The translations under genes were made by a program, and so were the position numbers. Positions 1 to 64,000 of a stretch of 64,000 bases of DNA are shown here, in pieces. Position 1 is the first letter of the stretch. The number at the start of each line of letters is the position of its first letter. The stretch lies in assembly GCF_009914755.1 (NCBI RefSeq), contig NC_060929.1. One strand, written 5' to 3'. The DNA is from the human T2T-CHM13v2.0 reference genome, Homo sapiens. The notes beneath the pieces are model-generated. The model had not been told where the DNA came from, did no database searches, and saw only the letters and a list, made by a program, of their open reading frames with translations.

Positions 1-139
1 AGGAAGTTTCAGGAAAGAGATGACATAGGGGAGATCAAGGCAGAGAATGAGAGAGCTGCCATGAGGGACTAGAAATAGGGACACCTTTGTTTGGTGTGGG
101 GGAACAGGTTAGGAAAAAAAAAAAAAGAAAAAAGTCTTG

Positions 140-195
140 TAAAATTCATATGGAACCAAAAATGGGCCTGAATAGCCAAAGCAATCCTAAACAAA

Positions 196-226
<31 letters not shown>

Positions 227-705
227 CATACACACATACACAAAGCTGGAGGCATCACATTACCCAATTTTAAAACTATACTACAAGGCTACAGTAACAA
301 AAACAGCATGATACTTGTACAGAAACAGACACATAGATCAACAGAAAAGTACAGAGAACCCAGAAATAAAGCTGCACACCTGCAGCCATCTAATCTTTGA
401 CAAAGTTGACAAAAATAAGGAATTGAGAAAGGACTTCCTATTTAATAAAAGGAAAAACTGAATATCTATATGCAGAAGAATGAAACTAAACCCCTACCTT
501 TCACTGGATACAAAAATTAATTCAAGACGGATTAGATTAAAGATTTAAATGTAAGACCTCAAACTATAAAAATTCCAGAATAAAATCTAGGAAATGCCAT
601 TCTAGACATTGGCCTCAGCAAATAATTTATTACTAAGTCCTGAAAAGCAATTGCAGCAAAAAGAAAAATTGCCAAGTGGGACCTAATTAAACAATAGAGT
701 TTTTG
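140..705 (+). mobile_element. L1 (old L1PA/L1PB-type) ORF2 3' region, left part of an element split by a nested L1
   Basis: Degenerate L1 ORF2 sequence (YYKATVTKTAW motif). It breaks at ...gacctaattaaacaatagagtttttg and resumes at ~2480 with tacagcaaaagaaact. Confidence 0.8.
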
Positions 706-2075
706 AAAATAAAATACTTAGGAATATACTTATGCAAGCAGGTGAAAGACTTCTGCAAGAAAAACTGCAAAACACTGCTGAAATAGCTCATAGGCAACAC
801 AAACAAATGGAAACACATCCCATGCTCATGGGTAGCTAGAATCAATATTGTCAAAACGGCCATACTACCAAGAGTGATCCACAAATTTAATGCAATTCCC
901 ATCAAAATACCATCATCATTTTTCTCAGAACTAGAAAAAAAATCCTAAAATTCATATGAAACCAAAAAAGACCCTGCATAGCCAAAGCAAGACTAAGCAA
1001 AAAGAACAAATCTGGAGGCATCACATTACCTGACTTCAAACTATAGTATAAGGCTATAGTCACTAAAACAGCATGGTATTGGTATAAAAATAGGCACATA
1101 CACCAATGGAACAGAATAGAGAACCCAGAAAAAAAGCCAAACACTTACAGCCAACTGATCTTCAACAAAGCAAACAAAAACATAAAATGGGAAAAGAACA
1201 CCCTATTCAACAAATGGTCCTGGGATAATTGGCAAGCCACATGTAGAAGAATGAAACTGGATCTTCATCTCTTACCTTATACAAAAATCAACTCAAGATG
1301 GATCAAAGACTTACATCTAAGACCTGAAACCATGAAAAATCTGGAAGATAACATCAGAAAAACCCTTCTAGACATTGGCTTAGGCAAAGACTTCATGACC
1401 AAGAACCCAAAAGCAAATGCAACCAAGACAAAGATAAATAGATGGGACTTAATTATACTAAAAAGCTTCTGCACTGCAAAAGAAATAATCAGCAGAGTTA
1501 ACAGACAACCCACACAGTGGGAAAAAATTTTGCAAACTATGCATCCAACAAAGAACTAATATCCAGAATCTATGAGGAACTCAAATAAATCAGCGAGAAA
1601 AAAACAAATAATCCTATTAAAAAGTGAGCTAAGGACATGAATACACAATTCTCAAAAGATATATAAATGGCCAACAAACATATGAAAAATGCTCAACGTC
1701 ACTAATTATCAGGGAAATGCAAATCAAAACCACAACGTGATACCACCTTACTCCTGCAAGAATAGCCATAATTTAACAATAAAAAATAATAGATGTTGGT
1801 GTGGGTGTGGTGAAAAGGGAATACTTTTACACTGTTGGTGGGAATGCAAACTAGTGCAACTACTATGGAAAACAGTATGGAGATTCCTTAAAAAACTAAA
1901 AGTAGATCTACCATATGATGTAGCAATCCCATTACTGTGGATCTACCCAAAGGAAAATAAGTCACAATATGAAAAAGACACTTGCACCCACATGTTCATA
2001 GCAGCACAATTCACACTGGCAAAATATGGAACCAGCCCAAATGCCCATCCATCATGAGTGGATAAAGAAAACGTG

Positions 2076-2112
<37 letters not shown>

Positions 2113-2468
2113 ATGGAATACTACTTAGCCATAAAAAGAAACAAAATAATGGCATTTGCAGCAACCTGGACGGAGTTGCAGACCATTATTCTAAGTTAAG
2201 TAACCCAGGAATGGAAAACGAAACATCGTATTTCTCACTTTTAAGTGGGAGCTAAGCTATGAAGACACAAAGGCATAAGAATCATACAATGGACTTTGGG
2301 AACTAGGGGGAAGGGGTGGGAGGAGGGTGGAGGATAAAAGATTACACAGTGGGTGCAGTGAACACTGCTCAGCTGATGAGTGCACCAAAATCTCAGAAAT
2401 CACCACTAAGGAACTTATCCATGTAACCAAACACCACCTGTTCCCCAAAAACCTATTGAAATTAAAAA
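706..2468 (+). mobile_element. 5'-truncated L1PB-type element (ORF2 C-terminus plus 3'UTR), nested insertion
   Basis: ORF track 1251-1559 is an L1 ORF2p fragment ([18 protein letters not shown]). 3' end caccacctgttccccaaaaacctattgaa followed by an A-tail. Confidence 0.85.
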
Positions 2469-2479
2469 AAAAGGGTTTT

Positions 2480-3487
2480 GTACAGCAAAAGAAACTATCA
2501 ACAGAGTAAACAGACAACCTACAGAATGAAAGAAAATACTTGCAAACTATGCATCTGACAAAGGTCTAATATCCAGAACCTTAAGGAACTTAAACAACTG
2601 AACGAACAAAAACCAAATAAACCCCATTAAAAATGGGCAAAATATATGAACAGATGCCTGTCAAAAGAAGACATACAGTCAATTACATATGAAAAAATAC
2701 TCAACATTACTAATAATCAGAGAAATACAAATTAAAACCACAATGCCATACCATCTCACACCAGTCAGAATGACTATTATTAAAAAGACAAAAAATAACA
2801 GATCCTGACAAGACTACAGAGAAAAGGGAACACTGAAATGTTGGTGGGAATATAAGTTAGTTCAGCACTGTGGAAAGCAGTTTGGAAATCTCTCAAAGAA
2901 CTAAAAACAGAGCTACCACTCAACCCAGCAATCCCATTACTAGGTATACAAGGCAAAGGAAAAATAAATCATTCTACCAAAAAGAACATGCACACGTATG
3001 TACAGCGCAGCAGCATTTGCAATAGAAAACACATGAAATCAGCCTAGGTGCCCATAAATAGTGGATTCAATAAAGAAAATGTGGTACATATACACTATGG
3101 AATAGCGTGCAGCTGTAATAAAGAATAAAATTATGACTTTTGCAGCAACACTGATGGAGCTGAAGGACATCATTCTAAGTAAATTAATGCAGAACAGAAA
3201 ATCAAATGCCACATGTTCTCACTTATAAGCGGGAGTTAAACACTGGGCCCTTATAGATGTAAAGGTGGGAACTATAGACAATGGGGACTACTAGAGGGTA
3301 GACAAGGGGCAAGCAGCAAGGGTTAAAAAAGTACCCTTTGGGTACTATGCTCACTACCTAGGTAACAAGATCATTCATACCCCAAACCTCAGCATCACAC
3401 AATATGCCCATATAGCAAACCTGCATATGTACCCCCACTGAATCTAAAATAAAAATTGAAATTATTTCTTTAAAAAGAAGAAAAAAA
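2480..3487 (+). mobile_element. L1 3' end, right part of the split host element
   Basis: Continues L1 ORF2 and 3'UTR, ending aacctgcatatgtaccccc...aatctaaaataaaa plus an A-rich tail. Confidence 0.85.
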
Positions 3488-3509
3488 TGCTACTAATTAC
3501 TCCCATCCC

Positions 3510-4140
3510 AACTGATTTCTCCTGAGGAAGCTACTGATGTTTTTTATGTTGATTTTATATGCTACGACTTTACTGAATTTGTTTATCAGTTCTAAGAGAT
3601 TTTTGGTGAAGTCTTTGGTAGAAATCTTTTCTTTCTTTTTTTGTTTGTTTGTTTGTTTGTTTGTTTCGAGATAGAGTCTCACTCTGTTGCCCAGGCTGGA
3701 GTGCAGTGGCACCATCTCATCTCACCATAACCTCCGCCTCCCAGGTCCAAGTGATTCTCCTGCCTCAGCCTCCTGAGTAGCTGGAACTATGGGTGTGCAC
3801 CACCATGCCCACCTAAGTTTTGTATTTTTAGTAGAGACGGGGTTTCACTATGTTGGCCAGGCTGGTCTCGAACGCCTGACCTTGTGATCTACCCGCCTCG
3901 GCCTCCCAAAGTGCTGGGATTACAGCCGTGAGCCACCATGCCCAGCTGGTAGAAATCTTTAGGTTTTTCTGTATATTAAGATCATGTCATCTGAAAAGAG
4001 GAACAATTGGACTTCCTTTTTTCCAGTTTGTATGCCTTTTATTTCTTCCTCTTGCCTGATTGATCTGGCTAGGACTTCCAGTCCTATGTTGAGTAAGAGT
4101 GGCGAAAGTAAGCATCCTTGTTTTATTCCAGTGTTGTTGT
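3510..4140 (-). mobile_element. Antisense L1 ORF2 fragment interrupted by an Alu
   Basis: Minus-strand translation KNLLELINKFSKVVAYKINI is L1 ORF2-like. Confidence 0.75.
3630..3946 (-). mobile_element. AluS element
   Basis: Full dimeric Alu. 14-bp TSD tggtagaaatcttt at 3616-3629 and 3947-3960. Confidence 0.95.
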
Positions 4141-5574
4141 TGTTTTAAGCTTGCTCTATATGAAGAAGAATATATGATTTTGTCCCCATTGCCATTCATT
4201 ATTAACCGATAGATGCTGCTCAGGTCTTATGTTAATAATTATTCTGAGATAGTGGAAAAGGGTGTCACAGAAATCTCAGCCATAGTCACTGAAAAGAGGA
4301 ATGGAAAAACAACTGATATATATTTTCCAACCATCCTCTGCATTTCTAAACACTATGCTTTGGTTTAATTATTTCCTCAAACACACACACACACCTCCTT
4401 TTAAAAGATTTATTACAGTCATGTGTTCCTACCTCTGATAGTTGCCATGTGATCCAGGCAATTCTATCCATGTGGTAGCCACCTGGTGTTGCAAGCTCAG
4501 ACATTCAAAAATGGGGTTTGCAAATTTAACTTGTAAAAAGAAAATAGTAACCTGAAAAAGTATAAATATTAACACACACACATACACACACTTGTTTATT
4601 AACCATATTGCTTCAAAAGATTCTGAATAAACAGAGTACCAAATAAATCATCTTGATAAACCAAAAGTGGGGAGAGATAAGGTCTAAAACATGAAGGTAG
4701 GGTCTGGAAGTTTAAGCCTAGTAGAATGGAAGGTCTTTGACAGACCAATCTTAAGAACATGGAAGAGACTCTGAAAACAACAGAAAAGGAAAAAACACCA
4801 AAATCAAGCCTCTTTATTTCAGGATTTCTGAAGGTAGAAGCTGACTCTAAGGAACATCTTGTGAATGAGATGGTGTTAGACTCTGTCCCAAAATGAATAA
4901 CCCTGAAACTGAAATCCACAAAGAGAAAAATCACATGAATTAGAGCTTCCGTAGTCTATCTTTAAACAGAATTTTTGGGGGAAAATCTATTTAAAACAAG
5001 CATTTAGAAAAACATCCTTTTCCTGGCATGATTATTATGTGCTTCATGTTGGCAGGAAGACTTCATTTCCAGTGATATTTTCCAATTGTTAAAATAAAAA
5101 AGTTCCTGCTGCTTTCTTTGCAATCCATAATTTTGTATTTTTAATTTAGATAACTCAAGTGTCTCAAAGCAGAAATAAGCTGCATATTCATGAGCCCTGA
5201 TTTGCTGTAATCATTATTTCTGAAGCTCTGCATCAGTGAAGACTCCAAGTATTTGAGTCCTTGTTCTTAAGCAATTATAACAGATTGGCCTGGAACTGAG
5301 GGAGTTGGGAGACCCCACTTCTTCGTTTTTCTCTTTGACGGGCTCTATTGGTCTATCTGAGGTCAACTTTCTCTGCTCCCAAACAGGGCTGATAATCAGT
5401 TGCTTCAACATTGGCAGGAGGGATAAAAGTCTATTTAATATGTTAATTAGAGAATTGTTAACCTTTCATCAATCAGCCTTTGGTCATAAACAGCAAAGGG
5501 AAAACCGGAGGAAAAGACGGATATATTAAAATGATCTAAGAAAAAAGTAAAGGAAATTTGGAAATATACGCCAG

Positions 5575-5945
5575 TACACAGAAAGGCAAACAATGTATGA
5601 TCTCAGTTAAAAACAGAGAGTAGAACGTTAGTTATCAGAGTCTGCTGGAAAAAGCAAGGAAGGGGAAAAGGGAAGATGTTGATCAAAGAGCACAAAGTTT
5701 CAGCTAGACAGGAGGAATATGTTTTAGTGATCTATTGCACTGCGCAGCTTAAAATAATGTATTGTGTATTTCAAAATTGCTAAAAAAATAGATTTTTAAC
5801 ATTCTCTTCACCACAAAGTGATAAGTTGGTGAGTTGATGGATATGTTAATTAACTTGATTGAACCTTTTTATAATGTATACCTAGATCAAATCATCACAT
5901 TATACCCCATAAACACACACAGTTATTATTTGTTAATTAAAAATA
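5575..5945 (+). mobile_element. L1M 3'-end fragment
   Basis: Typical old L1 3'UTR (caaagtttcagctagacaggaggaat, ttcaaaattgctaa, atcacattataccccataaa). Confidence 0.7.
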
Positions 5946-5950
5946 AAAGA

Positions 5951-6285
5951 GGCCAAGTGCAGTGGCTCATGCCTGTAATTCCAGTACTTTGGGAGGCTGA
6001 GGCAGGTGGATCACATGAGGTCAGGAATTCAAGACCAGACTGGCCAACATGGTGAAACTCCATCTCTACTAAAAAAAAAAAAACAAACATGAAACAGGCA
6101 TGGTGGCACACACCTGTAATCCCAGCTACTTGGGAGGCTGAGGCAGGGAGAATTGCTTGAACCCAGAAGGTGGAGGTTGCAGTGAGTCGAGATTGTGCCA
6201 CTGCACTACAGCCTGGGTGACAGAGTGAGACTCCATCTCAAATAAATAAATAAATAAATAATAACAAATAAAAATAAAAGAAAAA
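5951..6285 (+). mobile_element. AluS element
   Basis: Dimeric Alu consensus with (AAAT)n tail. Confidence 0.95.
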
Positions 6286-6682
6286 ATAAAAAGGATTTTT
6301 AACTTCAAAAGAAGCAAACACACCAATAATGTTTTGTATATGTGAAAAATGTGGATGTAGGGATAAAAAAATTAAAATATGGCCAAAGAGTAAAGCCAAA
6401 AATAGTAGGAATTACAAAAACATCTAGAAATCATCTATCTTCCCATCTAAAACTTGGTTTCTCTTCATGGAAATAGCCCACCTTTGTGATTCTAAGAAAT
6501 GGGAGTTTCAATGTCACCTGTGCTACTTACCAGGTATCTGCCTAAGGACGAGTTCCTTAACCTCCTTATGTTTTGCTTTCTTCATCAGAACTGATATCTT
6601 CATCTGTGAAAGGGAATGATCACACTTTCCTCTTAAAGCTTGTCGGGAAAATTGAATGAGATGTAAGTAAAGAATACAGTAT

Positions 6683-6985
6683 TGGGTCAGGCATAATGGC
6701 TCACACCTGTTAATCCCAGCAATTTGGGAGGCTGAGGCAGGCAGATCACTTGAGCCCAGGAGCTCAAGACCAGCCTGGGCAACATGGCAAAATGCCATTT
6801 CTACAAAAAATACAAAAATTAGCTGGGCATGGTGGTGTGCACCTGTAGTCCCAGCTATGTGGGAGGCTGAGGCACAAGAATCACTTGAACCCGGGAGGCA
6901 GAGGTTGCAATGAGCCGAGATCCTACCACTTCACTCCAGCCTGAGGGACAGAGCAAGACATTATCTCAAAAACAAAAACAAAGAA
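6683..6985 (+). mobile_element. Alu (J/S) inserted into a MIR-like relic
   Basis: Alu consensus flanked by degenerate TSD aagaatacagtattg / aagaatatagtgttg. Confidence 0.93.
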
Positions 6986-7681
6986 TATAGTGTTGAATCA
7001 GCACAAAGTACACACTCAATAAATGTTAGTATCTTGCCTTGCTTGATTTCTCCTTTTTACCCTCTGGCTAAATAGCTTTTGTGTTTTAAAGGCCTCAGAG
7101 CTCCCCTTATCAACAATTCCAGACTACAAGTATCCCACTTAGGTTTTTCTTCAAAAAGATAGTACTAGAAGAAATCTCTAGTAAACCGTATAAAGCGCTT
7201 GCCCCAGTAGCTGGACAAAGTAGTAGATCAACAAATTTTTATTACTGTATGTCTATTCGTCTATTCTAATCTTTCCATTTTCCCCAAGAAAATGTCAGCA
7301 AGAAGAAACAGAATACATTTGGAAACTGTGTCCTTTTTTTTTTTTTTGGTAATTATTTGGCAACAGTTATGTGGACACATCATTCAGTTCCCGAATCAAT
7401 TTGAATCAACAGCTAGGTTCCACACAAAACCTTCATTTTTCAGATGATGTATTTGAAGCACAGAAAGGTAAAAGCCCCCTTCCAGAGGTCACGTAACAGT
7501 GGAAATCTGAGATTTTTAAGACCATGAGATCAAAAAGAATTATGGATTTTGGGGCAACTGCTCAGCTTCTTCATATGGCTATATCTTATCTTTAAAAAAC
7601 TGTATCTTTAAAAATCCAATCATTTCTGTCTTAAAAACTATTTTTTTTCTGTTTATTAGACAAATTTAATTTGAGATATAT

Positions 7682-7980
7682 GGCCAGGTGCAGTGGTTCA
7701 TGCCTGTAATCCTAGCACTTTGGGAAGCCGAGATGGGTGGATCACCTGAGGTCAAAAGTTCCAGACTAGCCTGGCCAACATGGCGAAACCCCATCTCTAA
7801 TACAAAAATACAATAATTAGCCAGGCCTTGTTGCTCATGCCTGTAATCCCAGCTACTCGGGAAGCTGAGGCAGGAGAATCGCATGAACCCAGGAGGCAGA
7901 GGTTGCATGAGCTGAGATCCTACCATTGCATTCCAGCCTAGGTGACAGGGTGAGACTCTGTCTCAAAAAAAAAAAAAAAA
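7682..7980 (+). mobile_element. AluS element
   Basis: Alu consensus, poly(A) tail, TSD gagatatat. Confidence 0.95.
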
Positions 7981-8199
7981 GAGATATATTATCCACATAT
8001 ATAAAGCTACAGTATATCCATTGATTTATAGAATTAATCTATACTAACGAAATAATAATCTTTTTCTGTTGTTGAGGGCAAGGATTACATCTTAATCTTC
8101 TTTCTATCCCTAAAAGTGCTTAGTAAAATGCCTCCTAAAAAGTATTTGCAAAATAAATAGAGAATTGTGTTTTTTTGTTTGTTTCCCTACTCTTCCTGA

Positions 8200-8580
8200 C
8201 GCTTTCCTTACTGTGCCGTTCACCAAAGACAGAGCTGCTCTTTCCTACCTCTCAATCTTTGCACCTGCTGTTCCCCTCCCTGGAATGCTCTTCCTCATCT
8301 CTTCAACTGACTGGCTTATTCTCATCCCTCAGTTATTGGCTTATGAGTCACTTCCTCTGCAGGGGCATCCTGGATCATCCATCGTGAACCCAAACAACTT
8401 ATTATCTTACACCCTGGCGGCTCATTTACTTGTGCCCATCACAGTGTGAATGACCAGTGCTGTGTTCTACATAAGCTAAATAAGACAAGGAAGCTTAACT
8501 AACTGATTCACTGCTATATGCCAAGCATTGTGCCAGCAACTTAAAAAAGGCTCAACAAATATTTATTGAAAAAATGAGCA
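8200..8580 (+). mobile_element. L2 3' fragment
   Basis: L2 motifs ctttgcacctgctgttccctccctggaatgctcttcc and ctcaacaaatatttattgaa. Confidence 0.6.
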
Positions 8581-10529
8581 AAAGAAGCTAAAGCAGAGAC
8601 CAAGAATGAATTTTTCACCTAGTATTAGGAATAAAGGAGCTGACTCTTACTTGTCTTATGTTAGAATTAGAAAATATGGACTCAGTGCACTTGATTTGCT
8701 TTCTTCGTTATTACAAAATTAATCAATTAATTAAATTCATTGCCGTGTGCAAGTTTAGTACATTGGTGGGTTCTAAAATCTTCACTCCCCAATCTGAAGC
8801 GTTGGCTTGATTCTAGGCAACTATTATACCCTCTAAAATTAAAACTGGTTATTACATTGGAGATTTTGTGTTTCTTTTAATAATTGAGCTCCACTGGCTA
8901 TTCAAGAAATCAGCACTTATGCTTCAGTTTTTTCTGGTTTGGTTACAGAGAAACAGCATGTCGATTCTCAGGACAATGACTAAAACGGCATTTCCCCCTC
9001 ACCTCTACTATTTTTCTATGTAAGTGGATCAGAGCTGACAGGCCATTATAGCAGTACAGTACCCAGCTGACATTATTGACTGAAAAGCAACTACCTTGCT
9101 TATTTTCTGTTGACTTAATGATGGGACAGGCACAAATAGAGCTTGGTGTCTTTGCTTTTAGCCCTTAATCCCACCATGGTGCTCAACCACTACCATATTG
9201 GTCATGTAGAGAGAAATATCCAGCTAAACATAAAAACCAGCCCAGGGATCTTTTGAGATGACCACAATCACTCTTACATCTACAGTTTTCCCCCTTTCAT
9301 CATATCTATCATAGGAAAATGCATCTCAAATCCCTCATTAAAAATAATTTTGGCTGTAATAACATCCTAAAACATTTTATAACTTTTATTTGTTAAATTA
9401 TTTGACTCTAAGTAATATATTATACTTCATTTATACAAGCAATCATCCCAAATACTTAGAAATGCTTACAAGGAAAGAAAATCTAAAAAAGATTTTAAAT
9501 TGAATAGAATTCTTATGACTAATATATTAAAGAATCATTAAAATTGACAAAATATGTTTTATGAGTATTTGATTTAATATTCATCCTTTTTTGTGTGTTT
9601 TTCTTGTATCTTTGAGCCATTTAAAACAATTTTTTTTTCAGGTCTCAAACACAATTCCTACAAAGTTTCTAAAACCCTAATCTGTCTGCCAGTAGTGCCT
9701 AAGCAGAAAAATCAGCCTTACACTTGACTAATTCCTGCAAAAGTCAGAGTTAGAACTGATCACTTTCAATAATCATTCTCTATATGAAAACTGCTGGTGG
9801 ATTATCCTGAAAATGTGTAGTAAAGTAAAATAAATAAAGTAAAATAAATAACTTTCATCAAGTAGAGAAATGAATAGGCTCTTAATCTCTTTCAGAAATA
9901 TTTTGACAGCCATAAATACGAGGTCTATAAAATAGTAAGCCCTCAAATATTTTTACTCATATGAGTTTCATTAGAATGGCTCAGAAATATCATCAGTTTT
10001 CCCCCTAAATCAAATACCCACACATCTTCACCTGGTGGTAGAAGTGATTATATTAAAATATTTTACCCTGAACTTGTATTTCTTTGTGTTTAACTGTTTA
10101 GAAACTTCTGACATGCTGGAATCTCTCTGCAAAAGTTGTCGTAATCAGTTTCAAAGAGATAGTTTACATACAAAACATTCTTTCCCATATCACGAAAAGA
10201 ACTTCTAGTCACCAATATTTTTTAAGAAAGTGTATGTGGGGTGCAAATGAGAAGATAAAATAATCCAGAGCATGACATATTCATATTCTTATTCCCTAAC
10301 CATTCAGTTTTAGCATTTGGTGTAATTTGAAGCAAACTTTCAAATTGCATTGTTGATTAGGTAATTTTCCTCTGCAGCTATCCAATTTTTCTGAAGCTCT
10401 TCTTGAATTGAGTGCATTAATATTAAAGTTTGCAAAATAGCAACCTTGGAAAAAACGTGCACTCTGACTTTTCCCCTTACAGAAGTGACTTCATCAGTGG
10501 CTCCAGCTCTCTGATGCCCAATCAGCTCC

Positions 10530-10780
10530 ATAATGATGGTGATAATTATTATTTATTGAGCACTTGCAATACGCCAATGCTGCCAAGCACTCTACATGCA
10601 TTACTTCATTTAATTTCTACAACAACAATATGAGACAGATATTATTATCTCCATTCTATAGATGAGGGAGCCGAGGCTCAGAAAATTTAAGTAAATTACA
10701 AAATCTCACCAATGAGAGACAGTATAATCGGAATTCAAAGCCATGCTATGTGACCCAAAAGTTCACACTCCTAACTAGTT
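10530..10780 (-). mobile_element. MIR
   Basis: MIR core (atttattgagcactt...ctccattctatagatgaggga..gaggctcaga). Confidence 0.7.
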
Positions 10781-12149
10781 TTTTATTAAGTGGATGGTTT
10801 AATCCAACTAGTTGTTTAATAAGGACAAGCAAAATTCTAAAAGATGATGATTTTTTTAACTAGTCCAACAATTTTGACATTGTGATGACAAAAACACTAA
10901 AGCCTGATCTCCCAACAACTGAGCTGATTATTTCTTATCGTCAATTATTGAAAACGATTTAACTGGTAGTAAATACAGATAAAAGCTTTCTGAATGTGGT
11001 GTGGAGGGCTCAGGTATTCTCATTTCAGTGGCATCAGCTTAAAATATGTACTCTAAGAAAGCTAGAGCTTTTCATCTTCAAAGTAAATATTGATTGACCT
11101 GTTTTTTTTTTCTCTAACTTTTGAGAAAGACGTGGAAAGAGAATAAAAGGGTAAGCTCAGCTAAGAACATGATCAAGGAGAGGATCAAAAAATATAACTC
11201 CAATGTTCTGTGTTCTTTGGCTTTAAATTTTTCCAATGAAGTAATAATCTATTCTGGTATCTATTTGAATAACTCCACTGGACTTGAGTGATTTGTCAGA
11301 GAAATCGATAGCCATAGAACTGCGAATATGCTTTTCCACTTGTGAAAATCTGCATTGTCTTTTTGAAGCTTCCTTCTGTGTGATCTTTATTAAACATAAG
11401 CAAAGGAAGCACAAAATTCACTAGAATTCAATGAAGCTTTTCATTTACTTTCTTATATGTTATCCCTCTCTCTCCCTCCCTCTCTCTCCCCCCTCCCTCC
11501 TTACACACACATGCGTGCGCACACACACACACACACACACAAAACGAAATGACCTTTACTTACTTCACCGTTGCGTGCACACCTCAGCTACTTATGGGCT
11601 TTTATGTCTCTAACGTTATTTATTTCTGTATGCTTTCATCAAAGATTTATTGAGTACTGCTATGTCCCAGGCACTATGAACAACATCAAGTACAGAAGAT
11701 GAATGATCTATAACTGCCATTGAATTTTGAAGGATCTTTAGTTTAAAAGAGTCATTTTAGAAAAAAAAAGAGCTAACATTTTTCCAAGCATTTATATGCC
11801 AAGCCAAGTGATCTTCATTTATTCTCTGCCTTAGTCAGCACAAGAGCCTCAGGAGGTAGGTACAATTATTTTCTTTCATTTGTCAATTGAGATAACTAAA
11901 GCTTACATAAGCCAAGTAATTTACAGAGGATCACAGAGTTAGTGACAGAACTATTGCGGCCGTTACTATAATAGTAGAAGCTCACTTATATTAAGCACCT
12001 ACTATGTACCATGAATTGTTGTAAGCACCTGATATAGTTTAGCTTACTACTCTTATTACCCACCATTTACTGATGAAACAGTAGTACAGAGATGTTAAAT
12101 AAGTTCTCCAAAGTTACCAGTAGAACTGGGATACCAGTTGTCCTTTTTT

Positions 12150-12472
12150 TAATTTATTTATTTTTCTTTTTTCTTTTTTTTTTTTTTTGACGGAGTCTCC
12201 CTCTGTCGCCCAGGCTGGAGTGTAGTGCAGTGGCGCAATCTCGGCTCACTGCAATCTCTGCCTCCCGGGTTCAAAGGATTCTCCTGCCTCAGCCTCCTGA
12301 GTAGCTGGGATTACAGGCACATGCCACCATGCCCACCTAATTATTTTTGGATTTTTAGTAGAGACAGGGTTTCACTGTTAGCCAGGATGGTCTTGATCTC
12401 CTGACCTCATGATCCACCCGCGTCGGCCTCCCAAAGTGCTGGAATTACAGGCTTGAGCCACCACACCAGGCC
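12150..12472 (-). mobile_element. AluS element
   Basis: Antisense Alu, flanked by ccagttgt on both sides. Confidence 0.95.
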
Positions 12473-12792
12473 CCAGTTGTTCTTAATAACTCACAGACTC
12501 AAGTCTGGCTGTGCCAAAACTCATGCTTGTAATCACTATGAAACTGAAAGATAACGTATGGTCTCCATGATTAGGACAATATTCCAATCTGCCTGGTCAA
12601 GGGATACTAATGAAAGAGAAGATCTTGAAGAACATGGTTTATTCAACACATCAAACATAAGACTTTGTGATCTCAATCTACAAATTGTTTTCTGAAGTTA
12701 CAAAATTCAGCAGAGACATGGGGGCCATGAAAGTCCAATTCCATGGCTCTAGTTTGCCACATTTTCCTTATCTACAACAAAGGAGTAAGTGA

Positions 12793-12863
12793 CTAAGAGT
12801 CATCTATTATCTAATAATACTTTCCAGCTAAGAGTCATCTATTGTATAATAATACTTTCCAGC
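12793..12863. repeat. 35-bp direct tandem duplication
   Basis: ctaagagtcatctattatctaataatactttccag followed by a near-identical copy. Confidence 0.9.
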
Positions 12864-13034
12864 TTTGAGCAGGGTGTTCCACAAGTATCAGGAAAGCAGA
12901 AATCAGGTACATTCTAACTTAATGTTTTGTTTCAAAACCCGATCATAGTGACGGGTGCACAGTAGCCAGTCAATAAATTGTTATTAGATAAATGTTGGAA
13001 AAAAGCTTTCTGAACAAGCACTTTGTAGTATTTG

Positions 13035-13224
13035 CAGGGCTGGGCCTAGGGCGAAGCAAATGAGGCTCCTGTCTTGGCACAGAATTTAAGGGGCATCAAA
13101 AAATTCCCTTGGCTTCGGGCTCCAGTATGGTTCAGCACAGCGTTATTACTGATCCTGTTCTTACGAAAATTGTAGATGTTTCACTTATCATAAATTATTT
13201 TGCACCAGTGTTGCCCCAGCCCTG
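13035..13224. mobile_element. Short non-autonomous hAT-type DNA transposon (MER96/MER91-like)
   Basis: Terminal inverted repeats cagggctggg...cccagccctg and internal gcacagaatttaaggggc. Family name uncertain. Confidence 0.55.
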
Positions 13225-13584
13225 ATTACACACACTCTTCCTGATAACTTCCTGCCACTTACTACCTGTTTTATCACATGTAAGTTACTGAAAGTGTTCT
13301 GAGACTGAGTTTCCTTATCGGTAAAATGGGAATAAGAATTTTTAATTTATCATACTGTTGTAAGGAGCGAATCAGGTGGCATGTGTGCAATCTCTGACTC
13401 AGTGCACAGCATAAAATTGGAGCTCAATAAACATTACTTCCCTTGCCTGACAAGAGAAGTGTCTGTTAAATCGTTTCTTCACGTGGTTAATTATTTTGCT
13501 TAGTTTTTCTTCCCCAAGAAGATCAACCAATCCTTACAGGATCTCTCATTCAAACTGGTTATTTCTCCCAACAAGTTGCCTCTC

Positions 13585-13814
13585 GGGCAGATTGTCTGAG
13601 CTCAGGGGTTCGAGACCAGCCTGGGCAATGTGGCAAAACCCTGTCTCTACTAAAAATACAAAAAATTAGCCAGGCGTGGTGGCACACTCCTGTAATCCCA
13701 GCTACTCAGGAGGCTGAGGCAGGAGAATCACTTAAGCCTGGGAGGCGGGAGGTTGCAGTGAGTCAAGTTCGTGCTACTGCACTCCAGCCTGGGCAACAGA
13801 GCAAAACTCTGTCT

Positions 13815-13851
<37 letters not shown>
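13585..13851 (+). mobile_element. 5'-truncated Alu with (CA)n tail
   Basis: Alu consensus followed by a CA microsatellite. Confidence 0.92.
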
Positions 13852-13854
<3 letters not shown>

Positions 13855-14556
13855 GGTGCCTCTATATGATGCCGAGATATCAGTTGATTCAGAAAAGTCA
13901 GACAGATAAAATGGCAGCCAAATGTTGCTTTATTATTGAGATGGACTAATACCATTCATGGTTTCCACCTTGTGGTTTTGTCAGCCTATCTGAGAGACAC
14001 AATCCAGATACAGTAGAAACTCTCTTACTAGACTCAGTAGATTAATGCAAATTCTCGAGCACCTCTGCAAAACCTACTGACTAGTGGCCAGGGCAGGCTG
14101 AATGTTTGAGGCTTGTATGTGACTTCCTGGAATGCCCACACACTTCTGCTGCCTCCAGCTGTGTTGCATGCTTACTAAGAGTGTGTTTGTAATTAGACAG
14201 TAAAATTTAATACACAAGGCAAAGAAAACTTAGGGCAAAAAGGGAGAAAAGTTGCTATTTCTATGAGAACTAAGTTGAATGCTTTGGGAAAACAATCAAT
14301 AAAGGCAACGTAAGCCAAAAATATTAAAAAATGACTCAGGCAAGGAGCCTGTCTTCCTGGATTCACAAGGAAGTAGAGGATTTCAGGAACTGATGCAATT
14401 TTAATACAAAGTAGAAAGTGGTGCCTGCTACAAGAAAATCACACCTAAATTTCTATGCAAATAGATTACAGTTTGGAGCTTAGGGGTTACAATTCTAACA
14501 TTCAGTTAGATTCAGAGATTTAATTTCTAAATCCTAATTAAAACTGATTTATTTCC

Positions 14557-14860
14557 AGCCGAGCACGGTGGCTCACACCTGTAATCCCAGCACTCTGGGA
14601 GACCGAGGCGGGCGGATCACTTGAGGTCAGGAGTTCAAGACCTGCCTAGTTAACATGGCAAAACCCTGTCTCTACTAAAAATACAAAAATTAGCCAGGCG
14701 TGCTGGTGGGTGCCTGTAATCCCAGCTACTCGGGAGGCTGAGGCAGGAGAATCGCTTGAACTGGGAGGCGGAAGTTGCTGTGAGCCGAGATTGCGCCTCT
14801 CCACCACTCCAGCCTGGGCGACATAGTGAGAGATTCTGTCTCAAAAAACATAAAAATAAA
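14557..14860 (+). mobile_element. AluS element
   Basis: Alu consensus, TSD-like aaactgatttattt on both sides. Confidence 0.95.
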
Positions 14861-15493
14861 CTGATTTATTTTCTATAATAAATCTAGAAAAGGCTAACAT
14901 GCCATTCTGCAAATAAAACCAGTGGAACTTAGAATGTTGCAATACTGAGAATATATTTTTTTTAAAAAAAAACGTGTATAATTCTCATTTCATCATAAAA
15001 CCTCGGGCTGAATCTAGCTGTACTTTCCTAAGATTGCAATAAATCTACTAATTGCAATGACTATTCCTCAAGAATTTAATGAGCGTGGTTTACTGGCAAA
15101 TTCATTTCTACCTTTCAGCTGGGTGGTCTTGGGCTCTTGCTAAGCCTCTCTGACCGTCAGTTTTCTCCTATGTAAAACTGTGGATAACAACACTTATTTC
15201 ATGAGGATGCTGTGAGAATTAAATGAAACAATTTATGTAAGCGCTGGCACATGGTAGTTACCCTTCTCTGCCGCAAGGCAGTGCCCCCACGGGTTTAATT
15301 AAAGCTTTGGCTCTTTGCCTCTCAGTGAACAAAAAACTTTGAGTGTCATAATTAATGGATGAAGTCCAAAAAAATAGAATGTCAAAACCACGCGCAGGAT
15401 AAAAACGAATAAGCTGGCACCCTTTTCAAATTCCTAGGCTCATTTCCCCCCCTAAATTTAGACAGGGTTGGCTGCTTGAAAAATGGCGTGAGC

Positions 15494-15507
15494 CTGCCAT
15501 CTAGTGG
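15494..15507 (-). promoter_or_regulatory. CTCF motif
   Basis: Minus strand reads CCACTAGATGGCAG, a strong CTCF core variant, in non-repetitive sequence. Confidence 0.65.
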
Positions 15508-15937
15508 CTACATGGAGGAACACCAAACCCCTTGTGTTCAGGAACCAGAGCTAGAGAATCTTTCCAAAAGGCATCTCTAATTTTAAAAACACCCCCTCAA
15601 CACAAGATTTGATTGGCAGCAACATGCCAACTTCCTTAATCACAGCAACGAAACTACTAACACATTCTTCGAGTTCTCCTCCACTGTGTGCCCCACATTC
15701 CCAGCCAAGGCCTTGCTGTTCTGTGGTCTCACAGGCTTTCACCCTGTCAAAACCAGCTGTCAGTCAGCTGTTACATTAAAAAGAATCTGATTCATTTACT
15801 TTGTAATCTTATTAAAAATAATTCCTACTGCAAAGTATCCCCATGGGGATTTGCATTTTGATTTGATTTCACTTAGATACTATTTGACTTTGCGTTGGGT
15901 TTTACTATGTATTTAGCTAAGGATGCAATTCTTCAAG

Positions 15938-16665
15938 GCAGTGTCGCTCCAGCTGCATCAAAGTGCATCAGAATATTCTGGAGGGCTTTTTAAAGCTCAG
16001 AATATGGGGGCCCCATCACTACACTTTCTGACAATGTGACTTTCTAATGAGTTCCCAGATACTATTGAAGGAAATCAAAATTTTTTACCCCAAAGTATAT
16101 TTACTTGACATATTTTGGGAGATAGATGGTTGTCAAAGAGCCCGCAAACAGAAGTGGCCCTGCAAGGCTATCTTTAGTGGGGAAGATTTGCATCTGTAGA
16201 GAATCTACATTAATGCAGCTAGGTCCTCCCTTGTCCAGATGTAGGAAGATTACCTGAGAGTCTGACACCTTTAAACATCAGAAAGAAACATTTACCACCT
16301 ATCTCTCTGAAGGTTGCTACTTTGTTACCTAACAAGATCACCTTTTCTAAACAAGCCACTTCTTCTCCCCGTCCCATAACCTGTCTTGCCACTATAACCT
16401 GATTGACCACCATAACCTGGTTTCGGCCATGCAGTGAGCCTTCATTATTTCTGTAGGCTCAAGTTGCATTCCATTACGGGGTTGGGCAGTCACACTGTAG
16501 CCCTTCCCACGTACACGTTAATAAATTTTGTATGCCTTTTCTCTAATTAATCTGCCTTTTGTGAGTTCATTTTTCAGCAAACCTTCAGAGGGCAAAGGGG
16601 AAGTTTTCTCCTTGACCCCTAGAATACGATATTGTTTATCTGGGGACCACAATTTGGGAATGATG
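15938..16665. mobile_element. MER5A-like DNA transposon split by an LTR insertion
   Basis: MER5 motifs (tgcatcagaat..ctggaggg, tttctaatgagttcccag) left of the LTR and ctggggaccacaatttgggaa right of it. Confidence 0.6.
16066..16623 (+). mobile_element. Solo ERV1 LTR (MER39/MER34 family)
   Basis: Starts tgaaggaaatcaaaattttttaccccaaa. Has AATAAA at ~16520. Ends ggggaagttttctccttgacccctaga. Confidence 0.8.
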
Positions 16666-16762
16666 GACCAACTTCTAATGACACAATTTCATAATAAGAC
16701 ACAGCTAATGAGCAAGACCATTTTTAAAAGGCATTTCTGCAGGCTGAGACAAGAAATTAACA

Positions 16763-17050
16763 TGTGAACAACACAAATTATTTTAAATTACCAGGCCTAG
16801 AGAGACATTAAAATGAGACCAGCATATGCCCTTTGAACTATGTATTCATCTCTTGAAACTGCTTACTGTTGCTATAAGTAGCTATAAATTATCTAACAAT
16901 GCAACAATGGACACCATAATCCATACTCTATAACTTAACAATGTGTAGCCAATCATTAATCACTGTTATTTCTATAAACCAATGAGAATTCCTGACAATT
17001 TTATATCAGCCGCTCCCTGTCCCCCTTTTTTTGCCTTTAAAATCCTCCCT
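16763..17050 (+). mobile_element. Partial ERV1 LTR (LTR54/MER57-like)
   Basis: Paired CCAAT motifs (tagccaatca, aaaccaatgagaattcctgac) and cccctttttgcctttaaaa TATA region. Truncated at an Alu. Confidence 0.6.
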
Positions 17051-17052
17051 GC

Positions 17053-17370
17053 AGCTGGGTGCTGTGGGTCACGCCTGTAATCCCAGCACTTTGGGAGGCC
17101 AAGGCGGTGGATCACCTGAGGTCAGGAGTTCGAGACCAGCCTGACCAACATGACAAAACCCTGTCTCTACTAAAAATACAAAAATTAGCTGGGCATGATG
17201 GCATGCGCCTGTAGTCCCAGCTACTCGGGAGGCTGAGGCAGGAGAATCGCTTGAACCCAGGAGGCAGATGTTGCAGTAAGCCAAGATCACACACTGCACT
17301 CCAGCCTGGGTGACAGAGCGAGACACTGTCTAAAAAAACAAAAACAAAAACAAAAAAAACAAAAAAACAA
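17053..17370 (+). mobile_element. AluS element
   Basis: Alu consensus. Confidence 0.95.
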
Positions 17371-18122
17371 ACTTTCCTATGTTACCACCTACATTTCTGA
17401 AATTCTCCACTGCCACCACTGCACTTGAGGTGACCACCCTCTCTCTCCAAGTCTCAGTATTTATGTCACTTCCTCCAGGACAATCTCCCTGACCACTAGT
17501 CTAGGTTCGGGGCCTGTCTGAGGACTTTCACAGCACTCTACACTTCCTTCCACACTCAGGCCATGACCACAATAAATGTAAATTGAGTGTTCACTTGTTC
17601 CAATCCCAGCCCAGATGCTGAGGGTTTTACCATACACACATTGTATCTCAAATGCCTGGGGCAGGGCCTGGCTCAGAATAGGTGTTCAGTGTTTCTTAAA
17701 TGGATGAACAAACGAATGAATAAAAATGAGTACATGAGTAGCTGCCCTCTCCACTTGGCCCCTTCTATAAGACATAAAAAAAAATGGGTAGCTCTGAGTA
17801 AAGTGTTTTCCAGTTCAGAGATGTCTGGCCTTGGTAGGAGCGTGCTGACTTCCCAGAGTATCGTGAGTGGCTGTGATCTGAATAACATATCACGGCTGAG
17901 TGTGAGCCAGGCTTACACTCAGGACATGATGCAAGCGATGCTTTGCTTAAGTTCAACAAACACATTGAAGCCTTATGGTACATCAGGCATCATGCTAGAG
18001 ACACCGAGTATAAAGATCTGCTAATCACTCCTGTGAGACAGGCGCACAAACAGAATAGTACTGCAGCATCCCAGAGGACGGAGAAGCAGTGTGGGCCAAT
18101 CAGGAAAAATGAATTAGGCCTT

Positions 18123-18405
18123 TGTAATGAGTTTCATAGTGGCCCCTGAAAGATGTATCCAGGCCCCACCCTCAGTATCTGCGAACATGATGTTATTTGG
18201 AGAAAAGGGCTTTGCAGATGTAATTAAGTAAAGACTCTTGTGATGAGATCATCCAGATTTAGGAAGGCCCTGTGTTCAATGACTAGCATCCTTCTAAGAG
18301 AAAAGAGAGGGAGATTTGAGAAAAGGAGAAATATGGAGATGGCTATGGGAAGCTGAAGGTAGAGACTGGAGTGACAGGCCAAGGAATGCCAAGGATTGCC
18401 TCGTA
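18123..18405 (+). mobile_element. MaLR LTR fragment (MLT1-type)
   Basis: ttatttggagaaaagggctttgcagatgtaattaag, gccaaggaatgccaaggattgcc. Confidence 0.75.
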
Positions 18406-18486
18406 GGCATTTATTATTTCCCACTCACTACAGGATTTTTTCCTTTACTTTTTCCTTTTACCTGAAATCAGCCACTTTATAACTAG

Positions 18487-18924
<438 letters not shown>

Positions 18925-20700
18925 TAATAGAGAACTCTGTAAAATAAGATATTGAAAATGAAAATAAGATAAATACGTATTTTTAACCCAAACAAGATCT
19001 TGTCAGGCTACTTACTTTGAAACACATGATCTTCTTCAGTACTTGCCCCTAATGGCAGTAGTCTTAGTAAAGATTTAATTTTACAGGAAAAATGTTCCTT
19101 CTCAGCCCCCAAGCCAAATGTCCTCATCATCCTACCCTCAGAAACTCTATCCACACTTTGCCCAAGCCCCCGGAACTCACCAGTCTGGATTTGATCCGTC
19201 TCCAAGACCAAGCGGGGTGGTGCTCACACACCCCTGATCCTCCATCTGTGAAAGCAGAGACCAGAGAAGCATTTGATCTGCCTAAGACATCAGAGACAAG
19301 TTCAGTGGGCGCTCTCTGAGCCATTTCCTAAAAGTAGAGCCTGGGCTTCTGGTCCAATCTAGGGAGAGAGCACATGGTCCTCCAGACTTTGCTGACCTTA
19401 TACTGGTCTATATGGTCTAGGTTCATCAAAGTGTTACTTTTGCCCCCTCTTCAAATTGTGCTGTTTAAACTTCTATTTCTCCATCTTCATCACTATCATG
19501 TCCCCTTGGGGTTGCAATCTCAAGAAGCCAACATATTGAAATGTTCAGAGCAATAAATGGTCTCCATAATCTTTGCAGTGAATACATCAACTCTATTTTG
19601 CTATCCCAATAAGCTTTTAAATATCCTAGTTTCATATGAATTTACATCAGGCCATAATGAGGCAATGGGACAACATTTAAACCACATATAGACTAAGTGG
19701 CGTTTAACTCACCAACTCAAGTGTGGAAGAAATTTCACATTATTTCCTTTAAACCTACTTTTCTCATTATGTCCTTCTGTAGACTTCCATGGGAATCTGG
19801 GGAGCTTATAAATACTTGAAAAAGTCAACAAGAGTTATTTAATCTTCAGCCCATTGTGATTGCTGCCACTATCCTCACTGTCTGATTCTGCAGGGCCCCT
19901 TGAAGTGGGCGGCTCCACCGCAGCCATGACACTGGGGCGCAAGGCACCTTGCCAAGCCGACCTAGGTTTCAGGCTTCTGGAGTTGAGCACTCCATTGGCA
20001 GTTTCTTCTGCAGCTTTGCCATTCTCTAGGTAAGGGCTAGGGCTGCTGCCAAGATTCCATCACGTCATAGTGCTATTGTATCATGGCCTCTTACCACTCT
20101 AGGAGAGGGGCTGGAGCATCCCTAATTATGCAGGTGAAAGCCCCTCTCAGGCAATCTGAAGTCTGGCTTTGCTAGAACTCTGTGCTGGCCTAGAATAAAC
20201 AGGCCAAAGGTGCCCACGTGCCTGCTACCCCTACAGTCTGAAACTTCTCCAGTGAACACTGCTGTTTCAGGTCTGACAATCTGTGCCCCCTGGTCATTTG
20301 CCCTTATTTGTACATCAGATGCCCTATCCCAGAAAAGGAGATGATGAATCTCTGGAGTATGAATCACTTCATTATTTTATATCATTTTTTAAAATTATCT
20401 GATACTCTAAAGCCACGCAAAAAGATTAAGGGCATATTTGAACTACCTTTTAACAAGGCATGCTGAATATATGGTTGATTGTCACACGGTTCAATAAAAA
20501 TTCACTAAAGCAATAGTGAAATAAATGTAAAAAGTCTAAATTCAAAATGTAAAGAGAATGGGAGAGGAGACAATGAAGAAGAAATTAACATGTTTTTTTG
20601 AGACTGAAAGTTGATATAGGAATGGTAACTGATTTACCAGAGCTGAGAAAGCTTAAAACATGACTTCAGGAAAGAGGTTTCCAAAAAAGAAATCCTATTC

Positions 20701-21086
20701 AGGAAAGAAAGAAAAAAAGGAAGGAAGGAAGGAAGGAAGGAAGGGAGGAAGGGAGGAAAGGAGAAAGGGGGAAGGGAGGAAGAGGGGAAGGGAGGGAAGG
20801 AGGGAGGGAAGGGAAGGAAGTAGGGAGGGAAGGAAGGGGAGGGAGGGAAGGAGGGAGGGAAGGAGGGAGGGAAGGAGGGAGGGAAGGAGGGAGGGAAGGA
20901 GGGAGGGAAGGAGGAAGGAAGGAAAGAGGGGAGGGAGGGAGGGAAGGAGGAAGGAAGGAAAGAGGGAAGGAAGGAAAAGACGGAGGGAAGGAAGGGAGGG
21001 AGGGAGGGAAAGAAAGGGAGAAAAAGAAGGAAGGAAAGAAGGAAGAGATGGAGGGAAGGTGAGACGGGAAGGAGGGAGGAGAGAGA
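20701..21086 (+). repeat. Polypurine (GGAA/GGGA)n low-complexity tract
   Basis: About 385 nt almost entirely A/G, with a tandem 11-mer gagggagggaa-type core. Confidence 0.95.
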
Positions 21087-21559
21087 AGCTCACAGAAATT
21101 GAAGGCTCCAGGTAACCTAGAAGATAGACTGAAATGTATGTGATCAGTTGATAATCTGTATAAGGAGCAGCTAAGCTCTCAGATCCCCATGCCCTCATCA
21201 CAGCCAAGCAACTGCTCTTCCCTAACCCCCACAGCATACTGCAGTGCTTGTTCTCAAAGGACACTGCAGCAGAGAGACCCTAGACTCTGGAACACCTGGC
21301 ACCCAGAAAGCAGGAGAAGGCATCCAACTAAAGACAGGCTCTGAGAATGCCAGCTCCCTTCCCTACCTCACTCTCAAAACACTTTCAAATAAATTTAGTT
21401 TTAAGAAAATATCTGCTGACAGAATATCAGAGGATCCCTTGGTGGAGAAAATAAATGCCCCCCAAGAAGCTCTATATATAATTTTTGTGAAATAGTTTTG
21501 TGAATAGATCTCTCAGTTGTCTAATCATCAATATGCCGGAGATGATGATGCCCAGTCAC

Positions 21560-21745
21560 TTTGGCATGATTGACGTTTTGGACCATAGAATTCCTTGTTG
21601 CTGAGGCTGTCTTGTGCATTGCAGGATGTTTCAAAGCATCCTTGGTTTCTCCCACTACATGTCAGTGATGGCCATTCAAAAATGTCCCGAGACAATGCCA
21701 AATGTCTCCTAGGGGAAACAATCATGCCCCATATAAGTACTGCCA
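21560..21745. mobile_element. MER20 (hAT-Charlie) relic
   Basis: ggctgtcttgtgcattgcaggatgttt...gacaatgccaaatgtctcctagggg. Confidence 0.7.
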
Positions 21746-22046
21746 CCCTACAAGGAAACCCATTAGCCCATTAGTCAACAAATACCACAAACATACACAT
21801 AGCTCCCAAACAGCTTTCTAATTACTCACTTCTAATGATGAGCAGCCAACAGAAGCTCCAAAGCAAAATAAGACAGAAACTAAAATAAACAGAACAAAGA
21901 AACTCTTAAAAATCAAACAGGGAGAATTTCTATGTGTGTTTAAAATTGTCTGTGAGAAAAAAAGTTGTTAAGTACAAAATAAAAATATGGAGATAAATGT
22001 AACAAGCAGTTAAAATGCTAAGGACTTTTGTCTCAAAAATGAGGTT

Positions 22047-22389
<343 letters not shown>

Positions 22390-23535
22390 TCACTATTAGT
22401 GCTAAGAAAACATTAGGTGATAACTGCCAAATGTGTACACAGACAAGTGATATAAAAATTTAAAACAGAGGAACACACTTAGCTTAGCTTTAGGAGATTC
22501 TGGCATCTCATAGGAAAAGGGATCAAATTATAAATGATATACGTCTGGAAATTCAGTAAAAATAGTAGGTTGTGCACAGTGTTTTTGCCATAGTAGTGAA
22601 GGCACGGATTTCTTTTGTTTGGTGTTCTTGGGGACAAGATGACAAATGTAAAAGTCCCTTAATTAGTGAGAAATCACCAGCCTTCTTTGGATCTACCCCA
22701 CTTAGGGAGAGGAGATGGTAAAATGACGAATAAAGGGAAAAGTGACTGAGGAAAGAAAGGTGAGAGGAAGCTGCAGAGGCAGGAGGTGGAGGGAAAGTGC
22801 AGATCTGCTGGCGCGGGGTCTGGGGTCTCAGGTCTCGGCCGCCTGGGGAGCCACCTGCCTGGAGAGGCAGGTTGCGATGGCAGCGCTGGGCTACAGACCC
22901 CGCCTTATCTGCGGGGAGGAGAGGACGGGTGGAGTCACTTGCCGCATTGCCACAGCCCCCTCCTCCTAGTTTTAAGAAGAACCGAAGCATTGTTTCTGCT
23001 TTAACAGCAGTCACTCATTCCTTATAACTGAAAACAACGACGGTGGGCTCTGGCACCTCTTTCGGCTCCTTGTACTGTTGGAAAAAAAAGTCTGGGAAAA
23101 CGTGTACCTTGTTTTTTAAATGGGGATGATTGTGATAGCCAACAGGCATATGATAGTTTTATTTCCTTGCTTTTTCCCCCCAGTACATTGACGATTCTTT
23201 GTAGCTACTTGAACTGATTTTAAAGACATTTCGAAAGAACTATAAGTCAAGCTATAAAGTATTTGGCTTTTGCGGGAATAAAACACGCCTTTTGAGTCAA
23301 ACACAGGTCTTTCAGGCACTAAAAACAAGTAGGAAATGAGAAAAAAAATTAAAACCAGAAGACTTCAGGAAAGTGACAAATTGGAAAGCATTCTAGAAGA
23401 CTCATAGGACGACTTTATGTGAAAGAAGCACTCTAGGAGCTTTAAAAGCTTATGGGCAATTTATATTATAAAAGGATTTTAGGCTCAAAAGTTTTGGGGG
23501 AAGGCACAGAAAAAACAGTGCCATATTCTTAAATT

Positions 23536-23733
23536 GGCGGGGCGAGCAAAGGTCGTGGAGAAGACCCCGGGAAGCTGCTGGAGCCGGCAGAGGAGGAATC
23601 CCAGGTTTTGCGCGGAACTGGCCACTGTAAGTGGTTCAATGTGCGCATGGGATTTGGATTCATCTCCATGATAAACCGAGAGGGAAGCGCCTTGGATATT
23701 CCAGTCGATGTATTTGTACACCAATTCCTGTGA
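23536..23733 (+). pseudogene. LIN28B-derived coding segment (N-terminus and first half of the cold-shock domain), truncated
   Basis: Translates to GGASKGRGEDPGKLLEPAEEESQVLRGTGHCKWFNVRMGFGFISMINREGSALDIPVDVFVHQ then FL*. About 4 of 63 residues differ from LIN28B as I recall it. In-frame TAA at 23530-23532 immediately upstream. Confidence 0.92.
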
Positions 23734-23833
23734 TGTCACCAAATCCCCAAAAAGAAACACATGCCTAGGTGCTGTACTTTGTCTCTCTTTAGACATGTTG
23801 ATAAATGCTGTGAGATTCTGCTGTTTGAGGATG

Positions 23834-24105
23834 AGACAGGATCTCGCTCTGCTGTCCAGGCCGAAGTACAGTGTTGTGGTCATAGCTTGCTGTAACCTCA
23901 AGCTCATGAGCTCAAGTGATCTTCCCACCTCAGCCTCTCATGTAGCTAGGACTACAGGTGTACACTACCATGCCTGGCTAATTTTTTTCTTTTATTATTT
24001 TTTTTTTTTTTGGTAGAGACAGGGTCCCAGGCTGGCTTTGAACTGCTGGCCTCAAGTGATCTTCCTTCTTCCACCTCCCAAAGTGCTGGCCATAACACCT
24101 GGTCT
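23834..24105 (-). mobile_element. Antisense AluJ lacking its poly(T) tail, inside the retrocopy
   Basis: Begins abruptly at agacaggatctcgctctg with no T-run before it. Confidence 0.85.
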
Positions 24106-24918
24106 TTCTGAACATTTTCAATTGTATATTTTTATTTTACAAAGCCAGAGATATAAATAATATTCAAGGCATCCAAGAAAAAAAAATTTAAAACAGAAAA
24201 AGTTATTTTTCTCTCCTCCTAAGAGATTGAGTGAATGATCTTAAAGGGCTGGTAAAAATTGAGAAGGGTGGAGGGAAGTGTGGGGCGGGGGAAACATTTC
24301 AGGCAGAATTCTGTTTAGATGAGACCCCACACGCAAGTTGGGAAAGGTCCAAGCATATGGAGACAACAGAATCAATGTTACTAGAGCAGTTAACAGGGAA
24401 ACCAGGGTCGGATTTGAGTTTCCTCAATGGGAAGATAGGAGGGCTCCAGTGGAAAATCTCCAAGGTCATGTCAAACTCTAACTAGAATGTTACTAACTAG
24501 AATGTCTAACTAGAATGTCCAACTGTAATCTAATGTAGAATATCTAAACTGAATCTACTGTAACTCTAAAAATTGTTAAGGGTGATATCAACCAGTATTT
24601 AGGATTAGGAAGTATCTTTAGGGTTCCAGTCCTGGAGAGAGAATATGTTCATATCCAGGCCTTTGAGAAACTGACAAGATGAAAAGTATCAGTTTATAAC
24701 GTCATTATTTGAAGATAATTCATAAAAGAAACATTAAATCCACTAAAAATGGGAATATCATTTATTATTAAATAATGGAAAAATTTTATAGGGACAATCA
24801 TATTGCAAAGAGAAACTAAAGATTATTTTTTAAAAATCAATCTTACACTTAAAAATTTGTTTATAATAACAATTATGTCCTAATTCCTACAAGAAACAAA
24901 AATAGAATTAAGGATTGA

Positions 24919-25420
<502 letters not shown>

Positions 25421-25505
25421 GCCATCATCCTTTTACAAGGTTTGCAAATTTATGGTGTAATATATTTGGGTTCTATTTACATTACATATTCTGCTTGACA
25501 TTGAC

Positions 25506-26587
25506 TGTTGCGGGAAGTCAGGGACCCTGAATGGAGGGACCGGCTGAAGCCATGGCAGAAGAACGTGGATTGTGAAGATTTCATGGACACTTATTAGTTT
25601 CCCAAATTAATACTTTTATAATTTCTTATGCCTGTCTTTACTGCAATCTCTAAACATAAATTGTGAAGATTTCATGGACACTTATCAGTTCCCCAATCAA
25701 TACCCTTGTGATTTCCTATGCCTGTCTTTACTTTAATCTCTTAATCCTGTCATCTCATAAGCTGAGGAGTATGTATGTCACCTCGGGACCCTGTGATGAT
25801 TGCATTAACTGCACAAATTGTACAGCATGTGTGTTTGAACAATATGAAATCTGGGTACCTTGAAAAAAGAACAGGATAACAGCAATGTTCAGGGAACAAG
25901 AGAGATAATCTTAAACTCTGACCACTGGTGAGCCGGGTGGAACAGAGCCATATTTCTCTTCTTTCAAAAGCAAATGGGAGAAATATCGCTGAATTCTTTT
26001 TCTCAGCAAGGAACATCCCTGAGAAAGAGAATGCGTCCCTGAGGGTGGGCCTCTAAAATGGCCCCCTTGGGTGCGGCCGTCTTTTATGGTCGAGCTGTAG
26101 GGATGAAATAAGCCCCAGTCTCCCATAGCGCTCCCAGGCTTATTAGGATGAGGAAATTCCCGCCTAATAAATTTTTGGTCAGACCAGTTGTCTGCTCTCA
26201 AACCCTGTCTCCTGATAAGATGTTATCAATGACAATGCATGCCCAAAACTTCATTAGCAATTTTAATTTCGCCCCGGTCCTGTGGTCCTGTGATCTCGCC
26301 CTGCCTCCATTTTCCTTGTGATATTCTATTACCTTGTGAAGCATGTGATCTCTGTGACCCACACCCTATTCGTACACTCCCTCCCCTTTTGAAAATCACT
26401 AATAAAAACTTGCCAGTTTTACGGCTCAGGGGGCATCACGGAACCTACCGACATGTGATGCCTCCCCCCAATGCCCAGCTTTAAAATTTCTCTCTTTTGT
26501 ACTCTGTCCCTTTATTTCTCAACCTGGCTGATGCTTAGGTAAAATAGAAAAGAACCTACGTGACTATTGGGGGCAGGCTCCCCAATA
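25506..26587 (+). mobile_element. Solo MER11 LTR (HERV-K11/HML-8)
   Basis: Starts tgttgcgggaagtcagggacc and has the internal duplicated ttgtgaagatttcatggacac unit. 6-bp TSD attgac at 25500-25505 and 26588-26593. Confidence 0.92.
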
Positions 26588-26924
26588 ATTGACCTGATGG
26601 GTGGGCTAGAAACAAGTGCTAATGATTGAATCACTTAGATGAGACTAATTTCATAAGTGTTTGGTTCATTAGTGAGTACATTCATTTACACATTTATTCT
26701 AACTGTGGAGTAACTTGGATCCTGAGCACTTACTTAACAAGAACTCCCTGTACCTATCACAATGGTCTTGAGATTACATATAAAATAAAGGCCCTTTGTC
26801 CAGAGGAACGGTAAAGGAGAATTAGTCAAGTATTCTGGTTAACTGATAACTTTGGGTTTCCCTAACCTTTAACCTTCAACTCATGGGAGTAAACAGGGAG
26901 TGACAACAACGGACTGTAACAGCC

Positions 26925-27141
<217 letters not shown>

Positions 27142-27810
27142 TCAAATCAGAATCATAACTAACTCTCACAACCCAATATTCACTTAGTGCTCTATTCCAG
27201 TAATTTTCAGTATTTGGTGCCAGTAATTAGACTGGTATTTGCATAAAAGTGTAAAATGTGTCCATTTCTAGAAATTTCTGATTGGCAAAGGGACAAACAA
27301 AAAAATTTTGGAGTAGTTCTTTTCCCCACCAGCTATGGAACTTTCTCAATGGACACGTATTGACCGTGGAAATTATCAGGCCTGGTTATAGAAATGTCAA
27401 TCACTTTTAGCCTTTAAGTTCAAAAACAGCATGAAGAAGGCACTGCTGATATTCTTGGCACTCAGTTGCAATAGAATCATTCTTTCTTTATAGAATTTTA
27501 GATGACTTTCAAGTCCATTTCCTTTTCTGACTTTCCTTGACATACTACTTTTTTTGATATACATCTTACAAACTGTCTAATCTGTACTAATTTTATACTT
27601 AGGTGATTTCAGAGTTTTAAAAGAGAACCCACACTGATAATATTTTGATCATTTTGGATGGCAATATTTCTGTACAAGTTGAAGCAGCGGTGACAACAGG
27701 CTTCTTAAAACACTCTCTTCATATTTTGAGATTATTAAATTTACAAAAATAAATTCTACTTTGCATGGAAAGCTGGGCTCACTTGGTCCTTACAAAAGTT
27801 GATTGTTTCC

Positions 27811-28206
<396 letters not shown>

Positions 28207-28316
28207 CTAAATATCTCCCTGAGAGGTATGCTTTATTGTCTAAAATTCTGACTTTGACATTAATTCCTTTAGATCCCAATGTTGCCTAATTAAAATTTGT
28301 ATACTACCATTGAGAA

Positions 28317-28940
28317 ATGTGGCAGATTGTATTTTCCAAAAATAGCCACAGCAATATTTCTGCTTTCACACACTCTATCAGATCGTTACCACTCCCCATC
28401 AAGATTTGGAGCCTCTTTTCATTTTCCTTGAATTGAGGTAGGCTGTTTGGACTGCCTTGGCCAACAAGAAAACAACAGAACAGATGCTGCATGACTTTTG
28501 TGACTAGTTCATAAAAGACAGTAAAGCTTCTGCCTGGCATGCTCTCTCCCTCTCTCTGTCTCTCTCTTTCTCTCTTTCTCTCTCTATCTCTGTGCTCATC
28601 CTTGGAACCCAGACGCCATGTAAGGAAGCCAAGTAGCCACATTGAAAGGCCACATGTAAGTATTCTGGCCATACCAAAGTTGAAGTTCCAGCTCACAGCC
28701 AGCATTGAAGCCACACATGTAGGCAAGTGAAGTCTTCAGAAGATTCTGGTACCCAGCCTCCAAGCCACTTGAGCTGCCTCTAGCCAAGTGTAGCAGAAAT
28801 GAGCTGTCTACATGTCTTCCCAAGTTACAGAATTGATGGTAAAGCAAATGACATCATATCTTTAGTTCACTTCGTTTTGGGGCTTTTTTTTTTTCAATTT
28901 TTGGTGTTTTGTTTTGTTTTTATGTAGCCATTGATAACCA
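28317..28940 (+). mobile_element. MaLR LTR (MLT1G/H/I-type)
   Basis: tgtggcagattgtattttccaaaaatagccaca start, ccttggaacccagacgccatgtaaggaagcc, end tatgtagccattgataac. Confidence 0.75.
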
Positions 28941-29749
28941 AAATAGGACTAACACATTATATTGGTACAAGTTAGTTTTTTAGATTAGCTATTTTGTAGC
29001 AGATATAAGAACCATGGGGATGATAGCATGGTACAGATAAGATTTAATGAAGAGATTTTTCTACTTATGGTGAGATTTTTCTACTTTTTCTACTTATGGT
29101 GAGTCGACCTGGCAGGGATGGGAAACGGGGGAGAGAAGAGAGATGGCAGGATGGCAAGAGGAGAATATAAGTAAGAATTTCCAAAAACAAATTCTTTGGA
29201 TGGGGAGTATAGATTAGTATTCCATATTTTAGAGCAATAAGACTTTTTAAAAATAAACATGCAATGCCTAGTTATACTTACCATTATCAGTAATTTTCAA
29301 GACGAATTTTTCATTCCATGTTTTATGAAGTAGCCAAGACTCCAAACTATCTACAGCAGAGTTTTCCATACCACTTCCACATATAACAAGCATTTTAGAG
29401 GAAAACAACCTTCTACAACCCCTTTCCTCTACACCAGGAAAGCTCAAGTTATCCACAGACTTCAATGTATATGACTTATTGTTCTCAGGAAACTGTTATG
29501 ACTTCTTTCTATGTAATACACACACACACACACACACACCTCGGTATATAACTATATATATAAAAAGAATCCCATACACACATATTTTTAACCTCAGTGA
29601 TGATAGAATACAATAGTGTTGCAAAATAATAAACAAATGGATATAGCAAATGATTTACCTTACTAATTGCTATTTAGTTTAATACTGTCATTATGGCATA
29701 ATTTCCCTGGAGACAAATCAATTATAAAATGCAGGGGTTTCAAAATCCA

Positions 29750-31660
<1,911 letters not shown>

Positions 31661-32262
31661 TTTTGATGGTCAATTTAATGTGTCAACTTGACTGAGCTAA
31701 GGAATACAAAGATAGCTGATAAAATATTATTTCTGGTGTGTCTGTGGGGGTGTTTCTGGAAGAGATTAGCATTTGAACCGGTAGACTGAGTAAAGAAGAT
31801 CTGCCCTTACCAGTGTAGGTAGGCATCATCTAATCTGTTGAGGGACTGAACTGAACAAAAAGGCAGAAGGGACAATTCGCTCTTTCTTCTTGAGATGGGA
31901 CATCCATTTTTCTCTTGCCCTCAAATATCAAAGCTCCTGGTTCTCAGGTCTTTGGACTGTAGCCTTACACCAGTTTTCCTCCCATCTTTGGTTCTCAGGC
32001 CTTCAGACTCAGATTGGGAGATACACCATTAGCTTCCCTCTTTCTCAGACCTTCAGATATGAACTGAATTACAACACTGGCTTTCTTGTATCTCCAGCTT
32101 GCAGACTGCTGTCTGCAAGATCATGGGACTTTTCAGCCTCCATAATCATATGAACCAACTCTAATTTTACATATTATGTAAATTCACATTTTATACATAT
32201 GTAATATATATTTATATATATATTTTATTAGTACTGTTTCTCTAAAGAACCCTGATTAATAC
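31661..32262 (+). mobile_element. MLT2 (ERVL) LTR
   Basis: tgatggtcaatttaatgtgtcaacttgactg start, ctgtttctctaaagaaccctgattaataca end. Confidence 0.85.
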
Positions 32263-32282
32263 AGCATTCGAATTAGAAATAA

Positions 32283-32557
32283 AGGCCAGGCGCAGTGGTT
32301 CATGCCTGTAATCCCAGCATTTTGGGAGGCCAAGGTGGGTGGGTCACCTGAGGTCGGGAGTTTGAGACCAGCCTGGCCAACATGGCAAAACCCCATCTCT
32401 ACTAAAAATACAAAAATTAGCCAGGCGTGGTGGTGCATGTCTATAATCCCAGCTACTTAGGAGGCTGAGGCGGAGGCTGCAGTGAGTTGAAATCGCACCA
32501 CTGCACTCCAGCCTGGGCAAAACTCTGTCTCAAAAACAAACAAACAAAAAAACAAAC
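32283..32557 (+). mobile_element. AluS element
   Basis: Alu consensus with small internal deletions. Confidence 0.92.
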
Positions 32558-32644
32558 TGGAAACTAAAAAGTAAAATTATCTTAGTTTTATGATTTTATA
32601 TATAGAAAACTCTAAAGAGGCCATGAAAATATTATAATTAAGGG

Positions 32645-32960
<316 letters not shown>

Positions 32961-32969
32961 AGATAAAAA

Positions 32970-35325
32970 GAACATATGCAAGTCAATAAATGTGATACAC
33001 CACATAAACAGAATTAAAAACAAAAATTACATGATCATCTCAATAGATGCAGAAAAAGCATATGACAAAATCCAGCATCCCTTTATGATTAAAACTCAGC
33101 AAAATCGGCATACAAGGGACATACTTTAATGTAATAAAAGCCATTTATGACAAACCCACAGCTAACATAATACTGTAATATTGAATGGAGAGAAGTTGAA
33201 AGCATTCCCTCTGAGACCGGGAACAAGACAAGGACGCCCACTCTCACCACTCCTCTTCAACACAGTACTGGAAGTCCTAGCCAGGACATTCAGACAGCAG
33301 AAAGAAATAAAGGGCATCCAAATCAGTAAAGAGGAAGTCAAACTGTCACTGTTTCCTGACGATATGACTGTTTACTTTGAAAACCCTAAAGACTACTCCA
33401 GAAAGCTGCTAGAACGGATAAAAAGAATTCAGCAAAGTTTCCAGATACAAGATTAATGTACACAAATTGGTAGCTCTTCTATACACCAACAGCAACCAAG
33501 CTGAGAATCAAATCAAGAACTTAACCCCTTTTACAATAGCTGCAAAAAAAAATTAAATACTTAGGAATATACCTAACCAAAGAGTCAAAAAACCCCTACA
33601 AGGAAAACTACCCAACACTGCTGAAAGAAATCATAGACGACACAAACAAATGGAAACACATCCCATGCTCATGGATGGGTAGAATCAATATTGTGAAAAT
33701 GACCATACTGCCAAAAGCAATCTATAAATTCAATGCAATCCCCATCAAAATACCACCATAATTCTTCACAGAATTAGAAAAAACAACTCTAAAATTAATA
33801 TGGAATCAAAAAAGAGAATGCACAGCCAAAGCAAGACTAAGCAAAAAGAACAAATCTGAAGGCATCACACTACCTGATTTCAAACTACATCATAAGGCCG
33901 TAGTCACCAAAACAGCGTGGTACTGGTATAAAATAGGCACATATACCAATGGAACAGAATAGAGAACCCAGAAACCCAAATACAGCCAACTGATCTTTGA
34001 CAAAGCAGACAAAAACATAAAGTGGGGAAAGGAGACCCTTTTCAACAAATGATGCTGGGATAATTGGCTAGCCACATGTAAGAGAATGAAACTGGATCCT
34101 CATCTCTCACCTCATACAAAAATCAACTCAAGATGAATCAAAGACTTAAACCTAAGACCTGAAGCTATAAAAATTCTGAAGATAACATTAGAAAAAGCCT
34201 TCTAGACTTTGGCTTAGGCAAGGATTTCATGACCAAGAACCCAAGCGCAAATGCAATAAAAACAAAGATAAATAGCTGGGACCTAATTAAACTAAAGAGC
34301 TTTTGCACGGCAAAAGGAACAGTCAGCAGAGTAAACGGACAACCCACAGAGTGGGAGAAAATCTTCACAATCTGTACATCTGACAAAGGACAAATATCCA
34401 GAATCTACAATGAACTCAAACAAATCAGTAAGAAAAAAACAATCTCATCAAAAAGTGGGCTAAGGACATGAATAGACAATTCTCAAAAGAAGATATACAA
34501 ATGGCCAACAAACATATGAAAAAGAAAAAATGCTTAACATCACTAATGGTCAGGGAAACGCAAATCAAAACCACAATGCAATACCACCTTACTCCTGCAA
34601 GAATGACCATAATCAAAAAATCAAAAAACAGTAGATGTTGGCATGGATGCGGTTATCAGGGAACGCTTCTACAGTGTTGGTGGGAATGTAAACTAGTATA
34701 GCCACTATGGAAAACAGTGTGGAGATTCCTTAAAGAACTAAAGGTAGAACTACCATTTGATCCAGCAATCCCACTACTGGGTATCTACCCAGAGGAAAAG
34801 AAGTCATTATTCGAAAAAGAAACTTGCACACACGTTTATAGCAGCACAATTCACAACTGCAAAACCGTGGAACCGACCCAAATGCCCAACAGTCAATGAG
34901 TGGATAAAGAAACTGTGACATATATATGTATTTACACAATGGAATACTACTCAGCCATAAAAAGGAATGAATTAACAGCATTTGCAGTGACCTGGATGAG
35001 ATTGTAGATTATTATTCTAAGTGAGGTAACTCAGGAATGGCAAACCAAATATTGTATGTCTTCACTGATATGTGGGAGCTAAGCTATGAGGACACAAAGG
35101 TATGTAAGAATGATACAATGATACAATGGACTCTGGGGACTTGGGGGGAAGAGTGTGAGATGGGTGAGGGATAAAAGACTACAAATACGGTGCAGTGTAT
35201 ACTGCTCAGGTGATGGGTGCACCAAAATATCACAAATTACCATGAAAGAACGAAAGAACTTACTCATGTAACCAAATACCACCTGTACCCCAATAACTTA
35301 TGGAAGAATAAAAAATAAAAATAAA
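32970..35325 (+). mobile_element. 5'-truncated L1PB element (RT domain to 3' end)
   Basis: ORF fragments [21 protein letters not shown] and LFPDDM (degenerate L1 RT FADD). 3' end ccacctgtaccccaataacttatgg plus A-tail. Confidence 0.92.
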
Positions 35326-35919
35326 ATTTTGGTTTTGTTTTTGGATAGAGAAAAAAAATTTTATGAGTTTTACTGATGGAGACTTCTTATTCTCTGCTTA
35401 TTTTAACTGTCATTACCATACTGTATATTAGATTCCCTGAACAGTAGAAAGGTGATTGTTAGGGCTGGGAGTGGGGGAAATGGGGAGATATTAAAGCATA
35501 AAAACTTTCAGTGATAAGATGAATAATGCAACATTTTTGTGGGAGAGAGATGAATTAGAGGGCTGCTTCTCATGAACTGGGGGTTGGTGGAGGGCAGAGA
35601 AACTGAGACTCTCTGTTCCACAGTGGACATTTTATTTGTTTTGATATTCACAAGATGTCCTTAGGAGTTCCACTGTTTTTTTTTTTAAAAAAAAAAAAAG
35701 AAAGAAAATTTGAAACTGCAGCAATAATTAATTATTGGCCCAAGAGGGCTTTTTAATATCATATCCTTCACCAGAAACTTCATAATAGGCCCTTTTCCTT
35801 TTTAAAATGCTTATTGTTAAGGGACTTATGTGCTAGTGAGTATTTGAACAAGTTAGCCCTTAATTACTCAAAATAGTTCAAAATTTATTGTGAAATGATT
35901 GTCTAAAAATTAATAGTTG

Positions 35920-36205
<286 letters not shown>

Positions 36206-37001
36206 AATATATATATATTATATATAAAATATACATGTATATATAAAATATACATATATATATAATATATGTATAATATATTATATAATATATATTATAT
36301 ATGTATAATATATTATATAATATATATTATATATGTATAATATATTATATAATATATATTATATAATGTATAATATACATGTATATTATATAATATATAT
36401 TTTATATAATATATAATATACATGTATATTATATATAATATTTATATAATATATAATATACATGTATATTATATATAATATTTATATAATATATAATATA
36501 CATGTATATTATATATAATATTTATATAATATATAATATTTATTATATATACATTATATACATGTATATTATATATTATATATAATATATAATATACATG
36601 TATATTATATATTATATATAATATATAATATACATGTATATTATATATTATATATAATATATAATATACATGAATAATATATATAATACACATATATTAT
36701 ATATTATATATAATATACATATATTTTATATATAATACACATATTATATATTATATACATATATAATATATAATATACATATATATTATATGTATATATA
36801 AAATATATATAATATATATAATATGTATATAATCTATTATATATATTATATATAATATATATGTGTATTATATATGTATATTATATATAACATATACAAT
36901 ATATGTGTATTATATATTATATATGTATATCATATATAATATATAATATATAATATATGTGTATTATATATAATATGTATATTATATATATACATATATA
37001 T
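36206..37001. repeat. AT-rich minisatellite/(TA)n low-complexity array
   Basis: About 800 nt of almost pure A/T with recurring atatataatatacatgtatatt units. Confidence 0.97.
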
Positions 37002-37329
37002 CAATAGTGAAGTCTAAAACAGTGAATTCAGTTGAGCAGAGCAAAGTGCAACTAAGCAATAAAATTCTGAGCTTAGTTTTCATAGGTAGATAAAATAGCA
37101 TTTCTTTGTTCATGAACTTGAAATCATTTCATAAACACATGCCATTAAGAAAACATTTCTGGAGAAGTAATTCCAGAAGGGAATGTGAGACGTGCAATGG
37201 GAAACAACAGGAGAATGAAAAGTCTTGAGCTTAGTCCTAACTCATGATCCACAAGCCAAGCGACCTTGAGTAAATTATTGAACCTCTCTGGCTTTATTGT
37301 TCTCTCCCAAAAAAATATGGGCCACAATC

Positions 37330-37660
37330 TGTTATAGACTGAACTGTATCCCCCTAAAATTCATATGTTGAAGCCCTGACTTCCAATGTGACTCTATTTG
37401 AAACCAGGGCCTTTAAACACATAATTGAGATAAATCCCATATAATTGGCATCCTTACAAGAAGAGACACCCACAGACCATGTGAAGACAGAGTAAGAAGG
37501 TGGCCATCTGCAAGCCAAGAAGAGACCTCAGAAGAAACCACACTTAATGACACCTTGGTCTTGGTCTTCCCGCCTCCAGATCTGCAACAGAATAAATTTC
37601 TGTTGTTTAAGCCACTCAGTCTATGGAATTTTGTTTGGCAACCCTAGCAAACTAATACAT
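37330..37660 (+). mobile_element. MaLR LTR (MLT1A/MST-type)
   Basis: tgttatagactgaactgtatccccctaaaattcatatgttgaagccc start, accctagcaaactaataca end. Confidence 0.85.
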
Positions 37661-38999
37661 AAACCCTGTCCTGAAAATCTGGCAAGGATTCTGGAAAGAT
37701 TGCATGACAAAATAAATGTGAAAGTCCTTCGTAAACTACAAAATTTACCAAAAAGAGAAGGTACCATTCTCTCTCATGGGATCATCATTTGCCTTCATGC
37801 ATAAGGGACAATCCACTTAAGGAAAACATAAGACCAAAGAAAAAACAAAAATATTGGTTTATGTTTATTAGCTGATTTGTATTAGGTCAACTTTTCCCAG
37901 TTTATGTGGTCTTAGGAGATGAAGTCCACTTTATGGTCAGAACAACAGGAAGACTAATGTTATTGTAAGGACAAAGACCCTGATAAAATTGCCCATTTAT
38001 TGATGTCAGCAGTGCCATGGGTTGTAATTTATTTCTCTCTAGGAAGATGACTTATTTCTACAGAAAATAATAACATCTAACATTTGTTGAGCACTTACAT
38101 GTACTTTTTTCCACCTATTAGCTCAATTAATCCTTACAACAACATTTTGGGTAGTACTGTTATTCACAATATGAAGATCTTGAGGCTAAAACTTGTAAGT
38201 AGAGAAACTGGGATCCAGACTGTAGTCGGTCCCTTAGCGCCTCAGCCAAATCGCTGCTATTAGTTATTAGAAGTTCTTCTATAAGGCCAGGAATTACAGA
38301 AAATTTCATACAAAAATCTGCACCAATGTGATTTGGCACTATTACCCCTTCCAAGTATTTTCGCACCCACACATACTGTGTTTATCATTACATGATGGAA
38401 ATATATATTTCCATTAAAAATAGAAACATTCATAAGGTACCTAAAAATTTTATTCTATTTGACCTAAATCTATGCATGGGTGACTTCCAACAAAAGCTAG
38501 ATATTTTAAGGGGGCTTGAACAAACTGATGTGCTGTTCCATCATATTTTCACTACATAAGGGTACATAAAATTCATGTTTTTACTTATCAGTCTTACTTC
38601 AATACTGATGTAAAGCTCCTAAACTTGACAAGTGAGAATATTTTAAATCAGGGAGAGACCTTTGAATAATTTGAAACTAAAAATCAGGCATAAAAAATCG
38701 CTACAGAAAACAAAAACATTTATAAAACATTTTGTGATCATTCTTAACATCTACTCAGAGAATTTTAAGCATGCTAATTACATAGAATTTCTGCTCTTTT
38801 GTGTTGTTTGCTTCCATTGTAGTCTGTATTTGAATAGAAGCTTCTATAACAATACAGCTGACTGAGTGTAAATCGACTAGTGTCAATTAAATTGACCAGT
38901 GTCATATGAGGCTTCAGATTGTTCCAGCAGTCAGATACATCTTTAACCTGCTGGTTCCTTCCTGACATCATTTAAACAGGCACATAACTAGCTCATCTT

Positions 39000-40100
39000 T
39001 GAAAAGCAAACTCTCTTTCTCATCACCATGTCCACCCTCTGGCCATTGCCTCTACCCCTTATAGTCAAGTTCATTGCAAGAATGGCTTATATACTCATTG
39101 GTTTCATATTCTTTCTTTCTTGTTCATACTGTTTTATCCTCTCTGCAGCATCAGATACTGGTGCTCACTCTCTCCTTGAAACACTGTCTCCTCATTCCTG
39201 TAACATCCTCTCTCCTTATTTCCCTCTTCTGTCTCTCTCTTCTCCTAGATTCCCTTTGGAGACTCCTTTTCCCTAGATTCTCTCTTCAGATTTATCATCT
39301 TCAACTCTCCTGAACTGATCTATTTCCATGACTCAAATCACCCCCTATTTCTGATGAGTCCCAAAGATACCTGCAGCAACAAATGTTTCTCTAGCTGCCT
39401 TTTCAACACCTCCACCTGGAAGTCCCTCAGACATCTTGAACTTAAAGTTTTCCTCCAGCAAACCCAGTCTTTTTTCTGTATTCTCTGATAAATACATGAA
39501 TAGAACCCCAATTCAAACTTTTGCTAAAGTTCAATGCAAACTTCTGTTTTTTCCTAGGTTAAGGCAATGACCTTTAAACTGTTCTTCCTGCCTCCAGTCT
39601 TGGCCCATCTCTCCAATCTTCACCCTGATGCCAAGTGGTCATCCCAAATCACATACCCAATTGTGGTGTTCTTTTTAAATTCCATGGTTGGTTCCCCAAA
39701 GTCTGCAAAGTCCAACATTTCAAGAATGGTATACATGGTATACATGGCCCCTCAACATGAGCAACTGCTTCTCTCCCCAGTTTCACTGCTAAACCACCTC
39801 CCTCCATAGCCTCTGTACTTTAGCCAGAGTAATCTCTATTTCATTTGCAGAAATCAGTTTATTCTCTCTTTCGATTGTGCCTTTGCATATACTGTTGATT
39901 TTGTCTGCAATGCCCTTTGCACCAGCCTCTTCACTTGGCTAAATCCCTAAAAAACTCAGATCAGGAGTCACAGTATCTTGGAAGACTTCTACAAAGATCC
40001 CTTCCCTTCACTCCTTCCCTGACCCCCCTGATTTTGTTTAAGTCTTCTTGTGTGTTCCCCTGATACCCTATGCATGGCTCTGTCATAGCACTTATTTTTA
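39000..40100 (+). mobile_element. L2 relic
   Basis: CT-rich L2-like sequence (ctccttgaaacactgtctcc, ctccacctggaagtccctcagacatctt). Confidence 0.55.
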
Positions 40101-40517
40101 TGGTTATTCATGCATTTCTCTGGAAAGTTTTTTATTTGTTTTGCTTTGTTTTGTTTGATTTGAAGACAAACTGTAATGTGGAATACATTACCCTAACTTG
40201 GGTGTTTTTCCTCCACACTCACCCACCAACCCTTGGAATGCCAAGGGAGGGCTCCTCACTGCCCTCTACCAGCCATAGAACCTGAAAGCCACGAAGAGGC
40301 TCTGACCCTACCAACAGTACAGGCAGTGAAAAACAACCTTGGGATGTACTAATTATTAGAAAACTGAGGTTTGGGGAGAGAAAAGAGAAAAGGGTTGGCA
40401 AAATCAGAGAGGGGGATAAAAGAGTTAAAAGGCTAGAAAGATAAGGAAGGTAGTAACGTGAAACAAGGAAGGCCTTAAGTCCAATTCTCAACTCCGCCAA
40501 AACGTTTTGTGTACATG

Positions 40518-40519
<2 letters not shown>

Positions 40520-40560
<41 letters not shown>

Positions 40561-40576
40561 GGTGTGTGTGTGTGTT
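40520..40576. repeat. (TG)n microsatellite
   Basis: Interrupted TG dinucleotide run. Confidence 0.95.
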
Positions 40577-41800
40577 TGCTTTTGGGGGAGGAAGGTTAGC
40601 AACCTAGGCAGAAACCTGGATAAGAAAGGAAATTGTTCTTGCCTTCCCATTCCTTCTCCTTCCAAAGCAGGAGACAACAGAGACACCTGCAGTGTTGGCT
40701 TCTGACTGGAGGACAATGACCCAGCTGATCCTTCTGACGTCTTACGTTCACAGAGAACAGCAGCCAACACATCCTGTGGCTCAAAAGCTGTAGCAGCATT
40801 TTTTATCTGGGATTACAAAATACAATGGTCTGGCACTTACAAAATTCTCAAGAAATACTTGTTGATAGACAAACAAAGTAAACAGTCAACATGGGCAAAA
40901 TGTTGATTATTGAAGCTGGGTAATGAGACTTAAATGTTCTGAAATAGAAACTTTTTAAAAAACTGCAGAAAAATCCAAATTCAAGTTTTGTGTGAAGTAT
41001 ATTTAGTAAATAGTAAACAGTTACTAAACATGAGATATATAAAATATCCCACATTTCTGAAGAGAATAAAAATATCAGAGTTGTCAAAGGCAGGTGTGTT
41101 TAAGTTCAGCACGATGACCTGGCACATGGGAAACATATAATAAATGCAAACCCTATATAGTACGTTTTTGGCTGGTCTTGGCTTTAAGCTTTGTACTCAA
41201 CAGAGTCTAAAGCCATTAGAGAACAGAGGATCCCCCTCTAATGTGACCCAGTGCCTTTATATAGCAGTGGTTACTTGATGAGTCAAAAATTTAGTTTTTC
41301 ATGAAATATATAGTAAAACCTCAATTAATTGGAAGGGGTTACTTTATCTGAGTATAGAAGTGGTAGCTAGAACCTCTGAGTAGAAGGATATTCATGGAAT
41401 TGTTAATCTATGTTTTTTATGTATCCTTCTCTGTCTTTCTCCTCCCAACCATACTTAATTTCACTGGTGTCCCATAAACTAATAAAGAATTAAAGGAGCC
41501 ACTGACAAGCAAGTTAACTTCAAATGAATAAGATAGACTAGATGCACTAGAGAACAGCTAGAGAAGTGGAGGAGGCTGTAATGCACAGTTACAGGAAGGA
41601 TCAGAAAGCAGAAGGGAACTCAGCTGAGATCTTTTTGACCCTCACTTCCTTGGCCCTTATCATAGTTGGACAAGGCTACACACAAAAGTACCAGACATTT
41701 ATTAGGGAGCCTGAAAAGAGGGTAAGGTGATTGGACATTGTGTGCAGGAGGGAAGGCACAGACTCCCACATCTCCAAGATGGAAACAAACAAAGCCAACC

Positions 41801-41820
41801 GGGAATTTCCCTGTGAGTCA
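41801..41820 (+). promoter_or_regulatory. Adjacent NF-kB and AP-1 motifs (candidate enhancer)
   Basis: GGGAATTTCC (41801-41810) and TGAGTCA (41814-41820). Confidence 0.5.
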
Positions 41821-42960
41821 GGGCAGTATTTGACACACCACCACTGTTTTATACCTGCTTGTTATAATCTTTGTTGTTGAAAGGCATGTCTACAGCCTAC
41901 CATGCGGAGAATATGATTACATCTTCCCGTTACTGCCTGGATTCTTGCCCAGCCTCAAGGCCATTATTCTGACCATTAGTTCTTGTTGTACTTAACTGTT
42001 AATGGAGAAGAAGGTATGAGGATAGGAATTGAATACATCATTGAGCCTAGAATATACCCCCAGAAGTCAGTCATTTAACAAATTTTCAATAGGAATTCAT
42101 GATTAAATCCACACTTCTTTAAAAATAAAATCATAGTTAACGAAGGGCTCATTATCTTTATTTTACAAGAGTGGATAACTGAGTATTACATTTCCACATT
42201 TTGCTAATTAGGTCTTTTCAATTATTTAAATGACGGTCTATATTCTAACATTTTGAAATGAAAATGGCAGAGGGGGTTAAGGGAGGAAGAAAAGTAAAGA
42301 ATTTCAATTTGACTTGATTTATATTTAATTAATGTCTCTCCAGTACTAGTGAAATATTTTTATGTGAGAGATTTTAATAAAAAGTAAAAATATTCTAATG
42401 TACGAGAAAATACTGTATTATATAAACAATGATATATTACCTAAAAGCCCTCAAGTGAAAATTTCAAGTATAAAAACGTATAGAAATTAATACATGCAAT
42501 TTAGATATTTTTATCTGTGTTAAATAAACAGTTCTAATACTCTGATTATCCTTCTAGGCTGAAAACAGAAGACTAGTCTGATAACAGAGAAAACACATCA
42601 AAGTGTGTTTAAGCAAGATATTTAAAAAGAAATAGTAATTTAATACTAAGGGCTACCATTTATCAAGAAATCTACTGTGATCTGGGAATAGTGACTACCT
42701 CTTTATGCACTTTCTATTATTTAATCCTCTTCATAACCCCATGAATAATGTATTTTTTACTTCTCATTGTTGAGAAAAGAAAATGTGATTAAATAACTTG
42801 CTGAAAGTCACATAACAAGTTATGAGCTATTCCTGGATATGAATATAAGTTTATTTTATTCTAAAGTCTATGTGTTTATATTGCCCACAGGTTACATGTT
42901 CTACAAGGACGGGTACCAGTCTAATTTGTTCTCCACTGGCCTATGCTATGTGTTCAATAA

Positions 42961-43311
<351 letters not shown>

Positions 43312-44779
43312 TGATTTTTTAGCCATTTTTTTTAAAAATTGTGCATATACATTCCTAATTTTAGGAATTAGGAATAATAGGAACTAAAAGCCAAAAGGAG
43401 AAACTACATTTATAAACTCACACATTACAGCAAAAAGTATTTTTAAATAAAATCACTTGTTAAAGGTTATAAATTGCCAATTTATATTCACTAGGTAAGC
43501 TTTTATTTTCAAAAGGAACAAAGGCCTCTTCCCCATTTGAGCCCCAGTTTCTTAAACTGACCTGATTATGTGGCTAAGGTATTATTGTGAGGTATTGATG
43601 TTTTCTCCTGTTTTTCCTTCCCCTTCCTCCCCACCCCTTTTCCCCCTTTCCAGAGTTTTGTTCTGTGGCATTGCCTTGGGTAAGTACACGGCAGGGCAAA
43701 TAGCAGAGTGACGGCAAATCTTTCAGATTTTCACTTTTTCAAAGTAAGAGAGACCGAACTGGGGCCATGAGAACAGAGACATCCAACTACTGTGTAATTC
43801 ATAAGAGTTTAGAAATGACTCCTTGTGCACCCTTTTTCAGGCCCTTTTACTAATGGACTTTTCTCACTTGTGATGATCTGGGAGAGTGAGAGTGAGGAGA
43901 GTCTAAGAAGAGTTCAGGCTAATTATTTTCCCACTAATCTGGCATAGGAGAGGCTCACAGAGATTAAATTCATTATGGTAAATACAAAGAGTAATACTGC
44001 TTTACACTCGGGTCTGTAGACTGAGATTCACACTCACCACAATTATTCCTGTTAACAGTCTGCCACATACCTTTCATTTTAAGCAACTGAAAAATTGTAC
44101 CAACTTTTCTCTTTAAATTTGCTTTAAAAGCAAATTCAGAAAATTGGTAGAGGGTCAAGAAATTACACAGTCCAACTCCATTATTTGATAAATTGTATAA
44201 AAAGCAAACTAAGGCAAGAATCAACTGACTTCCAAAGTTCACGAAGAGAGCACTCTGGAAGTTGATAAACCACCAAACCATATAAATTCCACCACCTCTT
44301 TATCTGTAATTAAAAATCAAAGGTTGACTTTTTTTTTTTTAACTACTCACTGTATTTTTAGAAAGATGGGGCAGAACCACTGTAGAACTCCTAAACCCCA
44401 CAGAACAAACAGTACATTCTGGAATGATACGCCGGCCAATCCGGCTGGCAGCCGATTGACCTGACCCAGGCGAGGGTTGCTGCACCGAGTATTTAGTTTG
44501 GCCCCCTACTGAATGAAGACACTTTGTTAAATTCTCCAATGAGAGACGCTTAGAGGTAGGGGCGTGGAAGGGGGCCGGGGAATTTGAGGCCAGATAACGG
44601 GAAGTGTGAGCCGATTGGCCGGACTTCTCACTCCACGGCCCAGCCGTTTACGGATCGCGGAGGCCATCCATCAAAAGAATTACACCAATCAGCGGCGAAA
44701 ATGCCCCCTTCTCGCGAGAAAGCCCCGCCCTCCAATATATTCCTCGTTAGGGCAGGCGCGGCCCCTTCGGCTCCGAGCT

Positions 44780-44972
44780 GACCCTGATCAGGGCCGAGTT
44801 GTCTCGGCGGCGCTGCCGAGGCCTCCACCCAGGACAGTCCCCCTCCCCGGGCCTCTCTCCTCTTGCCTACGAGTCCCCTCTCCTCGTAGGCCTCTCGGAT
44901 CTGATATCGTGGGGTGAGGTGAGCAGGCCCGGGGAGGGTGGTTACCGCTGAGGAGCTGCAGTCTCTGTCAAG
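44780..44972 (+). other. CCNG1: CCNG1 exon 1 (5'UTR, start approximate)
   Basis: Strong donor AAG|GTGAGT at 44972/44973 within the CpG island. The TSS cannot be determined from sequence. Confidence 0.75.
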
Positions 44973-45093
44973 GTGAGTGGGACTGCGCGGGAGTTGACCG
45001 CCAGGTGCGGGTGGGGAGCTGGGTTGGGGGCGCGGGGCGAGGAGTAGGTCTGGCCCGCGCCCTTTTCCACACTAAACTCTACCGCTGTTGTGA

Positions 45094-45113
45094 GCACAAG
45101 CCCAGGCTAGTCC
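45094..45113 (+). promoter_or_regulatory. p53 response element in CCNG1 intron 1
   Basis: GCACAAGCCC AGGCTAGTCC: two abutting RRRCWWGYYY half-sites with one mismatch. CCNG1 is an established p53 target. Confidence 0.9.
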
Positions 45114-45914
45114 GAGGCTGGAGGGGCGGAGCCGGATCCGGCCTCCTGAGGTGCCTTTCGTGTCTGCCGACCCAGTCCCAGGGACTAGCCTGGGGAGGAA
45201 GAATGGAACCCCTGCAGTTAGAGGTTCCTCACATGACTAGCTCTGAAGACCTCCTGCCTTCCTGTCTTTAGTTGGTGTGGGAGGGACCTTCCATGTATCC
45301 AGGGCTTAGCTTGTGCCCGGGACATGGTTGTGTTATGCACACTTAAATCAATGGAATTCCCAGGTTCATCTTTCAGACTAGGTTAGCAACAACCCACCGC
45401 ACCCCCCCGCCCCAATACGTGCTCCTAATGTCACCTTTTAAGTTTCCTTTCCTAACAACAATAAAAGTTAAGTAATATTGAGTATTGTGTGCCAAGCACT
45501 GTGCTATACTCTTTAAGTGGTGAATCATCTTGTTCAGTCTTCACATTCAGCGACAGATATTGTTACCCTCATTTTATAAATCTAGAAAGAAGCTCAAGCT
45601 CATTATTATTGTTCAGTGTTTTTTAAGCGTCTACTGTATGTGCTAAGCTCTTTACGTGATTTCATTTTAACTCACAAATCTGTGAGGTAGGTCATAAACC
45701 TTATCCCTACTTTATCAATGTGGAACTAAGTACAATTAAGTAACTTGAACAGTTCATTTTGTTAATATGTGGCAGAATACTTAACTACCATCTGCTTTTC
45801 ACTTTCGGTATCCTGTCTTACGGTGTTTATTCGTGGTTATCTATTGACAGTGAATAACTTGAACAAGTATTTCTTGAAGATTTGCATTTTATTTTTCTAA
45901 AAAGCATGGTTCCG

Positions 45915-46233
<319 letters not shown>

Positions 46234-46424
46234 TCAATTTAGGATGTGACCAACTTGTAGAAGGGAAATAAATAACAGATGGCACTTTGCAATGACTTAG
46301 ATGCACTAGCCGCATTGGGGGATGGGAGGCTTATAAATCATTTCTTGGCCCAGTGCAAAGATGGCCAAGGAAAGCAGGAAGGACTACTCTTACACTCCTT
46401 GCTGGTCTTTTTTTCTATATATAG

Positions 46425-46688
46425 ATGATAGAGGTACTGACAACAACTGACTCTCAGAAACTGCTACACCAGCTGAATGCCCTGTTGGAACAGGAGTCTA
46501 GATGTCAGCCAAAGGTCTGTGGTTTGAGACTAATTGAGTCTGCACACGATAATGGCCTCAGAATGACTGCAAGACTAAGGGACTTTGAAGTAAAAGATCT
46601 TCTTAGTCTAACTCAGTTCTTTGGCTTTGACACAGAGACATTTTCTCTAGCTGTGAATTTACTGGACAGATTCCTGTCTAAAATGAAG
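46425..46688 (+). CDS. CCNG1: Cyclin G1 coding exon (exon 2; aa 1-88)
   Basis: ag|ATG acceptor. MIEVLTTTDSQKLLHQL...ETFSLAVNLLDRFLSKMK cyclin box. Donor AAG|gtatgt. 264 nt. Confidence 0.98.
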
Positions 46689-48245
46689 GTATGTTTGAAG
46701 CTACATTTTTGTAATTTTGCTCAGTGTGTTTTGGAGATGGAATTGTTACCTTTTGGCTGGTATTCATAAACTTGACCTTTTTTTTTTCAGCACGTAGCCA
46801 AAACATTAATTTTGTCTACTACAGCATTAATATTTCTTATCATAATCAAGAGTAGTACATCAGGTATTAGACTTAAATTCTGAAATGAAAAATAGTCTAA
46901 TATCAAGTAACAAATTGCAGTTTCCTAGTAAGAAAATTGGCTGTTTTTAAAAAACCCTTCTTGATAGGTTGGATTTGTCCATTTATTTACTATTTTTAGA
47001 TATAAACAAATTTATTAGTGGCAGAAATTTATTAGAGGCTACATTGTGGCTAAGAATTAAGATATATTTGTTAATCACTACCCATATATAAAATTGTAAA
47101 TGTTTTAGCCTTAGACCTAGTCAAGACTTGCTTATGCTTGGCATTTCCAGCTTCAGTGTACATGCAGTAGGGAGGAGAGTGTGTCTGAAGGAGGAGCAAC
47201 TATTTTCCTATACTAGATAAACAAGACTGTCACTTTCAGAGCTTAACTGTTACAAATGCATCTGCCTTTCCTGTACACCCATGGTCACTGGAGGAAAATA
47301 AGATGATGTGACAATTGGAAGGAAACTCATATTTTAGTCCTCGGTATCTAACACAGCGCATCATAAAAAAGGACTTCAATATTTGTTGAAGATTCAAGAA
47401 ATTTGCTTCAACAGACTAATTAAGCTCTTTAGACATTTCACATGTAGTCATTACCTTTGAATCTGTAAATGTTGCACAAATGAATAATATACAGCTATTC
47501 CTCAGGTATAATTCAGTCTTATGTGAGAATAAGATCGTTGCTCTTATGTACAAGTCATAATAAGAAAAATAACTACATTATGCCTTTAAAGAGGCATAAG
47601 TGTACTGCTGAAGAGTTTACAAGAAGAGAGAGAGCACAGAGATATTAATACTGGTAAAAGCTTAGTTTCATGTGAGCTGGAAGTAAACTGGATAAAGTTT
47701 TGACTGTGTCTCATACGGCAGACATTCAGAAAATTAAATGATAAAGATTAGTAGTGGATAGAACTCTTAGAGGCAGAGTAAACAGTATATGCCATAGTAT
47801 TTTAAAACTGTTTTATATGTGTTCCCACAAAGACAAGAGCCTGGAAAAAATACAACATCCTGCAAAGAAATGGCTTATTTTGTAAATAAGCCATAAAGTA
47901 TTTCAGTCCTCATATATCTTTGACTAGTTAACTTATTTGATCAAACTAGAACAATGTTTACTTATAGTTCTACAGTGATTAATAAAAACACACTTTTTCT
48001 ATGCTGAGCCAAACATTATACTGAAACTCAGTCCAGTTACTCAAAAATTGGTTCTAAGTGGGGTCCATAGTGTTGACAGGCTATAGTTTAGGTATGAGTG
48101 GATTGTGTTAAGTCCATCACAGCTGAGAAATAAACCTCAAATATACATTTTCAAAATGTTGGGTCGGAGTTCTAGATTATCCTTTATGTTTTAATTGAAA
48201 TAAGGTAGAGTCATGGGCTTACTGGTTTTGTTTTTGATTTTTTAG

Positions 48246-48499
48246 GTACAGCCCAAGCACCTTGGGTGTGTTGGACTGAGCTGCTTTTATTTGGCTGTAA
48301 AATCAATAGAAGAGGAAAGGAATGTCCCATTGGCAACTGACTTGATCCGAATAAGTCAATATAGGTTTACGGTTTCAGACTTGATGAGAATGGAAAAGAT
48401 TGTATTGGAGAAGGTGTGTTGGAAAGTCAAAGCTACTACTGCCTTTCAATTTCTGCAACTGTATTATTCACTCCTTCAAGAGAACTTGCCACTTGAAAG
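48246..48499 (+). CDS. CCNG1: Cyclin G1 exon 3
   Basis: ttttag|GTA acceptor. VQPKHLGCVGLSCFYLAVK...ENLPLE. Donor AG|gtaagt. 254 nt. Confidence 0.98.
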
Positions 48500-49053
48500 G
48501 TAAGTGACCTTTGTTTTGAACAAGAGACATTTGGAAATCAGAATGGTATTGTATGGATATTGCATAAAATCAGTATCCTCATAGAATTCTAATAAAAATA
48601 AGTAAAATGACAGCTGTGGCTCCTTGAACTTTAATGTCCATCATAAGTGAGAAAATGTTCCATTGTCAATAGCTTCGTTAAAGCTAATTCTTGGGATTAA
48701 AGTACATTTTGACTTTATAGAACCTAGTAGGAAAGCATCTAACACAAATTTATGGAAAAAAAGGACCTTCAGTGGATGTTGAAATATTTATTAAAACTAA
48801 AAGAAAATAAATCTTGTATTTGTGGCATAGTACTATTCATTTTAATTTTTTGGCCCAAATCATCTAAAACTCCCATATGGTGCCTTTAGAAGTTAGTATC
48901 TCTGATGGAAGGGGAATTCCTTTCAATAGTTCATTTGCTATGTTAAGTGTGCATAAGCTTTACTTTAAAAATTGACTTCAATGTTTTTCTAAAAACATCT
49001 TTTGACTAGATGTAGTATTACCTAATAAAAGTAATACCATTTTCTTTTTAAAG

Positions 49054-49132
49054 GAGAAATAGCATTAATTTTGAAAGACTAGAAGCTCAACTGAAGGCAT
49101 GTCATTGCAGGATCATATTTTCTAAAGCAAAG
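49054..49132 (+). CDS. CCNG1: Cyclin G1 exon 4
   Basis: aaag|G acceptor. RNSINFERLEAQLKACHCRIIFSKAK. Donor AAG|gtaaat. 79 nt, restores the frame. Confidence 0.97.
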
Positions 49133-49212
49133 GTAAATATTTTATAAAGATTATGCCTATTGATATGATCTGTTTTTATATTTGGCATTTACTTTAAATT
49201 TATCTCTTTTAG

Positions 49213-49311
49213 CCTTCTGTGTTGGCATTGTCTATCATTGCATTAGAGATCCAAGCACAGAAGTGTGTAGAGTTAACAGAAGGAATAGAATGTCTTCAGA
49301 AACATTCCAAG
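49213..49311 (+). CDS. CCNG1: Cyclin G1 exon 5
   Basis: ttttag|CCT acceptor. PSVLALSIIALEIQAQKCVELTEGIECLQKHSK. Donor AAG|gtatgt. 99 nt. Confidence 0.97.
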
Positions 49312-49541
49312 GTATGTGAAGGACATAGCCTAAATCCTATTAACAGCTGTAAAAGAAACTAAACCCCTTCTATCTCCTGAAGTAAAATGAGATGTCATAT
49401 GTTTATTTGAAACTTAAGTAGCTATCCTCAAATGTTTTTAATGAGCAAAGACACATGTTCATAGGATTGCATTTATTAATGTAGTTAAATAAGGTGGGAC
49501 TTACTTGGAGTAATAATTTTTTAAAATTTATGTATGTACAG

Positions 49542-49733
49542 ATAAATGGCAGAGATCTGACCTTCTGGCAAGAGCTTGTATCCAAATGTTTAACTGAATA
49601 TTCATCAAATAAGTGTTCCAAACCAAATGTTCAGAAGTTGAAATGGATTGTTTCTGGGCGTACTGCACGGCAATTGAAGCATAGCTACTACAGAATAACT
49701 CACCTTCCAACAATTCCTGAAATGGTCCCTTAA
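49542..49733 (+). CDS. CCNG1: Cyclin G1 exon 6 (last coding; exon extends to 49736)
   Basis: acag|ATA acceptor. INGRDLTFWQ...LPTIPEMVP* with TAA at 49731-49733. Summed CDS 888 nt = 295 aa. Donor CTG|gtaaat after 49736. Confidence 0.98.
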   Translation: MNGRDLTFWQELVSKCLTEYSSNKCSKPNVQKLKWIVSGRTARQLKHSYYRITHLPTIPEMVP

Positions 49734-50195
49734 CTGGTAAATTTGGTCCGTTATTATTCTCCAGATAGAGAACATTTTCCAATGCCATAATTTTCAACTA
49801 AAGAAGAGTAATTATCTTCAAAATAAACAAAATGGAGTTGGAATAGTAAAGGGGGAGATGACATCACTGATCTAGTCAGCTAATATTTGAAGGCCTTTAC
49901 TATATACAAGGTACAACATCTTAGGAGTAAGGAATTATCCAACCTCTGATACATACGTTAGCCATTTCATTAAATTTTCAGCTTAGAGAACAGCATCCTC
50001 CTTGTAGCACTAAAATCATGCTTTTTTTTAATTGCACATGATCTTGCTGTATGTATCTGACTGATTTAAAATTACATAAGCTGAGCAGGACAACAGCACC
50101 AAAAGTCTGAACCAAGTATGAACTAATTTGAGACTGTTAGCTTATAAGCAAAATCAATATGAACTTGGATATTGTACTTAAAAGAAAAAAAAGTA

Positions 50196-50574
<379 letters not shown>

Positions 50575-50841
50575 CTATCATTGCTATAGCAGCTGGACTA
50601 CTGCAAAGTAGTTATATGCATAAAAAATGTAAACTTGCTTTCTGCATATGTGATATACATTCTTGCCATATAAATTTCCTAACTCAGTGATGATTTATTC
50701 TACTCAAAACTAAATGTTAACATTTAATACATCTACATGTGATTATGAATATTAGATATGAACATTTCAATTTTCTTAGTAGTATTTAGGCAGACTGGCT
50801 TCTGTTAAGTTGGATTTTGTTTGTTTTCTTTATTTAAATAG

Positions 50842-52185
50842 GATTATTACAGCACCAAAAAACTTCTCTGAAGCCTTTCTCCACAACCTTGTTCTATGGA
50901 TTCCATAATGTTACAATGGATTTAAGCTATGAAGCCTCAAAACATCACGAGATAAGCATGATGGTCTCAGACTTGGGAAAACTGCCTAATATTATGCTGT
51001 AGTGGAATTATGTTTAGATTTGAATTCATCTGTGAAGCATTCAAATCAAAGCTAAAAGCCTAAATGTGAAATGCTAATGACAAGCCTGAGAAGGTAAACT
51101 GTGAATCTTCATTTCTATCATTGATCTAACTTTAGATATTGGATCAATATATTTAGGTGGTATTGAAAATGCTATTGGAGGAGTCACACTAATACTATCA
51201 ACTATCAGTCTTCCCACAGCTTCAATCACTGTCATTATTCTAATCCTACTCCTACTTAAATTTTAAGTTATGAGGTTTATGTCAAAAGCAACATTTCACA
51301 AATGTACTTTTAAGGCATAATAAGGGTTAACATTCTAGGCAGTATAAACACACCCCATAATGCAAGTAATAGGTAATCTAGAGATGTGGACTTTATTGCT
51401 ATATGGGAATTACATTTAAATTTGAGGGCATTTTATATAAAGAAAAATACAGACCTATAAAGTTTGGCATATTCATTAAGTTATCTTTTAATATTTTTTT
51501 CTAGAAAACAGGTGACATTTGTATCTACGATAAAAATTTTTATACAGAACCTACTGCCTCAAACTGAATCCCATCAAGAAAACTAGTTTCTATTGTATTA
51601 GTAACTCAAAATAAATTATCACTTCGAAAACTTGCTTTCCCACACTAAGGTAAGTTCAGACTAGATTGAACACTCCAGAATTTTTTACTACAGACTGTTT
51701 TTAAGTTAGAAGTGATGGCAATTTTATAAATAGAGAATATACTTCCACTGATGCCCTTACTGTGCCAAAACAAAAATCTTAAGAAAAGCAAGTAGACACC
51801 TTCATAACTATGAATGAAGCTGCTGAAGTAGTGTTTAGGATCCTCCATGGCAGTTAGTGAATGTAAGAAGTACAGTGTTAAAGTGTTGTAAACAGTTACT
51901 CAGTGCAATGTATAGCCTGAGTCTATCCATGATGGCTATATCCAATTTGACATCACGTTATGGATCAGTACACAATGAAAAACCAAAGAACCACAGTATA
52001 TCTTATTCTTAACTTTTGTAAACCATGTTTTATGGGTAACTTTTTAGTTTTCCCAAAAGGCTGATAAATTTCAATATTTTGAATACATCATTGTTAATTT
52101 TGAGTTGGCAGAGGTAAACTAACCAACTACCATTATGTTTTAGTACTAAGGGATATACCTTTCAATAAAGTTAATGAAATTCAAT
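50842..52185 (+). other. CCNG1: CCNG1 exon 7 (3'UTR only)
   Basis: T-rich tract then atag|GATT acceptor. Repeat-free AU-rich sequence with miRNA seed matches. Ends after AATAAA. Confidence 0.88.
52164..52169 (+). terminator. CCNG1: CCNG1 polyadenylation signal
   Basis: AATAAA followed ~20-35 nt later by GT/T-rich tttgctgggtggctttttt. Confidence 0.85.
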
Positions 52186-52247
52186 CCTTTGCTGGGTGGC
52201 TTTTTTCTCCTCTGATTTAATTAACTCTTTTAGCAATGTGTTAACAG

Positions 52248-52933
<686 letters not shown>

Positions 52934-53907
52934 TCTAATGTTTTTTTAATAGACATAGAATGATGACAAATAATTGTTTAATGTGTATTAAAAGTTGGTG
53001 TTTATGCATTATTAATCCCTTTTATCACTTAGATTCATCACTGCTATGGATGCTATCCTTAATATATATTTACTTTTAGTTTCAGCCCACTTGAAGTTTT
53101 GTGCCAGCCTTCTTACCTAATTAAACAACACTTCAGCAGCGTGGTTGCTAATGCCAGGTAACCACCATGTGTTATGTTAGCCTGCTTGGATCAATTGTAA
53201 TTATTACTGGAATTGAATTAATTAATATGATTTTGAACAGTTCATGTTCAAACTAACATCCTGTAAAGTAGACACTGCAAGGAGTTACTGATGAAAGAAA
53301 AGTTGTTCATAAAAGAAGCCTCCTTTTATAATTGACTTGCCTTAGACTTATTTAATAATGTTTCATAGTATTTTTTAAAAAGTATCTGAACCTTGTACAT
53401 ATTTACAATTATGAGACATCCTATCTAAAAATTTATATTTTCGATTTAACATTTGTGGCTGGCAGTGATAATTTTTACTCTCTGGTACTATGAATCATCT
53501 CATTAAAATCCTCTCAACTGAATGACATTATCCCAATTTGCAAATGAAAGAGAGACAGAGAACCTAATGATTTGCCCCTGGTCTATACCTGGTACTTGGA
53601 GGTAGGATTCAAAGCCAGGCAGTTCTGACTCCAGAGGCTGTGCTCTTAACCACTCTATACATTACCTCTCAAAATAAAAGATTAATTGGACTCAAGTGAA
53701 ATTGCTTGTATAATTTTTAATCAAAACTATATGCTGGCCACATTAACTTCTGTGCTGTCATCATGATCATAGAATAATAACAACACTCAATTTATTTCTC
53801 TATACTAATAACTTTGATAAAATGTTATTATTTATTAAATCTATTTTTCAGAAACCAAAAAACAGTAAACATGAGTCAAGATGAATTAAAAGATAAGCCA
53901 ATTTTTA

Positions 53908-54198
<291 letters not shown>

Positions 54199-54199
54199 A

Positions 54200-57100
54200 G
54201 CCATTTTTATATTCATCAAAGTAGAGTTAGGAACAACCAAAATTGCCAAGGATAATTAGGGACATTATATAATGATAAAATTCACCAAGACAGTGCTAAA
54301 AGTGTAAGCACTTATTATCAGATCTTAAAAATACATGAAGAGACCAGGTACAGAGACTCATTCATTCCTGTAATTCCAATGCTTTGGGAAGCCAAGGTGG
54401 GAGGATTGCTTGAGGCCAAGAGTTCAAGACCAGCCTACTCAACATAGGGAGACCCTATCTCTACAAAAAATCAAAAATTAGCTAGGCATAGTGATATACA
54501 TCTGTAGTCCTAGGTACTGAGGAGCCTGAGGTGGGAAGACTGTCTGAGCCCAGGAGTTTGAGGCTGCAGTGAAGCATGACAGAGTTGCTATGCTCCAGCC
54601 TGAGTGACAGGGTAAGACTCAAAAAAAAAAAAAAAAACATGAAGCAAAAAGTGGTAGCATTAAAAGGAGGACTGGACAAATCTTCATTTACAGTTGGAAA
54701 CTTAAACATTCCTCTCTCAGTAGTCCATAGAATTAATAGAAAATTAGCAAAGATGTAGGAAAATGGAATAATACTAATAACCAGCTAGATTTAATTGACA
54801 TAAAACCCTTCTACCTAAAACAGCAGAATAAGCATTCTTTTCAAGTACACATGGAACACTCACCAAGATAAACCACATCATGGGTCTTAAACCTTAACAA
54901 ATTTAAAAGAGATGAAATCATATAAAATATGTTTTTTGACCATAATCTAGAAATCAGTAACAGCAAGAAAATCTCCAAACACTTGGAAATTAAACAACAC
55001 ATTTCTAAATAACTCATGATACTACAGGGAAGTCTTAAAAAATATTTTAAAATAAATGAAAATATCACCGTGCTTGGAATGCAGCCATGCTGGTGCTGCA
55101 ATTTATAACAATCGACTGCTTTTTACTAAACAAGAAAAAGTTCTCAAATTAACACTCTAAGCTCCCACTTTAAGAAAGTAGGAAAATCTAACTGGGTGTG
55201 GTGGCACACCACTATAGTCCCAGCCACTCAGAAGGCTGAGGTAGGAGGATCATGACCCCACGAGTTTGAGGCTGCAGTGAGCTATGATCATAACACTACT
55301 CCAGTCTGGGTGATGAAGTGAGACCTGTCTACAAAAAAAAGAAGCCCAAACTAAACCTAAAGCAAGCAGAAAGAAGAAAAAAAAAAAAGAGGCAGAAAAT
55401 AAATGCAATTGTAAACAAATTAATAGAAAACAATCAAAAAACTAATTTTTGAAAAGAGCAGTAAAATTGATAAACCTCTGGCAAAATTGACAAAAAAAGA
55501 GAAGGAATTCCAATCTTTGATTCCAATCTTAGGAATCAAAGAAAAGATAACAGTATAGATCCTCATTAGAACGACACAAAGAAAATACCATGAACAACTC
55601 TATGCACATAGGATTAGATGAACCAATTCCTTGAAAGGCATACAGTACCCAAACTTAAATAAACCTCAATAAATTCTCTATTTTTAAAAATTGAACCATT
55701 GTTTAAAACCTTACTAGCAAATTCATAAAACATTTAAAGATATAACAAATTCTACAAATCTCTTCCAGAAAGAATAATCACTTTGCAATTCATTTTACAA
55801 GACCAGAATTAACATGATACCATACCAAGATAAAGATAACACAAGGAAAAAACAAACAAAAACAATTGCACAATATCCAAAATGAACACAGACATAAAAA
55901 TCCTCAAAAAATAAAAATCTAGATACATAAGCTGAATAATGTACCATGACCAAGTTTGGGGTTGGGAGGAAATATAAGCTGTTTCAAAATTCTGGAATCA
56001 GTAAAATCCATGATTTTAACAGTCTAAACAAAAAGAATGACCAAACTGATACAGAAAGAGCATAGAAAATTCAGCATCCACTCATGAAACTCTGCTAACA
56101 ACAAATTAATAGATGGGAACTTGCTCAACATGACAAAGGGAATTTAAGAAAAGCCTACAGCTTGCATACATAATGGTCAAAAACAATGCTTTCAAAATCC
56201 TAAGATCCAGAACAAGACTGAGATGGCCACTTTCTCCATGTTATTGTTCTGGCCACTGCAATCAGGCAAGAAAAATCATAGACTAAAAAGAATAAAATAA
56301 AACTGTTCCTATTCGTAGTTTATGTAGAAAACTTAATGAGTTAACAACAAAATCAGGCAAGAAAAATCATAGACTAAAAAGAATAAAATAAAACTGTTTC
56401 TATTCGTAGTTTATGTAGAAAACTTAATGAGTTAACAACAAAATAACTCCCAAAACTAATGAAGTTTAGCAAGGTCACAGGATACAAGGTCAACAAACAA
56501 AAATCAAACACATTTGTACATACTAGCGATGTGCAATTGGAAACCCATGTTTCAAAAATAATACAACTTAACAATAGTTCCTCCAAAATGAACACTGTGG
56601 AATATATGCTGAAAAATGACATAAAATGCTGATAACTGAAATGAAAGAGGTCCTAAATAGATACCTCATGTTCATGGATTGGAAGACACAAAATTGCATT
56701 CAAAACCCCAGTAGGATTTTTTGTAGATACAGAGTAGCTAATTCTAAAATTCATATGGAAGGCAAAGAAACTAAATTAGCCAAAACAATTTTGAAAAAGA
56801 TTTCAAAAAAATTTTGAAGGAATCATGCTGCCCAGTTTTAAGACTTACTATAAAGCTGTGATAATCAAGGCAATCTGGTATTTATGAAAGGATAAACACA
56901 TAGATCGATGGAATAAAGTCCAAAACCAGACTCACATAAATAGCAATTGATTTCTGACAAAGGTGAAAAGACAACTCAATGGGGAATGGAGAGTTTTTCA
57001 ACAGACGATTTTAAAACAACTGAACATCCATATGCAAAAAAATAAACCTACCTAAATTTCACAGCTTATACAAAAATTAACCTAAAATGGATCACGGATC

Positions 57101-58470
57101 TAAATGTAGAACTAAATTTATAAAATTTTTAGAAGAAAAAAATCCATAGGCCGGGCACGGTGGCTCATGCCTGTAATCCCAGCACTTCAGAGGCTGAGGC
57201 GGGCAGATCCGTTGAGGTCAGTTCAAGACCAGCCTAGCCTATATGGTGAAATCCCAACTCTACTAAAAATAAAAAATAAAAAAAAAATGGGCTGGGAGTG
57301 GTGGTGCACACCTGTAGTCCCAGCTACTTGGGAGACTGAAGCACAAGAATCACTTGAACCCAGCAGGCAGAGGTTGCAGTGAGTGGAGATTGTGCCACTG
57401 CACCCCAGCCTGGGTGACAGAGTGAGAATGTGAGTCAAAAAAAGAAAAAAGAAAAATTCCTCATGACCTGGGGTTAAGGTTCCTAGACATGACACCAAAA
57501 ACATGATCCACCAATGGCATGATGGATAAGACTTCATCAAAATTAAGTCTGTGCTTCAAAAGACACTATCAACAAAGTAAAGAGAGAATAGGAGAAATTA
57601 CAAATCATATACCTGGTAAGAGACTTGTACCCAGAATATATAAAGACTCTTACTACCCAATAAGACAACTAAAAAAATGGGTAAATAATTTGAATAAACA
57701 CTGCTTTAAGGAAGATACACAAATAGCCAATAAGCACAAGAAAGAATGCTCAACATAGTATCAGAGAATAGCAAACCAAAACTAGATAGAGATCCCATTT
57801 CATATCCACTAGAGTGACTAAAATCAAAATGTCAGGTAAACAAGTATTGGCAAGGATGCAGAGAAAATGGAACCTGCATACACTGCTGGTGGGAAAGTAA
57901 AAAGATGTAGCTGCTTTGGGAAACAATGACAGCTCCTCAAATGATTAACATAGTTATCATATAACCTAAAAATTCTACTCCTAGGTAAGAAATGAAAACA
58001 CATATGCACATAAAGACTTGTACACGTTTATAGCAGCTTTAGTCAGGACAGCCAAAGGGTGGAAATACCCAAAATGTCCAACTTACAAATGTATAAACAA
58101 AGTGCTACAGCCATACAATGAAGTATTTTCAGACATACTAATGAATGTGCTGATACATGCTCGAATATAGATGAACCTCTTAAGACATGTAAAGTGAAGG
58201 AAGCCAGTAACCAAAGACCACGTATTATGATTCCATGTACATGAAATGTCCAGAATAAGGAAATCTATGAGATGAAAAGAGGTAGTATGGATGGCGGGGG
58301 ATGACAGGAGAAGGATAAAAGCTAAACTATACAAGGTTTCTATCTGAGGTGATGAAAACATTCTAAAATTGATTATTGGAATGGTTGCATTTATCTGTGT
58401 ATATACTAAAAGCTACTGAATTACACACCTTAAATGGGTGAAATGTATGTTGTTACAATAAAGCGTTTTT
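54200..58470 (+). mobile_element. Old degenerate L1M element interrupted by Alus (~54342-54640, ~55190-55340, ~57149-57455)
   Basis: Colinear ORF2 remnants (ctaaaattcatatggaa, aagacttactataaagct) and L1MB/MC-type 3' end (ggtgatgaaaacattctaaaattgat). Confidence 0.75.
56260..56441. repeat. 91-bp direct tandem duplication inside the L1 relic
   Basis: aatcaggcaagaaaaatcatagac... starts at 56260 and 56351, near-identical. Confidence 0.93.
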
Positions 58471-58947
58471 CTTAATTATATATGATCCCATTTATAACAT
58501 GCTTGAAGACAAAAATATGGAGATGGGGATTAGATCAGTGGTTTCCAAGGTTTAGGGGCTGGGAGTAGGGTGTGTAGAGTACAAAGAGAGCACGAGAGTT
58601 TTTACGGTGATTGAACTCTTCAATACTCTGACTGTGGAGGTGTTTACACATATCTATACTTAAAATTCACCAAACCATACACCAAAAAAGTTAATTTTAC
58701 TTTACTCAAAAAATTTTGTTAAATGTCAAAGAGAATAAAATTAAAAGAAAAATAGCCTCTTCCCCCGACAATTCATTCCTAAAATGAGCAAGATAGGAAT
58801 CACAGGGTGAATGGACTGCCATGGCCTGGAGTGAGGTATTAGGGTCCAGGCAGGATGAGGAGGACATTCCTGCTCAGCATAGGATGCGAAGCCTAAGCAG
58901 GGTGAGGAAGACATTCATGTGGGGAGATGACCTACAATAGAGAATCA

Positions 58948-59241
<294 letters not shown>

Positions 59242-60683
59242 CCCCACAAATAATCAAATAGGAATCAGGTTTCTCACTGGTACTGAAAACGGTTATAAAT
59301 GTGGAGAAGGAAAAAATGAAAATGAAGCCCATGGGATCAGAATTTATATGTGAATTCATGGTTTTCAATATACATAGATGCAGAAATATAGATGTAAAGA
59401 CATGCATTATATATACACACCAACGGCAATTGCACACTAGCACAGATCTTGGCTTTTAAATATTACTCACTAAAGAGAACCCAGGCTCTACGGAAAAATG
59501 GCTGATTCTTGGGTTAGGTCGAGGACAGCATGAGAAGCCTGGTATATCTTATGCCAGAGAGTAACAAATTCATTGAATAATGATGGGAATGTGTCAGAAG
59601 GACACAGAGGCCACCCAGAATGGACTTCTACCAGCCAAATGTACAATAATTTTGAGCACCAATGTAATGATAATAGGTTTTTTAACCTGCTGAATAAAAT
59701 AGAAAATAATGAGTTTATAGAGATACGATAAATTTAAAGTCTGATCAGAAACAAGGTAGTATTTTGCAACTATCTTCTCAAGAAATAATTATAAAAATAA
59801 CTACAGTGGAGAAGTCTGGCAGACACTACCTTAATCAGTCATCTAAGAAACACCATCAGAAATGAGACAAACTGAAATTATTAAACAATGACAGGATGCA
59901 CTTCTATCACATTCCTGCCAAAGATGAATAACCTCAATCTAATCATGAAGTATCAGACAGAACTCAAAATAAGGGGTGTTCTACAAAACTAGCCCATAAT
60001 TGTCAAAAGTACTAAGTTGTAAAAGGAAACAAATGAGAATTTGTTCCAGAATGAAGTAAACTAAAGACAGCTGACATCTAAATGAAAGGCATGATTCTGA
60101 CTGGATCCTCTTGCTATATGGACATTATTGGGACAATCAGTTCAATGTGAATGAAGTGAAGATCTGAGGATTAGAGGGTAGTAATGTGTCAACGTAAATT
60201 TCCTGATTCTAATGGTTGCATTGTAGTCATGTAAGATAATTTGAAGCAGATAGTAATCAGTAATGAGGAATCATGTCTTCAACTAAATCACAAATGGTTC
60301 AGAAAGAAAAAAATTATCTGTAACTTTTCTATGCATGAGATTTAAAATTTTTTCAAGAGTTAAAAAGGGCAAAAAATAAAAAGGACATAAATAGGATATT
60401 GAATAAAATGTCTATAGACAATTCCTACCTATATGCCTAAATCACTTACAATCAAAATGATGCCACTGATATACAATTAGTGACCTTACTTTGCTTTCTG
60501 CCACAAAGGACTCACCTAATTACCATGATCACACTTCTCTTTTGTGTTAATCCACTTCTATTGTTAGGGTTTTAACTATTTTTAAACTTCTTGACATAAA
60601 GTAATCCCTCAAGTAATAATATTCTAATTAAGAAATTTACATTAACTCTTAATTTACTTAAAATACATTTATGGACTTTTTCC

Positions 60684-60773
60684 TTTATTAAAATTGTTTT
60701 CAGCACTATAATTTTGTGTGAATTGTTATACTTAGACAAAGGGGTACACAATTCCTATTTAGAAAATTTTATT
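60684..60773 (-). terminator. NUDCD2: Candidate proximal NUDCD2 poly(A) signals
   Basis: AATAAA on the minus strand at 60768-60773 and 60684-60689, about 370-460 nt after the stop. Confidence 0.6.
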
Positions 60774-61142
60774 GAATATCATACTTATCAAAAGAAAAAG
60801 TTAATTTTCCCCAAAGGCACCCTTCATTTCACATGATCTATACTCTAATGTTCTTTTGTATTAAAAATATGGTTAAATATGGAATTAGTAAAATGCAGCA
60901 TATAAAACTTCATGCTGAGCAAAAACAAGTCCAAAACAACTTTACCATATATCCATAGAATAGTTCCCACAGTACATTTCCTATGTAAATTATGTTTGAA
61001 TGCAATTTTTAGAACCATTTTAAGATACATTTTGCAATCTGTTAACTGTAGGCATCCGCATTTTTCTTCCATTACATAATCTGTTTATCTGATTAAGTTG
61101 GCAATATCTGCTAGGATCCACAGAATGCAGGAAAAAAAGCAG

Positions 61143-61226
61143 TTATTTCTCAAGGTTTGAGAAATCTGGTCCACCTTTAGTGTAGTTTCCTGAGATTTCT
61201 GCTCCACTGAAGTCAAAACCAGGATT
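61143..61226 (-). CDS. NUDCD2: NudC domain-containing protein 2, last coding exon (upstream exons beyond the window)
   Basis: Minus strand ttttag|AAT...TAA encodes NPGFDFSGAEISGNYTKGGPDFSNLEK*, the NudC-family C-terminal motif matching NUDCD2. Confidence 0.95.
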   Translation of the reverse strand, partial: NPGFDFSGAEISGNYTKGGPDFSNLEK

Positions 61227-61511
61227 CTAAAAGATACAAACATATATATAATGAAATAAAACTTATAAGGAAAAATACAAGTACAAACTGGCAATTGATA
61301 AAAAAGGATATATAAATGACCAATAAATACATGAAAATATAACAGACTTCACTGTTACCACCAAAGTAATATTTAAAATTATGAGGCATTTTTCAACTCT
61401 CCCAGTTACAAATATTTAGACATCATATGTACACTACAATGTTGGCAAGTGTATGGGGAAACATATACTTCAATAAAAGTCTGTAGTTATATTTAATAGC
61501 TAGCATTTTTA

Positions 61512-61816
<305 letters not shown>

Positions 61817-62098
61817 TATAGCTAGCATTTTTTGAGAGCTTTCTATATGCCACACAAATTTCTAAGAGCTATACATATATAAGATATTTAACCCTCACAA
61901 CAGTCCTGTGAAGTACTATGTCAGGCCTTAGTCTTTTTGGTGGGCTATTTCGTTTATCCAACAAACATTTGTTGAGCTCCTACTGTTTGGGAGACCATTA
62001 GAGGTATGTAGAATTCAAGAGTGAAAAAAAACAAAAATCCCTGCTCTAGTGGAACTTAACATTCTAGCAGGAGGAGACAAACCATAAATCAACCAGTA

Positions 62099-62290
62099 CA
62101 GGGGCTGGCAGACTTTTTAAAAACTAGGTAGTAAATATGTTAGGCTTTGCAGTCCACATAGTCTCTGTCACAAATACTCAACTGTCTGAAAGACAATATA
62201 CAAACAAATGAGCATATACGTATCCTAGAAAAGCTATAAAACAGGTAGTGGGCCAAATTTGGCCCAAGGGCTGTAGTTTGCCAACCGCTG
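62099..62290. mobile_element. MER58A (hAT-Charlie)
   Basis: caggggctggca...tagtaaatatgttaggctttgcag...gctgtagtttgccaaccgctg with terminal inverted repeats. Confidence 0.8.
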
Positions 62291-62657
62291 ATGTCGTGTT
62301 AAAAGTTGGTAAGTGACACAGAAAAAAAAAAAAAACAGGATAAGGGAAATAAAATTATATTTAAATGGGATGATCAAAGTATGCTTCATTGAGCAATGAT
62401 ATGAAAACATAAAAGTTAGCCAAACTGTGGGAGAAGAGCATTGCAGTCAGGATAGCAAAGGGATGGGCTGACATGTTCTTTAAGGAACAGCAAACAGGCC
62501 AGTATGGCAAAAGCAGAATCACTAAGAGGGATAGCTGTAAGGGAGGAGGTAATCAGGGAGATGATGGAATAACTGATCAGAAAGGGCCGAGAAATGACTT
62601 GCAGAGTTCTGAGAAGTGGCATGATGTGACTTGGATTTTAAAAGAACTGCTCTAACT

Positions 62658-62925
62658 GGCTGGGCGCGGTGGTTCACGCCTGTAATCCCGGCACTTTGGG
62701 AGGCCAAGGCGGGCGGATCACGAGGTCAAGAGATTGAGACCATCCTGGCCAACACGGTGAAACCCCACCTCTACTAAAAATACAAAAAAATTAGCCGTGC
62801 GTGGTGGCGGGAGCCTACAGTCCCAGCTACTCGGGAGGCTGAGGCAGGAGACTGGCGGGAATCCGGGAGGCGGAGCTTGCAGTCAGCAGAGATCGCACCA
62901 CTCCATCTCAGAAAAAAAAAAAAAA
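62658..62925 (+). mobile_element. Alu (Sc/Y-like) with an internal deletion near the 3' end
   Basis: TSD aaaagaactgctctaact on both sides. Confidence 0.94.
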
Positions 62926-64000
62926 AAAGAACTGCTCTAACTGCTATTTTGAGAAGACTATGGCAAGAGTAAAAGTGAGAAGACCAATTAGAACGTTATT
63001 AGAGTAATCAGGCAAGACATTAGAGGTGGTCCAGATCAGAATGGTGGTAGAGTTGGTGGTGAAAAGTGGCCAAATTCTAAATATATTTCGAAGGTAGCAT
63101 CAGTAAGATTTCCTAATACATTGGATAGGGTATGAGAAAGATGTAAGAATCAAAGATGAGTCCCAATTTTTTTTGACCTGAACTACTAGTTTTCATCAAC
63201 TGAGATGAAAAGGCTACAGGTAAAAACAAATATGGAAGGATGTTAGGGTGTTCAACTTGGACATGTTGAGCTTAATATACATTAGATAGCCAGGTGGAGA
63301 TGTTGAATAGGCAACCGGGTATGCAGGTCCTAAATTCAGAAAAAAAGTCTAGGCTAGAGATATACATCTGGAAATCATTATCATAAAGACGTACATTATC
63401 AAGTGCTGCAATCTAGCAATTCCTCTCCTAGATATTTATCTTAAAGATATCTTAGAACACTTGAGTAGTTTCACAGAGATGAAAGCACAGCTTTCTTTAA
63501 AATAGAGAAAAATGAAGAAATCTAAATCATATCAAAGGCAAACAGCCAAATAATGATGACACATCCAAACTACAGAATCCTCTGAAGCAGTTAAAAAGAA
63601 TGAGTTTTATACCTATGTATTAGTAGGGAAAGAGACCCACAGCATATTATTAAATAAAAAAGCAACAAGAAGAACAATACACACAGTGTGATCCTCCATT
63701 TATGCTAAAAAACAAAACAAAACAAGCAATAGCCAACATATGAGATGAAAATGAGATAGATGCATGGAATGGGGAGAATGGTGGTGAAGGGGCCTTTCAC
63801 TTTTTACACTAGGTAAGTCTATATTGATTCAACTATAGTAAGAGTTTATTCATGCATTACTGATGTACATAAAAGTAAGCTTAAACTCACAAATCACAGC
63901 AATACAAATAAATTCCTCTCAAGAAAATCTTCCGAAAAATCAAATCCATACAAGAAAGGCCATTTTTCTAACAATTCACTTTAAAAATTCTTCTAGAAAA

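What the first reader, a model, noticed from the sequence alone, without database searches (positions are those of the whole stretch)
22454..24197. TSD-bounded retrocopy of a non-canonical LIN28B transcript upstream of CCNG1
Seen: an identical 16-bp repeat aaaaatttaaaacaga at 22454-22469 and 24182-24197, an A-tail merging into the right copy, and a variant poly(A) signal TATAAA about 20 nt before the tail. Inside lies 188 nt (23537-23724) encoding the LIN28B N-terminus and cold-shock RNP motifs (GHCKWFNVRMGFGFI...DVFVHQ). Known: TSD plus A-tail at a T/AAAA site is the signature of L1-mediated target-primed reverse transcription. As I recall, the 188 nt match LIN28B exon 2 end to end. Inference: the template was not the standard mRNA, since canonical exon 1 (ATGGCCGAAG) and exons 3-4 (zinc knuckles) are absent. 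The insert would be a fossil of an alternative germline or embryonic LIN28B isoform. The ORF track misses it.
Basis: partly seen in the sequence, partly recalled or inferred. Interest (0 to 1): 0.9.

Follow-up and report, generated by a model that had tools for sequence, protein, structure and literature searches.

The report
Retrocopy of a non-coding LIN28B isoform
This is an old, dead, L1-made copy on chromosome 5 of a spliced non-coding transcript from the LIN28B locus on chromosome 6, an ordinary kind of pseudogene that happens to preserve an unusual isoform.

Summary
An exact 16-bp direct repeat sits at 22454-22469 and 24182-24197, the only two copies in the window (0.01 expected).

The 1,712 bp between the repeats map colinearly, on the same strand, to four blocks within 30 kb of the LIN28B locus on chr6. 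All three junctions fall on GT...AG sites at the donor locus.

The four blocks are:
- an upstream exon of about 1.05 kb that ends 2.8 kb 5' of the canonical ATG exon
- canonical exon 2, end to end
- a 109/120-nt cassette exon in intron 2
- a terminal exon in intron 2 whose acceptor lies in an antisense Alu, with a CATAAA/TATAAA signal 19-20 nt before its end

Canonical exon 1 and exons 3-4 are absent. The template could not encode LIN28B, because stops lie two codons before and two codons after exon 2.

Substitution divergence is an even 2.2% (38 of 1,696). That suggests an insertion roughly 9-16 Myr ago.

One caveat: there is no separate A-tail. Four of the nine A's are templated by chr6 and five belong to the repeat.

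This is an ordinary processed pseudogene, of modest interest as a fossil isoform. No primate empty-site check or gene-annotation check was possible.

The parts
22454..22469 (+). Left target-site duplication (16 bp)
   Evidence: It is an exact copy of 24182-24197. These are the only 2 matches in the window; 0.01 are expected by chance. It is preceded by T (22453), so the bottom strand reads TTTTT/AT, close to the L1 endonuclease preference TTTT/A (preference recalled; sequence).
22470..22475 (+). Six bases (GGAACA) of uncertain origin at the 5' junction
   Evidence: Only 3 of 6 match the chr6 bases just upstream of block 1 (TGACCG). They are either non-templated or cap-derived extra bases, or diverged source sequence.
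22476..23536 (+). Upstream alternative exon (E1alt) of the LIN28B locus, about 1.05 kb
   Evidence: It corresponds to C6:106129380-106130433 at 97.5% BLAST identity. With the six junction bases included, 23 of 1,060 positions are substituted. The chr6 3' edge is TTG|gtgagt. There is no AG before the chr6 5' edge. The exon starts at the 3' flank of a CpG island and has no other genomic copies.
23537..23724 (+). LIN28B canonical exon 2, complete (N-terminal region and first half of the cold-shock domain)
   Evidence: It corresponds to C6:106134115-106134302 with 5 of 188 differences, bounded by ctcag| and |gtaagc at chr6. It gives a partial Pfam CSD match, residues 27-62, E 2.5e-5, below the cut-off. 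The source matches PDB 4a4i LIN28B. There are 4 amino-acid changes and 1 silent change against the source.
23725..23833 (+). Cassette exon from LIN28B intron 2 (E2a)
   Evidence: It corresponds to C6:106136931-106137050, bounded by cttgtag| and ATG|gtatgt. Of 108 aligned positions, 2 are substituted. An 11-nt tandem duplication is present only in the source. It places a stop two codons after exon 2 (…HQFL*).
23834..24181 (+). Terminal exon from LIN28B intron 2 (E2b): antisense Alu (about 23832-24089), then about 90 nt of unique sequence with the poly(A) signal (24152-24157) and the end of homology
   Evidence: It corresponds to C6:106158835-106159185, with acceptor tattttag| at the Alu's T-tract. 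Of 340 aligned positions, 8 are substituted. The Alu is identified by 44 of 49 genome matches, confined to query 1363-1628 at 66-85% identity, and by a sub-threshold Metazoa_SRP match on the minus strand at 23831-23978, E 1.3e-8. The source hexamer is CATAAA and the retrocopy hexamer TATAAA, 19-20 nt before the end.
24182..24197 (+). Right target-site duplication (16 bp)
   Evidence: It begins at the very base where chr6 homology ends.

Best explanation
Window 22470-24181 is a processed (L1-mediated, target-primed reverse-transcribed) retrocopy of a spliced, polyadenylated, non-protein-coding transcript of the LIN28B locus on chr6.

The template ran sense to LIN28B. It started at, or was truncated within, an upstream exon that begins at the 3' edge of a CpG island and ends 2.8 kb 5' of the canonical ATG exon. 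It skipped canonical exon 1 and spliced into exon 2. It then used a cassette exon and an Alu-exonised terminal exon inside the 68-kb intron 2, ending at an intronic poly(A) site.

The cDNA was inserted at a TTTTT/AT nick on chr5, about 20 kb upstream of CCNG1, inside an intron of the antisense lncRNA LOC105377700. The insertion created a 16-bp target-site duplication.

The copy has drifted since then. It differs from the source at 2.2% of sites, including 4 amino-acid changes in the 62 exon-2 codons. It is most likely an inert pseudogene.

Shown here: the mapping, the splice junctions, the TSD, the signal hexamer, the lack of coding capacity and the divergence. Inferred: L1 as the agent, germline or early-embryo expression of the template, the date, and the absence of function.
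For: 1. Mapping. The genome search with the insert gave 49 matches: 1 to itself, 4 colinear plus-strand blocks at C6:106129380-106159185, and 44 Alu-only matches confined to query 1363-1628. BLAST against 70 kb of chr6 reproduced the 4 blocks. The other 32 of 36 HSPs were Alu-only.

2. Splicing. All 3 introns removed have GT at the donor and a polypyrimidine tract plus AG at the acceptor on the plus strand of chr6, so 6 of 6 sites are canonical.

3. Target-site duplication. The 16-bp exact repeat abuts the homology, 0 nt away on the right and 0-6 nt away on the left. The chance expectation is 0.01.

4. 3' end. The signal hexamer lies 19-20 nt upstream of the end of homology in both copies.

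5. Single event. Substitution divergence is even across blocks: 23/1060, 5/188, 2/108 and 8/340, total 38/1696 or 2.2%.

6. Source identity. The chr6 exon-2 translation matches PDB 4a4i LIN28B at 43 of 44 residues. The ATG exon, exon 3 and the zinc-knuckle exon were located on chr6 and are not in the insert.

7. Non-coding template. An in-frame TAA lies two codons before the exon-2 junction. Nine ATGs lie upstream, and a stop lies two codons after exon 2. At most 28 aa of the LIN28B frame stay open, counted from an internal Met.
Against: No unambiguous poly(A) tail remains. Of the 9 A's, 4 are templated by chr6 and 5 belong to the TSD.

Six bases at the 5' junction do not match the source well, only 3 of 6.

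No orthologous empty site could be examined. Both flanks are unique in this genome, with 1 of 1 matches being self in each search, so there is no paralogous empty site either.

I could not see any transcript annotation or expression data for chr6. The existence of the isoform today is therefore not shown.
Confidence: 0.93

Rival explanations
1. It is the same retrocopy, but the 5' end is a 5' truncation, as is common for L1-mediated copies. The template would then be a longer transcript, for example one starting further upstream such as at the known AluJb/LIN28B-TST start about 20 kb upstream, with block 1 only the 3' part of a longer exon or retained intron. This differs from the main reading only in where transcription began.
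For: L1-mediated copies are often 5'-truncated (established knowledge). The six junction bases match the source at only 3 of 6. A known upstream LIN28B start exists about 20 kb upstream (passages of PMC10296230; abstract and passages of PMC10363060).
Against: Block 1 begins at the 3' flank of a CpG island. CpG obs/exp is 0.93-0.96 at C6:106128750-106129500 and 0.1-0.4 around it. That is a plausible promoter position. The two leading G's could be cap-derived (recalled phenomenon). There is no AG before the chr6 edge, so it is not an internal exon boundary.
Confidence: 0.4
2. It is a chimera made by reverse-transcriptase template switching among separate RNAs or unspliced pre-mRNA pieces of the LIN28B locus. 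It would not be a copy of one spliced transcript.
For: L1 reverse transcriptase can switch templates (established knowledge). Nothing in the calls specifically favours this.
Against: All four blocks are colinear and on the same strand. They join exactly at 6 of 6 canonical splice sites, which random switching would not hit. Divergence is uniform across blocks.
Confidence: 0.02
3. It is a DNA-level duplication or a non-L1 capture of cDNA at a double-strand break, and the 16-bp repeat is coincidental.
For: No clear poly(A) tail remains.
Against: Precise intron loss excludes a DNA-level duplication. The repeat has a chance expectation of 0.01 in the whole window and sits exactly at the homology edges. 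The nick site TTTTT/AT fits the L1 endonuclease preference (preference recalled).
Confidence: 0.02
4. The retrocopy has been exapted, for example as an exon or regulator of the LOC105377700 lncRNA, as a CCNG1-upstream regulatory element, or as a source of a short cold-shock-like peptide.
For: It lies about 20 kb upstream of CCNG1, inside an intron of LOC105377700 (hub annotation). It carries a GC-rich stretch, 59-64% GC at 22700-22999.
Against: No RefSeq exon or functional element overlaps it (hub table). The LIN28B frame has stops on both sides and 4 of 5 exon-2 changes alter the amino acid. CpG-type losses are similar in the copy (5) and the source (4). The ORFs are short or Alu-derived.
Confidence: 0.05

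Closest known systems
L1-mediated processed pseudogenes (gene retrocopies)
   Same: Introns are lost at exact exon borders. The parent lies on another chromosome. A 16-bp TSD flanks the copy at an A/T-rich nick site. The 3' end follows a poly(A) signal. The reading frame has decayed. The hallmarks are described in PMC5470649 (passages read).
   Different: The template is a non-coding isoform that shares only one coding exon (62 codons) with the parent mRNA, so protein-based retrocopy screens would tend to miss it. The one held supplementary file of the retrocopy survey PMC7290577 has 0 occurrences of LIN28B. The poly(A) tail is essentially gone.
Processed pseudogenes as 'genomic fossils' of splice variants (Shemesh et al. 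2006, PNAS)
   Same: A retrocopy records an alternative exon combination of its parent gene.
   Different: I saw that paper only as an entry in a reference list, and it is not held. Its content is recalled. Whether it lists this locus is unknown.
AluJb-LIN28B / LIN28B-TST isoform
   Same: It is a non-canonical LIN28B transcript that starts upstream of the canonical promoter and splices past canonical exon 1. It is expressed in placenta and tumours (PMC10363060 abstract and passages; PMC10296230 passages).
   Different: That start is described as lying about 20 kb upstream, in an Alu, and as adding N-terminal residues. E1alt ends 2.8 kb upstream of the ATG exon, is unique non-Alu sequence and carries an in-frame stop. 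The retrocopy also ends inside intron 2.
LIN28B-short isoform (different 5' exons, lacks 70 N-terminal residues)
   Same: It also differs from the long form in its 5' exons (PMC10470845 passage).
   Different: The short form keeps the zinc-knuckle exons and the retrocopy has none. The primary papers were not held, so its exon structure could not be compared.
Antisense-Alu exonisation
   Same: The terminal exon's acceptor AG lies directly after the T-tract of an antisense Alu. This is the classical site of Alu exon birth (recalled).
   Different: Here the Alu supplies the acceptor of a terminal exon that ends at an intronic poly(A) site, not an internal cassette exon.

Membership tests
L1-mediated processed pseudogene / retrocopy | Contiguous copy of parental exons with introns removed at the exact exon borders | tested here: met
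   Four blocks are joined at three junctions, and all 6 donor-locus sites are GT/AG.
L1-mediated processed pseudogene / retrocopy | Target-site duplication flanking the insert | tested here: met
   A 16-bp exact repeat occurs twice in the window against 0.01 expected, at the homology edges.
L1-mediated processed pseudogene / retrocopy | Non-templated poly(A) tail at the 3' end | tested here: inconclusive
   The run is 9 A. Four are templated by chr6 AAAA and five are shared with the TSD. Decay or overlap with the TSD could explain this.
L1-mediated processed pseudogene / retrocopy | Insertion at an L1-endonuclease-type site (TTTT/A on the nicked strand) | tested here: met
   The top strand reads T|AAAAATTT at 22453/22454, so the bottom strand reads TTTTT/AT. 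The consensus is recalled.
L1-mediated processed pseudogene / retrocopy | 3' end at a genuine cleavage/polyadenylation site of the parent transcript | tested here: met
   CATAAA (source) or TATAAA (copy) lies 19-20 nt upstream of the end of homology. That these hexamers are used variants is recalled. No poly(A)-site data were seen.
L1-mediated processed pseudogene / retrocopy | Empty orthologous site in species that diverged earlier | not testable with these tools
   No primate genomes are held. The flanks have no paralogues in this genome.
Retrocopy of the canonical LIN28B mRNA | Contains canonical exon 1 (ATG) and exons 3-4 (rest of the cold-shock domain, zinc knuckles, 3' UTR) | tested here: not met
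   The ATG-exon motif is absent from the insert. Exons 3 and 4 were located on chr6 and lie outside the four blocks that account for the whole insert.
AluJb-LIN28B / LIN28B-TST isoform | First exon inside an AluJb about 20 kb upstream, in frame with exon 2 | tested here: not met
   E1alt begins 3.9 kb upstream of the ATG motif and has no Alu similarity. An in-frame TAA lies two codons before exon 2. A 5' truncation could hide an AluJb start.

The most novel reading that the evidence does not exclude
The retrocopy may be the only record of an unannotated, evolutionarily old (about 10 Myr or more), germline or early-embryo non-coding output of the LIN28B locus. That transcript would be driven from a CpG-island promoter about 4 kb upstream of the canonical start. 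It would be ended prematurely by a stop-carrying cassette exon and an Alu-exonised intronic poly(A) site. Such a transcript could work as a built-in attenuator, through premature termination or a 'poison exon', of this dosage-sensitive developmental timing gene.
Probability: 0.15. Interest if true: 0.5.

Novelty: new member of a known kind. Interest (0 to 1): 0.25.

Why it matters
In itself it matters little. It adds one processed pseudogene to the thousands in the human genome, in a gene desert upstream of CCNG1.

Its modest value is as a fossil. It shows that, at the time of insertion, heritable cells made a spliced, polyadenylated LIN28B-locus RNA from an upstream exon. That RNA terminated inside intron 2 through an Alu-derived exon. 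This gives precise junctions (E1alt-E2, E2-E2a, E2a-E2b) that can be looked for in long-read data from testis, embryonic stem cells and placenta, where LIN28B isoform choice is already of interest.

It also illustrates why protein-based retrocopy screens and ORF tracks miss copies of non-coding isoforms.

Tried and rejected
1. In-genome 'empty site'. I searched the left flank plus TSD and the TSD plus right flank against the whole genome. Each found only itself (1 of 1), so no paralogous unfilled site exists.

2. Earlier scan notes.

3. Literature for a named LIN28B pseudogene or retrocopy. Six phrasings gave 3 papers. The 2 I opened were plasmid-name artefacts. I did not open the third. 'LIN28B' plus 'processed pseudogene' gave 28 papers; none of the 15 listed has either term in its title, and I opened none of them. 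This covers only the held open-access library.

4. Retrocopy catalogues. The one held supplement file of PMC7290577 has 0 occurrences of LIN28B or of a recalled Ensembl gene id. Those supplements may list this copy.

5. Primary papers on the short isoform (PMC5835183) and on fossil isoforms (PMC1360558) are not held.

6. Segmental duplication, template-switch chimera and a coincidental repeat were considered and rejected, because of the exact splice-site junctions and the placement of the TSD.

7. ORFs in the insert include 145-aa and 140-aa minus-strand ORFs and a 102-aa plus-strand ORF that runs into the Alu. I took them as chance ORFs and did not test this further.

8. The Rfam hits to mir-1268 and mir-3135 are sub-threshold and lie in Alu sequence.

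Full report
**Observation**

AAAAATTTAAAACAGA occurs exactly twice in the 64-kb window, at 22454-22469 and 24182-24197, even when one mismatch is allowed. Dinucleotide-preserving shuffles expect 0.01 such pairs, and 0 of 100 shuffles reached two.

TATAAA lies at 24152-24157, 20 nt before an A-run that begins at 24178. In the correct frame, 23539-23733 reads GASKGRGEDPGKLLEPAEEESQVLRGTGHCKWFNVRMGFGFISMINREGSALDIPVDVFVHQFL*. It gives a partial, sub-threshold Pfam cold-shock-domain match (E 2.5e-5).

**Where the insert comes from**

The window's genome is held, and the window is G000:C5:163928001-163992000. A search with 22470-24181 returned 49 matches:
- 1 match to itself
- 4 matches on contig C6 that are colinear and on the plus strand
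- 44 matches confined to query 1363-1628 at 66-85% identity, which is an Alu

BLAST against 70 kb of C6 reproduced the four blocks. The other 32 of 36 HSPs were again Alu-only.

Using splice-consistent edges, the map is:

| Block | Window | chr6 (C6) |
|---|---|---|
| E1alt | 22476-23536 | 106129380-106130433 |
| Exon 2 | 23537-23724 | 106134115-106134302 |
| E2a | 23725-23833 | 106136931-106137050 |
| E2b | 23834-24181 | 106158835-106159185 |

The four blocks account for the whole insert except its first six bases.

**The source is LIN28B**

The chr6 translation of block 2 matches PDB 4a4i, 'protein lin-28 homolog B', at 43 of 44 aligned residues (E 6e-26). LIN28A chains score lower.

On chr6 I located three landmarks:
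- The ATG-exon motif followed by GT, at 106133266-75. It is the only hit with up to 1 mismatch on either strand in 70 kb.
- The exon that continues the cold-shock domain, at about 106202369.
- The double CCHC zinc-knuckle exon, at about 106254505.

Block 1 therefore ends 2.8 kb upstream of the canonical ATG exon. Blocks 3 and 4 lie inside the 68-kb intron 2. None of canonical exons 1, 3 or 4 is in the insert, and the ATG-exon motif has no hit within 22454-24197.

**It was spliced**

At the donor locus the removed segments are bounded as follows:
- TTG|gtgagt ... ttccttctcag|GCG
- CAA|gtaagc ... ctttcttgtag|TTC
- ATG|gtatgt ... tatttattttag|AGA

All 6 of 6 sites are canonical on the plus strand, so the template ran sense to LIN28B. 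The E1alt donor (G|gtgagt) looks stronger than the canonical exon-1 donor (AAG|gttaat).

The last acceptor lies directly after the T-tract of an antisense Alu. The Alu is shown by the 44 Alu-only genome matches and by a sub-threshold Metazoa_SRP match on the minus strand at 23831-23978 (E 1.3e-8). The Alu is shared by source and copy at about 97.6% substitution identity. It was therefore already part of the transcript and is not a later insertion.

**The ends**

At the 3' end, chr6 homology stops at ...CATCCAGAAAA|gctggc. This is 19 nt after CATAAA in the source and 20 nt after TATAAA in the copy. The right repeat copy starts at the next base.

Of the nine A's, four are templated by chr6 and five belong to the repeat, so no unambiguous tail is left. 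I still read this as a true poly(A) site, because of the hexamer distance and because the target's own A5 would have annealed to a tail.

The pre-insertion top strand reads T|AAAAATTT. The nicked bottom strand is therefore TTTTT/AT, close to the L1 endonuclease preference (recalled).

At the 5' end, six bases (GGAACA) match the source at only 3 of 6. No AG precedes the chr6 edge, so this edge is a start site or a truncation point and not an exon border. It sits at the 3' flank of a CpG island, where CpG obs/exp is 0.93-0.96 at C6:106128750-106129500. I rate a true start against a 5' truncation at about even odds.

**Coding capacity**

In the virtual source transcript (1,713 nt, joined in a script), the exon-2 frame has TAA two codons before the junction. 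Nine ATGs lie upstream in E1alt, and a stop lies two codons into E2a. At most a 28-aa peptide from an internal Met stays open in the LIN28B frame. The longest ORF, 121 aa, runs through the Alu. The template was therefore a non-coding isoform.

In the copy, exon 2 differs from the source at 5 of 188 bases. Four of these change the amino acid and one is silent. That fits relaxed constraint.

**Age**

Substitution counts per block are 23/1060, 5/188, 2/108 and 8/340. The total is 38/1696, or 2.2%. Without the six junction bases it is 35/1690, or 2.1%. There are also 9 indel events covering 39 nt. The even spread across blocks argues for one event.

Nine of the 38 differences are CpG-type transitions, 5 lost in the copy and 4 in the source. 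This gives no sign of special protection of the copy.

I compared this with recalled genome-wide divergences: human-chimpanzee about 1.2%, human-gorilla about 1.6%, human-orangutan about 3.1-3.4% and human-macaque about 6.5%. Against these, 2.1-2.2% (a Poisson range of roughly 1.4-2.9%) places the insertion around the stem of the African apes, possibly as early as the great-ape stem, about 9-16 Myr ago. Constraint on the source would make this an underestimate.

No primate genome was available, so this is a prediction and not a result.

**Comparison with known LIN28B isoforms**

The known upstream start, AluJb-LIN28B or LIN28B-TST, is described as lying about 20 kb upstream, within an Alu, and as adding N-terminal residues (PMC10296230 passages; PMC10363060 abstract and passages). 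E1alt begins 3.9 kb upstream of the ATG motif, is unique sequence and carries an in-frame stop. It is a different exon, although a 5' truncation could hide a more distant start.

The LIN28B-short isoform 'differs in 5' exons' and lacks 70 residues (PMC10470845 passage). Its exon structure could not be checked, because PMC5835183 is not held.

**Is it known?**

The hub's RefSeq table has no row for this interval. Text searches for a LIN28B pseudogene, retrogene or retrocopy found nothing real. One retrocopy catalogue supplement has no LIN28B entry, and another could not be opened.

I could not see GENCODE, RetroGenes or any chr6 transcript annotation, so prior annotation cannot be excluded.

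The idea that processed pseudogenes preserve alternative isoforms is established. I saw Shemesh et al. 2006 only in a reference list, and its content is recalled. The retrocopy hallmarks come from PMC5470649 (passages).

**Verdict**

This is a new member of a well-known kind. Its interest lies only in the isoform it fossilises.

Noticed in passing
L012:6931-7050 (C6:106136931-106137050); window 23725-23833: The cassette exon E2a puts a stop two codons after LIN28B exon 2 (…HQFL*). If it were included in otherwise full-length LIN28B mRNA, it would act as a poison exon, or it would force re-initiation at the exon-3 Met. That could relate to the reported N-terminally truncated short isoform. This is speculative.
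   Followed up: partly
L011:8750-9750 (C6:106128750-106129750): There is a CpG island (GC 0.46-0.54, CpG obs/exp up to 0.96) about 3.5-4.5 kb upstream of the canonical LIN28B ATG exon. The retrocopied upstream exon begins at its 3' flank. It may be a bidirectional promoter shared with the antisense lncRNA (recalled). This was not checked.
   Followed up: partly
L012:6931-7050 versus window 23781: The chr6 source carries an 11-nt tandem duplication (GTCTCTCTTTA twice) where the retrocopy has one unit. In the Alu part, the retrocopy lacks 12 nt that the source has and carries a longer T-tract.
   Followed up: no
window 24477-24518: Three tandem copies, 13-15 nt apart, of a 14-nt unit (TCTAACTAGAATGT) lie about 280 bp downstream of the insert (family D7).
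   Followed up: no
window 22176-22340 and 25097-25424: Ordinary Alu elements flank the region. One is on the plus strand with a 19-A tail ending at 22340, about 110 bp before the left TSD. One is antisense at about 25100-25420. They account for the sub-threshold Rfam SRP, mir-3135 and mir-1268 hits.
   Followed up: no
window 22553-22990 and 23485-23907, minus strand: ATG-to-stop ORFs of 145 aa and 140 aa lie antisense to the retrocopy. I took them as chance ORFs in GC-rich and exon-2 sequence, and I did not search them against protein databases.
   Followed up: no

What the first reader, a model, noticed from the sequence alone, without database searches (positions are those of the whole stretch)
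22454..24197. TSD-bounded retrocopy of a non-canonical LIN28B transcript upstream of CCNG1
Seen: an identical 16-bp repeat aaaaatttaaaacaga at 22454-22469 and 24182-24197, an A-tail merging into the right copy, and a variant poly(A) signal TATAAA about 20 nt before the tail. Inside lies 188 nt (23537-23724) encoding the LIN28B N-terminus and cold-shock RNP motifs (GHCKWFNVRMGFGFI...DVFVHQ). Known: TSD plus A-tail at a T/AAAA site is the signature of L1-mediated target-primed reverse transcription. As I recall, the 188 nt match LIN28B exon 2 end to end. Inference: the template was not the standard mRNA, since canonical exon 1 (ATGGCCGAAG) and exons 3-4 (zinc knuckles) are absent. The insert would be a fossil of an alternative germline or embryonic LIN28B isoform. 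The ORF track misses it.
Basis: partly seen in the sequence, partly recalled or inferred. Interest (0 to 1): 0.9.

Follow-up and report, generated by a model that had tools for sequence, protein, structure and literature searches.

The report
Retrocopy of a non-canonical LIN28B transcript
This is a dead, reverse-transcribed copy of an unusual non-coding splice form of the LIN28B gene, pasted into chromosome 5 roughly 10-20 million years ago; it is an ordinary kind of genomic fossil that happens to preserve an otherwise undocumented transcript form.

Summary
The 16-bp direct repeat is exact at 22454-22469 and 24182-24197 and occurs nowhere else in the window. The 1712 bp between the copies map, in order and on one strand, to four blocks on chr6 of the same genome. 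Every internal block edge at the donor locus abuts GT or AG.

The blocks are:
- a 1054-nt upstream first exon that starts at the edge of a CpG-rich stretch;
- the 188-nt LIN28B exon 2;
- a 120-nt cryptic exon;
- a 351-nt terminal exon made from an antisense Alu.

The last two lie inside canonical intron 2. The canonical start-codon exon sits between blocks 1 and 2 and is skipped. In the LIN28B frame, a TAA lies two codons before exon 2 and a TGA three codons after it, so the template could not encode LIN28B.

Substitution divergence from the donor is 35 of 1690 (2.07%) and is even across blocks. This suggests a great-ape-age insertion.

The kind of element is well known: an L1-mediated processed pseudogene that preserves a splice variant. 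I could not test primate empty sites, GENCODE or RetroGenes annotation, or present-day expression.

The parts
22454..22469 (+). Left target-site duplication (16 bp)
   Evidence: Exact copy of 24182-24197, and only 2 matches in the window against 0.01 expected. The preceding bases ...AT|AAAAA give a bottom-strand TTTTT/AT, close to the L1 endonuclease preference. That motif is recalled, not tested.
22470..22475 (+). 6-nt filler (GGAACA) between the repeat and the start of homology
   Evidence: Only 3 of 6 bases match the donor bases upstream of block 1, against about 98% identity inside the block. This is probably untemplated or junctional sequence at the 5' end of the insert (inference).
22476..23536 (+). 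Block 1: alternative upstream first exon of the donor transcript (1061 nt here, 1054 nt at G000:C6:106129380-106130433)
   Evidence: 20 mismatches in 1054 aligned positions and 5 small indels. The donor 3' edge is ...AAATTG|gtgagt. The donor 5' edge has no AG and abuts a CpG-rich stretch, where two 250-nt windows have CpG observed/expected of 0.93-0.97. The sequence is unique in the genome.
23537..23724 (+). Block 2: LIN28B exon 2 (188 nt; donor G000:C6:106134115-106134302)
   Evidence: 183 of 188 identical, with donor edges cag| and |gtaagc. It matches Pfam CSD positions 2-30. The best hit among solved structures is LIN-28 homolog B.
23725..23833 (+). Block 3: cryptic exon from canonical intron 2 (donor G000:C6:106136931-106137050, 120 nt). 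It carries the in-frame stop TGA at 23731-23733.
   Evidence: Donor edges are tag| and |gtatgt. There are 2 mismatches in 109 positions plus one 11-nt indel, which is a tandem duplication of an 11-mer present twice in the donor and once here. The stop is seen.
23834..24181 (+). Block 4: Alu-derived terminal exon from canonical intron 2 (donor G000:C6:106158835-106159185), with its polyadenylation site
   Evidence: The donor 5' edge is ...ttttag| within the T-rich end of an antisense Alu. There are 8 mismatches in 339 positions plus 3 indels. Positions 23833-24090 also hit many Alu copies genome-wide at 72-79% identity. Homology ends at ...CCAGAAAA| in the donor.
24152..24157 (+). Variant polyadenylation signal TATAAA (CATAAA at the donor)
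   Evidence: It lies 20-24 nt before the end of homology. The single C/T difference from the donor is listed.
24178..24186 (+). A run of 9 at the insert/repeat junction (residual tail, ambiguous)
   Evidence: 24178-24181 align to a donor-encoded AAAA, and 24182-24186 are the first 5 bases of the right repeat copy.
24182..24197 (+). Right target-site duplication (16 bp)
   Evidence: Exact copy of 22454-22469.

Best explanation
Window 22454-24197 is an L1-mediated processed pseudogene (retrocopy). A spliced, polyadenylated RNA from the LIN28B locus on chr6 was reverse-transcribed at a nick in an A/T-rich target on chr5 and integrated, duplicating 16 bp of target.

The template was not the LIN28B mRNA. 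It was a four-exon, non-coding form with this structure:
- It began about 3.9 kb upstream of the canonical start codon, at the edge of a CpG-rich stretch.
- It skipped the canonical start-codon exon and used exon 2.
- It then spliced into a 120-nt cryptic exon 2.6 kb into intron 2, which brings a stop codon after three codons.
- It ended in an exonised antisense Alu 24.5 kb into intron 2, polyadenylated after a variant signal.

The copy is dead on arrival and has drifted about 2% from its source. This places the insertion roughly 10-20 million years ago.

Shown: the spliced block structure, the splice dinucleotides, the repeat, the stops and the divergence. Inferred: L1 as the agent, the 5' end being a true transcription start, expression of the template in the germline or early embryo, and the date.
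For: - The repeat is exact and unique in the window.
- Four colinear same-strand chr6 blocks cover 22476-24181 without gaps or overlaps. The window flanks included in the query (22400-22475 and 24182-24260) do not align to the chr6 region.
- All three inferred introns are GT...AG at the donor, and only one placement of each junction gives GT-AG.
It is followed by GT, lies 840 nt upstream of exon 2 and 2.8 kb downstream of block 1, and is not found in the window.
- Pfam CSD matches split as positions 2-30 at exon 2 and positions 30-65 at C6:106202369-106202476. Blocks 3 and 4 therefore lie in the intron between the two coding exons.
- The translated exon 2 is named LIN-28 homolog B by the search of solved structures.
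- In frame, TAA lies at 23530-23532 and TGA at 23731-23733. The only ATG-started ORF in that frame is 28 aa. The junction-proximal bases that create both stops are the same in the donor.
- Substitution divergence is even across blocks: 1.9%, 2.7%, 1.8% and 2.4%, or 35 of 1690 overall. This is as expected for one insertion event.
- Within the Alu block, changes polarised against 6 other Alu copies fall on both lineages: 3 donor, 4 retrocopy, 3 ambiguous.
- There is no other copy of blocks 1-3 in the genome. All 5 of 5 candidates were scored: the window itself, the three donor blocks, and a 70% match on chr1 that I take to be the LIN28A paralogue.
Against: - There is no unambiguous poly(A) tail. 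The 9 A at the junction are all explained by donor-encoded A or by the target.
- The 5' end could be a 5' truncation rather than a transcription start. The 6-nt filler cannot be mapped.
- CpG counts in block 1 are equal in donor and copy (23 v 23), so there is no methylation-decay asymmetry to support promoter status of the donor region.
- No outgroup genome was available, so the empty site has not been seen.
- No annotation or RNA data for chr6 was available, so the template isoform has no independent support here.
Confidence: 0.93

Rival explanations
1. The copy is 5'-truncated. The template began further upstream, for example at the known AluJb/LIN28B-TST start about 20 kb upstream or at another start. 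Block 1 would then be only the 3' part of a longer exon or of a retained intron, not a first exon with its own promoter.
For: 5' truncation is common in L1-mediated insertions (established knowledge). The 6 nt at 22470-22475 do not match the donor. LIN28B has documented upstream starts, according to passages of PMC10296230 and of bioRxiv 10.1101/2025.04.29.651292.
Against: The start of homology coincides with the downstream edge of a CpG-rich stretch, with CpG observed/expected of 0.93-0.97 over C6:106129000-106129500. That is where a start site is expected. There is no AG before block 1 in the donor, so it is not an internal exon.
Confidence: 0.25
2. The insert is a template-switch chimera. 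The L1 reverse transcriptase jumped between separate RNAs or pre-mRNA pieces of the LIN28B locus, so the insert does not reflect one spliced transcript.
For: Chimeric retrocopies made by template switching are known (established knowledge). Two of the four blocks are not canonical exons.
Against: All three junctions fall exactly at GT/AG pairs with good flanking consensus: G|gtgagt, polypyrimidine-cag|, tag|, |gtatgt, ttttag|. The blocks are colinear in genomic order on one strand. Template switching has no reason to land on splice sites three times.
Confidence: 0.02
3. A DNA-level duplication or rearrangement moved chr6 material to chr5, and the 16-bp repeat is a coincidence of A/T-rich sequence.
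For: The repeat is A/T-rich and the tail is not clear-cut.
Against: About 28 kb of intervening donor sequence is removed precisely at splice sites. The repeat pattern is expected 0.01 times in the window and sits exactly at both ends of homology. The 3' end of homology lies 20-24 nt after a polyadenylation signal.
Confidence: 0.01
4. The retrocopy has been co-opted, as an exon, a small-RNA source or a regulatory element near CCNG1, and is not simply dead.
For: It lies about 20 kb upstream of CCNG1 and inside an intron of the lncRNA LOC105377700 on the opposite strand (hub annotation).
Against: There is no RefSeq gene, exon or functional-element row at 22454-24197 in the hub table. There is no usable LIN28B-frame ORF. 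Four of the 5 exon-2 changes alter the amino acid: G>R, E>D, P>L and P>A, my reading of the base changes listed in the frame. Divergence is even across coding and non-coding blocks, as under neutral drift.
Confidence: 0.04

Closest known systems
L1-mediated processed pseudogenes (retrocopies) of human genes
   Same: An intronless copy of a spliced RNA on another chromosome. It has a 16-bp target-site duplication, an A/T-rich target and a 3' end just after a polyadenylation signal, and it evolves neutrally.
   Different: The template is a non-coding, non-canonical splice form rather than the mRNA. Only 188 of 1712 nt are protein-coding sequence of the parent. The tail has shrunk to nothing that can be told from templated A.
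Processed pseudogenes as 'genomic fossils' of splice variants (Shemesh et al. 2006, PNAS)
   Same: A retrocopy records an exon chain that differs from the reference mRNA, and so gives evidence for a variant expressed in the germline.
   Different: This is a single case, not a survey. Here three of four exons are non-canonical, including an Alu-derived terminal exon. I saw only the title of this paper, in the reference list of PMC5470649. The paper itself is not held, so its content is recalled.
AluJb-LIN28B / LIN28B-TST alternative-promoter transcript
   Same: A LIN28B transcript that starts upstream of the canonical promoter, skips canonical exon 1 and splices into exon 2 (passages of PMC10296230 and PMC10363060).
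   Different: That start is about 20 kb upstream, in an AluJb, and adds in-frame N-terminal residues. Block 1 here is unique non-repeat sequence 3.9 kb upstream of the ATG, and it ends with an in-frame TAA two codons before exon 2. The 3' structure also differs.
Alu exonisation with intronic polyadenylation; poison-exon (unproductive) splice forms
   Same: Block 4 uses an AG next to the T-rich end of an antisense Alu as acceptor. Block 3 introduces a stop 102 nt upstream of the last exon junction, which is typical of forms subject to nonsense-mediated decay (the rule is established knowledge).
   Different: Decay or any regulatory role was not tested. Without the canonical ATG the transcript may simply be non-coding.

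Membership tests
L1-mediated processed pseudogene | Exon-exon junctions that coincide with GT-AG introns at the parent locus | tested here: met
   Three junctions, with all six donor edges GT or AG.
L1-mediated processed pseudogene | Target-site duplication of about 7-20 bp flanking the insert exactly | tested here: met
   16 bp, exact, at both ends of homology. Only 2 matches in the window against 0.01 expected.
L1-mediated processed pseudogene | Untemplated poly(A) tail at the 3' end | tested here: inconclusive
   There are 9 A at 24178-24186. Four are donor-encoded and five are part of the repeat.
L1-mediated processed pseudogene | Polyadenylation signal 10-30 nt before the 3' end | tested here: met
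   TATAAA at 24152-24157, with CATAAA at the donor. That both are functional variants is recalled.
L1-mediated processed pseudogene | Insertion at an L1-endonuclease-like site (TT/AAAA on the top strand) | tested here: met
   The left junction reads AT/AAAAATTT. The consensus itself is recalled.
L1-mediated processed pseudogene | Empty orthologous site with a single copy of the repeat in an outgroup | not testable with these tools
   No primate genome other than the window's own is held.
Derived from the LIN28B locus | Coding segment is LIN28B rather than LIN28A or another cold-shock gene | tested here: met
   97.3% identity to the chr6 exon against 70% to the chr1 paralogue. The best solved-structure hit is LIN-28 homolog B at E 1.1e-24, against LIN-28 homolog A at E 3e-17.
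Derived from the LIN28B locus | All other parts of the insert come from the same locus, in order | tested here: met
   Blocks lie at C6:106129380, 106134115, 106136931 and 106158835. The next CSD exon is at 106202369.
Retrocopy of the canonical LIN28B mRNA | Contains the start-codon exon and the downstream coding exons (second half of the CSD, zinc knuckles) | tested here: not met
   The exon-1 motif is absent from the window. The insert is fully accounted for by four blocks, none of which is the CSD 30-65 exon.
AluJb-LIN28B / LIN28B-TST isoform | Start about 20 kb upstream in an AluJb, with an in-frame N-terminal extension | tested here: not met
   Block 1 is unique sequence 3.9 kb upstream of the ATG, with an in-frame TAA before exon 2. 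The definition is taken from passages of PMC10296230.

The most novel reading that the evidence does not exclude
The exon chain preserved here is upstream CpG-island start, then exon 2, then a stop-bearing cryptic exon, then an Alu-derived terminal exon. The most novel reading is that this chain is a real, still-produced and so far undescribed unproductive isoform of LIN28B. It would divert transcription away from protein output in germline or early-embryonic cells. The retrocopy would then show that this form was already abundant enough in the germline of an ape ancestor to be captured by L1. All splice sites and a variant polyadenylation signal are still intact at the human donor locus.
Probability: 0.3. 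Interest if true: 0.45.

Novelty: new member of a known kind. Interest (0 to 1): 0.3.

Why it matters
LIN28B is a dosage-sensitive regulator of let-7, developmental timing and cancer, and its alternative promoters are actively studied. This fossil gives sequence-level evidence for a further start site 3.9 kb upstream of the start codon. It also records a truncating route through intron 2 that was used in the germline lineage of an ape ancestor. Both can be looked for directly in long-read and CAGE data.

Beyond that, it is one more processed pseudogene. I found no sign that the copy itself does anything. RefSeq does not list it in this window. Whether GENCODE or the UCSC RetroGenes track lists it could not be checked.

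Tried and rejected
- Literature searches found no paper describing a LIN28B retrocopy. LIN28B + 'processed pseudogene' returned 28 papers; I read the titles and abstract starts of the 15 listed and saw none on this. LIN28B + 'retrocopy' returned 1 paper, about MKRN3.
- No search found the block-1 exon. LIN28B + 'alternative first exon' + isoform returned 16 papers, of which I read the 10 listed entries and saw none on it.
- No search found truncation in LIN28B intron 2. LIN28B + 'intronic polyadenylation' returned 16 papers. The one I opened, PMC11550612, concerns LIN28B-binding motifs, not the LIN28B gene.
- LIN28B-AS1 / 'upstream of LIN28B' led to PMC7262774, which only lists a candidate imprinting region far upstream.
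- These searches cover only the held library and its listings, so absence there is not absence in print.
- I looked for a CpG-decay asymmetry between donor and copy in block 1 as indirect evidence for a germline-unmethylated promoter. The counts are equal (23 v 23), so there is no signal.
- BLAST identities of 89% and 92% for blocks 3 and 4 first suggested unequal ages. Global alignment showed that the deficit is due to indels and that substitution rates are even.
- Polarising the Alu-block changes against 6 other Alu copies has little power. It gave 3 v 4 with 3 ambiguous, and the last rows fall outside the Alu where the alignment is unreliable.
- The Shemesh 2006 paper could not be read.
Full report
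**Observation**

AAAAATTTAAAACAGA occurs exactly at 22454-22469 and 24182-24197. Even with one mismatch allowed, these are the only 2 matches in the 64-kb window. Dinucleotide-preserving shuffles give an expected 0.01, and 0 of 100 shuffles reached 2 matches. The repeat cannot be extended by a base on either side. TATAAA lies at 24152-24157.

The A run at the right junction is 9 A long (24178-24186). Five of these are the start of the repeat, and the other four align to an AAAA present in the donor genome. There is therefore no residue of a tail that is demonstrably untemplated.

**Where the insert comes from**

The window's own genome could be searched. The 1712 bp between the repeat copies hit four places on contig C6, all on the + strand and in order, besides the window itself and many Alu copies. 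A local blastn was run with 70-80 bp of window flank added. It placed the blocks at window 22476-23537, 23536-23724, 23725-23833 and 23833-24181. The flanks did not align to the chr6 region.

Reading the donor sequence at each edge gives only one junction placement that puts GT and AG at every intron end:
- Block 1 ends ...AAATTG|gtgagt.
- Block 2 is cag|GCGGGG...CACCAA|gtaagc.
- Block 3 is tag|TTCCTG...GAGGATG|gtatgt.
- Block 4 begins ttttag|AGACAGG and ends at ...CCAGAAAA|gctgg.

About 28 kb of donor sequence is thus removed precisely at three GT-AG introns. This excludes a DNA-level duplication and makes template switching very unlikely.

**Identity of the blocks**

Block 2 is 188 nt in both places and 183 of 188 identical. 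Translated from 23536, it reads through the cold-shock motifs. Its best match among solved structures is 'PROTEIN LIN-28 HOMOLOG B' (4a4i_A, E 1.1e-24), ahead of LIN-28 homolog A.

A whole-genome scan with the Pfam cold-shock domain model puts profile positions 2-30 on this chr6 exon and on the window copy. It puts positions 30-65 at C6:106202369-106202476, 68 kb downstream. Blocks 3 and 4 lie 2.6 kb and 24.5 kb downstream of exon 2, so both are inside the intron that separates the two cold-shock coding exons.

It is followed directly by GT, and it lies 840 nt upstream of exon 2 and 2.8 kb downstream of the end of block 1. It is not in the window.

Block 1 is therefore an upstream alternative exon, and the canonical first exon was skipped.

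Block 1 starts at C6:106129380, with no AG before it. This is at the downstream edge of a CpG-rich stretch: the two 250-nt windows from 106129000 have G+C of 0.59 and 0.48 and CpG observed/expected of 0.97 and 0.93. That fits a transcription start, but it does not prove one. A 5'-truncated copy of a longer RNA remains possible, and I put it at about one in four. The six bases GGAACA between the repeat and block 1 match the donor at only 3 of 6 positions. I read them as junctional filler.

Block 4 is largely an antisense Alu, and positions 23833-24090 also hit Alu copies across the genome at 72-79% identity. Blocks 1-3 are otherwise unique. A search with 22470-23832 gave 5 candidates, all scored: the window itself, the three donor blocks, and a 70% match on chr1 that I take to be the LIN28A paralogue. 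This is therefore the only retrocopy of this transcript in the genome.

**Coding capacity**

In the LIN28B frame there is a TAA at 23530-23532, two codons before exon 2. There is a TGA at 23731-23733, three codons into block 3. The only ATG-started ORF in that frame is 28 aa.

The bases that make both stops are the same at the donor. The template itself, and not only the decayed copy, therefore could not encode LIN28B. The stop lies 102 nt before the last exon junction. By the usual rule (established knowledge), such a form would be a substrate for nonsense-mediated decay if it were translated.

**Age**

BLAST identities of 89% and 92% for blocks 3 and 4 come from indels. These are an 11-nt tandem duplication present at the donor and single in the copy, length changes in a T run, and a 12-nt gap.

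Global alignment gives these mismatch counts:

| Block | Mismatches | Aligned positions | Divergence |
|---|---|---|---|
| 1 | 20 | 1054 | 1.9% |
| 2 | 5 | 188 | 2.7% |
| 3 | 2 | 109 | 1.8% |
| 4 | 8 | 339 | 2.4% |
| Total | 35 | 1690 | 2.07% |

Eight of the 35 are CpG transitions, and divergence without them is 1.6%. The even spread across blocks fits one event followed by drift.

Four of the 5 exon-2 changes alter the amino acid. This is my reading of the base changes in the frame. In the Alu block, changes polarised against 6 other Alu copies fall on both lineages: 3 on the donor, 4 on the copy and 3 ambiguous, a test with little power.

With 0.5-1.0 x 10^-9 substitutions per site per year per lineage (recalled values), 2.07% corresponds to about 10-21 million years. 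It lies between the genome-wide human-gorilla and human-orangutan divergences as I recall them. The prediction is a great-ape-age insertion that is absent from Old World monkeys. No outgroup genome was available to test this.

**Mechanism**

The following together are the signature of target-primed reverse transcription by the L1 machinery acting on a cellular RNA (established knowledge):
- a spliced, polyadenylation-site-terminated insert;
- an exact 16-bp target duplication;
- a left junction reading AT/AAAAA;
- a parent on another chromosome.

L1 as the agent is inferred, not shown. Because the copy is inherited, the template must have been present in germline or early-embryonic cells. That too is inference, although it fits what is known of LIN28B expression.

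**Comparison with what is known**

Upstream LIN28B starts are documented. The AluJb-derived LIN28B-TST start lies about 20 kb upstream and adds N-terminal residues (passages of PMC10296230, and of PMC10363060). A preprint describes start-site switching in naive versus primed human embryonic stem cells (passages of 10.1101/2025.04.29.651292). Block 1 fits none of these descriptions: it is unique sequence 3.9 kb upstream of the ATG, and it closes the frame before exon 2.

Using processed pseudogenes as records of splice variants is an established idea (Shemesh et al. 2006). I saw that title only in a reference list, and the paper is not held.

Searches of the held library found no description of a LIN28B retrocopy. 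They also found no description of this exon chain. These searches cover listings and a few passages only. I could not see GENCODE, RefSeq models for chr6 or the RetroGenes track, so the copy or the isoform may already be annotated. RefSeq, as given by the hub for this window, has no row for it.

**Verdict**

The element is a dead processed pseudogene of a non-coding, non-canonical LIN28B transcript. It is a new member of a well-known kind. Its value is as a pointer to an upstream start and a truncating splice route at an important gene. Nothing about the copy itself looks functional.

Noticed in passing
window 22100-22340: An Alu with its own A tail (22323-22340) lies about 110 bp upstream of the left repeat copy. 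It is 86-90% identical to many copies genome-wide. It is outside the retrocopy and unrelated to it.
   Followed up: partly
L012 (G000:C6:106136976-106136997) v window 23770-23780: An 11-mer (GTCTCTCTTTA) is tandemly duplicated in the donor cryptic exon but single in the retrocopy. This is either a duplication at the donor after the copy was made or a deletion in the copy. An outgroup would tell.
   Followed up: no
L011 9000-9380 (G000:C6:106129000-106129380): A CpG-rich stretch lies directly upstream of the donor block 1, about 4 kb upstream of the canonical LIN28B start codon. It is a possible unrecognised or bidirectional promoter. Its relation to LIN28B-AS1 could not be checked, because no chr6 annotation is at hand.
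   Followed up: partly
G000, several contigs: The cold-shock-domain scan returned several full-length, uninterrupted matches to the 66-position model in open frames of 140-375 aa, for example on C14, C7, C16 and C9. Some have a stop inside. These look like intronless copies of Y-box-type genes (my guess, not examined).
   Followed up: no

What the first reader, a model, noticed from the sequence alone, without database searches (positions are those of the whole stretch)
23725..24181. Putative poison exon plus exonised antisense Alu terminal exon after LIN28B exon 2
Seen: right after ...CACCAA there is no GT donor. The frame reads TTC CTG TGA (stop), continues ~110 nt, then enters an antisense AluJ exactly at (g)agacagg with the poly(T) tail missing, runs through the Alu into unique sequence and ends in poly(A). 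Known: antisense Alus exonise through the AG dinucleotides next to the poly(T) tract, so the spliced product lacks the tail. Inference: LIN28B intron 2 contains a cryptic stop-containing exon and an Alu-derived last exon with an intronic poly(A) site. This would be a truncation route that removes the let-7-binding zinc knuckles and the let-7-targeted 3'UTR.
Basis: partly seen in the sequence, partly recalled or inferred. Interest (0 to 1): 0.8.

Follow-up and report, generated by a model that had tools for sequence, protein, structure and literature searches.

The report
Retrocopy fossil of truncated LIN28B transcript
A dead, intron-less copy on chromosome 5 preserves an unusual spliced RNA from the LIN28B locus on chromosome 6, one that began at an upstream promoter and ended early inside intron 2 in an Alu-derived last exon; it is a neat record of an alternative transcript but probably of little functional weight.

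Summary

- **What it is.** Window 22470-24181 is an L1-type processed retrocopy. It sits between exact 16-nt target-site duplications.
- **Where the pieces come from.** Its four pieces map collinearly, on the same strand, to the LIN28B locus on chr6:
  - a 1,059-nt upstream first exon;
  - exon 2;
  - a 120-nt exon (109 nt in the copy) lying 2.6 kb into intron 2, with TGA as its third in-frame codon;
  - a terminal exon 24.5 kb into the 68-kb intron 2.
- **Splice sites.** Every junction falls on a GT or AG in the parent.
- **The Alu exon.** The terminal exon starts at the second base of an antisense Alu. The parent Alu keeps its T-rich tail as the polypyrimidine tract; the copy lacks it.
- **Age.** Copy and parent differ by 2.2%, which suggests great-ape age.

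Caveats:
- The captured RNA lacked the LIN28B start codon.
- From the canonical start the product would be a 68-aa half cold-shock domain on an NMD-eligible mRNA.
- The non-templated poly(A) cannot be shown.
- No RNA data or chr6 gene models were available here.

The most likely reading is a non-productive or non-coding isoform.

The parts
22454..22469 (+). 5' copy of the 16-nt target-site duplication (AAAAATTTAAAACAGA)
   Evidence: Exact repeat of 24182-24197. The window holds 2 matches; none of 100 shuffles reached that. On the bottom strand the nick site reads TTTTT/AT, like the L1 endonuclease preference (read; the consensus is recalled).
22470..22470 (+). Extra G between the duplication and the first templated base
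   Evidence: It is not in the parent, which has T at that place. It is not part of the duplication either, because the 3' copy is followed by A. It is possibly cap-derived; that is inference from recalled knowledge.
22471..23536 (+). Copy of an upstream alternative first exon of the LIN28B locus (chr6:106129375-106130433)
   Evidence: 1,059 aligned bases with 22 substitutions and 5 indel events. The parent donor is AAATTG|gtgagt. A CpG-rich 300 nt (GC 0.60, observed/expected 1.06) lies just upstream of the parent start. TAA at 23530-23532 is in frame with the LIN28B frame.
23537..23724 (+). Copy of LIN28B exon 2 (chr6:106134115-106134302), the first half of the cold-shock domain
   Evidence: 188 nt with 5 substitutions and no indel. 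The parent acceptor is ttctcag| and the donor is CACCAA|gtaagc. The translation matches vertebrate LIN28B fragments.
23725..23833 (+). Copy of a stop-containing exon in LIN28B intron 2 (chr6:106136931-106137050); TGA at 23731-23733
   Evidence: There is only one other place in the genome. The parent acceptor is cttgtag| and the donor is GGATG|gtatgt. There are 2 substitutions. The parent carries an 11-nt tandem duplication, so it is 120 nt against 109 nt in the copy.
23834..24102 (+). Antisense Alu part of the terminal exon (parent from chr6:106158835)
   Evidence: Aligned in reverse complement to a sense Alu of the window. The parent acceptor is tttatttattttag|AGACAGG. A 12-nt deletion and a longer linker T-run distinguish the copy from the parent.
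24103..24177 (+). Unique 3' part of the terminal exon, with the hexamer TATAAA at 24152-24157 (CATAAA in the parent)
   Evidence: The match to chr6 covers query positions 1-348, ending at chr6:106159185, whereas other Alu copies match only to position 256. Homology to the parent stops at ...CATCCAG(AAAA), and the parent then goes on GCTGGCAAGG.
24178..24181 (+). Four A between the last templated G and the duplication (remnant of the tail, or templated)
   Evidence: The parent also has AAAA at this place, so a non-templated tail cannot be shown.
24182..24197 (+). 3' copy of the 16-nt target-site duplication
   Evidence: The flank from 24176 to 24420 has no second place in the genome.

Best explanation
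Window 22470-24181 is a processed, L1-mediated retrocopy of one spliced RNA from the LIN28B locus on chr6. The finding, 23725-24181, is its 3' third.

The source RNA had this structure:
1. It started about 3.9 kb upstream of the start-codon exon, next to a CpG-rich stretch, with a 1,059-nt first exon.
2. It spliced to exon 2.
3. It spliced to a 109/120-nt exon 2.6 kb into intron 2, which puts TGA three codons after ...VHQ.
4. It spliced to a terminal exon 24.5 kb into intron 2.

The acceptor AG of the terminal exon is formed by an A in place of the last T of an antisense Alu's tail plus the first G of the Alu body. The degenerate T-rich tail serves as the polypyrimidine tract. The RNA ended about 19 nt after a CATAAA hexamer, so it lacked exons 3-4 (second half of the cold-shock domain, both zinc knuckles) and the normal 3'UTR.

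Shown here:
- the exon structure;
- the splice-site sequences in the parent;
- the duplication flanking the insert.

Inferred:
- The RNA was polyadenylated at that site.
- It was made in the germ line or early embryo roughly 10-20 million years ago.
- It is a non-coding or unproductive by-product, since it has no LIN28B start codon and, with the canonical start, would be an NMD-eligible mRNA for a 68-aa fragment. It is not a source of a working truncated protein.

The chr5 copy itself is most likely inert.
For: - **Mapping.** Four collinear, same-strand matches to chr6 appear in a blastn of window 22300-24400 against 200 kb of the locus: 106129380-106130434, 106134114-106134302, 106136931-106137050 and 106158834-106159185 (whole-genome searches).
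- **Splice sites.** All three junctions lie on GT...AG in the parent.
- **Intron 2 bounds.** They are fixed by exon 2 and by exon 3 at 106202372.
- **Duplication.** There is an exact 16-nt target-site duplication, with 2 matches in the window and 0 in each of 100 shuffles.
- **Flank.** The downstream flank is unique to chr5.
- **Alu tail.** It is present in the parent and absent in the copy.
- **T-runs.** The longest T-run before the acceptor is 5. Strongest hnRNP C binding, which represses Alu exons, needs runs of 9 or more (PMC3629564, passages read).
- **Divergence.** It is even across the pieces at 2.1%, 2.7%, 1.8% and 2.4%, with 37 of 1,690 aligned bases differing overall. This fits one insertion event.
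- **Reading frame.** TAA lies in frame before exon 2, and there are 9 ATG in the parent first exon. The canonical-start ORF is 68 aa, with the stop 111 nt before the last junction.
- **Promoter context.** A CpG-rich 300 nt lies just upstream of the inferred start.
Against: - **No RNA or annotation check.** No RNA data, 3'-end data or gene models for chr6 could be consulted. A retrocopy proves only that at least one such RNA molecule existed.
- **Weak evidence for a tail.** Only four A separate the last templated G from the duplication, and the parent has the same four A.
- **Weak poly(A) signal.** The hexamer is a variant, not AATAAA; its standing as a usable variant is recalled.
- **Uncertain start.** The first 13 nt of the copy differ from the parent at 3 places, so the start is good only to a few bases.
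- **Uncertain age.** The estimate rests on recalled divergence values, and no other primate genome was available.
Confidence: 0.88

Rival explanations
1. The intron-2 stop exon plus the Alu terminal exon form a regularly used, regulated truncation or shut-off route of LIN28B. It removes the zinc knuckles and the let-7-targeted 3'UTR, or it diverts transcription into a dead-end RNA.
For: - Both exons still have intact acceptor and donor sequences in the present-day parent.
- The T-tract before the Alu acceptor is broken into runs of 5 or fewer. That is the state reported for established Alu exons (PMC3629564, legend of Figure S5).
- The RNA was abundant enough in the germ line to be retrocopied, and it is the only LIN28B retrocopy found. 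Exon 2 has 3 places in the genome and exon 3 has 1.
Against: - The only documented molecule started at a different first exon without the start codon.
- The canonical-start product would be 68 aa, ending in the middle of the cold-shock domain, on an NMD-eligible mRNA.
- The poly(A) signal is weak.
- No paper in the held library links LIN28B to such an isoform (searches; passages checked).
Confidence: 0.1
2. The RNA had no real poly(A) site there. L1 reverse transcription primed internally on the short genomic A-run (AGAAAA) of a longer RNA, so the 'terminal exon' is only the 5' part of a longer exon or of retained intron.
For: The four A before the duplication are all templated by the parent, and the target site itself begins with five A. 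The hexamer is not AATAAA.
Against: - A four-base A-run is a poor substitute for a tail in L1-mediated copying (recalled knowledge).
- A CATAAA hexamer lies 19 nt upstream of the end.
- Tails of old retrocopies shrink (recalled).
Confidence: 0.08
3. The structure is not a copy of one spliced RNA. It is either a chimera made by template switching between separate RNAs, or a DNA-level duplication of the locus followed by deletions.
For: None specific. Chimeric retrocopies are known in general (recalled).
Against: - All four pieces lie in order on one strand within 30 kb of chr6.
- Each of the six internal boundaries coincides with a GT or an AG in the parent.
- The insert is flanked by a 16-nt duplication.
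Confidence: 0.01

Closest known systems
Processed pseudogenes as 'genomic fossils' of alternative transcripts (Shemesh, Novik, Edelheit and Sorek 2006, PNAS; seen here only as a reference-list entry in PMC5470649; PMC1360558 not held; content recalled)
   Same: An L1-made retrocopy preserves an exon combination of its parent gene that differs from the reference mRNA, and so reveals alternative exons.
   Different: This is a single case worked out by hand. The captured form combines an alternative first exon, a stop-containing exon and an Alu-derived terminal exon, and it keeps only 188 nt of coding sequence. That may be why the RefSeq table supplied with the finding lists no pseudogene here.
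Exonisation of antisense Alu elements, held in check by hnRNP C competing with U2AF65 (Zarnack et al. 2013, PMC3629564, passages read; Attig et al. 2016, PMC5115870, abstract start in the listing)
   Same: The Alu is antisense in an intron. Its former A-tail, read as a T-rich tract, lies directly before the acceptor AG. The tract is broken into short runs of at most 5 T.
   Different: - The AG is made from the last tail position plus the first body base, not from the AGs a few bases inside the body. The usual positions are recalled, not checked.
- No donor inside the Alu is used. The exon runs through both arms into unique sequence and ends the RNA.
- LIN28B is in neither paper's held supplements: 0 of 3 files and 0 of 2 files.
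Known LIN28B transcript forms: the long and short isoforms that differ in 5' exons (review passage in PMC10470845; primary papers not held), and the AluJb-promoted 'tumour-specific' transcript that adds N-terminal residues (PMC10363060, passages; PMC12634266)
   Same: All use alternative 5' exons or promoters at the LIN28B locus, and one of them has an Alu contributing to the transcript.
   Different: - Those forms keep exons 3-4 and the normal 3' end.
- This one ends in intron 2 and uses an Alu as the last exon, not as a promoter.
- Whether its first exon is that of the short isoform could not be checked.
Intronic polyadenylation and poison exons in general (recalled concepts)
   Same: A 3' end inside an intron removes downstream domains and the 3'UTR. 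An in-frame stop lies more than 50 nt before the last junction.
   Different: The poly(A) signal is a weak variant, and the tail is not demonstrable. Inclusion of the stop exon between exons 2 and 3 is not documented.

Membership tests
L1-mediated processed retrocopy | Intron-less copy whose internal boundaries coincide with the exon boundaries of a parent gene elsewhere in the genome | tested here: met
   Three junctions lie on GT...AG in chr6, and the parent introns are 3,681, 2,628 and 21,784 nt long.
L1-mediated processed retrocopy | Target-site duplication flanking the insert | tested here: met
   An exact 16-nt repeat lies at 22454-22469 and 24182-24197, with 0 matches in each of 100 shuffles.
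L1-mediated processed retrocopy | Non-templated 3' poly(A) tail | tested here: inconclusive
   The A-run is 9 A. Five are in the duplication and four are also in the parent.
L1-mediated processed retrocopy | Insertion at a T-rich/A endonuclease site | tested here: met
   The bottom strand reads TTTTT/AT at the nick. The consensus it is compared with is recalled.
Antisense Alu exonisation | Alu in antisense orientation inside an intron of the host gene | tested here: met
   The reverse complement aligns to a sense Alu. The element lies 24.5 kb into intron 2.
Antisense Alu exonisation | Acceptor AG next to the T-tract that derives from the A-tail | tested here: met
   The parent reads tttatttatttattttag|AGACAGG, and the copy starts at AGACAGG.
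Antisense Alu exonisation | Donor site inside the Alu (internal cassette exon) | tested here: not met
   The copy runs through the whole Alu and about 75 nt beyond it to the 3' end. This is a terminal exon.
Antisense Alu exonisation | Junctions seen in RNA data | not testable with these tools
   The only witness is the retrocopy. LIN28B is absent from the held supplements of two Alu-exon studies.
Poison exon (NMD-coupled cassette exon) | In-frame premature stop on inclusion | tested here: met
   TGA is the third codon of the exon in the LIN28B frame, both in the copy and in the parent.
Poison exon (NMD-coupled cassette exon) | Stop more than about 50 nt upstream of the last exon junction | tested here: met
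   The distance is 111 nt in the parent form. The 50-nt rule is recalled.
Poison exon (NMD-coupled cassette exon) | Inclusion between the constitutive exons 2 and 3, with NMD-sensitive product | not testable with these tools
   The copy shows the exon joined to the Alu exon, not to exon 3.
Intronic polyadenylation isoform | RNA 3' end inside an intron, downstream of a poly(A) signal hexamer | tested here: inconclusive
   The end lies in intron 2, 19 nt after CATAAA (TATAAA in the copy). The hexamer is only a variant and the tail is not demonstrable.

The most novel reading that the evidence does not exclude
The stop exon plus the Alu terminal exon in intron 2, together with the upstream CpG-type start, form an unannotated, ape- or primate-specific route that is regularly used in germ line or early embryo. 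It would end LIN28B-locus transcription early, either as a let-7-independent brake on LIN28B output or as a stable non-coding RNA. The chr5 retrocopy would then be its roughly 10-20-million-year-old witness.
Probability: 0.1. Interest if true: 0.6.

Novelty: new member of a known kind. Interest (0 to 1): 0.4.

Why it matters
LIN28B is a much-studied oncofetal regulator of let-7. Its known transcript variety lies at the 5' end: the long and short forms and the AluJb promoter.

The retrocopy gives independent, DNA-level proof of three things:
- the locus has, or had, a further upstream start;
- intron 2 holds two usable exons;
- one of those exons is Alu-derived and ends the RNA before the zinc knuckles and the let-7-targeted 3'UTR.

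That yields exact junctions and a 3' end to look for in RNA data. It also shows that a reader can recover alternative exons from a pseudogene alone.

The biological weight is probably small. The captured form is non-coding for LIN28B, and the canonical-start form should be degraded.

Tried and rejected
- **Rfam scan** of 22500-25500: no family matched.
- **Protein database search** with the window's 65-aa frame. The aim was to see whether a human product ending ...VHQFL is on record. It therefore says nothing about annotation.
- **Other LIN28B retrocopies:**
  - Exon 2 has 3 places in the genome: the chr5 copy, the parent, and a 70% match on chr1 that I take to be LIN28A.
  - Exon 3 has only itself.
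  - So no retrocopy of the reference mRNA was found at this sensitivity.
- **Literature.** Ten full-text searches were run.
  - LIN28B with 'retrocop': 3 papers. One was checked and was unrelated; the other two were judged from title and abstract start only.
  - LIN28B with 'intronic polyadenylation': 16 papers. The top one treats LIN28B as a motif binder, not as a target.
  - LIN28B with 'exonization': 29 papers, 10 listed, none on this by title or abstract.
  - LIN28B with 'poison exon': 8 papers. The top one concerns a mouse Lin28b exon in a Tra2-beta study and is unrelated.
- **Papers not held:** PMC5835183, PMC6443099, 10.1016/j.celrep.2018.02.002 and PMC1360558. The exon structures of the short and tumour-specific isoforms, and the content of the 'genomic fossils' paper, are therefore not verified here.
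- **Readings considered and rejected:** intron retention after exon 2, a template-switch chimera, and a DNA-level duplication. The grounds are the boundaries.
- **Alu subfamily:** not determined.

Full report
**Observation**

- The LIN28B-like reading frame ends ...GTA CAC CAA at 23724. TTC CTG TGA follows, and there is no GT after CAA.
- A unique stretch of 109 nt (23725-23833) follows.
- At 23834 the sequence enters an antisense Alu at AGACAGG with no T-tract in front.
- It runs through the whole Alu to about 24102, then through about 75 nt of unique sequence, to an A-run at 24178-24186.
- Aligning the reverse complement to a sense Alu of the same window shows that the Alu body is complete to its last base. 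Where the parent copy has an A-rich tail, the window copy has the end of the 109-nt stretch instead.

**Mapping to the parent locus**

The assembly that holds the window could be searched.

| Window piece | Places in the genome | Match on chr6 |
|---|---|---|
| 23725-23833 (109 nt) | 2: itself and chr6 | 106136931-106137050; 89% counting an 11-nt gap, 2 substitutions in 109 aligned bases |
| 23530-23725 (exon-2-like) | 3: itself, chr6, and a 70% match on chr1 that I take to be LIN28A | 106134114-106134302, 97% |
| 23834-24200 | itself, chr6 and many Alu copies | 106158835-106159185, 92%, over query positions 1-348 |
| 24176-24420 (flank) | 1: itself | none |

For the third piece, 6,396 first-look candidates were found and 40 were scored. 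The next best hits are other Alu copies at 76% or less, and they match only to position 256.

**The insert is larger than the finding**

- Window 23330-23540 matches chr6:106130228-106130434 at 99%.
- Reading both sequences upstream shows that the homology runs back to window 22471, which corresponds to chr6:106129375.
- A blastn of window 22300-24400 against 200 kb of chr6 gives four collinear, same-strand matches and otherwise only Alu noise.
- The insert is flanked by an exact 16-nt direct repeat at 22454-22469 and 24182-24197. The repeat occurs twice in the window, against none in each of 100 shuffles.
- On the bottom strand the site reads TTTTT/AT, like the L1 endonuclease preference (the consensus is recalled).
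- One extra G (22470) lies between the repeat and the first templated base. The parent has T there. An added G is a recalled hallmark of copying a capped full-length RNA.

**Splice sites in the parent**

| Exon | chr6 position | Acceptor | Donor |
|---|---|---|---|
| First exon | 106129375-106130433 | none (first exon) | AAATTG\|gtgagt |
| Exon 2 | 106134115-106134302 | ttctcag\| | CACCAA\|gtaagc |
| Stop-containing exon | 106136931-106137050 | cttgtag\| | GGATG\|gtatgt |
| Last exon | from 106158835 | tttatttatttattttag\| | none (terminal) |

The copy joins these pieces base for base. This is a retrocopy of a spliced RNA. It is not retained intron, a template-switch chimera or a DNA duplication.

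**Place in the LIN28B gene**

- The start-codon exon was located by a short recalled motif that has one hit in the 200 kb. It ends at 106133275, which is 839 nt before exon 2.
- The joined reading starts MAEGGASKGG. This resembles the N-terminus of a turtle LIN28B fragment from the database, MAEAGASKGG.
- Exon 3 starts at 106202372, and the zinc-knuckle exon starts at about 106254503.
- Intron 2 is therefore 68,069 nt long. The stop exon lies 2,628 nt into it and the Alu exon 24,532 nt into it.
- The first exon of the copied RNA lies 2.8-3.9 kb upstream of the start-codon exon. It begins just after a 300-nt stretch with GC 0.60 and CpG observed/expected 1.06.

**The Alu acceptor**

- In the parent, the T-rich tract that was once the Alu's tail reads TTTTTATTTATTTATTTATTTTAG.
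- The AG consists of an A at the last tail position and the first G of the antisense Alu body. The exon therefore starts at the second base of the body.
- The longest T-run in the 40 nt before the acceptor is 5.
- Zarnack et al. report that hnRNP C binds best to runs of nine or more U and thereby blocks U2AF65 at antisense Alus. They also report that established Alu exons have disrupted U-tracts (PMC3629564, passages and a figure legend read).
- That this Alu escapes such repression is an inference from those statements.

**The 3' end**

- Homology to the parent stops at ...CATCCAG followed by AAAA. The parent goes on GCTGGCAAGG, and the copy goes on with the target-site repeat.
- A CATAAA hexamer (TATAAA in the copy, 24152-24157) ends 19 nt before that G. 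I recall both as weak variants of the poly(A) signal.
- Of the nine A in the copy, five belong to the repeat and four are also in the parent. A non-templated tail therefore cannot be demonstrated.
- Internal priming on a longer RNA remains a minor rival.

**Coding consequences**

- In the copied RNA a TAA lies in frame two codons before exon 2 (23530-23532; the same in the parent). The parent first exon holds 9 ATG. This molecule could not encode an N-terminally intact LIN28B fragment.
- With the canonical start-codon exon instead, the frame gives 68 aa. These are the exon 1-2 residues up to ...VHQ, then F, L and the stop. That is about half of the cold-shock domain and has no zinc knuckle.
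- The stop ends 111 nt before the last exon junction. By the recalled 50-nt rule, such an mRNA is a target for nonsense-mediated decay.
- The longest ORF of the parental form is 121 aa. It starts in the stop exon and runs through the Alu. I give it no weight.

**Age**

Copy and parent differ at 37 of 1,690 aligned bases, which is 2.2% (Kimura distance 0.022; 1.3% at non-CpG sites), with 9 indel events. The four pieces are alike.

| Piece | Divergence |
|---|---|
| First exon | 2.1% |
| Exon 2 | 2.7% |
| Stop exon | 1.8% |
| Alu terminal exon | 2.4% |

Set against recalled human-gorilla divergence (about 1.6%) and human-orangutan divergence (about 3%), this suggests an insertion in an ancestor of the great apes or African apes, roughly 10-20 million years ago. 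That is long after the Alu itself arrived. No other primate genome was available to test this.

**What is known**

- The held literature describes LIN28B long and short isoforms that differ in 5' exons (review passage, PMC10470845).
- It also describes an AluJb-promoted transcript with extra N-terminal residues (PMC10363060; PMC12634266).
- The searches pairing LIN28B with retrocopy, intronic polyadenylation, exonization or poison exon found nothing on an intron-2 terminal exon or on a LIN28B retrocopy (checked passages).
- LIN28B is absent from the held supplements of two Alu-exon studies.
- The primary isoform papers and the 'genomic fossils' paper were not held.
- Gene models for chr6 (GENCODE, RefSeq) could not be consulted, so these exons may well be annotated already.
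- The RefSeq table supplied with the finding lists no pseudogene at this place on chr5.

**Verdict**

- The thing itself is an ordinary kind of object: a processed retrocopy that fossilises an alternative transcript, with an exonised antisense Alu as its last exon.
- The functional gloss of a truncation route for LIN28B is unproven and, on the coding analysis, unlikely to mean a working protein.
- I rate it as a new member of known kinds, of moderate interest.

Noticed in passing
window 22471-23536; chr6:106129000-106130433 (L015, L018-L019): The copied RNA's first exon is a 1,059-nt unspliced exon. It starts just after a CpG-rich 300 nt, 3.9 kb upstream of the LIN28B start-codon exon. This suggests a further promoter at the locus, distinct from the canonical one. 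Whether it is the first exon of the published short isoform could not be checked.
   Followed up: partly
L002 1555-1576 (chr6:106136985-106137006) versus window 23779-23789: The parent stop exon carries an 11-nt tandem duplication (TCTCTCTTTAG twice) that is single in the retrocopy. Each unit looks like a polypyrimidine tract plus AG, so the present-day exon holds possible internal acceptors. Which state is ancestral is unknown.
   Followed up: no
window 22049-22339: A sense-strand Alu with an 18-nt A-tail lies 115 nt upstream of the retrocopy. It served here as the reference for the Alu alignment.
   Followed up: partly
window 24477-24524: A small tandem array lies in the chr5 flank downstream of the insert. 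It has 3.5 copies of a 13-nt unit, TCTAACTAGAATG.
   Followed up: no
P0002-P0006: Several short vertebrate 'LIN28B' database proteins (sheep, rat, turtle and unnamed) end just after ...VHQ with unrelated residues. They look like gene models that read on into the intron after exon 2 or that use other downstream exons. None ends in FL.
   Followed up: no
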